From positions 1 through 37,418 of the IMG/VR virus record IMGVR_UViG_3300025114_000011: 37,418 nucleotides of DNA; one strand, given 5' to 3'. Below, in pieces: positions 1 through 37,418 of this stretch. Every line of letters starts with the position of its first letter. Position 1 is the first letter of the stretch. This DNA is from a virus (Duplodnaviria; Caudoviricetes). The notes under the pieces were generated by a model. It saw only the letters and a program-made list of their open reading frames with translations, made no database searches and was not told the DNA's origin. The position numbers were made by a program, and so were the translations under genes.

Positions 1-300
1 GACGTCGCTGCTACCGGAACCGCAGCCCCTAATATTTTGGGCGTAGCCCAGTATACTATTGCCGCCGGAGAGTACGGATTTATCATGCGCGACGGCGTCG
101 CTGAAGTAGCTCACGACGCGACTCTTGGCGCCGCGGCTAACGGAACGGTGGTGGTGGCCTCAGTTACAACCGCAGGCCGTGTAGATAACTTGGTGACTGC
201 AGCAGGACCCACCACGGCCCAGGTCGAGCAGAGAGACTGCGTCGTCGGCACTACGCTCGTTGCAGGCAGCAACCTGTTTCGGATCCACTGCACGGGATAA
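1..300 (+). CDS. 5'-truncated putative capsid cement/decoration protein
   Basis: Frame open from base 1; Ala/Gly/Thr-rich; IAAGEYGFIMRDG motif shared with the next gene; lies upstream of the adaptor gene. Confidence 0.5.
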   Translation, partial: DVAATGTAAPNILGVAQYTIAAGEYGFIMRDGVAEVAHDATLGAAANGTVVVASVTTAGRVDNLVTAAGPTTAQVEQRDCVVGTTLVAGSNLFRIHCTG

Positions 301-312
301 CCAGGAGGCGCT

Positions 313-855
313 ATGTCATCGCTAATAATGGGGCGACAGCGCCGAGGGAAGAACGAACTCTCCACTCTTGTTGACCCTGCAACTATTGTCGGGCCTGAGC
401 AGATCTACCCTTTGGGGTATGAGGTCTATGTGTCTGCAGGAACTAACCCTGGAGATGGTTCGCAGACTTGGGTTTACGTCAAGAACACCATGGCCTCCGA
501 TATTGCAGCCTATCTTCCCGTGAGTGGAAACCCGACCCCTGATCCCATAGCCCCTTTTGAAGTGGCTACTGTGAATGCCCCGTACCCTATCTATATAGGG
601 TACACCCAAGCCGTCATCCCTTCAGGAGAGTTCGGCTTTATTCTTAGGCGAGGAAAGGGAAAAGTCACCATGGAAGGAACCGGAACTGGAGGCATAAACG
701 CAAATCGGGGAATGCTATGTTATATCGGCGGAATCTGGGCCATTCAGAATATAATGGCAGTCTCGACAGATGTGGGCGTCCTTTGGTTGCTCGAGGACGT
801 AACGGCGCCGGTCGCGGACTTTCAAGTCGAGGCGATGCTCAACCTCCAAGGGTAA
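313..855 (+). CDS. Putative capsid cement/decoration protein (paralogue of 1..300)
   Basis: RBS AGGAGG; WVYVK and IPSGEFGFILRRG motifs; similar to upstream ORF. Confidence 0.5.
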   Translation: MSSLIMGRQRRGKNELSTLVDPATIVGPEQIYPLGYEVYVSAGTNPGDGSQTWVYVKNTMASDIAAYLPVSGNPTPDPIAPFEVATVNAPYPIYIGYTQAVIPSGEFGFILRRGKGKVTMEGTGTGGINANRGMLCYIGGIWAIQNIMAVSTDVGVLWLLEDVTAPVADFQVEAMLNLQG

Positions 856-870
856 AAGTAGGAAGGACCA

Positions 871-2658
871 GTGAACCTAAAGGATATCAGGGAAGCGGTC
901 TTCAACCAGGCAGATTGGTCTCCACATAAAAGTACTGAAGCGAAGTCTCGGCTTAACCGATTCATCAACCGCGCTTACAATCTGATCTCTCTTGAGTCGC
1001 CCTTTCTCTTCTTTGAAGAGATCCTCAATATCACGACCGAGCCAGACGTTGTGCCTCCCTCGACTGACACTATTGAGTTCGTCGCAAACCCAGGCGGCAT
1101 TTTAAGTCCTAGCTCTTGGATTCTTGAGCAGACCAACTTCGCGACAGCCGCCATTACTTGGCCTGCCGACCGTAGCTGGGACGGGCGCATGATCGAAATA
1201 AAGGATTCACATGGGAAATGGCACCGCAATGTCATCCGTACCATCTGGGTGGATATAGAGCGCCGCGGCCAGCCCGACCAAGGAATGGAGGTTACCCGAG
1301 CTGTGCTCTCTCTATGGTTTCCTTTTGATACTGACCCTATTTCAGCCCCGTTTAGCGGCATTGTTCCTACTCAGAAGGCAACTATCGGCCCAGGTCCGTT
1401 CGAGTATCGTATCTACACCAAAGAGTATCACCTCCCTGACGACCTCATTACGCTGAACTCAGCTCGCCTCTGGAAGACGAACAACTCGTGGCCGCTCGCT
1501 GTACTCGGCCAGAGAGACGCTGAGAAGCAAAACATCGTCGACACCCACACCGCCCTAGCCAAGGGCATTCCGCGCGTCATGTTTCGCGGAGCTCACTTCC
1601 AGTTGATGGCGCCGGCAGAGGCTCCGGCTGTCTCGCTAACCCAGGGCCAGGGCGAGGAACAATCCTATAACTGGGAAGGCCCAGAGCCTGCGGGTGAGTT
1701 CGAGTACCGAATCACTTACTGTTGGGGCGCCCGAGATCCCTTCTCGGCCATCAACCCGAGTCCTTTTCACGCTGTTGGCAAGTATCGAACCCCGTGGAGC
1801 GGCTTTCCTGATCAGGACATAGGAATGGGCAACCCCAACATAGGTGATGACCAAGGGCACGAGCAGTGGGGACCGCAGCGCTATCGTGAACCAAGATGGG
1901 AGTCGGCCCCATCGGAAGCTAGCGCCAGCATTACTACTAAAAATAAGACCCAAGGCGCCCTCCTTACCTTCGCTAACATAGAATACATGCTTGGCTTTTT
2001 TAACGCCTACCTGCCGACGCCAGGCCCCGGCATTGAGCCAGTGCGTAACTACAAGAGTGGATGGTATATCCGCATTTACCGACGTAGAAAGGCGGCTGAC
2101 TTTGTGAACTACACAGCCACAGACAGGGGCGCCTACAATCTCCAGAGTCCTTCAGGAGCTTTGCTCTCTGAGCTTAAGTCTGTGTCGGTGGACGAGCCCT
2201 TTTACCTGCTAGCAGAGACGCATATCGACTCCACTAATAGCGGCGAGTTTTTAGACAACGGTTCCATCATCCCCGATAGGACGCGTCGCCTAAGAGACAC
2301 GCACGGCTATCAGTCGATTCATCTCTACCCAGTGCCTAACGAGCGCTATGAGGTGCAGTTGCGCTGCGTAAGACGCCCGCTCGACCTCATTAACGATACG
2401 GACGTGCCCCTTATTCATGCAGAGGCGTGTGACGTTTTAATCGACAGGACGCTTCAACTGCTCTATGAAACAGAAGGCAATGTTGTTATGATGCGGTTCG
2501 CGAAGGATCGTTATGACAGAAACCTTAAAGACTTAGCAAAGCGCTACGGCGATTTGCGTTCCGCTGCCCAGCCTATGCTCAAGAGACTTTCCCGCGCCAG
2601 CCCAGGTTACCGATCTCAGATGCGTTATAGACAGTGGTGGACAACAGCAACAGACTAG
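871..2658 (+). CDS. Head-tail adaptor / tail tubular protein A-like, with a large internal insertion
   Basis: N-terminal MNLKDIREAV...LNRFINRAY and C-terminal LYPVPNERY...DTDVPLI pattern typical of podovirus adaptors; gene position. Confidence 0.6.
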   Translation: MNLKDIREAVFNQADWSPHKSTEAKSRLNRFINRAYNLISLESPFLFFEEILNITTEPDVVPPSTDTIEFVANPGGILSPSSWILEQTNFATAAITWPADRSWDGRMIEIKDSHGKWHRNVIRTIWVDIERRGQPDQGMEVTRAVLSLWFPFDTDPISAPFSGIVPTQKATIGPGPFEYRIYTKEYHLPDDLITLNSARLWKTNNSWPLAVLGQRDAEKQNIVDTHTALAKGIPRVMFRGAHFQLMAPAEAPAVSLTQGQGEEQSYNWEGPEPAGEFEYRITYCWGARDPFSAINPSPFHAVGKYRTPWSGFPDQDIGMGNPNIGDDQGHEQWGPQRYREPRWESAPSEASASITTKNKTQGALLTFANIEYMLGFFNAYLPTPGPGIEPVRNYKSGWYIRIYRRRKAADFVNYTATDRGAYNLQSPSGALLSELKSVSVDEPFYLLAETHIDSTNSGEFLDNGSIIPDRTRRLRDTHGYQSIHLYPVPNERYEVQLRCVRRPLDLINDTDVPLIHAEACDVLIDRTLQLLYETEGNVVMMRFAKDRYDRNLKDLAKRYGDLRSAAQPMLKRLSRASPGYRSQMRYRQWWTTATD

Positions 2659-2668
2659 GAGAAGTGAC

Positions 2669-2953
2669 ATGGCTGACGCAGAAGTAAAGATTGTGGCCGG
2701 GGGGATCTATGAGATGGAGCGCCCCGATGGTAGTACTGAACAAAGCATGTGCATTTGCACCCTACGCCAAGGCGACAGGGTTAGCGGATGGCTACAGCGC
2801 TTGGGATACGCGCGCGAGCTCGTGACCGAGGGCTCCGAGCTTATGGAGAGCATGAAGCTTGTGGGCACTGTAATCGAGCCCTTCGTAAAGCCTGCTCCTA
2901 AAAAGGCACCCGCTAAGAAGAAAATCACGCGGAAGAAATCCAAGAAGGAGTAG
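2669..2953 (+). CDS. Small hypothetical protein with Lys-rich C-terminal tail
   Basis: RBS AGGAG; fills the gap between coupled genes; KPAPKKAPAKKKITRKKSKKE tail. Confidence 0.7.
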   Translation: MADAEVKIVAGGIYEMERPDGSTEQSMCICTLRQGDRVSGWLQRLGYARELVTEGSELMESMKLVGTVIEPFVKPAPKKAPAKKKITRKKSKKE

Positions 2954-2959
2954 GGGCGC

Positions 2960-5560
2960 ATGGCGGATCCCAAGACAAGAGTCACTCAGGGTCCGCTTAT
3001 TATCCGAGCGGAATCAGGGAAGCTCTTTGCGCCGGATTCGATCGCCTCTCTCATCGAGAACTTCGTTGAGACCGAGGAGGGCACTCTGCGCTCCATCTCG
3101 GGGCCGACCTACGTTGTGCCTCCCTATGAGGGGGTCGAACCAGAGCCGCTCCATAGTTTCGATCATATCTTTGGGATTTTCCACGGCCGCCTAAAGACCG
3201 GCCAAAAAGATATCCTTTTAATGCACGCTGTAGGTCGCGCTACCCCGCTAGCTGCAAACACCAATAGCCTATGGATATTTGAAGGCTGGCGAAGGGCGTG
3301 GAGTCTGGTCTTTACCTTCTCTCACAACACTGACTATTTCGGGCCATCCACCCCTACTCAGTTTGAACTCACTCCCTTTGGGATCGTTGTTCTGCCTGCA
3401 CACGATAGACGCGTCTTTATTTACGACGAGAACGGTTCGGTAGTCCCGTTTGGCTACTCGGACATACCAGGCTCCCCGGACATGGAAGGACCGATGCGCT
3501 CGCGCACGTTCATGTACAACGAAAGTGCGACATCCAATAGCTTCGCTATAGAAGGACTGCCGCGACAAATACGCCCTCCCAACCAGGGAAACAACAATGG
3601 GTTTCCTCTGTCCTACTCTCACGACGGAAATATCTGGAGCGAGTGGCGCAACGTTTGGACCGAGAATACGACTGCCTCCGCTCCCATTTTCCCCGATGGC
3701 ACGCAGATGCATACGGCTTTCGGGCGCTGCCGGGTAGGTACTATCGAAACGCAGTCAGGGGTGGACGCACCGTCTTGGCTTTCGCCTAACCCTTTAGGAT
3801 ATGAGGAAGACGGAACCCCTTGGTTCCTCGACGATGCCACCATTGCCGCCGCCAAGCGACAGAATAAGACGAGTTCAGCAGCAGCGCTGGCCGCAGGCAT
3901 TTCTCCAGGCCAACTCCTTGAGTGTGCCTATGAAGGGGCGACGCAGTGGATAGATCGCTACGGAAATCTATCGCCTATCTCCCCACGCACTGAGACGCTT
4001 ATCTTTGAGCAGCAGACCACCGCTATTCCACGGGATTCGGTCGTCCCCATCTACGAGGCCGCCGGGGGGCAGCTTTCGCCAGGGGGTGGATACGGGAGTG
4101 GAGGTACGACTAACGACTACTACAAGAATGCTGTTGATAATGACTGGGACGCTAACTCCGTGTGTCCGCCAGACAAAATGCAGAAGCAGTTTCTGTGGCG
4201 CTCCATCGACCAGCACGAAGTAACCAACGGCGCGGTCCCGACAGCCACCAGCTCGACGGTAGGAAGGCTCCTGCTTCGCACGCGCGATCTTCTCAGTAGC
4301 GGAACAACCTCTTTGTTTATCGTTCCTCCGAACGCACAAGGCGGTGTCTTTAACTTTGCTACCATCCCAGATAATATTTCCACTCTCTACCCAGACAATA
4401 CGCCTGACGCATGGCTGACGGTCTCTCCCGTTGAAGTCGACCCGATGATTTCCTTTAACTTGTGTCGCATGGCGCTCGGAAGAATGTGGTACGCCAACGC
4501 CGATGGAGACCCTGGCATTCTGCGCTGGTCTCTGCCTGGAAGGTTCGCGACGCTAGGCAAGGACGAGTTCGTCTACCCAGACCCCATGGGAGGACCTGTA
4601 ACCGCCCTGTGGGCTGTCCCTGCAGGTCTGCTGGTCTTTACTGAGACCTCCACCTTCTTAGCTACGGACACGTCTGCAGCTACGGGGCTGTCCTACCAGA
4701 CCTTAAGCACAACAGCAGGCTGCGTAGCAGCTAGCAGCGTAGCCACTATCCCTACAGGGGTTACCATTTGGCTGGGTCAAGATGGGTTCTATGCCTATGG
4801 GGGCGGGGAGATTACCTATTTTTCCGAGCCCATTCGCAAAGATCTCAGGCTTATAAATAAGGCGAGACAACTACAGGCAGTTGCAGCGGTTGACTCCCGT
4901 ACCGGAGAGTACCGATGCTGGGTAGCGATGTCGGCGTCTCTAGTAAACGATATGTGTTGGGTTTATGATTACCGGGGAAATGCAACAGGCTGGCGCAGGC
5001 GCACCGACCTAGCGGTTCAGGCGGTTGCTGTTACGAGAGACCACCGGGCCTACATGGTCGCAGCAGGCACGCAAAACCAAGTTCCGCCAAGTGTATTAAA
5101 CAACTTCCGGCCATACATTTTAGACCACTCTCATTCCGATCCCTCTGCAGTAGGGCTAAGGGAGGCGGATTGGTCCTTCGAAACTACCTGGCTCCTTAAC
5201 GAGAACAGTTATGAAAAGCAGACTGCCGTTACTGTTTACTTCTGGATGAGAGAGACAACGTCCACAACGTTCCGGGTCCAGGTGTTCCGTGATTGGAGAA
5301 AGGTTCCGCTTGAACTTCATTCTGTCTCCACCTACTCTATTTCGGACCCTCCTCCATTTTGGGGGTCAGCGGTTCTCGGCTCCGATGGCACCACCTACCG
5401 CAACAGGCGGCCGTATTGGTCACGCGCTGAAATTTATGTTCCGAGCTGTGAGGTGTTTAAAATCCGAGCGTTTACAAATGACGCCATCCCTATTGAGTTT
5501 ATAGGGCTTTCTTTTGACTTCATTCCGCACCCCTCGGGCGGAGCGAGGGTGCAGCCATGA
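2960..5560 (+). CDS. Tail nozzle / tubular protein B (P22 gp10-like stabilisation protein)
   Basis: 866 aa; beta-rich; AGCVAASS...IWLGQDGFYAYGG...FSEPI propeller-like motif; follows adaptor. Confidence 0.6.
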   Translation: MADPKTRVTQGPLIIRAESGKLFAPDSIASLIENFVETEEGTLRSISGPTYVVPPYEGVEPEPLHSFDHIFGIFHGRLKTGQKDILLMHAVGRATPLAANTNSLWIFEGWRRAWSLVFTFSHNTDYFGPSTPTQFELTPFGIVVLPAHDRRVFIYDENGSVVPFGYSDIPGSPDMEGPMRSRTFMYNESATSNSFAIEGLPRQIRPPNQGNNNGFPLSYSHDGNIWSEWRNVWTENTTASAPIFPDGTQMHTAFGRCRVGTIETQSGVDAPSWLSPNPLGYEEDGTPWFLDDATIAAAKRQNKTSSAAALAAGISPGQLLECAYEGATQWIDRYGNLSPISPRTETLIFEQQTTAIPRDSVVPIYEAAGGQLSPGGGYGSGGTTNDYYKNAVDNDWDANSVCPPDKMQKQFLWRSIDQHEVTNGAVPTATSSTVGRLLLRTRDLLSSGTTSLFIVPPNAQGGVFNFATIPDNISTLYPDNTPDAWLTVSPVEVDPMISFNLCRMALGRMWYANADGDPGILRWSLPGRFATLGKDEFVYPDPMGGPVTALWAVPAGLLVFTETSTFLATDTSAATGLSYQTLSTTAGCVAASSVATIPTGVTIWLGQDGFYAYGGGEITYFSEPIRKDLRLINKARQLQAVAAVDSRTGEYRCWVAMSASLVNDMCWVYDYRGNATGWRRRTDLAVQAVAVTRDHRAYMVAAGTQNQVPPSVLNNFRPYILDHSHSDPSAVGLREADWSFETTWLLNENSYEKQTAVTVYFWMRETTSTTFRVQVFRDWRKVPLELHSVSTYSISDPPPFWGSAVLGSDGTTYRNRRPYWSRAEIYVPSCEVFKIRAFTNDAIPIEFIGLSFDFIPHPSGGARVQP

Positions 5561-6402
5561 GTTGGAAGTACCTTCCAAGAAGGCTAATAACCACGGGAGT
5601 GGTAGGCTTTCAGGACTTAAACCGAGGGTTTCTCTCCTTCGTAAACGAAGTCCAAGGGCGACTTAACGAGCACAACTGGAAGGAGGGAGCCGTCAGAGAG
5701 GAGGCCGTCCCTACCCCAGGCGCTGGAGATTTGAACTTTGTGTCTACAGATGTTCTAGATTTAGACGCTGCCTATGAATTCGAATCCACTAGAAACACTC
5801 TCACTGGAGCCTCTTACGCAGCAAATATCACATGGGGCGGATGGCGACAGGCACAGTGGAACTACCCGTTCGGATGGGCGGGGGCATGGCTGATCCCTAA
5901 CACGCTCCAGTGGGACATTATTGGGTCAGAGACGAACCCGTTCATAACAAGCCTGCCAAGCGCTCCTGGGGATACGATCAATCCTTGCGAGCGCTCCTTT
6001 ACCCTAACGGAAACGACGGTTGTTCTTATCGCTTTATCGCTACAGGGTTACCAGTCCTTTAATACCATGGGAGCTATGTCGCAGATACAAGGGGGGTGCA
6101 GCTTCGCCCTCGAGGTAAATGGAGCGGTGATTACCGAGTCTCTTTACGGGACCGCCGACTCATCGAACGACCCTGTCGCAATCGAGAACTTCGCCCCTTA
6201 CCAGCCCATGGCTGAACGCATGCACGCCGCCCCCGCCTACGACCCTAACGGCGTTTACGGTTATAGCGTATGCGTGGAGACGGTCATGACGCTCCCTCCA
6301 GGACACGTCACCGTGCGCGGGTTGGTTAAGAAACTAACGACAGATGGCGGCGATGCTATCATCGGGAGCCGAGAACTGATAATCTTAAAGCTGATGAGGT
6401 AA
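5557..6402 (+). CDS. Tail-associated structural protein
   Basis: ATGA overlap with upstream gene; N-terminal LNRGF...GRLNEHNW anchor-like motif; beta-rich. Confidence 0.55.
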   Translation: MSWKYLPRRLITTGVVGFQDLNRGFLSFVNEVQGRLNEHNWKEGAVREEAVPTPGAGDLNFVSTDVLDLDAAYEFESTRNTLTGASYAANITWGGWRQAQWNYPFGWAGAWLIPNTLQWDIIGSETNPFITSLPSAPGDTINPCERSFTLTETTVVLIALSLQGYQSFNTMGAMSQIQGGCSFALEVNGAVITESLYGTADSSNDPVAIENFAPYQPMAERMHAAPAYDPNGVYGYSVCVETVMTLPPGHVTVRGLVKKLTTDGGDAIIGSRELIILKLMR

Positions 6403-6405
6403 AGC

Positions 6406-7305
6406 ATGCCTGAGATTCTATTCACGCCCTTTCTTGAAGAAGAAGGCTTCACTGAAGCGAGCATAACGGACAGACTTGATCAGGCGAAAGCAGGCCTTAA
6501 TAGCGTAGTCCAGCAAGCCTCTGAGCGCGGAGCTCTTAACGAGAACCACGGTGGAAGCTGTGTGGTCTTCATGGACACTATCGAACAGACAACCCCAAGC
6601 CTCCACCAAGCAACATGGGGAAACCTTTGGGAGCCAGTATACTGGAACCTTACAAACGGGAATGGCTCCGGAGACGGAAGGCAGTTGCCTCCCCCTGCAG
6701 ACGGCTCGTGGGAGGCTATAGGGGGGGCCCCTTTGGAAATAAACTTCACGCCTATTCCTCTTTTAGCGGCCACCCCGGATGACCGATTTGGGGTATCCTG
6801 TATTTACGTTATGCTTAATGCAGAAGTTCGCTATGTTAACGGGGTTGACCACCAGGGAACTGTCAAGAATGTCGACTGCGGAGTAGCAATAACTGTTCAG
6901 TGGGAGGGTTTTAAGGACGACCCGATACCGAGTTCCCAAGGCTGGTTTCATATCTACCAGAACATGGCCCCTGCGGACGCAGCCTTTGTCCCTCCAGGCC
7001 TAGTGAACTGGTGCCGGCTGCCTGAAAGAAAGGTAGGCCCTGCTGCGCTGCAACTTGTTCCCGGCGGCCTGAACAACCAGCTAGATATATGGCACGATAT
7101 TTCTATTCGGACAACGATTCGGCCGGAAGACCTCATGCGGGCAGCCAACGAACTCCCGGTGGGGCCGCTACCTATCGATTTGGTAGGGGCTGTTCGAGGC
7201 TCTATTTCCCTCATAACTACGGATTTAGTTGAGACAACTCGAACTGAGATACGAAACGCAAACCTTACGGTCATAGCCCTGCGCGGAACGGAGGCTCTAC
7301 TATGA
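6406..7305 (+). CDS. Tail-associated structural protein
   Basis: Coupled in operon; GALNENH motif similar to upstream gene. Confidence 0.55.
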   Translation: MPEILFTPFLEEEGFTEASITDRLDQAKAGLNSVVQQASERGALNENHGGSCVVFMDTIEQTTPSLHQATWGNLWEPVYWNLTNGNGSGDGRQLPPPADGSWEAIGGAPLEINFTPIPLLAATPDDRFGVSCIYVMLNAEVRYVNGVDHQGTVKNVDCGVAITVQWEGFKDDPIPSSQGWFHIYQNMAPADAAFVPPGLVNWCRLPERKVGPAALQLVPGGLNNQLDIWHDISIRTTIRPEDLMRAANELPVGPLPIDLVGAVRGSISLITTDLVETTRTEIRNANLTVIALRGTEALL

Positions 7306-8165
7306 CTCTTTTCGACTACAAATATCCTCCAGCCAACCCACCGCTTCAGGATGGGGACGCCCCAGGAGGAGACATTTTATCGGAGGACCTATATTACCCG
7401 GTGCCCCAGGCGGACTTAGGGACTGGGTCTTTGGATGTCATGAACGGGTTTTTAGATACTAGCAATCTGGAAGCAACAAACCCCTTTACTCGCCAACATT
7501 TACAGAAAGGCTCGCAGAGCGGGGGAGGCCAGGCTGGCGCCACAGCTAACATGGACTTCTTTAAGGACCTGTTTATGGGAAGTTCCTTGGCTCATCGGGG
7601 GGACGAGAAGACCGACGCGGAGTTGCGCGGAAAGTATGTTCCCATCCCAGGGGCAGGCGTTACCTTTTATCTGCCATACGACGCACATGTTCTCTTTATG
7701 TGGAACATTGGGTGGTTTAACGACGGCCCTTTCGGGCAGCCTACCTGGGACGTCACCGACCCCGAAGGGCGTGCGGGGTTCACCGGGGTTGCATTTTACG
7801 ACGGGTTCAACGTCAGCCAGCTCCAGCTTTTCTTCGACAACGGACTTGGGGTTATTCAAGACAAAACTAACAAAAGAAAATGTCCCGCTGGATTCGATAA
7901 CTTCACAGGCGGAAATGAAGCTACCCATCTAGACAGCTTGAATACCGCTAGATACTGGTGCGGCCATAAGCTTGTGAAAGGGATGCCAGCAGGGCAGCAC
8001 TCCGCAGGGCTGCGTCTGTTCGCTCCCTACACCTCCTACAAGATGACAGACCCCCAAGACCCCAACCGCGGCTTCGGCCATCGGGACGGCATCGTTCAAC
8101 AAACGCGCGTGCGCGTGCGCTCTATGCGCTATATTTGGTTTAGGCCCTCCAAAGTTCAACTATAG
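7302..8165 (+). CDS. Tail-associated structural protein
   Basis: ATGA overlap; MNGFLDTSNL motif similar to the two upstream genes. Confidence 0.55.
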   Translation: MTLFDYKYPPANPPLQDGDAPGGDILSEDLYYPVPQADLGTGSLDVMNGFLDTSNLEATNPFTRQHLQKGSQSGGGQAGATANMDFFKDLFMGSSLAHRGDEKTDAELRGKYVPIPGAGVTFYLPYDAHVLFMWNIGWFNDGPFGQPTWDVTDPEGRAGFTGVAFYDGFNVSQLQLFFDNGLGVIQDKTNKRKCPAGFDNFTGGNEATHLDSLNTARYWCGHKLVKGMPAGQHSAGLRLFAPYTSYKMTDPQDPNRGFGHRDGIVQQTRVRVRSMRYIWFRPSKVQL

Positions 8166-8174
8166 GATTTAAAA

Positions 8175-8711
8175 ATGGGATTCGAAAACCTAAGAAGAGG
8201 CAGACGAGTTAGCACCCCTGCCGTGAAGAAGAAGGTGGTAGCCGCGGACTTGACGGCTGAAGAGGAGTCCGCCATCGAGCGCGGGCAGGCAGCACGTGGG
8301 GAGCAGCAAGCAAAGCTGCGCGCCGAGGCGCAGCCGGAGGAAACCTGGCTAGGTGAAAGGGCTAAGATGGACGCAGAGTATCGACAAGCAGCAGCAGGCG
8401 CGAAGGAAGAGCGAAAACGACCTGGCCTTCCAGGGTGGGACTCCGGGTACACAGCGGGAGGAACGCCTAACCCTTTCAAGGCAAAGCCAGAAGGGAACCC
8501 TCCCGGCCCGGCAATGACTTACGGGTTCGAAGAGGAGGAGTTTGTAACTCCAGGCCGAGGCCTCATGACCGGGCGCGATGTCACCAGGACAAGGACGGTC
8601 CCGCGAGATTGGAGAGAGGGAGAGCAGGAGTCGGTAAAGGGGTCCGTCGCAAAAAAACGGGCAATCTTGCAAGAGATTCTTGCCCAACAGAGAGAGAAAA
8701 GAGGTGAGTGA
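8175..8711 (+). CDS. Hypothetical charged protein, possible internal virion protein
   Basis: In operon; charged and helical composition. Confidence 0.55.
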   Translation: MGFENLRRGRRVSTPAVKKKVVAADLTAEEESAIERGQAARGEQQAKLRAEAQPEETWLGERAKMDAEYRQAAAGAKEERKRPGLPGWDSGYTAGGTPNPFKAKPEGNPPGPAMTYGFEEEEFVTPGRGLMTGRDVTRTRTVPRDWREGEQESVKGSVAKKRAILQEILAQQREKRGE

Positions 8712-9766
8712 TGCGAGAGATACTTGACATGGTGAACGAGGACGTCATAGCCAATGCTTTGGGAGGCGTAACTAAGAAAAAAAAGACTCTTCTGGAGGAA
8801 GGAAGAAAACAGGCCGCCGGCGCAGTCGGGCAGGTAGGCGGTGGCCTAGCACAGAAAGCTTTAGGCAAGCTAGCAGAAGCAGGCGTTACTGCTGCTGCAA
8901 CGGCCGTAGGAGGTCCTGCAGGCGCAGCGGCAGCCCAAGGTGCCATGAAGGGAGCGAAGGCCCTTAAAACGGCTAATAAGATTGCCGGAGCTGTAGGGGA
9001 CGCTAAGAAGTATATCAAGAAGAATCCCGCCACCCTTGCCCAGCAGGCGACGAAGGTGGCTCGCACGGGAGCTCTCGTGAATGCCCTGGTAGGGACCAGG
9101 AAGATCAAGCCAGAGAACGACGAAGAGCTTAAAAACGTGAAGGAGAGATACAAACAGGTATCGGAAAGAGACCCGGGTCTTACGGATGCCGAGAAGCGCC
9201 AGATCCGAGGGGAGACAGCGGCTCAGAGAGGCAAGGGCTTCGAGACGTTCGGCGACCCGAACCGCGTAGGTGCCACGACTGCAGACTTGAAAAGAACGGT
9301 AGCCATGCAGCAGCAACAGGGCCTGGATGCTGCTAAGGAAATCAAGGACGAGACCGACATCCGTTTCGTGGACAATCGAGAACGGCTCGCGCGCCTCAAA
9401 GACGAAGGGACGACCCGGCTTAACCAGTTAAGGTCTGACGAGAAGGAAAGAGCAAACAAGGCAGAGTACAAGAGGGACCGTGCGGTCAGGGAAGGACTCG
9501 AGCGCGAGGATGAGAAAGGCAAGTCAGACGAGAGAACTATACTGCTCCAGAAGGAGGCCGAACGCCGCGCTGAAACGGCCAAAGCAAGAGAGCGTGAGGG
9601 TGAGTTTGGCGTTTCTACTCCCAGGTTCGCGCAGAAGAAGACAGGCGGGATGACTCGCGGGGAGATGCTGGAGAAACTCGGATTCGGGAAAGACACCCCC
9701 GACTACGTTCTGGATATGTCTGAAGAGGAACTCTACGAACGTGGACGTAAACACGGGATATTCTAG
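8708..9766 (+). CDS. Putative internal virion (ejection) protein
   Basis: Ala/Gly-rich hydrophobic N-terminal segment followed by a charged coiled coil; position after tail genes. Confidence 0.55.
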   Translation: MMREILDMVNEDVIANALGGVTKKKKTLLEEGRKQAAGAVGQVGGGLAQKALGKLAEAGVTAAATAVGGPAGAAAAQGAMKGAKALKTANKIAGAVGDAKKYIKKNPATLAQQATKVARTGALVNALVGTRKIKPENDEELKNVKERYKQVSERDPGLTDAEKRQIRGETAAQRGKGFETFGDPNRVGATTADLKRTVAMQQQQGLDAAKEIKDETDIRFVDNRERLARLKDEGTTRLNQLRSDEKERANKAEYKRDRAVREGLEREDEKGKSDERTILLQKEAERRAETAKAREREGEFGVSTPRFAQKKTGGMTRGEMLEKLGFGKDTPDYVLDMSEEELYERGRKHGIF

Positions 9767-9776
9767 GAGATGAACG

Positions 9777-11729
9777 ATGCCTAAATCGCTAGAGGATAAA
9801 ATCTTTGACTTCAGGGTAGCCAATGACATGGCTAAGTACGCCACAGGCGCCTTCAGTCGTCAACAGTCCTACGCTAAACAGGTCGAGTTAGCCGGGCTTA
9901 GGGACGCCTACGACAACGCTGTGGCTGCTGAGAAGGCCGGCCTTATGAAGCGAGCTGCCGCTGCCACGATTGCGGCCGATGAAGAAATGTGGAAGATGGC
10001 GATGGAGTTGAACAAGGGCGCTGATAGCGTCACTAAGTCGCGCATAGCGGGAGCAGCAACTCAGGCCAATAAAACGCTCGATGCTCTCAAGGAGTATTCG
10101 CCATCCGACAGGGCGGTGGGGATGAGTCGCCGAATCCTCCAGAAGCTGGGAGGACAAGCGGCGGGGTGGAATGCGGCTACCGACAAGTCGTTCCATCAGA
10201 TCATCAGCGACACCATGATGAACGAGAGCGAGCCTCTCTCGGCTGCCGACTTCAACGCGGTAATAGGTAATCTGGCTTTCGACCTCTCGTTTAAACCCGA
10301 CGAGCTGCGTAAAGAGATGGGTGCGTCCAGTTCCCCGTCGGGCGCAGGAGGGCACTTCCTGCGGGTATGGAGCGCCCACGAAAATGCATCGCCCCAATCC
10401 AAAAACTACCTGAAACTCGTAGGCTCCTATGCGGACCATATGAGGGAGGCTCGTGGCTTCGGAGGAAATGTTGGGAAGTTAGTCAGGGATTTCGAAGCGC
10501 TCAAGAAAGCCCACGGCAGAGGCGACAGAGAAGCCGTCGACGAAAGCTACGAAAGCATCAGCACCATCCCGACCGGGGAGATTGAGACCAGGCAACGGAT
10601 ATTGGACGAGCAGTCCCCAGCCACCCACCAAAGGGCCATCTTTGCGGACAAAGAGTTTCGGGACAAGATGGCTGACTATGGGTACACCGATCCAGGCGAG
10701 TTCTTCGTGGATTATGTGGAGAACAAAGGGCGCACGCTCAGGCGCAGAGCTCCGCTTCCTAGAAAAGGTCCTGTGATAACCGATGGGGGCACGGCGGGCG
10801 GCAGCCCCGACGAAGTGAGAGCCATCGAGCAGGGCATTACTGACGAAGACTTAGCAGCCGATCTAGAGAGGCAGGACATCGGTCGCTCACAAGCCCGAAC
10901 GGCCGAACAGGCCGACGCTGAAAGGGAGTGGCTGGCGGAGTACGAGAAGGCAGACGCCGAGGAGCCTCCCGAGCACCTCAGTGACCGCGAGTGGTATCAG
11001 TGGCATGTGGACAAGCTTCTACCGCTGCAGAACAAGTTGCAGCGCACCATCGATCCTGGCTCGGACTTTCGAAAGGAGTGGGACGAAAAGCTCGAGGCTC
11101 ATCTAGAACTCGCCGAAGTAGGAGTGAAGGAGTCGCTGGAGATTGAGGACGAACCGTTTGCCGAGCAAGGCGGCCAGTTCATGCATGAAGGCCAGCCCAT
11201 CCCCATCATCGCGGAGTCTGACTCTGCGAGACGTAGAGCGACAGCGGGAGCCCTGCGCGGCGAACGCCCAGAACATAGGCCTATGTCGCTCAAGGAGATA
11301 TCCGAAGGGGTGAAAGAAGGGAAGTTCGAGGAGGAGGTTGAGGACATCGCCCCCGCACAGGAAGTTGCACCTCCGATCCCAGAGCCTGGGATGCCTGCTC
11401 CCGAAGCCCCTGTTCAGGCACCGGCCGCAGAAACCACCATTGATCCTGATCTTTCAAACGACGCCAACATCTATAATGAAGCCCAAAGAAGGGAATCACT
11501 AGAGGATGAGAGAAGGTTACATGGGCTAAGGCGCGGCGGGTTAACGCCGGAGCGGATAGCCACGCTAGAACTGCTGCGCGGGAGAGCTGAAGTCCCAGAC
11601 CTGGATGTTAGGAGAGCCCTCGCCGAGGCACACTTCAAGCAGGCAGCAGAAGAAGAAGCCGCTAGAGCGGCGGCAGCCAGAGAAAAGGGCCCTAAGACGC
11701 TTTCAGGGCAAATACGAGCAGGACAGTAG
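9777..11729 (+). CDS. Putative internal virion (ejection) protein
   Basis: 650 aa; helical and acidic; RBS AGGAG; precedes giant gene. Confidence 0.55.
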   Translation: MPKSLEDKIFDFRVANDMAKYATGAFSRQQSYAKQVELAGLRDAYDNAVAAEKAGLMKRAAAATIAADEEMWKMAMELNKGADSVTKSRIAGAATQANKTLDALKEYSPSDRAVGMSRRILQKLGGQAAGWNAATDKSFHQIISDTMMNESEPLSAADFNAVIGNLAFDLSFKPDELRKEMGASSSPSGAGGHFLRVWSAHENASPQSKNYLKLVGSYADHMREARGFGGNVGKLVRDFEALKKAHGRGDREAVDESYESISTIPTGEIETRQRILDEQSPATHQRAIFADKEFRDKMADYGYTDPGEFFVDYVENKGRTLRRRAPLPRKGPVITDGGTAGGSPDEVRAIEQGITDEDLAADLERQDIGRSQARTAEQADAEREWLAEYEKADAEEPPEHLSDREWYQWHVDKLLPLQNKLQRTIDPGSDFRKEWDEKLEAHLELAEVGVKESLEIEDEPFAEQGGQFMHEGQPIPIIAESDSARRRATAGALRGERPEHRPMSLKEISEGVKEGKFEEEVEDIAPAQEVAPPIPEPGMPAPEAPVQAPAAETTIDPDLSNDANIYNEAQRRESLEDERRLHGLRRGGLTPERIATLELLRGRAEVPDLDVRRALAEAHFKQAAEEEAARAAAAREKGPKTLSGQIRAGQ

Positions 11730-11730
11730 A

Positions 11731-14700
11731 GTGGCAGAGCCTGAGTCAACTCTTTCTGTCGCTCCTGAAAAGACTGGCGTAGAGCTACACCAAGAGTATA
11801 TCGAACAGCGCGAGAAGGGAGGGACGCCTCTCAGGGATTGGTCGGAGCCTCCTGGCGAGCAAGCAGAAACGGCGCTCATAAAAGACATGTCGCCTGAAGA
11901 GGTGGCTGTCGGCGCAGTACTGCAGCGTCGTCGCGTCCGAGATCATGCAGCTCGCATGCAGCCCACCCAAGATCGTTTCCTAGCCCAGTACAACAGAGAG
12001 CAGGGACAGAAGTACACCTACGACGACCTCTTTGCCGAAGTCAAGAAGCGCCCGGAGTTGAGCCAGGACATCAACGTCCAGGACATCTACCAGTTCGAAG
12101 TTCAAAAGCGCTTCGGCTATGACTTCCCAGACAAGGCCAAGACACCTGTTCTCTTTCACATGCTCGAGGCCCAAGAGAAACTGAAGCAGCAGGGAGCGAA
12201 GGAGCACCCACCTGAGGCCTATACTGAGTTCGAAGTAGAGTACATCGACGACGAAGGGAACAAACAAGTCAAGACCCAGCGCAGGCTAAAGAAAGAGTTT
12301 GAGACCAAAGAAGGAAAGAACGAGCGCATAGCTAACGCGGTCGAGCTATCAGCGACGCCTGAGGGGGTCCTGCAAGGCATGGACCTGGGGGAAGAGTTGG
12401 AGAAGGCTCTTTACCACTCGGCCTCTAAGCGCGTCAGGCTGCCGGTCTACAAGACGCCCAAGGGTGACATCGCCTTCGACATCTTCGACGCCCGCAAGAA
12501 GCTAACCCAGTACAAATACCACACAGCTCTCTACGATGCAGGCTACCCCAGCAGGGAGATCCCCCAGGCGACCAAGGATAAGCTGTACGAGCGCGCGGAG
12601 AACTCAGCGAAGAAGTTCTTAGCAGAAGTGCGCGATAAAAACTCAGGCGTTTTCTTTGTAGAGGTCGACCCCGAAGGCACCACTCAAGACATCATTGACT
12701 CTCCCTGGTACAAAGGCGGCAGGCTTCTGGCGCCGGTGCGTGCCATGCTGGCGGGAGCTCAGACGGCGGACTCTACCTACAACCGCAAAGTAACGAGGCT
12801 AGAAGAGCAAGGTTGGCTGGACTACTTCACCAACATGACTCCATCGACAGTCATTCCTGCCGCTCTGAAGGCAGGCTGCTGGGGCTGCGAGAAGCACATT
12901 CGCCTTCTTCGGGACGGCTACAACATCTTCGACGACTTCGAGAACGTAGGAAAGATCGCCACGTACAAGCCGCTAGAGCGCAAGGAGTTAGCAAAGCGCA
13001 CTGGAAAGGAAGGCTTCGTAGAGAAGGCCCCTCAGATGGCAGGCGGAATAGCAGCTACCGGAGCCATCATCCTTCTTGAGCCAGACCCTTTCACGGTTTC
13101 CTTTGCTCTAGCAGGCGCAGGTTTGGGCTCCCTCGTGGCACCAGGGCCCGGAACCGCGGCCGGCGGGGTCATCGGTGCAGCCACCGGGAAGGCTGCTGAC
13201 ATCCTGCACCTACGCAAGCTGGCAAAGTCGATGGGTATCGGAAAGATAAACCGGAAGCTTAACCAAGGCGAGAAGGCCGTTGGCGCGGTTGACGACTACA
13301 TAAAAGGTCTAGAGCGAGTGGCGTCAGTGGAGGAGAGCGCTCCTCGACGAGCCGCTTTCGTTGCCTTGGAGAAAGACCTGAAGCTGAAAGACCCTACCGC
13401 TTACCGCATCATTCAAGCTATGAGAGCGAGCGAACTGGGCCTTAACGCGCACTATGCCGAGCACGCCGCTGACGCAGCCTACAACCTTGATGTCGCCGTC
13501 TCCCGGCTCGCTACCAGCAAGGGAGTGTTGGCCAAAGCCGAGACCGTCCGCGACAGGGCGCAAGCTACGGTGCGTGTGCTGGCAGACGAAGCCTCGATGG
13601 AAAAGGCAGCCATCGCCAAAGCCAAAGCCTTAGCGGACGAAGACCTCACGCGCTTTAGAGACGTTTTATCTGACGCCTCTATGATGGGAGAAAAGGCTAA
13701 CGATTTAAGCGCCGAGGAGGTCATTAAGAAGGCCAGGGAAATCATTGGGGCCAAAGCCCTCAAGAGAAAAGGAAGCGGCGTTGTGGGGAAGGTCGCCAAC
13801 CCCGGCTTCGACGCCATGATAAAAGTCTTGAAGCGCATGAAGCCTGGCGACCCTAACTATAAGAAGCTAGTAACAAAGCTCATTACGGAGGCCGCCCCAC
13901 GCAGGGCTGCACAGATCGCTGCAGGCAAACTTGTAAAGACAGCGAGAGCCCTTGACACCCAACAGACCAGGTCGAAGGTAGCCTTTGAGCAACTAGCCAA
14001 GCAGAGCGAGGAGGCCAGCGCCGAGGTGGCGGAGAAGGCGGCGCTCATCGCCAAGGTGAGGCCAGAGTTCGTGCGAAACGAAAAGCTAGCCAACTTCTTC
14101 GGGGTTAGCACGAGCATCTCCAAAGACCTCAGGGACAGCCTCACCCTTACGATGGAAAACTTTCGCGTGGCGCGCGACTTGGCCGGAGACTCCAACCCTC
14201 TGGCGCGTGCCGTGATAGGCTCGGGTAACGACGGAACGGCTGTGGTGGACACGGTTAAGCTCCAGGCCGAGATTATAAACAAGCACGGAGCCGACGTCGT
14301 CCAGGAGTTTCTGCGGCGAGGGACCGTGGATGGAGAGGCACGCGACGTGTATGCAAGTTTCCTGGGAGACTTACTAAGCGGCGGAGGCACCAAGAGAATA
14401 AAGCCTGAGGATCTAAGCAGGCTTCGAGACTCCTTGGAATCCCTTACGTTGAAGTCGGCCGATGGAGGCCTGACTATTAAAGGGGAGGAACTAGGACGCG
14501 CCTATATGGACGAGGCCTTCGCTCCTGGCGGAAGGATAAGCAGCATGGCAGGCACGTTCAGGCAGAATGTCCGACGTGTCATGGACTTGTGGAAGCCTAC
14601 CCAGTCTCGGCTCGGCACGATTAAGAAGAGCGTGCGCGGAATCTTTAAGGTAGCTCTTGAAACCGATGGGGCCATCGACCAAGAGTTAGGCCTCCTCTAC

Positions 14701-17337
14701 CAGATGCACAAGACCGACACCGAGGGGTACACTAAGCTCCTGAACACCTACTTCACTACCAACACCCCACTCAAGCTAGCCAATATCCCGAGCATCATGA
14801 ACCGCGGTGACGAAGTCCCCATGCAGATGGCCGCCCGGCAGATCCTCTCCAACCCGCGCGTCAATGAGCGCTTGGACGAGCTGCTTAACGGCGCCGAGGT
14901 ATTGGAGGGCGCAGCGGCTAAGGCTCCCGGCCGGGACTCAGACGCCCTGTCAGCCCTTTCCCGAGCCTGGATTGATGACCACAAACCTACCGACCCTAAG
15001 TATGCAAGCTTTCTTGAAGACGTAACAGCCCTTCTTTTAAAGACGCAGTTCGACGAGGTGGCTGCCGGGACGCGTCAAGAGTTCTCTCTTACCTCCCTCA
15101 TGAAGGACCTTAAGGCCATAACCGCCAGTGGTGTAGGCCCTGGCCAGCTAGACGCCATCAGGCTCGGAGCGAAGCCTCCTTACGCGATGTCTCCGCGTGA
15201 CGCCGTGGCAGGGCTAGACCCCCGCTTCAGGAAAGGAAGGATGAGAGGAGAGGTCCAGTTTGGCGGCTTAGGCAGCGCGACCATGCAGGACAACAAGGCT
15301 TGGTCTTTTGCTACCCAGGCCCTGGCGCACGCAGCCGTATTGGACGCCTCAGGCAATGCTGTCGTGAAGACTATCGGAGGGATGCCTCCTGACTTAGCGG
15401 CCGACATGAACCGTCTCATTCGAGGCGAGGCGAAGGATATCACAGGAGGCGTCCAGCGGACATTGGACTCGTTCGCAGAGTGGGGCAAGCCCTTTCTCCA
15501 GACAGAGTACCGAGCCGTGAAAGGGATGGGCAAGACCATCGACGAGTTCGTACATCTAACCACCACTTCGGAAGGCGTGGCAGTCCACGTGCCAACCAAG
15601 CTCTACGACGCCATCAACGCGCGCATGGGCAATATCGTTAAGAGCCTTGCTATCCGCTCCGAGAAACCCTCGGACATCATGAGCACCGGCCCTGGGCAGG
15701 CACTGCTAAAATACCTGCAGCTCTATCGAGGCTCACTGACTACGGGCATAATCGTCCCTAACCCCAGATACTGGAACAACAATGTCTTCGGAGACTTCTC
15801 TCAGATGTGGGAAGTTGCAGGCCTGAGCACGGCTGCTAAACTTAGCTTTCAGAATCTACCGACTAACCTGCCCTACGGCCGCCAAGTCCAGGCAGCGCTG
15901 CTTAAGTTCTCGGAAGCCAACGAAGGGGTTCCTGTCTTAGGCACATGGATGAACGCCATGTTCAACCCCAACCTGGCCAAGTTCTATCGTAAAGAAGGCG
16001 ACGAACTCATTCGGCTGGGCGACGGAACCATGGCGAGCGTGAAAGAGGTAAGAGACTGGATGGCCAAAGATGGTGTGCTCGACACCTTCATTACCGAAAG
16101 CGTAAAAAAGAACATCCTCAAAAAGGGAGTGGGAGACAGCGAGCCGTTCTTTAACTGGGTGAAGGGAGGCGAAGGTCTCTCGTCCTGGCAGAATAAAATC
16201 ATCCAACACGCCACATTCGTACAGCAGCGCCAGCGGGTGGCCTTCTACCTAGAGATGCTGCACAAGGGAAAGACCAGGGACCAGGCGCGCGAAGCCCTGC
16301 ATAAAGCTTTGTACGACTGGAAGGCTCCGTTCTCTCAGGCAGAGCAGACGTTGCTTCTTCCTCAGATTGCTACCTTCTACCGCTTCTACCGCTTGGCTGC
16401 CATTCGTTCCTTCGAGGTGTTATCCGAGGCATTCACTGCGCCGTCAGCTAAGTCGATTAGCCGAGCTCTGATTCGCCCAACGCGCTCAATCGCCCGGGTG
16501 CGCCAGATGGGCCAAGCCGTCAAGGCACCTCCCAAGATCAACTACTGGTACGAAGGAATGGGAGACCAGCACCAAGCGCAGAGCGACGAAGAGTACCGCG
16601 ACGCTGCTCTCAGGGACATGCGCTTCTGGTGGCAGCAGGCCAGACCGCAATGGTGGTCGCGCCCAATCGAGGACTATGACAAGGCCTACCAGAAGAAATG
16701 GGGGCTCGACCGCCCGTACAAGGATGTTCTCCTGCCGCCCTTTACGCCGCTCGACCTGACCAACATGATGCTAGGGCTCACTGTCGGCATGACTTCAGTC
16801 ATGGCTGCTGCGGCAGGCGTACCAGTGTCAGAGGGCGTCGTCTCGAAGGCCGTGACGGAGCCCATCGCAGGGCTCGGGATGCCGGTTATTGGCCGCATGC
16901 TGGAGTTGTATTTCAAAAGCATGTCGCGCGGAACCCACTACGTTGGCGGCGGACGCGCCTACCTGCGGCCTGGCGAGGTGATCGCTCTCAAGCGCCTGGG
17001 TGCAGGTGGAACCATCGAGACCGACGAAGACCAGCGCCTGTACCTATCCGGCCAGAACAAGCTTATCCTCAACACTGTCCGGGCTATCCCTATGATCGGA
17101 ACGCAGATTCCTCACCACGTCTCAGCCTACGTCAATCCTGGCTGGGAAAAGGACACGGGGAAGGGAGTCGAGCTGATGCTCCTCACCTTGTTGGGACTGC
17201 AGCCACGGTACAAAGATCCCTTCAGGGATTTGACATTCGGCGTCAGAGAAGCCAAGCAGTCTGTAGAGCAGGAGGTGCGCCGCGAAGAGGCGCTCCGTCG
17301 CACACGCATCGCAAAAGAGTTTAAAAGGGAGAAGTGA
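11731..17337 (+). CDS. Giant internal virion / large polyvalent-type protein (~1870 aa)
   Basis: GTG at 11731 just after the upstream stop is a likelier start than 11605; glycine zipper ALAGAGLGSLVAPGPGTAAGGVIGA; C-terminal RQRVAFY...A...LYDW...E...TFYRF motif of large ejection proteins. Confidence 0.65.
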   Translation: MAEPESTLSVAPEKTGVELHQEYIEQREKGGTPLRDWSEPPGEQAETALIKDMSPEEVAVGAVLQRRRVRDHAARMQPTQDRFLAQYNREQGQKYTYDDLFAEVKKRPELSQDINVQDIYQFEVQKRFGYDFPDKAKTPVLFHMLEAQEKLKQQGAKEHPPEAYTEFEVEYIDDEGNKQVKTQRRLKKEFETKEGKNERIANAVELSATPEGVLQGMDLGEELEKALYHSASKRVRLPVYKTPKGDIAFDIFDARKKLTQYKYHTALYDAGYPSREIPQATKDKLYERAENSAKKFLAEVRDKNSGVFFVEVDPEGTTQDIIDSPWYKGGRLLAPVRAMLAGAQTADSTYNRKVTRLEEQGWLDYFTNMTPSTVIPAALKAGCWGCEKHIRLLRDGYNIFDDFENVGKIATYKPLERKELAKRTGKEGFVEKAPQMAGGIAATGAIILLEPDPFTVSFALAGAGLGSLVAPGPGTAAGGVIGAATGKAADILHLRKLAKSMGIGKINRKLNQGEKAVGAVDDYIKGLERVASVEESAPRRAAFVALEKDLKLKDPTAYRIIQAMRASELGLNAHYAEHAADAAYNLDVAVSRLATSKGVLAKAETVRDRAQATVRVLADEASMEKAAIAKAKALADEDLTRFRDVLSDASMMGEKANDLSAEEVIKKAREIIGAKALKRKGSGVVGKVANPGFDAMIKVLKRMKPGDPNYKKLVTKLITEAAPRRAAQIAAGKLVKTARALDTQQTRSKVAFEQLAKQSEEASAEVAEKAALIAKVRPEFVRNEKLANFFGVSTSISKDLRDSLTLTMENFRVARDLAGDSNPLARAVIGSGNDGTAVVDTVKLQAEIINKHGADVVQEFLRRGTVDGEARDVYASFLGDLLSGGGTKRIKPEDLSRLRDSLESLTLKSADGGLTIKGEELGRAYMDEAFAPGGRISSMAGTFRQNVRRVMDLWKPTQSRLGTIKKSVRGIFKVALETDGAIDQELGLLYQMHKTDTEGYTKLLNTYFTTNTPLKLANIPSIMNRGDEVPMQMAARQILSNPRVNERLDELLNGAEVLEGAAAKAPGRDSDALSALSRAWIDDHKPTDPKYASFLEDVTALLLKTQFDEVAAGTRQEFSLTSLMKDLKAITASGVGPGQLDAIRLGAKPPYAMSPRDAVAGLDPRFRKGRMRGEVQFGGLGSATMQDNKAWSFATQALAHAAVLDASGNAVVKTIGGMPPDLAADMNRLIRGEAKDITGGVQRTLDSFAEWGKPFLQTEYRAVKGMGKTIDEFVHLTTTSEGVAVHVPTKLYDAINARMGNIVKSLAIRSEKPSDIMSTGPGQALLKYLQLYRGSLTTGIIVPNPRYWNNNVFGDFSQMWEVAGLSTAAKLSFQNLPTNLPYGRQVQAALLKFSEANEGVPVLGTWMNAMFNPNLAKFYRKEGDELIRLGDGTMASVKEVRDWMAKDGVLDTFITESVKKNILKKGVGDSEPFFNWVKGGEGLSSWQNKIIQHATFVQQRQRVAFYLEMLHKGKTRDQAREALHKALYDWKAPFSQAEQTLLLPQIATFYRFYRLAAIRSFEVLSEAFTAPSAKSISRALIRPTRSIARVRQMGQAVKAPPKINYWYEGMGDQHQAQSDEEYRDAALRDMRFWWQQARPQWWSRPIEDYDKAYQKKWGLDRPYKDVLLPPFTPLDLTNMMLGLTVGMTSVMAAAAGVPVSEGVVSKAVTEPIAGLGMPVIGRMLELYFKSMSRGTHYVGGGRAYLRPGEVIALKRLGAGGTIETDEDQRLYLSGQNKLILNTVRAIPMIGTQIPHHVSAYVNPGWEKDTGKGVELMLLTLLGLQPRYKDPFRDLTFGVREAKQSVEQEVRREEALRRTRIAKEFKREK

Positions 17338-17338
17338 C

Positions 17339-18079
17339 ATGGCAAGAATCGCACCTGGAGTTATTCCGATAAAGGACCAAAACCCCTACGAGACCCTGAG
17401 GGTCCTCGCAGAAGAAGACATCGAGATGGACGACGTCGTCCTCATCTGTGGGTACACCGGAGACGTGGCTCTCGTTCGCAGGGCCTGCGCCTCATCTGAA
17501 GAGCTAGCAACAGGGCGACTGTTTATCGCACGGACTGCAGGGGCTGAGAAGCGAGCTCTCTGGATTCAACCCTGGAGGATCGTGAAAGGCTTGGACACCC
17601 AAGGCTCTGAGGTAGGGGCACCTGTTTTTCTTGGTGAACCTGGAGGTTTTGCCTTCTCTACCGGGGAAGGTATGGTGACAAGGCGCATCGGAACCGTGAT
17701 TGACTCGGGAGTAATCTCATTTGATTTCGATTCTTCAGCGCCGCAGCTCGTGGCTCCGTCGCCGTTCCTGTTTTCGGTGGACGTGGAAGAGGCGGGCACG
17801 CACCAAATAGGGCCTTTCTCCTTCGATGTCGAGGTGGTGGACGCATGGGCTGTTAAGCGCAAAGCGCTCGGGGCGGCAAGCGATTACGTCCAAGTCTTCA
17901 ACGGAAAAGGAACCATCTCTGACAAGATGGAGTTTAACAATAAAAAAGAAGATGATATTGTACGGAGTAGCAGGCTCACCTCTGGGTCTCGGCGTGTCAG
18001 CGCTGGCGGCGCATTGCGAGTTAAGAGCTTCGGAAAGAGCGTCGCATCCACGGTACATATTTTAGCTAGGAGAGTCTGA
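17339..18079 (+). CDS. Putative head fibre/decoration-like structural protein, two domains
   Basis: AEEDIEMDDVV...GLDTQG..VGAPVFL...GG motif resembling cement/fibre modules; beta-rich C-terminal half. Confidence 0.45.
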   Translation: MARIAPGVIPIKDQNPYETLRVLAEEDIEMDDVVLICGYTGDVALVRRACASSEELATGRLFIARTAGAEKRALWIQPWRIVKGLDTQGSEVGAPVFLGEPGGFAFSTGEGMVTRRIGTVIDSGVISFDFDSSAPQLVAPSPFLFSVDVEEAGTHQIGPFSFDVEVVDAWAVKRKALGAASDYVQVFNGKGTISDKMEFNNKKEDDIVRSSRLTSGSRRVSAGGALRVKSFGKSVASTVHILARRV

Positions 18080-18468
18080 TGGGTAGAGAACAAGTCGTAC
18101 AGATATATTCCCGAACGACCGGGAGCGTAACAGCAAGCAACGCCGCTTACACCGAGGCGCAGTTCACGTGCCCGGCAGAAGGCCGAATCAGGCGTGTCCG
18201 AGCAGAGTTCGCCGCAGGCTCAGTCGGTACACAGATCGCCCTTCAGGTGCGTGAGCAGACGGGTGTGAGTACCGGGCTCCCGGTAATCCTGGCCTATGCC
18301 CTAACTCCGACCAACATCGACAGCCTGGAGGACGTCTTCGAGATCGCCGATACCATTATCGACCCAGCAACCAGCGAGCCGTTGCCTGTTCTTTATATCG
18401 CTGTGACAACCAACAATGCTGCCGTCGATACTATCAACTTGAGCATCGACTTCGAGGCCTGTGCTTAA
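18079..18468 (+). CDS. Small beta-rich structural protein
   Basis: TGATG coupling; beta-strand composition. Confidence 0.55.
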   Translation: MGREQVVQIYSRTTGSVTASNAAYTEAQFTCPAEGRIRRVRAEFAAGSVGTQIALQVREQTGVSTGLPVILAYALTPTNIDSLEDVFEIADTIIDPATSEPLPVLYIAVTTNNAAVDTINLSIDFEACA

Positions 18469-19538
18469 TGCCCATTCCTGCTCCCAGACATCCATACCGA
18501 ACGTCACCGAACCAGCGTGTAACAAGAGTTACGCCTAGCGATGACACATGGATTCCTGTAGTAAGGATGGCTGACGATAGCTGGAAGGACTTCTACTTCA
18601 TGAACTTGGGCTTCGCTGATGACAAGCCTGCTGGGATAAACCTGACCATTCCCTTCACGCCGGGGACAGAGGCTTTCGGTGTGCCCAACCCTGCCACTCC
18701 AGAGCTTACGCAGCCTGCGGGGTCTCACTGGAGAGTGGGTCAGAACCCTCAGCCTGTGGGAGCGGAGAAGCACATTACTCTTTGGAAGAGTGGTGAACTT
18801 GAGTTCGTGGATACAACAGGCACGAGCACAGCGATCTATGATGTCTCTACTACCTCAGGTGTCTACGACCCGGTGTTTAGCGGCATCGGGCTTCGGCTCA
18901 CTGCGAAGGAGTCCACATCTAGCGCAGGCGTAGACATCGTCCAGCGCATGGTTTACCCACCCGAAATAGGACCGTCGAACGTGCGTTCTCTAGTGTGGCG
19001 ACAGCCTGAAGTGGCAGGGATGATTCAAGGAACCGGAGGGGGCACCCCTGTTGCGGACCAGGATACCTCCATTATCTTAGGTCACTACGGCTATAGAAGT
19101 GGCCTTCCGTATGCAGGTGGAGGCATCTATAGTGACAGGTCCTGGGTAGGATTAGGTGCCAAAAACTTAGGGGCTACGTGGGAGAGGTGCTGCAACATCG
19201 GCAAGTGGCCGAATAGCTGGGTTCCTCCTAGCGGACAGCCTCTTACCTTCCCCGCGTCTCCGCGGCTACAGCCCTTTGTAGAGAACTCCAGCGACTACGC
19301 AACTGAGTGGTCATTGGAGATCCCCCAAGAGAATGCATACTTTCCCGTAGGAACCCCCAATGTGGTTATACTTATTCTGGGACCAGGAATCTGGCTGCCC
19401 ACTTGGGTTCCAGGTGGCGATGGGTTTTCTCCGTTCGCGGGGATTCATAACAACCAGACGCCAGGATCAACCTGCACTAGCGCCGTCATCACTAACTGGC
19501 AATATAGATGGATTAAGTCTAGGGGTATCTCACCATGA
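18468..19538 (+). CDS. Putative fibre/receptor-binding protein (paralogue 1)
   Basis: TAATG coupling; Pro/Gly/Thr/Trp-rich; DSWKDFYFMNLGFA motif. Confidence 0.5.
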   Translation: MPIPAPRHPYRTSPNQRVTRVTPSDDTWIPVVRMADDSWKDFYFMNLGFADDKPAGINLTIPFTPGTEAFGVPNPATPELTQPAGSHWRVGQNPQPVGAEKHITLWKSGELEFVDTTGTSTAIYDVSTTSGVYDPVFSGIGLRLTAKESTSSAGVDIVQRMVYPPEIGPSNVRSLVWRQPEVAGMIQGTGGGTPVADQDTSIILGHYGYRSGLPYAGGGIYSDRSWVGLGAKNLGATWERCCNIGKWPNSWVPPSGQPLTFPASPRLQPFVENSSDYATEWSLEIPQENAYFPVGTPNVVILILGPGIWLPTWVPGGDGFSPFAGIHNNQTPGSTCTSAVITNWQYRWIKSRGISP

Positions 19539-20479
19539 GTAACACCCGCACCACTCCACCAGCAGGCCCTTGGGCCTTTCTTACAACGGCTCGACGTACT
19601 CCAACCAGCGGATACGAGCGCATCATGGCTCCCACCCAAGACAGTTGGAACGACTTCTACTTCATGAACATGGGGTTCGCCGGGGATGTTCCAGGGCCCG
19701 GTGATGTTACCCACAATGTGGCGGGTGGTGTTCTCTGGGAAGTCCAAGGTGCCGGTGCTCTCGGGAGCCGCAAGGCAACCCTCTTTACGGACGGTGTCCT
19801 TGAGCTTGAAGATGCGTCGGGAGCAGTCACGCTCACGCCAGGACCAGGCAGCACCCTGCTACCTCACGATTGTCTCGCCGTCGTTTGTAAGGCAACTCCT
19901 TTTCATTATCCTATCTCCGTGCCGGGGACAGCTACGCCGATCCCTAAAGCAGCACAGCGTGGATGGATTATTACCAATGCCGTCTTCGTCAATCAAGGCG
20001 TGCGCCTCACCCCTGCTGCCCTGGGGAACACTCCAGGCATGCTGGTGGCGGACCTAACTACCGCACCGCAACCTCGCTATGTCTCTCAGAGACTTGAGTT
20101 TGGGACCGGGACTCCTGTTACTGACTGGAGATCATTTACTACAGCCCTGCCAGGGCCTAGTGTTGCCAGTTACGCCTACGGAGCCGGGACACTAGGCATT
20201 GCAGACGTGGACGGAATAACGATCCAGCTAGTGGGCGGTCCCAATACCTTCCCCACCTCCCAGAACTCATGGGGAAACTGGATAGGACCATTGCCTGTTC
20301 TCCGAACTTGGAACTCCGTTGGAGAGAATGCCACGGGAGACCTGGATGTGACCGACCTCAGACCAGCGCTGTTCATAGGTAACGAGTTAGGGCTCCCAAC
20401 GCTGGGAACTGCCGTCATGTGCGTGGACACAGCCAAATGGCTAGCTAGAGTTTATATGTTTGGAGGGGCTTACCCCTAA
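19535..20479 (+). CDS. Putative fibre/receptor-binding protein (paralogue 2)
   Basis: ATGA coupling; DSWNDFYFMNMGFA motif shared with upstream gene. Confidence 0.5.
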   Translation: MSNTRTTPPAGPWAFLTTARRTPTSGYERIMAPTQDSWNDFYFMNMGFAGDVPGPGDVTHNVAGGVLWEVQGAGALGSRKATLFTDGVLELEDASGAVTLTPGPGSTLLPHDCLAVVCKATPFHYPISVPGTATPIPKAAQRGWIITNAVFVNQGVRLTPAALGNTPGMLVADLTTAPQPRYVSQRLEFGTGTPVTDWRSFTTALPGPSVASYAYGAGTLGIADVDGITIQLVGGPNTFPTSQNSWGNWIGPLPVLRTWNSVGENATGDLDVTDLRPALFIGNELGLPTLGTAVMCVDTAKWLARVYMFGGAYP

Positions 20480-20490
20480 AGGAGAGAGCT

Positions 20491-20703
20491 ATGAAAAAGT
20501 TTCTGTCACGTAAGTTGTTACTGACTACGGCAGCAATCCTGCTTGTAGCAACTGTTAACTTACTTGGTGCCCCTCTTGATGAGGCAGCACTTAACTCGAT
20601 CACCACAATGGTCTTAGGTCTTGTCGGAGCTCAAGGTCTGGTTGACTTCGGTGAAGCATGGAAAGCTGGCACTGCGCTAGCGGAGGCTGTAGACGATGAG
20701 TAG
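20491..20703 (+). CDS. Putative holin
   Basis: 70 aa; KKFLSRK followed by two hydrophobic helices; RBS AAGGAG. Confidence 0.55.
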   Translation: MKKFLSRKLLLTTAAILLVATVNLLGAPLDEAALNSITTMVLGLVGAQGLVDFGEAWKAGTALAEAVDDE

Positions 20704-21073
20704 CCTACCAGAAGACATCAAGAAAGAGATAGAAGCGGTAGCGGTGGACGCTGTCGAGGAGTTCGTGGAGAAGGAAGGCATCGAGCCTGACCGAGGCCTC
20801 GAGCTACTAGCTGACAGCATTGATGCGCTATTGCCTCTAGGGGCCCTCGTAGGGGGCCCGCTAGGCGCGAGCCTAGAGCGAGGCGACGGGCCTGCCATAG
20901 AGGCTATTCTGCGCGCTCTGATGCCTCTTCTTAAGCCTAGCCCTGACAAGATACTAGCCCGGGCTGAGAAGGCAGCGGAGAATGGGAACGACAAACGAGC
21001 GGCAAGACTACGCAAGAGAGCGAAGAGGGTGCGTAAGCGCCAGGAGAAACAGGATGCCGTTTCAGAGCGATAA
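20696..21073 (+). CDS. Hypothetical protein (acidic N-terminus, basic C-terminus)
   Basis: Overlap-coupled ORF in late operon. Confidence 0.6.
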   Translation: MSSLPEDIKKEIEAVAVDAVEEFVEKEGIEPDRGLELLADSIDALLPLGALVGGPLGASLERGDGPAIEAILRALMPLLKPSPDKILARAEKAAENGNDKRAARLRKRAKRVRKRQEKQDAVSER

Positions 21074-21212
21074 GCAGAGACGGTGGATGTACGCCAACAA
21101 GCCTGCCATGGCAAAGCGGTGGCAGGAGGAAGGTAAAGCGGCAAAGAAGAAGGCAACTCTCAAGGTCTTAAAGGAAGATAACGATGGCACAGATAGACAC
21201 AAAAGATCCTAA
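21054..21212 (+). CDS. Small basic phage protein (MPFxSxKQRRW type)
   Basis: ATG at 21054 with AGGAG RBS; MPFQSDKQRRWMYANKPAMAKRW resembles a recurrent small podovirus protein. Confidence 0.6.
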   Translation: MPFQSDKQRRWMYANKPAMAKRWQEEGKAAKKKATLKVLKEDNDGTDRHKRS

Positions 21213-21435
21213 GGCGCTCGGCGCAGGCCTCCTCCTCTGTGCAGGCCTCGTAGGGAGCGGCTCTATGCTCGGGGTAACCATCGAGCCTGAGTCTGTCACC
21301 GAGCTGAGAGTTGACCACGCCAAGCTCCAGGAGAAGACGCTCTTCTTAGAGGAGGAACTGAAGACATGTCGCGCCGACCTGTCTGCACGCGACGCAAAGA
21401 ATGGGGCTCGTCAGTCCCAGAAGGGAGGTAAGTAA
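21184..21435 (+). CDS. Membrane-anchored coiled-coil protein (possible spanin-like)
   Basis: N-terminal hydrophobic helix followed by a heptad region; in lysis cluster. Confidence 0.45.
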   Translation: MAQIDTKDPKALGAGLLLCAGLVGSGSMLGVTIEPESVTELRVDHAKLQEKTLFLEEELKTCRADLSARDAKNGARQSQKGGK

Positions 21436-23303
21436 TGGCTTACGGACAGTCAGACCCCACCGCCTACCGCCAGTGGGAGATGCCGCAGGAGGTCCCCGAG
21501 CGCGAGGACATCGACTTCAGCAGCATGGATATGGTCTCCCTGGCTAACGGCCTGGACGAGAAGACCATCGTCAGCCTCAAGGAGTCAGAGGCGCAGGACC
21601 TGGCGCGACGCATGGCGCGGGTGCCCGAAGCGGAGGAGATTCTAAAGAGGAGAGGGGTGCATAAGCCACTCACTTACATGGGCTCAGGGATGCCTTCCTT
21701 GGTGGAGCGCGCTCAAAAGCAGTGGGGAGACCGGGGGATGAGCTTCGCCCAAGAGATGGTCCTTGGCCTTTCCAACCCAGCCGTTGAGTTTTTATTGGAC
21801 GTAGGGTTCACCATCGATGCTATTAAGGCTGCAGCTAAGGGTGAGGGACACCCTGGTGTAGCCATGATGGGGATGGGCATGGTCCTGCTTCCCTTCACCG
21901 GCCCTGTCCGTACCTTCTATAAAAATCAGGTGGCCGAAGCAGTCCTGCGTGCCGGGGCGGATGCAGACTTCGACCTGATCGCAAGGGACGCTTTAGATAG
22001 AACGCTGCGGGAGCACCCCGAGGCTATCCCTGTGTATCGGGAGCAGCTTGAGGAGACGCTTTCCGACCCAGCGCTGAACGCGGCGCAGCGAGAAGCGCTA
22101 GAGGAAAGCAGCCAGGTCGTGACGGATGTGGAGAAGACGGCGCTTGCAAGGCCTGAGGTGGCGGACTTCACCCCCACACCCTACGGAAGGCAGGCCGGGT
22201 CAAGCGTTTTAAAAAAGGTAGAGGGGCCCGACGCTATTAAAGCCAACAGAAATGCCGCCGCCGAGAACGCGCTGCTTAAGCATGACTGGACGTATGACCC
22301 AGATATCCCTATGGGGGCCAGCGCTGTCCACAAGTCAGGGACCGAAGTTGTCCCGCGCACCGACGTCGTCGCCCACCAACGGGGAAAAGGAAAAACAACT
22401 GAGGAACTCGAGGCGATAGACACTGCTGAATACGGTGGAAGTACGAGAGATACTCTTCGTCAAGTTAAGGAGCAACAGAAAGAACGGGCGGAGGAGTTGA
22501 ACAAGGGCGGAGTGATTCCCCGGGGTTACCCGGTCGTGCCGGAGCCGGAGGACCGCCTCAAGGAACTCTTTGATTTTAAAGGAACCCCCGTCGAGGAACT
22601 GGCCCACGCTAAGGCGTGGCTGAAGCGCGAGCGAGCGCTCCCCGAAGGGCAGATGGGCCAGGTTAAAGGGATGGCGGTGGATAAGATCTCCGCCCTGGAA
22701 GAAGAGATAGCGAAGGGGGCTCCTCCGCCTCCGCGCGCCACCACTGCGCCTTCCTTCGAGGAGAGCTGGGCCGACATCACCGAGTACTCTCGCTCACCGG
22801 AGGGGATTGCTGCAGCCCAGAAGGCTCAGGATGCCAAAGACAAGATGGCCTCTTGGCAAGCCCTCTCCCCCGAAGAGTTGGAGATGGGCGCCCGGCCTAA
22901 GGCCAAGGCCGAACCGAAGCCTGAGGTGAAGGCCGAGAAGCCTGCAGCGCCGCCAAAGCCTGAGAAGTCAATCTCCAAATGGAGGGAAGAGTTCGAAGCC
23001 CTTTCACCCCGCGAGCAGGAAACGTGGCTCAAGGAATACCATGCTAAGTTTCCTGACCGCGCACCCAAGAAGCCAAAGAAGAAGGGTTGGTTCGCGCGGC
23101 GCAAGGAGAAGGCGAACAAGCAGGCGGTGCTCGATGAAGCCAAGGTGGAGGACTGGACGCCCAAGAAAGAGGCCGACTACCAAAAGAAAAAGGAGGCCTT
23201 GAACGAGCCAGGGAAACCTAAGAAGAAGAAGGAGGAGCCCTTCCAGTGGAACGAAGACGGCACGCTCAACAAGTACCCCGGCGACGAAGTTGATTGGCGC
23301 TGA
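21435..23303 (+). CDS. Hypothetical 622-aa protein with central hydrophobic hairpin and Lys/Glu-rich C-terminus
   Basis: TAATG coupling; RBS GGAGGT; long ORF; ends in the 46-bp repeat. Confidence 0.7.
   Translation: MAYGQSDPTAYRQWEMPQEVPEREDIDFSSMDMVSLANGLDEKTIVSLKESEAQDLARRMARVPEAEEILKRRGVHKPLTYMGSGMPSLVERAQKQWGDRGMSFAQEMVLGLSNPAVEFLLDVGFTIDAIKAAAKGEGHPGVAMMGMGMVLLPFTGPVRTFYKNQVAEAVLRAGADADFDLIARDALDRTLREHPEAIPVYREQLEETLSDPALNAAQREALEESSQVVTDVEKTALARPEVADFTPTPYGRQAGSSVLKKVEGPDAIKANRNAAAENALLKHDWTYDPDIPMGASAVHKSGTEVVPRTDVVAHQRGKGKTTEELEAIDTAEYGGSTRDTLRQVKEQQKERAEELNKGGVIPRGYPVVPEPEDRLKELFDFKGTPVEELAHAKAWLKRERALPEGQMGQVKGMAVDKISALEEEIAKGAPPPPRATTAPSFEESWADITEYSRSPEGIAAAQKAQDAKDKMASWQALSPEELEMGARPKAKAEPKPEVKAEKPAAPPKPEKSISKWREEFEALSPREQETWLKEYHAKFPDRAPKKPKKKGWFARRKEKANKQAVLDEAKVEDWTPKKEADYQKKKEALNEPGKPKKKKEEPFQWNEDGTLNKYPGDEVDWR
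23235..23280 (+). repeat. 46-bp inverted repeat, copy 1
   Basis: GAGCCCTTCCAGTGGAACGAAGACGGCACGCTCAACAAGTACCCCG is the exact reverse complement of 34631-34676. Confidence 0.95.
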
Positions 23304-23305
23304 CG

Positions 23306-23782
23306 ATGACGTCCCGCTCTAAGAAGAAGAAGCTCACCCCTAACTTCAGCACCGACGAGTTCGAGGTAACGAGCGTAGAGGCAACTAACATTTTGCCTGC
23401 CCACTACGTCCCGCGTGTGCTGGCTCTCTGCTCTGCTATCCTTCAGCCTATCCGCGACCGCTTCGGACCTGTTGAGATAACGTCTGGGTTCAGGGATAAA
23501 TACGTTAACCGAACCGTTGGTGGCTCAAAGTCTAGTCAACATGTCACTGCCGAGGCTTGTGATTTTTATTGCCCGGATGTGGATACAGCAGAAGTGTGGG
23601 ATTACATAGTTAGAATGGTTGGTATGGACTGGCCAGTTGACCAGGCCATCTGGTATAAAGAGACCACAGGCCACATCCATATCAGCCATACCACTCGCAA
23701 AAAGAACCGACGTCAGTTATTATTAAAGAAGAAAGACGGGTCCTATGTAGCGTGGGAGAGGTACGACGATGGCAACCAATGA
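23306..23782 (+). CDS. Endolysin, peptidase M15 (D-Ala-D-Ala carboxypeptidase-like Zn peptidase)
   Basis: LTPNFSTDEF, ITSGFR, VGGSKSSQH...ACDF and HIHIS motifs; ATG at 23306 after upstream stop. Confidence 0.85.
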   Translation: MTSRSKKKKLTPNFSTDEFEVTSVEATNILPAHYVPRVLALCSAILQPIRDRFGPVEITSGFRDKYVNRTVGGSKSSQHVTAEACDFYCPDVDTAEVWDYIVRMVGMDWPVDQAIWYKETTGHIHISHTTRKKNRRQLLLKKKDGSYVAWERYDDGNQ

Positions 23783-23996
23783 CTTCCTGCTCGAGGAGTT
23801 GCGCTATCTAAGAGAGCGCAGCGACAAGCAAGTCGAGTCTATCATCGAACTACGCACCAACGTGGCCGACATCGAGAAGACATGCGTAAACATCCAAGCC
23901 CAGATCACCAAGATGTTCTTCTTGGTAGGCGGCGCTGCGCTTGCAGGCGGAGCCGGAGCTCCTATCTTCCAGGCTCTCCTGAAATCGGCAGGGTAG
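23769..23996 (+). CDS. Small coiled-coil protein with C-terminal TM segment (holin-like accessory lysis protein)
   Basis: Heptad region followed by a hydrophobic helix; overlaps endolysin end. Confidence 0.5.
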   Translation: MATNDFLLEELRYLRERSDKQVESIIELRTNVADIEKTCVNIQAQITKMFFLVGGAALAGGAGAPIFQALLKSAG

Positions 23997-24025
23997 GACG
24001 CAGCCGCCCCAGAACGACTGCGTCC
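23996..24025. terminator. Hairpin between convergent transcription units
   Basis: GGACGCAGCCG / CGACTGCGTCC 11-bp stem with one imperfect pair; no U-run. Confidence 0.45.
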
Positions 24026-24034
24026 AGACACCGC

Positions 24035-24514
24035 TTACGCAGTGTCCCCCGCTGTGTTCTTCATCGCGTCTCGCTCCAAAGTTCGTGCAGTCTCAAGCAC
24101 TCCGCCTGTTGTGGCCGACACCACAATGGACTGGTGGTCCCCGAGTAGGGAGGTAGTCGCGCGCCATCTGCCCTTGTAGCGCTCGACAATCCATCCCCGA
24201 CCCAGGTCGCACTCTAGCATCTCTTGCTCAACCTCCAGCAGCGAAGGCTCTGGGTCATCGTAGTCTTGGCAAGGCGCTTCCTCTCCCGGGATTAACCTGG
24301 TGTTCTTGGCCAAGAAGATGGTAGGCTGCGGAATAGAAGGCCACACTCGACCGAGCAGCTTGTCTACCGGCTCCTCTACATGCATGCGGGAGCCGTCTAA
24401 GAACGTGACACTGCTGGTGTTAGTCGTATTGGTGTGACCAGTAATGTACGAGACGTTCTCTCGCGGCACCACGATGACACCATCGAATGTCTTCAGTACG
24501 ATGAGCGCGCCCAT
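24035..24514 (-). CDS. Hypothetical protein with FlbD-like N-terminal domain
   Basis: Start at 24514 (TAATG overlap); LIVLKTFDG...NVSYI...VTFLDG...VEEPVDKL pattern. Confidence 0.5.
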   Translation of the reverse strand: MGALIVLKTFDGVIVVPRENVSYITGHTNTTNTSSVTFLDGSRMHVEEPVDKLLGRVWPSIPQPTIFLAKNTRLIPGEEAPCQDYDDPEPSLLEVEQEMLECDLGRGWIVERYKGRWRATTSLLGDHQSIVVSATTGGVLETARTLERDAMKNTAGDTA

Positions 24515-25143
24515 TAGAACGGCACCGAGTCGAAGGCCTCTTCGGCCGCGTCCAGTACTTTCTCTACACTCACAGGCATCGCGCTTACGTCGCCATGCTT
24601 CCAGTGAACACCATCGCAACCGTCAGTTGTCTTGGTTTCCTTATTCCATTTGCCTGCCTTGCACTTCCAGTCAGGACCAGTCGGCCTGTCCCGGTTATCC
24701 CACATAGGTCCGCCGCACTGCGGACACAGGGGGGCAGCCCCGTTAGTAGGCGCGGCCTGGGCTACAGGAGTCGAGGCTGTCTGCTGGGCTATAGCTATCT
24801 GCACTTCGTCTGCCGAGGCGTACTGGCTACTGCCTGCGAAGCCTACCGCAGTGGCAGCAAAGAGCGCGCGGCCGATACAGCTCGTCTCGCAGTTCTCAAG
24901 AGCCGAGGTACGGTTGACTTGAGAAGAGGCTCGGTTCTCTTCGGCAAAGCCTGTCGCTACCACCGTGCCGTTCGGCGCAATGATAGAGGCCTTCATGACT
25001 ACCGTCTCTTTGTCGAGTGCTATGATATCCGTCGTGATAGCCCAGCCTTCTTCGGCTGGGTGGTCTTGACGAAAGTCGTAGACGCGACGGGCTACGGTAA
25101 CGTAGTTGTTCCCATGTATACTAATGATTCCTTCGGTATTCAT
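24514..25143 (-). CDS. Putative single-strand annealing (Rad52/Sak-like) protein with C-terminal Zn finger
   Basis: YVTVARRV...TSALENCETSCIGRAL...YASADEV motif; adjacent to YqaJ exonuclease; CPQCGGPMWDNR Zn module. Confidence 0.6.
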   Translation of the reverse strand: MNTEGIISIHGNNYVTVARRVYDFRQDHPAEEGWAITTDIIALDKETVVMKASIIAPNGTVVATGFAEENRASSQVNRTSALENCETSCIGRALFAATAVGFAGSSQYASADEVQIAIAQQTASTPVAQAAPTNGAAPLCPQCGGPMWDNRDRPTGPDWKCKAGKWNKETKTTDGCDGVHWKHGDVSAMPVSVEKVLDAAEEAFDSVPF

Positions 25144-25151
25144 AATGACTC

Positions 25152-26135
25152 CTATTCAATCAGTTTTTTGAAGGTTGTTCTAAAGACACGGATAGGTTTC
25201 TCCGAACGCTCGGTATACTCGGCGACGAGTTCGGGACGTTCAGCTTTGAGACGCGAGGTGTTGAGCCGAGCTGCCGACCTCTGCCATCCCCACGACACCT
25301 TGAAGGTGGGGTTGAAGATGCCCTTGGCTGGGCCAATGCTTTCCTTGAGCTGGTTCTCAATGAGTCTCTTCTGCTGGTCTAGTGACTTCATCTGATCCTT
25401 AACGTCAGCTAGAGTTCGCGCAAGGGTGGCCTCAGTATCTGTTGCCGCGCGCTTAGGCACGCCCTGGTCTGACTCGTAGGTGGACTCCAGTAGCATGGCT
25501 GCCCCTTTGCTTCCGTCTATCTGAGGACGCTTGCCGCTGATGATGTGACGCTCCCACCATTCATCGATGACCTTCACCATACGCTCTTCCACTTCTAGAT
25601 CACGGTTGACATAGAAGAGACAGAACTCATCCTGCAAAGGAAAGTAGGTGGGCAAGACAGCGCGTCCGCAAGAGCCGTCGACTCCAATCTTATTAAGGTA
25701 CTGCTCCAAGATGGGCATGTACCAGCGCATCTGTATCTCCACTTCAATAGGGACGCGGCTACTGCCGGAGGCTCCCCATTGCTCTCGGTCCCGTGAGGTC
25801 TTGGCATCCACTACGACGTAGTCAATGTCTGCAGTGCGGGCGTAGCCGTCGAGACTAGCGCCGTGCCAAGCAGTGACGCCTTCGATGATGGACTGCTCGG
25901 GGTGAAGGACTTCGTGCCCACTCTTCTGGGCGTACCAGTTCATCAGCGCAGGTTCCAAGATATGACCCCGAGCCTGAACGTCGGTCTGCTTCTTCTTCTT
26001 GGCTTGGTTATTTTTCTCTAAGTACACATCGATAGGACCACCGTAACGGCTGGCCCCCATGATGCGCGACACGTCGGTGCCACAGACAAAGCGTCTTCTT
26101 TTTTCAAGCCACGCGGCTCGCTCATCAGCAGGCAT
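25152..26135 (-). CDS. YqaJ-like viral recombinase exonuclease
   Basis: WLEKRR...GTDVSRIMG, RGHILEP, ASLDG, DAKT and QMRWYM motifs. Confidence 0.85.
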   Translation of the reverse strand: MPADERAAWLEKRRRFVCGTDVSRIMGASRYGGPIDVYLEKNNQAKKKKQTDVQARGHILEPALMNWYAQKSGHEVLHPEQSIIEGVTAWHGASLDGYARTADIDYVVVDAKTSRDREQWGASGSSRVPIEVEIQMRWYMPILEQYLNKIGVDGSCGRAVLPTYFPLQDEFCLFYVNRDLEVEERMVKVIDEWWERHIISGKRPQIDGSKGAAMLLESTYESDQGVPKRAATDTEATLARTLADVKDQMKSLDQQKRLIENQLKESIGPAKGIFNPTFKVSWGWQRSAARLNTSRLKAERPELVAEYTERSEKPIRVFRTTFKKLIE

Positions 26136-26183
26136 GAAGCCTCCTTATAGTTCTTGGTTGGTTAGTAGTTCTCTCACATAAAG

Positions 26184-26236
26184 AGAGTAGCACAAGTTGT
26201 TACTTGTTGCAAACTGTTACATGATTATGTTACACT
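26184..26236. promoter_or_regulatory. Divergent sigma70-like promoters sharing palindromic -35 TTGCAA
   Basis: TTGCAA at 26207-26212; leftward 17-bp spacer to TGnTACTCT; rightward 18-bp spacer to TGnTACACT; three TGTTAC boxes. Confidence 0.6.
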
Positions 26237-26252
26237 TTGTGAAGGAGGTACT

Positions 26253-26489
26253 ATGAATGAAATAGCTATTGCGTTGCTTGGGGCCCGGAAAGAACAAGGG
26301 ATGACCCAGGACGAAGTCATAGAGAAATGTAACGACACCCACCCTGACGTCGGAGGGATCGTGCGACCTGCGCTTTCCTTCTGGGAGAAGGGAACCAGGC
26401 AGCCTTCCATCGTCCAGTTCATGGCGCTGGTCACGGCTCTGGATATGCCTGACAACCGAGTTCTCGAGGTGCTACGTGGAACCCTTTAA
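26253..26489 (+). CDS. XRE-family HTH regulator (Cro-like)
   Basis: ARKEQGMTQDEV...ALSFWEKGTRQPS motif; RBS AAGGAGGT. Confidence 0.85.
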   Translation: MNEIAIALLGARKEQGMTQDEVIEKCNDTHPDVGGIVRPALSFWEKGTRQPSIVQFMALVTALDMPDNRVLEVLRGTL

Positions 26490-26898
26490 GTTGCGCTTCA
26501 TTATACCGGGACCGCCAGTAGGAAAGGGGCGCCCAAGGTTTGCTCGCGCTACAGGCAGAGCCTACACTCCAAAGGGAACGGCGGAGTGGGAGCGGGCTTG
26601 CGCCATGCTAGGACGTCATGCATGGGACGGCAGCGCCCCGTTCGACGGCATGTGCCGCCTTGAGGTGGTAGCTGTAATGCCTAGGCCAAAGAGGCTACTC
26701 CGGAAGAAGGATCCCCAGGAGAGATTTTTTTGTGGGTCAAAACCGGACGCAGACAATATACTTAAGATTGTCGCTGACAGTCTGCAACTCGCCGGTATCG
26801 TTCGTCGTGACGAAACCATCGTCCAGATGTATATCGAAAAACTCTACGCCAGCAAAAACGAAGGGCCTTGCGTGGAGGTTACCCTCTCTTCCCTCTAA
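26476..26898 (+). CDS. rusA: RusA-family Holliday junction resolvase
   Basis: PVGKGRPRF, YTPKGT and KPDADNILKIVADSL motifs. Confidence 0.88.
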   Translation: MEPFKLRFIIPGPPVGKGRPRFARATGRAYTPKGTAEWERACAMLGRHAWDGSAPFDGMCRLEVVAVMPRPKRLLRKKDPQERFFCGSKPDADNILKIVADSLQLAGIVRRDETIVQMYIEKLYASKNEGPCVEVTLSSL

Positions 26899-26919
26899 CC
26901 TACCAGGAGCTAACCACTC

Positions 26920-29019
26920 ATGAACCTAACCATCACCATCTATACCCGCCTCAATAACGCCCTGCCTGCAGGCACCCGCACCATGTCATGGGACGAGTTC
27001 TGCGAAGACTACCCAGCCATGGGGTGGGTGAGTAAAGCAAGAGCCAAGCGCCCGAACTTCAACTTCACCCGCAAGCAGGACCTACCTCTGTGGTCGCCCG
27101 TCAAGTTAAAGGATGGCACGACACGGGGAAACAAGAACGTCGAAGCAGTCTTCGCTCTGTGTCTGGACTTCGACGGCAACGCTCCCGTCGATGACGTAGA
27201 GGAGCTGTGGTCCGACAACCTTATGTGCGTCCACACGACATGGTCGCACACAGAACAGAAGCCTCACGCCCGGGTCATCGTCGCACTGAGCAGGCCTGTC
27301 TCCGTTGAGGAGCATGGCAAGCTCGTCCGCTGGGCTATGCGTCGCTGCGAGGAAGCAGGTCTTGAGCCTGACCCCAGTTGTAAGGACGCCTCTCGCTCTT
27401 GGTTCATGCCTGCTGCAGCCCCCGAGCACGCGGCTGCGTACCGACACGTCGTCAACTACCAAGGGGATGAGCAGCCCCTGGACGTAGACAGCGTCCTCAA
27501 GGGAGAGAAGAGCGACGCACCTGGAGAGCGACGGGAGGGGGACTGCGAGTTCATCGATTGCGATGACAACTTCGTAAGCATCTTCGAGTGGGGTGACACC
27601 GCCAAGCTAGGAGATAAGCTGAAGGGCTGCTGCCCCTACAAGGAAGGCTCGTCGCCAGGCTCTGCCTTCTTGCGTAAGGGTCGCTCCGGTGTGCTGTTAG
27701 TTTGCACGTCCAAGGGGCACGGCCACCCGCGCAACCCTATGAAGTGGTGGTTCAGGATGAGTGCGCCCGGAGCTCGGGTAAGCGACACCCCGGCGGGAGG
27801 ACCCGAGCAGGCGGTGCTCGACCTGTGCGAGCAGGTAAAGAACAGCGACGGGGTTCCAATAGGAATACCAAAGTCCACCTCGCGCAATCTTTACATCATC
27901 ATGAAGAACGACGAGCGATGGAAGGGGCGCATCTGGGAGGACGACTTCAAGGGCTGCCTGATGATCGACGAGCGAGAGTACGAGGACACCGACGACACCC
28001 GCTTCTCTCTATGGATTGACGAAGTCTACGCAGCTAGGTTCAGTCCTCAGAAGGTAGCGGACATCGCGCGGCTCATCGCCAGAGAGAACAAGAGGAACCC
28101 GCTGGACGACTACCTTAATGGGGTTGAGTGGGACGGGGAGGAGCGCATCGACCGCTGGCTAACCGATGGCCTGAAGGCCGGGGACACATCGCTGAACAGA
28201 GAGATAGGCAGGCGCTGGATGATTCAAGCAGTAGCCCGTGCGCTGCAGCCTGGATGCAAGGCGGACACCGTCCTCATCCTGATAGGCAGGCAGGGTGCCA
28301 AGAAGTCGACGGCTCTACGCACACTGGCGGGCGCCGAGTACTTCAGCGATACGCCCATGGACTTCGGGTCCGCTAACGCCTACACTCAGATCAGGCGCAC
28401 CTGGATATACGAGGTAGCAGAACTCGACTCCATTAAGAAGACAGCGCACAGCTCAGTCAAGGCCTTCCTCTCTGCCCAGCACGACACCTACCGCCCTGCC
28501 TACGGGCGCCATGCGGTGACCATCAAGCGGCGCGTTGTCTTTGCAGGCACCACCAACGAGACCAGCTTCCTGAGCGACGTCACAGGCAACCGCAGGTACT
28601 GGCCGTGCGAGGTAGGGGAGATTGACCTCACCTGGATAGCGGAGAACCGTGACCAGTTATGGGGGGAGGCTGTCGCTATGTACCGGTCAGGCGAGCGCTG
28701 GTGGTTGACTGGAAGCGCCGAGGAAACCCTCAACACTACCCACGAGAAGTACGAGAACGACGACCCGTGGGAACAACTCATCCTTCCGTGGCTGCACGAC
28801 CGCAGCCATCCCTTCACCATCCAGGACGCACTAAGTGAGGCCTTGCAGCTTCACCCATACCAGATGAACAAGCAGGCACAGATGAGGCTGGGCGACATGC
28901 TGCGCAGGCTAGGCTGCACGCGCCATAGACGTCGGGTTCTGGACAAGCGCCTGTACTTCTGGCATCTTCCCGAGGAACTTCCGGTGTCGTTCGACAAGCA
29001 CGCAGGCATCGCCGTCTAG
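26920..29019 (+). CDS. Primase-helicase, VapE/VirE family
   Basis: N-terminal LDFDG / HTTWSH primase-polymerase-like motifs; Walker A GRQGAKKST; IYEVAELD, YRPAYGR, FAGTTN and GNRRYW motifs. Confidence 0.88.
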   Translation: MNLTITIYTRLNNALPAGTRTMSWDEFCEDYPAMGWVSKARAKRPNFNFTRKQDLPLWSPVKLKDGTTRGNKNVEAVFALCLDFDGNAPVDDVEELWSDNLMCVHTTWSHTEQKPHARVIVALSRPVSVEEHGKLVRWAMRRCEEAGLEPDPSCKDASRSWFMPAAAPEHAAAYRHVVNYQGDEQPLDVDSVLKGEKSDAPGERREGDCEFIDCDDNFVSIFEWGDTAKLGDKLKGCCPYKEGSSPGSAFLRKGRSGVLLVCTSKGHGHPRNPMKWWFRMSAPGARVSDTPAGGPEQAVLDLCEQVKNSDGVPIGIPKSTSRNLYIIMKNDERWKGRIWEDDFKGCLMIDEREYEDTDDTRFSLWIDEVYAARFSPQKVADIARLIARENKRNPLDDYLNGVEWDGEERIDRWLTDGLKAGDTSLNREIGRRWMIQAVARALQPGCKADTVLILIGRQGAKKSTALRTLAGAEYFSDTPMDFGSANAYTQIRRTWIYEVAELDSIKKTAHSSVKAFLSAQHDTYRPAYGRHAVTIKRRVVFAGTTNETSFLSDVTGNRRYWPCEVGEIDLTWIAENRDQLWGEAVAMYRSGERWWLTGSAEETLNTTHEKYENDDPWEQLILPWLHDRSHPFTIQDALSEALQLHPYQMNKQAQMRLGDMLRRLGCTRHRRRVLDKRLYFWHLPEELPVSFDKHAGIAV

Positions 29020-29025
29020 GCAGTT

Positions 29026-29664
29026 ATGATTCTTTACGCTTCACAAACGCACGGCCGGCGCAACATCCAAGCGCTTGAGAAGCACGGGTTCAGAATCCTG
29101 GTAACCCCCGACACCTATCGAGAAGCCCCTCCTCTGTGGGTCGACGGGACCGCTGCCCCCTTCGCTATCGACAACGGAGCATGGGGTTGCGCCCAGCGCG
29201 GGGAGCCTTTCGACTGGGGTGCGTTTGAGTCGATGAGCTCCGCGCTCGGCGCCGACGCCGACTGGATCGTTGCGCCTGACATCGTGTGCGGCGGCTTGCG
29301 GTCGCTCGAGGCCTCTCTCCGCTGGCTCCCTACCTGGGACGCGTGCCCGGTTCTGATCGCTGTACAGGACGGGATGCTTCCGGTCCACTTGGAACCTCAC
29401 CTGGGCCCAGAGGTCGGGTTGGCAGTGGGTGGTTCGACTCCGTTCAAGGAGCGCACCCTCCCGCAGTGGGGGCGACTGGCCCAAGAGAAGGGGTGCCACC
29501 TTCACGTGCTACGCGTTAACACCAGGCGCCGGCTGGCTATCTGCCGGGCTGCCCAAGCTGACAGTGTCGACGGCACCAGTGCATCGATCTTTTCCAAGAC
29601 CGCGCCTCTGCTTGAGAGATGGACAAGGGCGCTACAGAAACAACAAACGCTAGGGATTTGGTAA
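29026..29664 (+). CDS. TGT-fold DpdA-like DNA guanine transglycosylase (7-deazaguanine insertion), putative
   Basis: FAIDNGAW, APDIV, AVQDG, AVGGS, HLHVL and DSVDGT motifs of short phage TGT-like proteins; coupled to queC-queD. Confidence 0.7.
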   Translation: MILYASQTHGRRNIQALEKHGFRILVTPDTYREAPPLWVDGTAAPFAIDNGAWGCAQRGEPFDWGAFESMSSALGADADWIVAPDIVCGGLRSLEASLRWLPTWDACPVLIAVQDGMLPVHLEPHLGPEVGLAVGGSTPFKERTLPQWGRLAQEKGCHLHVLRVNTRRRLAICRAAQADSVDGTSASIFSKTAPLLERWTRALQKQQTLGIW

Positions 29665-30242
29665 TGGGGAAGAAAATGAAAGACGATAAGGTATTAGTGT
29701 GCCTGTCCGGTGGGTTGGACTCCGCTGTTCTCGCGCACATGGCAGGTGATAGGCTAGGGCTATGCATCTTCTTTGACTACGGGCAGCAGGCGTTGCATCA
29801 AGAGCGAGCTGCATCCAAAGCGATAGCAGACAACCTTGGCGTGAGATGGGCCGAGGTTCTTATACTCCTGCTCTCTCTTAAGAAGATGAATGTTAAGCCG
29901 GGTAAGGGGGCTCGCGTTGTGCCAGCTCGCAACCTCAACATGCTAGCGAAAGCGACCATGTTTGCTCAGGCTCATGGGTTGAAGGAGGTCTGGTTCGGAG
30001 CAACAGCTGATGACTTCGATGACTATGAGGATTGCCGGCCAGGTTTTTTCGCCGGTCTCAACCGATGCACTGGCGACGTTAGCATAGTCGCTCCGCTCAT
30101 CGGCAAGACGGCAACACAGATAGTAAAGATGGCTAGCCGATATGGCGCAGACCTGGGCAAGACATGGTCCTGCTATGCGCCTCAGAAAAACAACTTACCC
30201 TGCGGGGTATGCAACTCGTGCTTAAGGAGAATCAATGCGTAG
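29664..30242 (+). CDS. queC: 7-cyano-7-deazaguanine synthase
   Basis: SGGLDS PP-loop, FDYGQ, VPARN, DCRP, TWSCY...CGVCNSC; TAATG coupling. Confidence 0.92.
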   Translation: MGKKMKDDKVLVCLSGGLDSAVLAHMAGDRLGLCIFFDYGQQALHQERAASKAIADNLGVRWAEVLILLLSLKKMNVKPGKGARVVPARNLNMLAKATMFAQAHGLKEVWFGATADDFDDYEDCRPGFFAGLNRCTGDVSIVAPLIGKTATQIVKMASRYGADLGKTWSCYAPQKNNLPCGVCNSCLRRINA

Positions 30243-30630
30243 CTTTGAACTGAATGTTAACTTCAACCTAGAGTGTGCTCACTACCTACCGAACGTGCCC
30301 GAGGGACACAAGTGCGGGAGGATGCATGGTCACTCTTACAAGGTGACTGTCACCACAGTATCGGGGGCAAAGCCCGGCGAACCCGAACTCGACCCGGCAA
30401 AAGGTTGGTTCGCTGACAGCGGGGAGGTGAAGGAAAAGACAGAGGCAATCCGCAAGAGCCTAGACCATAGGTGTCTCAACGATATCATGCCTAACCCCAC
30501 CGCTGAGAAACTAGCGCAATGGATCTACGAGTGCCTCTCGTTCGCAGTGATCTCTCTCGGCGCCGACGTTAAGGCAGTCACGGTGTACGAGACGGAGAAC
30601 ACCAGCGTGGTCTACAGGCCTCAGCCATGA
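30235..30630 (+). CDS. queD: 6-carboxy-5,6,7,8-tetrahydropterin synthase
   Basis: AH.LPNVPEGHKCGRMHGHSY, LDHRCLN, NPTAE and YET motifs. Confidence 0.93.
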   Translation: MRSFELNVNFNLECAHYLPNVPEGHKCGRMHGHSYKVTVTTVSGAKPGEPELDPAKGWFADSGEVKEKTEAIRKSLDHRCLNDIMPNPTAEKLAQWIYECLSFAVISLGADVKAVTVYETENTSVVYRPQP

Positions 30631-30845
30631 CAAGAGCACAAAGAAAGATAGCGATGGCTAAGAAGATCATCACGCCGCGCCAGGGTGAGGTCTTGCTTGA
30701 GCTGCGCTCGAGCTACACCGGGGTTCTCTTTCGGCCGGTGCATACCCTCGAGCTACTGCAGAAGAAGGGGATGGTAGTGGGAAACAAGCAGAAGGGATGG
30801 AAACTCACCGAGCTCGGCCTCAGTTACATCGAGGCTATTCCGTGA
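30627..30845 (+). CDS. Small basic winged-helix-like protein
   Basis: ATGA coupling; TPRQGEVL...LELLQKKGMV...WKLTELG pattern. Confidence 0.6.
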   Translation: MTRAQRKIAMAKKIITPRQGEVLLELRSSYTGVLFRPVHTLELLQKKGMVVGNKQKGWKLTELGLSYIEAIP

Positions 30846-30857
30846 TATGATCGGCGG

Positions 30858-30953
30858 ATGCCTCCCGACTTCCCAGGCGACGGAGTCGTGCTCCTGATGT
30901 TTACGGTAGTCCTGCTAGCGCTCGCGATGGACTCGTACATTAACAGGCGCTAG
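30858..30953 (+). CDS. 31-aa single-TM peptide
   Basis: MPPDFPGDGVVLLMFTVVLLALAMDSYINRR, read manually; ends the operon. Confidence 0.35.
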   Translation: MPPDFPGDGVVLLMFTVVLLALAMDSYINRR

Positions 30954-30964
30954 GCTTGGTGGAC

Positions 30965-30993
30965 TTGCTGCTTGTTTACAGACCGTGTATAGT
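30965..30993 (+). promoter_or_regulatory. sigma70-like promoter for candidate sRNA
   Basis: TTGCTG-17 bp-TATAGT. Confidence 0.55.
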
Positions 30994-30998
30994 GAGAG

Positions 30999-31082
30999 GG
31001 ACGGGTTCCCCTCGTCACTCCTATTTGGTTAGTAGGTTAGGGGTCCGGCTCTCTGGTGATGGGAGTCGGGCTTTCCTTTTAT
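30999..31082 (+). ncRNA. Candidate trans-acting antisense sRNA
   Basis: Promoter, 5' hairpin GACGGG/CTCGTC, unpaired ACTCCTATTTGGTTAGTAGGTTAG, GU-containing terminator stem and U-rich tail; no credible ORF. Confidence 0.55.
31043..31082 (+). terminator. Intrinsic terminator
   Basis: GTCCGGCTCTC/GGGAGTCGGGC stem (3 G-U pairs, valid only on +) followed by TTTCCTTTT. Confidence 0.6.
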
Positions 31083-31771
31083 TCGGTGTCGCCGTAGCGT
31101 CTCTTGGCAATCTCAAGAGCCTCGTCGCACAGCTTGGCGTATGCTTTCTTGCGCGCGTTCTTCAGGCCTACCTTAAAGCGAACCTCTTGCGCTTCCTTTT
31201 GGGCTATGCGGATGGCGCTCTCCCTTCTATTCTTGGCGCGCACACGTGCTTCGCGTTGCTCTGTCCTGCGTATGGAGAGCGCAGCTCGACGGACCCTCTC
31301 CTCGTGAGCTTGGGAGATCGGAACGCTCTGACCAGGCAGGCGTCTATCAATGCAGGGCTTCGACTTCTTCTGGCCGCAGGTCTCGCACCCTACGGCTCGC
31401 GCCCAGTGTGGCCATTGTCCATCCATCCACTCCACTACCCACCTGACATTTACGGTGGCATCCTCTTCTGCCTGCTCGGCCACCGTCTTCCTAAGCTCGC
31501 GGCTCTTCTCCCGCCGCTTGGCCAGGTCTGGTCTTACGATGTCGACCCGCTCTTGATGAGGCTTTTGCAGTCGCTTGTGTGCGTCCGCGCGCCATTTCGT
31601 TGTGGGGTCGTCTATGTTTGAGAACACATAGATGTGTCCTCGCTTGACCTTGGCGTAACAGTCGCTTCCTGCGGCGGCGTTACACACCGGGCACTCGACC
31701 GAGGTCTTAGCTTTTTCACGCTCCTCGCGGCGTCTGTTTTTCTCCTCCCACTCGTCGTTGTCCCAATACAT
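31079..31771 (-). CDS. Protein with two C3H-type Zn-finger repeats
   Basis: CPVCNAAAGSDC...HQERV and CETCGQKKSKPC...HEERV; likely start MYWDND at 31771. Confidence 0.65.
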   Translation of the reverse strand: MYWDNDEWEEKNRRREEREKAKTSVECPVCNAAAGSDCYAKVKRGHIYVFSNIDDPTTKWRADAHKRLQKPHQERVDIVRPDLAKRREKSRELRKTVAEQAEEDATVNVRWVVEWMDGQWPHWARAVGCETCGQKKSKPCIDRRLPGQSVPISQAHEERVRRAALSIRRTEQREARVRAKNRRESAIRIAQKEAQEVRFKVGLKNARKKAYAKLCDEALEIAKRRYGDTE

Positions 31772-31779
31772 GGCGCCCC

Positions 31780-33210
31780 CTATAGTCTGTCGTAGTTTGT
31801 GAAGTGGCACGTCGAGAGGCTGAAGGGCTTGCGCGGCATGCATAATATGCGGTAGAGCGATCGCCTGCTGCGCGCTGAGTGAAAGAACGGGCCCCAGTCG
31901 TCGACCAGGTCGTACACTCTACACTCCTCCTTGCCAGGGTACGGGCGCATGAGCCTGCCGATGCGTTGCTCTACCTTACCGTGCGCTTTGGTGGGCGTAC
32001 ACATTATCAGCGTGTCCAGTAGCGGTAGGTCCAGACCCTCGTCCGCCACTGTAGTGGAGATGCACACCTCGTACTGGCCTGCGCGCATCCCCTCGAGCGC
32101 CTCCGTTCTTTTCTTGGGGCTCATCTTCCCGAGCAGGAGTACGGAGGCGACGCCTTGGGTTTGGAGCGCCTCGTGCAGTTGCTCGCAGTGTCCGACGCGC
32201 GCGGAGAGAACCAAGACCTTGCGGTCAGCGGCAGCGCATCGATGCACCAGCTTTACGATGGCGCGGTTGCGCTCCTCGTCCATGGTCATCTCGGTTATCA
32301 CCCGCTGGTATTCGTCATCGGGATCCGCCGGGCTCCAGCCTGTGGCGACGAAGTGGTAGGACGGCACGACGATGAGCCCGTTGTGCTGCAGTGAGCGGTG
32401 GGAGATCTCCCATATCTTGGGGCCAAACGTCCACCACATGAACTGGGTGAGGCCGTCCTCGCGGGTAGGCGTAGCCGTCAGGCCGAAGCGTAGCTTGGCT
32501 GGCATGGCAGTCATGACCCACGAGAAGCTGGCGGCGGGACAGTGGTGAGCTTCGTCCAGTATCACCAGGCCGAACTCTTTTCCAAGGTCGTAGAGCTCTT
32601 GCCATGGCATGTTCATGAGTGTCTGCACAGTGGCTATCACGATGTCACCTCCCTCTTGATAGGTGCGACCGCCTCCGATGAACCCCATCGACAGTTGCGG
32701 TAGCCACTCTTCGATGCGCTCCTGCCACTGCTGCATCAGGTCTTTGGTGTGTACCAAGATGAGGGTGCGCTGCCTCACTGCTGCTACAATGCCAATGCCG
32801 ATGGACGTCTTGCCTGCTCCGCATGGTGCGACCAGAACTCCTGCGCCGTTGCGTAGGGCTGAGTCCACCGCATCCTGCTGGTAGCCTCGCAGCTCGTAGT
32901 TGTCGGACAGGTGGGCTGGGATGGGGCGACCTTCCGTGCGCCGCTCGATGAAGTCAAGGTTGAACCCGTTGAGCGGAGCGAACCTCGGGGCCATGACACC
33001 ATCAGCCCACGGGTGGGACAGCGGTAGGTTAAAGCAGGCGGAGACGTAGGGAACGGGAAGCGGGCAACGCTTGCCTTTGTTCCGCATGCGAAGGGCCTGC
33101 TCGTAGTCAGGGTTGGGGAGCTTCAGCTTGTCGAGCAGTTCGGGCGCCCGCTCGTCGCTCGGGTGAAAGTAAATGGCTCCGCCGTTTACCACAGTTTGTT
33201 TCGGTGTCAT
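31780..33210 (-). CDS. SF2 DEAD/DEAH-box helicase
   Basis: LRGYQ, APCGAGKT, LDEAHH, GLTATP, EGLDLP and QRIGR motifs; RBS at 33210 start; frame extends to 33387. Confidence 0.9.
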   Translation of the reverse strand: MTPKQTVVNGGAIYFHPSDERAPELLDKLKLPNPDYEQALRMRNKGKRCPLPVPYVSACFNLPLSHPWADGVMAPRFAPLNGFNLDFIERRTEGRPIPAHLSDNYELRGYQQDAVDSALRNGAGVLVAPCGAGKTSIGIGIVAAVRQRTLILVHTKDLMQQWQERIEEWLPQLSMGFIGGGRTYQEGGDIVIATVQTLMNMPWQELYDLGKEFGLVILDEAHHCPAASFSWVMTAMPAKLRFGLTATPTREDGLTQFMWWTFGPKIWEISHRSLQHNGLIVVPSYHFVATGWSPADPDDEYQRVITEMTMDEERNRAIVKLVHRCAAADRKVLVLSARVGHCEQLHEALQTQGVASVLLLGKMSPKKRTEALEGMRAGQYEVCISTTVADEGLDLPLLDTLIMCTPTKAHGKVEQRIGRLMRPYPGKEECRVYDLVDDWGPFFHSARSRRSLYRILCMPRKPFSLSTCHFTNYDRL

Positions 33211-33454
33211 CGTTCTGCTCCTATGTTCCCACGCAATGATGCGTACATAAAGCGGACAGTCTTTTGCCCGCACAGTTTCCCAGACCCCTCGGCCTGAGTC
33301 GTAAAGTGAAATCCAATGGTGACGTGCGTCCGCGAAGACGGCGCGCACACCAGGCGCTGCCTTGTGTCCATCTCCTAGTAGAATCATGGCGCCTCCAAGA
33401 AGCCAGCCCAAGCCTCGGGAGAGAACTCCCCCCAACCCTCAGCTCGAACTGACT

Positions 33455-33769
33455 TCAGGAACTAAGTTCGCTGAAGGTCATCAGCACACTAGCGGGAAGG
33501 ACCAAGGTGAAGGGGCACACTCCGTCGTTCACCAGGGTGACGGCGAAGAGAACCCAGAAGCGCTCCTGCGGGAGAGGGATGGCCAGCCTCACCGGGTGGC
33601 GCGAGTCCGGGCACACCACCTCGGCCAGGTCCGACAGGTCGTAGTTGTAGCCACGGTTGGCGCGGTCGTCGGAGAAGGTGCGCATCGCCAGTAGGTTCTG
33701 GGTGTCAGTCCACCAGACGGAGGCATCGAGCGAGGCAGCTTCTTCTGCGTGGCGAATCATGGGGACCAT
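33455..33769 (-). CDS. Hypothetical protein
   Basis: Overlap-coupled; GAGGT RBS. Confidence 0.55.
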   Translation of the reverse strand: MVPMIRHAEEAASLDASVWWTDTQNLLAMRTFSDDRANRGYNYDLSDLAEVVCPDSRHPVRLAIPLPQERFWVLFAVTLVNDGVCPFTLVLPASVLMTFSELSS

Positions 33770-34290
33770 CGTATCACCTCTTGGGCAGACGGCGCGTATA
33801 GAAATAGTTTATTTCTTTTGCGCTCGCCCTTCTCCCACCCGGCGGACTGGTAACAGAAGCCGGGGTTGGAACTTCTCACCTTCTTCACATCCACCTCCGT
33901 TCGAAGGCGCTCGCAGGGCATCTCTCCATAGCGCTCCAGCCAGATGCGGTAGGTAGCCTCGGTCGCCGAGCGGATCAGCTCCGACGACAGGCCGGCGCCC
34001 AGATTTCGGAAGAGCATGTTGCGCCACACGTAGACAGGCTTGGTGTCGGCTGCGCTCGTCCTTCCGCGTGAGCTTCCGCTGCCTCTGCGTGAGGGTGTGC
34101 GCTGACGCACGACTGCCCACACAGCTCGGCCGCATGCGCTCACCAGGACGACCTCCTGTCCTACTCCGGTGAAGGTCTTGCTCCCCGGCGTGCGCCGGGA
34201 GTAGTGAGGACCCAGCCCGTCGAAGGGCCCAGTGCCGTCCACCACTTGAAGCGCTCGTGGGTCAGACGATGATGACAGTTCCCACATCAC
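33757..34290 (-). CDS. Mom-like GNAT-fold DNA modification protein, putative
   Basis: HYSR, FRN..AGLSSELIRSA and TEVDVKKVRSSNPGFCYQSAGW motifs resembling Mom-related phage proteins. Confidence 0.6.
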   Translation of the reverse strand: MMWELSSSSDPRALQVVDGTGPFDGLGPHYSRRTPGSKTFTGVGQEVVLVSACGRAVWAVVRQRTPSRRGSGSSRGRTSAADTKPVYVWRNMLFRNLGAGLSSELIRSATEATYRIWLERYGEMPCERLRTEVDVKKVRSSNPGFCYQSAGWEKGERKRNKLFLYAPSAQEVIRWSP

Positions 34291-34382
34291 TCCACCTCCG
34301 TGTGGTCAGGCTCAAACCCCATGAGTAACTCTACCCATGTTGGGTTGAGAGGGCCAGCAGCTTGAGCGTTTAGACTACTCAC
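34287..34382 (-). pseudogene. 31-aa ORF resembling the C-terminal motif of phage C5-cytosine methyltransferases
   Basis: GTG start; MSSLNAQAAGPLNPTWVELLMGFEPDHTEVE; LNPxWVExLMGF signature. Confidence 0.6.
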
Positions 34383-34599
34383 GGTCGCCCTCCCCTGCTA
34401 GGAACGCTGAGTAGATAGCGTCGAGCATCACTTGGTCTTCGGACACAGTGAGATCGAAGACGTTGCCGGTCCCTTCCTCCACCACGTAGTCGATGGTCAC
34501 GTCTGGCCCGTGCTTCATGCACACGTGGCCTGCCACGGTGAGTTGGTAGTCGGTGCCGTCTTGACGCACCAGTTCGATGTCGATGACGACGTTCATCAT
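34375..34599 (-). CDS. Small acidic hypothetical protein
   Basis: ATGA overlap with upstream gene; GGAGGT RBS; MMNVVIDIELV start. Confidence 0.6.
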   Translation of the reverse strand: MMNVVIDIELVRQDGTDYQLTVAGHVCMKHGPDVTIDYVVEEGTGNVFDLTVSEDQVMLDAIYSAFLAGEGDRE

Positions 34600-34982
34600 G
34601 CACCTCCAGTGGTGGCGAGCACCGGCTCGTCGGGGTACTTGTTGAGCGTGCCGTCTTCGTTCCACTGGAAGGGCTCGCCTTCGTCCTTGAAGCTTGGGCC
34701 ATGGTAGCCTTGGCTCATCTCTTGCTCGTCGTGAGTGAGGACAGGTGCCATCGAGACAGTGCAGTTGTCGCACGTCCACTCGTCGCCGTCTTCGAGCAGG
34801 TCAAGGACATCCTCCAGCGATGCCATGGTGAGGATGTAGGACTTGGCTGCGGGTGCAGTCAACTCCCATGTGCCATCCTCGTGAAAGAGATTGGTGCTGG
34901 CAAACTTCTCGCGAAGCGCAGCTACGGTATGAGTCTCGGTGGTGGTGTCCCACGAGATCTTGATCATGGTTGAGTCGTTCAT
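34596..34982 (-). CDS. Acidic hypothetical early protein (CxxC) ending in the 46-bp repeat peptide
   Basis: First ORF after leftward promoter; GGAG RBS. Confidence 0.65.
   Translation of the reverse strand: MNDSTMIKISWDTTTETHTVAALREKFASTNLFHEDGTWELTAPAAKSYILTMASLEDVLDLLEDGDEWTCDNCTVSMAPVLTHDEQEMSQGYHGPSFKDEGEPFQWNEDGTLNKYPDEPVLATTGGA
34631..34676 (-). repeat. 46-bp inverted repeat, copy 2
   Basis: Exact reverse complement of 23235-23280. Confidence 0.95.
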
Positions 34983-35033
34983 GGTGATGTACTCCGGTAT
35001 GAGCTGGTTAGTAGAAGGTCGCCCTTCACATAC

Positions 35034-35063
35034 AGACTACACTGATTGTTACATGGGTGTCAA
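35034..35063 (-). promoter_or_regulatory. sigma70-like leftward early promoter
   Basis: TTGACA-18 bp-TAGTCT; TGTTACA box in spacer. Confidence 0.65.
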
Positions 35064-35208
35064 GCAGGTTGGAAAAAAAAATGGGCAAGCACCAGGCACC
35101 TGCGGGATATGGTAGTTTGTGACTGATTGTTACGGGATAACCTTTCTCAGGGGATGGGCCAGCAGGAGGGGCCGGCTGAAAGATTCGGATGAAGCTTGAC
35201 TTGGTCAC

Positions 35209-35405
35209 GTGGCCTAACCGGGATAACCTACTACTTTAAAATGTATATTCATAATTATAGTATATATTATACAGACTGTTACATAGGCCACTATATCCCA
35301 CCTATAGGAGAGAGTGTTCGAAATAGGTTAGGCCGGTTAGGCCACAATGCCGAAACCTAGTTAGCTAGGGGCATACCAGCCGGCCTAACGTAGGGCCTAA
35401 CCTAT
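35209..35405. repeat. Candidate replication origin: inverted GGTTAGGCC repeats around an AT-rich core
   Basis: GTGGCCTAACCGG (35209-21) / CCGGTTAGGCCAC (35333-45); ATAGGTTAGGCC (35323-34) / GGCCTAACCTAT (35394-405); AT-rich 35232-35285. Confidence 0.5.
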
Positions 35406-35449
35406 GTTTGAGGATAGGCCAGCGGAGGTCTGGTAACATAGCGTGTCAA

Positions 35450-35700
35450 GCCTCGGAGCCTAGAGTCCAATCAGGCGCGAGGCCTCGGAGCCTCGACGCC
35501 AATCGCGCGTAACCTCGCACGCGCGGGGCCTCGGGGCCTAAGGTGCCATCACCTGCACGCGCGGGGCGTATCACTTTTGAATCACCACTGACAATATGTC
35601 ACAGCTGCTGACAATCTGTCATGGGGGTGTATCATTTTGAGCTCATCAAAAATGATACATGGCTCGAGGATGAATCACCAGGTGTATCATTTTTGATACG
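35450..35700. repeat. Cluster of short direct and palindromic repeats
   Basis: GCCTCGGRGCCT x3; TGACA-N3-TGTCA x2; GTATCA..TTTTGA x4 (one inverted). Confidence 0.8.
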
Positions 35701-35712
35701 GTAAGATAGTTG

Positions 35713-35742
35713 TTTACAATCTGTTACATTGTATGGTAGGGT
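35713..35742 (+). promoter_or_regulatory. sigma70-like rightward early promoter
   Basis: TTTACA-18 bp-TAGGGT with extended TG; TGTTACA box in spacer. Confidence 0.5.
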
Positions 35743-35770
35743 GTTCATGAATCTAACCAAGGGAGTGAAT

Positions 35771-36010
35771 ATGATTCTGCTATCTGAGTGTGAGTATGAC
35801 AGAGCAATGACAGAGGATATAGGCTATTGCCTAGCGTGTAACGAGGAAGCTACAGTCTACGAGCCCGACGCCCGTCACTATACGTGTGAGGATTGCGGTA
35901 AGCCTCAAGTGTTTGCCGCGATAGAGCTTCAGATTATGGGGCTTGTTGATATCAAGGTCGACGACAACGAGCCGGCTCTTGATTGCGCTTTGCATCACGG
36001 TGCATCATGA
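35771..36010 (+). CDS. Small Zn-ribbon phage protein
   Basis: GYCLAC...EPDARHYTCEDCG; GGGAG RBS before ATG 35771. Confidence 0.75.
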   Translation: MILLSECEYDRAMTEDIGYCLACNEEATVYEPDARHYTCEDCGKPQVFAAIELQIMGLVDIKVDDNEPALDCALHHGAS

Positions 36011-36834
36011 AAGCGCTATTGCAAGAACTGATAGCGTACGCCGACCGAGCTGTGCAGAACGTTAGCAACCGAACACTAGGCGATAGAATGCGCAAGATAG
36101 CGCGCGCCCATGGACCGACAAACCCCGTCGGTGATAGCGACGCCAAGACAGGCGCGCCGGGAACGTATCGCCCGGTTGGCGATACCTGCCCGCTATCCTG
36201 CACCCATCACCCGGAAAACGACGGTACTTGCTACGCTCTATTCCATAACGTCAACCGACACCAACGCCGCGCGATTGTCGACGTCGACGCCGCGTTACGG
36301 TCTGCCAGTGTTGCCATTGTTTGGGCTGTCGCCACCGATAGGGTTGCACGCTTGCAAGTGTCTGGCGACAAAGGCCGCACGCTAACGGAGGCTCGTCCGT
36401 ATATTGACGGGCTGATAGCAATCGGCGAGCAAGTGCGTGCACATTACGGGCCCGATACGGACTGTGCTTGGAGTTATACAGCACTTCCCGATAGTCCTAT
36501 GCTGCGGACAGCGTTAACGCTGTTGCGCGTTCGAGCTGGTATACATGTCAGACAATCAGCCAATAACGGATACAACGGAGCGATAGTCTACCCGCATGCA
36601 ACGATTGACCAACTACCCGCGCCGGCAAACTATCAGGACTACATGGCAAAACCCCTAGCCTGTCCTGCTCAGCGAACCAAAAACTCTATCGATTGTCAGA
36701 CGTGCACAGTATGCTGGACGCGTCCGAATCGTACGATAGTGTTTGACCCGCACGGCCCGCGCAAGAGGTTAGCAACCGAAACGGCAACTATCAACAACGA
36801 GGAGAAAGACAATGGAAATCAACTCAGCCGCTGA
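36007..36834 (+). CDS. gp88-like Cys-rich protein (possible radical-SAM-like Fe-S protein)
   Basis: TCPLSC...TCYA, RLQVSGD, WSYT and CPAQ...CQTCTVC motifs; ATGA coupling. Confidence 0.55.
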   Translation: MKALLQELIAYADRAVQNVSNRTLGDRMRKIARAHGPTNPVGDSDAKTGAPGTYRPVGDTCPLSCTHHPENDGTCYALFHNVNRHQRRAIVDVDAALRSASVAIVWAVATDRVARLQVSGDKGRTLTEARPYIDGLIAIGEQVRAHYGPDTDCAWSYTALPDSPMLRTALTLLRVRAGIHVRQSANNGYNGAIVYPHATIDQLPAPANYQDYMAKPLACPAQRTKNSIDCQTCTVCWTRPNRTIVFDPHGPRKRLATETATINNEEKDNGNQLSR

Positions 36835-37132
36835 TGTAGCTACCTATTTTGGATTGGAGCCTGGCGCACCTTGGCACAGAGTGGAGAAGGCTGTTTTTAA
36901 GGGCACTGATTGTGGTGCCTGGATTAAGTTTGAGTTTGCCGCTAAAGAAAATGGTGGTAGCTTCTTGCTAGTCGGCTCGATTGTTGAGGGTAGTCACGTG
37001 GACTGTCAAACTATACGACTCAAGCTGCCCACCACAGGAGAAGAACTTGGGAACGCTCTCGATGCAGTGGAAGAAGAAGCGGCTCAGATATGGAACGAAT
37101 GGAACAAAGAGGAAGAAGCAACATGGAGGTAA
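36812..37132 (+). CDS. Hypothetical phage protein
   Basis: GAGGAG RBS; KGTDCGAW...VGSIVEGS motif. Confidence 0.7.
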   Translation: MEINSAADVATYFGLEPGAPWHRVEKAVFKGTDCGAWIKFEFAAKENGGSFLLVGSIVEGSHVDCQTIRLKLPTTGEELGNALDAVEEEAAQIWNEWNKEEEATWR

Positions 37133-37284
37133 CACTATACCTACCGCATAGCATGCAAGGGGCTAGCCACGGAGGAGCTGGCTAGCCTTTACGGGCTGGC
37201 CTCACAGCCTAAGGACCGAGCGGAGGGCGCAGGCCTCGTAGCCTAAGGACCAAGCGAGCGCAGCGAGAGGCCAGAGAGCTCAGT

Positions 37285-37313
37285 AAAAAGCCCCCGTGTT
37301 TCCACGGGAGCTT
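37285..37313 (-). terminator. Intrinsic terminator (GAAA loop)
   Basis: Minus strand AAGCTCCCGTG-GAAA-CACGGGGGCTTTTT. Confidence 0.7.
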
Positions 37314-37377
37314 CATTCGAGAGAGGACGGAACCACCCGCCCTTACTTCTTAGGTCACCAGGACGAGTTCAACTGAC

Positions 37378-37406
37378 AAAAAAAGAGACACCCTTTCGGG
37401 TGCCTC
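37378..37406 (-). terminator. Intrinsic terminator (GAAA loop)
   Basis: Minus strand GAGGCACCC-GAAA-GGGTGTCTC-TTTTTTT. Confidence 0.75.
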
Positions 37407-37418
37407 CATCTCCAGCAG

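Follow-up and report, generated by a model that had tools for sequence, protein, structure and literature searches.

The window, that is, the whole stretch of 37,418 nucleotides of viral DNA that was analysed, represents a record of 37.4 kb which is 76% complete (CheckV) and is present in marine metagenome runs, the 24 listed runs including no RNA run. No DNA relative of the window has been detected among 50,697 cultured phage records, and a scan of viral contigs for the exact pairing core described below returned a single match, a 99.96% copy. In the complete relative G005, a terminase, a P22-like portal and a major head protein are present. The element studied here is located between converging plus-strand and minus-strand operons, and the surrounding genes are organized as follows:

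1-23996: structural genes
Right of the structural genes, minus strand: YqaJ/RecE-like exonuclease operon
Right part of the window, plus strand: HTH-RusA-primase/helicase-QueC-QueD operon
Right part of the window, minus strand: helicase operon
Around 35000-35770: two divergent early operons
30627-30845, plus strand: 72-aa gene upstream of the element, the syntenic anchor in the window, G002 and G005
30858-30953, plus strand: unannotated 31-aa hydrophobic ORF, immediately 5' of the RNA promoter

The element itself is predicted to be the gene for a non-coding RNA of about 82 bases (31000-31081, plus strand), with the following parts:

30965-30993, plus strand: candidate promoter of the sigma-70 type, TTGCTG-17-TATAGT, with transcription predicted to begin near 30999-31000
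31000-31016, plus strand: 5' hairpin of the predicted RNA, by fold prediction, with strain changes confined to the loop
31017-31040, plus strand: pairing core, the anti-SD ACUCCU followed by a G/U-rich seed
31042-31081, plus strand only: intrinsic terminator, from fold energy and strain changes

A check against the sequence has confirmed the coordinates and motifs given by an earlier, sequence-only reading of this DNA, including nine target segments in antisense-compatible orientation. The candidate promoter matches 8 of the 12 consensus bases and is absent from the 13 sites of a standard promoter scan; among six terminator candidates in the window, only the element has a promoter score of at least 9. 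The terminator had been described as functional on one strand, and the stem 31042-31072 indeed folds with -19.5 kcal/mol on the plus strand versus -6.4 kcal/mol on the minus strand. It likely ends the upstream operon as well. The core, previously regarded as unpaired, is instead predicted to form a weak 6-bp hairpin (31020-31025 with 31031-31036, unpaired probability at most 0.10), so that the anti-SD lies within a predicted stem and the whole RNA folds into three hairpins in series. The loop GGUUA (31026-31030) is predicted to be open, and its complement UAACC is found in four of the five leaders named below.

Two observations concern the immediate neighbourhood. For the helicase operon on the minus strand, termination from 31079-31082 onward is predicted to be poor (-6.4 kcal/mol); read-through would yield a transcript perfectly complementary to the RNA, which might, speculatively, soak the RNA up. 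The 31-aa ORF has a similar 31-aa peptide at the equivalent place in G005 (L083 1847-1942), and 8 of the 13 changes found in it in the strain X24 fall on third codon positions; our guess is that its product is a small membrane protein, possibly for exclusion. A type I toxin-antitoxin arrangement has been rejected, as this ORF, upstream of the element, is encoded on the strand of the RNA and contains no match to the core of at least 7 nt.

The predicted RNA is complementary to leaders of the phage's own early and replication genes, the first five of which are referred to as the named leaders:

26141-26168, minus strand: YqaJ/RecE-like exonuclease leader, 11 nt at 26158-26168 plus the SD at 26141-26145 (z -4.1)
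25148-25156, minus strand: SD region of ORF 24514-25143, 9 nt (z -3.95)
26895-26916, plus strand: primase-helicase leader, 9 nt at 26895-26903, the SD at 26905-26909 and a second, 7-nt copy at 26910-26916 (z -2.5)
34991-35014, minus strand: leader of ORF 34596-34982, 10 nt plus the SD (z -3.4)
35753-35768, plus strand: leader of ORF 35771-36010, which opens the rightward early operon, 8 nt and a further 7 nt across the SD (z -3.5)
34278-34293, minus strand: SD and start of ORF 33757-34287, a possible but uncertain sixth target, pairing with the 5' hairpin and the anti-SD

ORF 24514-25143 had been called an annealing gene; it matches only PHROGs of unknown function, which does not support the label. 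ORF 34596-34982 is the first gene of the leftward early operon, with a promoter candidate TTGACA-18-TAGTCT from 35063, and a candidate TTGCAA-17-TACTCT from 26212 precedes YqaJ. The word TGTTAC is repeated in the YqaJ/HTH and early promoters (26198, 26215, 26228, 35047, 35128, 35277 and 35722, seven of 11 plus-strand copies), and TGTTTAC occurs at 30973, in the spacer of the RNA promoter, and at 35711. The TGTTAC repeats are possibly the operator of the HTH protein encoded at 26253-26489, which may also control the RNA.

The expected enrichment of complementarity in early leaders has been borne out. Among 14,218 segments of 45 nt, taken from both strands with the antisense strands of the leaders excluded, the element ranks first for 8-nt matches to 42 leaders. 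Just four segments match six leaders at this length, the best being the element, and no separate segment matches more than five; the element is also at the top when 9-nt matches are counted. When the element is compared with 500-1000 dinucleotide shuffles, it scores p=0.002 on the best four among the 19 early and replication leaders, whereas on the 23 late leaders, defined as late by position, it scores p=0.22. The Watson-Crick two-helix score used here ignores G-U pairs and misses bulged sites, for example the 4062 leader of G005, which is visible in cofolding. By this score the named leaders rank 1-4 and 6 of 42. Across the genome the core has 14 matches of at least 8 nt, five of which fall in correctly oriented leaders; a 9-nt match at 8132-8140, upstream of the late gene 8175, is wrongly oriented. 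When the full RNA was cofolded with the leaders and their self-structure was taken into account, the top eight of 42 contained three of the five named leaders, three late leaders and, in first place, the 34287 gene, which has the best cofold energy yet a z of only -1.55. The target leaders appear largely unstructured in this prediction, and for YqaJ and the primase-helicase the upstream seed alone pairs, leaving the SD free.

Comparison of close strains reveals that the core is constrained. In L094 and L095 none of the 24 core bases is changed, versus 27 and 43 of 219 bases in the 72-aa gene, and no core change occurs among the changes listed for X24, X23 and X19. Both promoter hexamers are intact in L094, L095 and X24, with changes in the spacer only. 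X24 carries 24 changes in 30645-30977 and none in 30978-31082, except for one base inserted at the 5' loop (24 of its 27 changes being listed); the chance of such an absence of change in the RNA part is about 0.002. This strain keeps the element while it is devoid of QueC/QueD on one side and of the zinc-finger gene on the other, and its altered 35771 leader matches the core over 9 nt instead of 8. Three changes in the terminator (31044 and 31062, both from X19, a single contig of depth 2.5, and 31066 from L095) each convert a G-U pair into a Watson-Crick pair on the plus strand.

A full-length primase-helicase with 48-59% identity is encoded in five viral loci (L004-L008), of which L006 ends short of the relevant site. 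BLAST and nhmmer searches of the loci with the element returned same-lineage copies only, and elements in distant lineages were first located by inspecting the corresponding site downstream of the 30627-30845 ortholog. At this site, in G002 (L005) and L004, TTGACA-17-TACTAA is followed by a 5' hairpin, by a core that contains ACTCCTGGGGTAGTG and by a terminator, and the leaders of G002 repeat CCCCAGGAG. G005 and L097 possess, at the same position, TTGCGC-17-TACAAT, a hairpin with CTCCATGTG, then GTTTGGTTAGGTT and a terminator; the first genes of the two divergent early operons of G005 have AACCAAAC and CACATGGAG. One of these first genes is a 53% aa ortholog of the 34982 gene of the window and ranks among the top targets of the G005 element. 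When 142 terminator candidates from intergenic regions of 95 records were scanned blind, the five known elements were recovered and a further, fourth type emerged at 2784-2908 of L007; its fold has a z of -6.55, its seed lies in an 18-nt loop including ACUUUCCUGUU, and the L007 leaders carry AACAGGAAAG. This element lies behind the primase-helicase and not behind a 72-aa gene. Sixteen of the 142 candidates had a promoter score of at least 9, eight of these reached p<=0.05, and five of the eight were the known elements; the candidates in L059, L027 and L179 look weak.

The seed and its targets change together. The orthologous primase-helicase leader reads CTAACCTAC with AGGAG in the window, CACTACCCC with GAGTA in G002 and AACCTAACCAA with TGGAGAC in G005, each complementing its own element, so that the predicted covariation is found in three lineages. 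In a four-by-four swap, each element against its own early leaders gave p=0.002, 0.006, 0.001 and 0.026 (0.002 for the window and 0.026 for L007), and the 12 crossed pairs gave p=0.014-0.97. The L007 element scored more weakly on its own leaders than on those of G005 (p=0.014), and the window element reached p=0.020 on G005 leaders; both of these lowest crossed values thus involve G005 leaders, which share the words AACCAAA and AGGAAAG. In nine tests on late leaders, two crossed pairs reached p=0.02 and 0.048. Before the swap, three missed genes were added to the leader set of the window, three G005 gene calls and one G002 call were removed as spurious and the G005 primase start was re-set; the G005 RusA leader was excluded. 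By a plain 8-mer count the G002 element is third and the G005 element falls outside the top six segments. Only 2 of the 20 early leaders of G002 reach a z of -2, and the G002 YqaJ leader and the L007 primase leader pair little beyond the SD. Pairing covers the SD of several targets in every lineage, and the longest matches in G002, G005 and L007 run through the SD itself.

All four lineages share the same layout: the terminator folds better on the RNA strand, and the element has the orientation of the upstream operon. The window, G002 and L007 elements are predicted to fold into a series of three or four hairpins, the last being the terminator, and the G005 element into two hairpins. A four-way alignment was uninformative and yielded no convincing match. 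The common descent of the four elements from one ancestral RNA, which we infer, therefore rests on position and layout. Distant homologs of the 72-aa protein (L101-L108, 43-65% over the matched part) have also been considered; no such element was seen by eye in the 700 bases downstream at seven syntenic loci (L101-L106 and L108), which indicates that the element tracks the clade and not the 72-aa gene.

A scan of all leaders found a match in 27 of the 95 records; among the 22 records listed, L025, L032 and L045 have been discarded as inverted leaders of uncalled genes. Two further sites were noted. A conserved promoter-hairpin-terminator unit is present on the plus strand in a more distant, abundant phage group (L059 17484-17567 and L071 17439-17522) and pairs weakly with its own leaders (p=0.005 and 0.09). 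In an unrelated virus of 65% GC, an intergenic stretch (L182 5031-5056, minus strand) mirrors AACGCGGGAG of 7 of the 35 leaders with short flanking arms; it has no clear promoter or terminator, and its hairpin is not the lowest-energy fold.

The C4 RNA, and alongside it the CI RNA of P4, served as the original comparison for the element. As an analogy in two-part pairing the comparison holds; membership of the C4 family does not, since Rfam gives no match at the element locus of the window with E up to 1. Nor does Rfam match the elements in L083, L085, L094 and L095, and in L007 (2600-3100) it returns five chance-level matches far below the cut-off, none of them C4. According to the available text of PMC5320573, C4 of P1/P7 is likewise a short phage RNA which acts in trans on the phage's own mRNA through two short segments, one partly over the ribosome-binding site and one upstream that sets specificity and differs between related phages. 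Such pairing is predicted for five window leaders and for the top three G005 leaders. However, C4 is processed from a longer transcript by RNase P and folds into stem-loops P1, P2 and P3, which present a' and b' loops, whereas the element is predicted to consist of hairpins in series with their own promoter and terminator. C4 represses an antirepressor operon in a temperate phage; the element would act on at least five leaders scattered over early and replication genes, with no temperate sign, and no antirepressor family was found among 41 window ORFs or 38 proteins of the relatives.

The element also resembles GcvB of enteric bacteria, one RNA that silences many mRNAs through an A/C-containing sequence just upstream of the SD (accessible part of PMC3879156). 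GcvB is host-encoded and metabolic; in contrast, the element is phage-encoded and lacks GcvB sequence or an Rfam match. The GcvB-type layout, with its own promoter, a seed, an intrinsic terminator and targets elsewhere in the genome, is predicted in four lineages. Phage sRNAs such as sar, OOP, aQ, STnc6030, PreS and VpdS control development or superinfection exclusion, being cis-antisense to one gene or acting on host mRNAs or Hfq; unlike these, as far as they are described in the available portion of PMC12197685, the element mirrors a leader word common to the phage's early genes. PMC12197685 also tabulates 38 uncharacterised phage sRNAs, which may bear on novelty, and many ncRNA candidates without functions are reported for virulent Pseudomonas phages (PMC10914365, available sections). 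No regulon-wide RNA directed at a leader word is described in the literature searched, which includes the accessible part of the review PMC12197685 and leaves most subscription journals out of reach.

On the grounds of these sequence comparisons it is very probable that the element is an RNA pairing with the early and replication leaders. It probably acts as their repressor, with early-gene shut-off as its main role, and a single RNA likely switches the five-gene set off together. The RNA would be made by the host RNA polymerase from its own promoter, perhaps also as the 3' end of the upstream operon. Its open GGUUA loop would touch the shared UAACC word first, the weak core stem would then open to cover the SD, and pairing over the A/C-rich upstream stretch and the Shine-Dalgarno sequence would block translation. 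As the predicted promoters of the RNA and of its targets are all of the host sigma-70 type, the RNA and its targets would start together, making a stable RNA a delay switch; by accumulating in the course of infection, it would lower the primase-helicase, the recombination operon and the two divergent early operons. If another phage with the same seed type entered a cell that contains the RNA, it would be silenced as well, and superinfection exclusion fits best as a by-product of early shut-off.

The sequence-only reading had assigned to one repressor RNA, with seed and anti-SD, a role in timing, a carrier state or immunity. The enrichment in early leaders, the covariation and the failure of the decayed-leader reading discussed below favour such a repressor. 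Of the three roles, lysogenic immunity is unlikely and the least supported, because tyrosine integrase, resolvase and ParA are found in none of three records (one complete; positive controls recovered in 13-14 of 14) and no prophage of the clade occurs in 185,579 species genomes, where five matches were distant C-terminal ones only.

The same RNA and pairing could serve chiefly for immunity, in a quiet non-integrating carrier state or in superinfection exclusion, with the divergence of seed and leader defining heteroimmune groups, in the manner of C4 in P1 and P7. Seed and leader do differ among all four lineages and are fixed within each, the targets cover every early entry point as well as the primase-helicase, a small HTH gene faces YqaJ near the repeated TGTTAC promoter words, and the specificity of C4 is set by a few loop bases (PMC5320573, available text). 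Joint drift of seed and leader would, however, also give this divergence, and together with the integrase, resolvase, ParA and prophage results it makes immunity an unlikely main function. It is a good deal less probable that the RNA pairs with its targets and raises expression, by stabilising the 5' end or opening structure, or that its main targets are host mRNAs reached through the anti-SD. The free SD in the cofolds of YqaJ and the primase-helicase would agree with this, as would lambda PreS, which targets host dnaN according to the available portion of PMC12197685; the target leaders are, however, largely unstructured, and the passage of the longest matches in G002, G005 and L007 through the SD favours repression.

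Slightly less probable still is that the element does no more than terminate the upstream operon and form its 3' end, with strong translation signals as the leader words and a decayed inverted leader or an effect of base composition as the mirror. The position at a site of operon convergence, the shared direction with the upstream operon in all four lineages, the modest promoter and the inverted leader copies in L025, L032 and L045 speak for such a reading. It is opposed by the success against composition-preserving shuffles, by a core that is unchanged while neighbouring genes are 12-20% changed, and by four different mirrors, each fitting its own phage. The decayed minus-strand leader, in particular, has been rejected: no start codon follows the mirrored SD after 0-15 nt, the promoter and terminator lie on the seed strand in four lineages, and the core is constrained.

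If repression by a pairing RNA is correct, an RNA that follows one leader word through the recombination and replication genes as well as the two early operons of an integrase-less phage would be a regulon-wide RNA switch, and it would explain why such phages retain a common leader word. Phage early-gene shut-off is mostly credited to proteins. The layout of the element also provides a search rule for RNAs that sequence search misses.

Leader words are also known from cluster K mycobacteriophages, whose start-associated sequences (SAS) are conserved around the SD and confined to non-structural genes; the available text of PMC3203893 leaves open whether RNA or protein binds them, and reports one reverse copy in each K1 phage. 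A similar word occurs in cluster EF Microbacterium phages (PMC7302621, accessible part). The present system differs in that a complementary RNA gene is predicted and in that the leader words of the window are shorter and less uniform, its five targets sharing short words only; the element segment of G002 matches 9 of 52 leaders, seven of them early, and that of L007 matches 6 of 21. Of the right arms of three cluster K phages, that of Adephagia (JF704105) contains the reverse SAS and those of Pixie and TM4 do not. In Adephagia the region separating genes 92 and 93 contains the single reverse copy, versus 16 forward copies; the copy forms part of the loop of a long hairpin (about 58655-58719; L190 32656-32720; z -6.3) just after another hairpin, and this long hairpin has nearly equal energy on the opposite strand. 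The hairpin is a candidate anti-SAS RNA, by which the question of the SAS binder, as posed in the available part of PMC3203893, becomes testable in a cultured phage.

We tentatively extend this to a wider proposal, which we consider somewhat more doubtful than probable: repeated early-leader words may be address tags for one phage-made RNA, a reprogrammable RNA-only master switch in non-integrating phages that is rewritten with its tags in each lineage and doubles as lineage-specific superinfection immunity. On this view the SAS of K1 phages would belong to such a system, and the hairpin at Adephagia 58655-58719 would be its RNA.

Several other features of the window have been recorded. A 60-nt inverted repeat, 93% alike, is present at 23225-23284 and 34627-34685, in the 3' ends of a 622-aa late ORF and of an early-region ORF; both copies are read in their own sense, which indicates a duplicated coding patch. 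The cassette at 29026-30630 encodes an unknown 212-aa protein (PHROG 15826, with 1,211 relatives at E 0.001), QueC and QueD, and is partly absent from X24 and wholly absent from L095. We assume that the QueC/QueD cassette may serve 7-deazaguanine DNA modification; neither DpdA nor FolE was named in the family scans of the window. The non-coding stretch 35200-35700 is A/T-rich at its core and contains repeats of the GGAGCCTCG type, to which X24 adds one unit of 18 bases; the stretch appears origin- or terminus-like.
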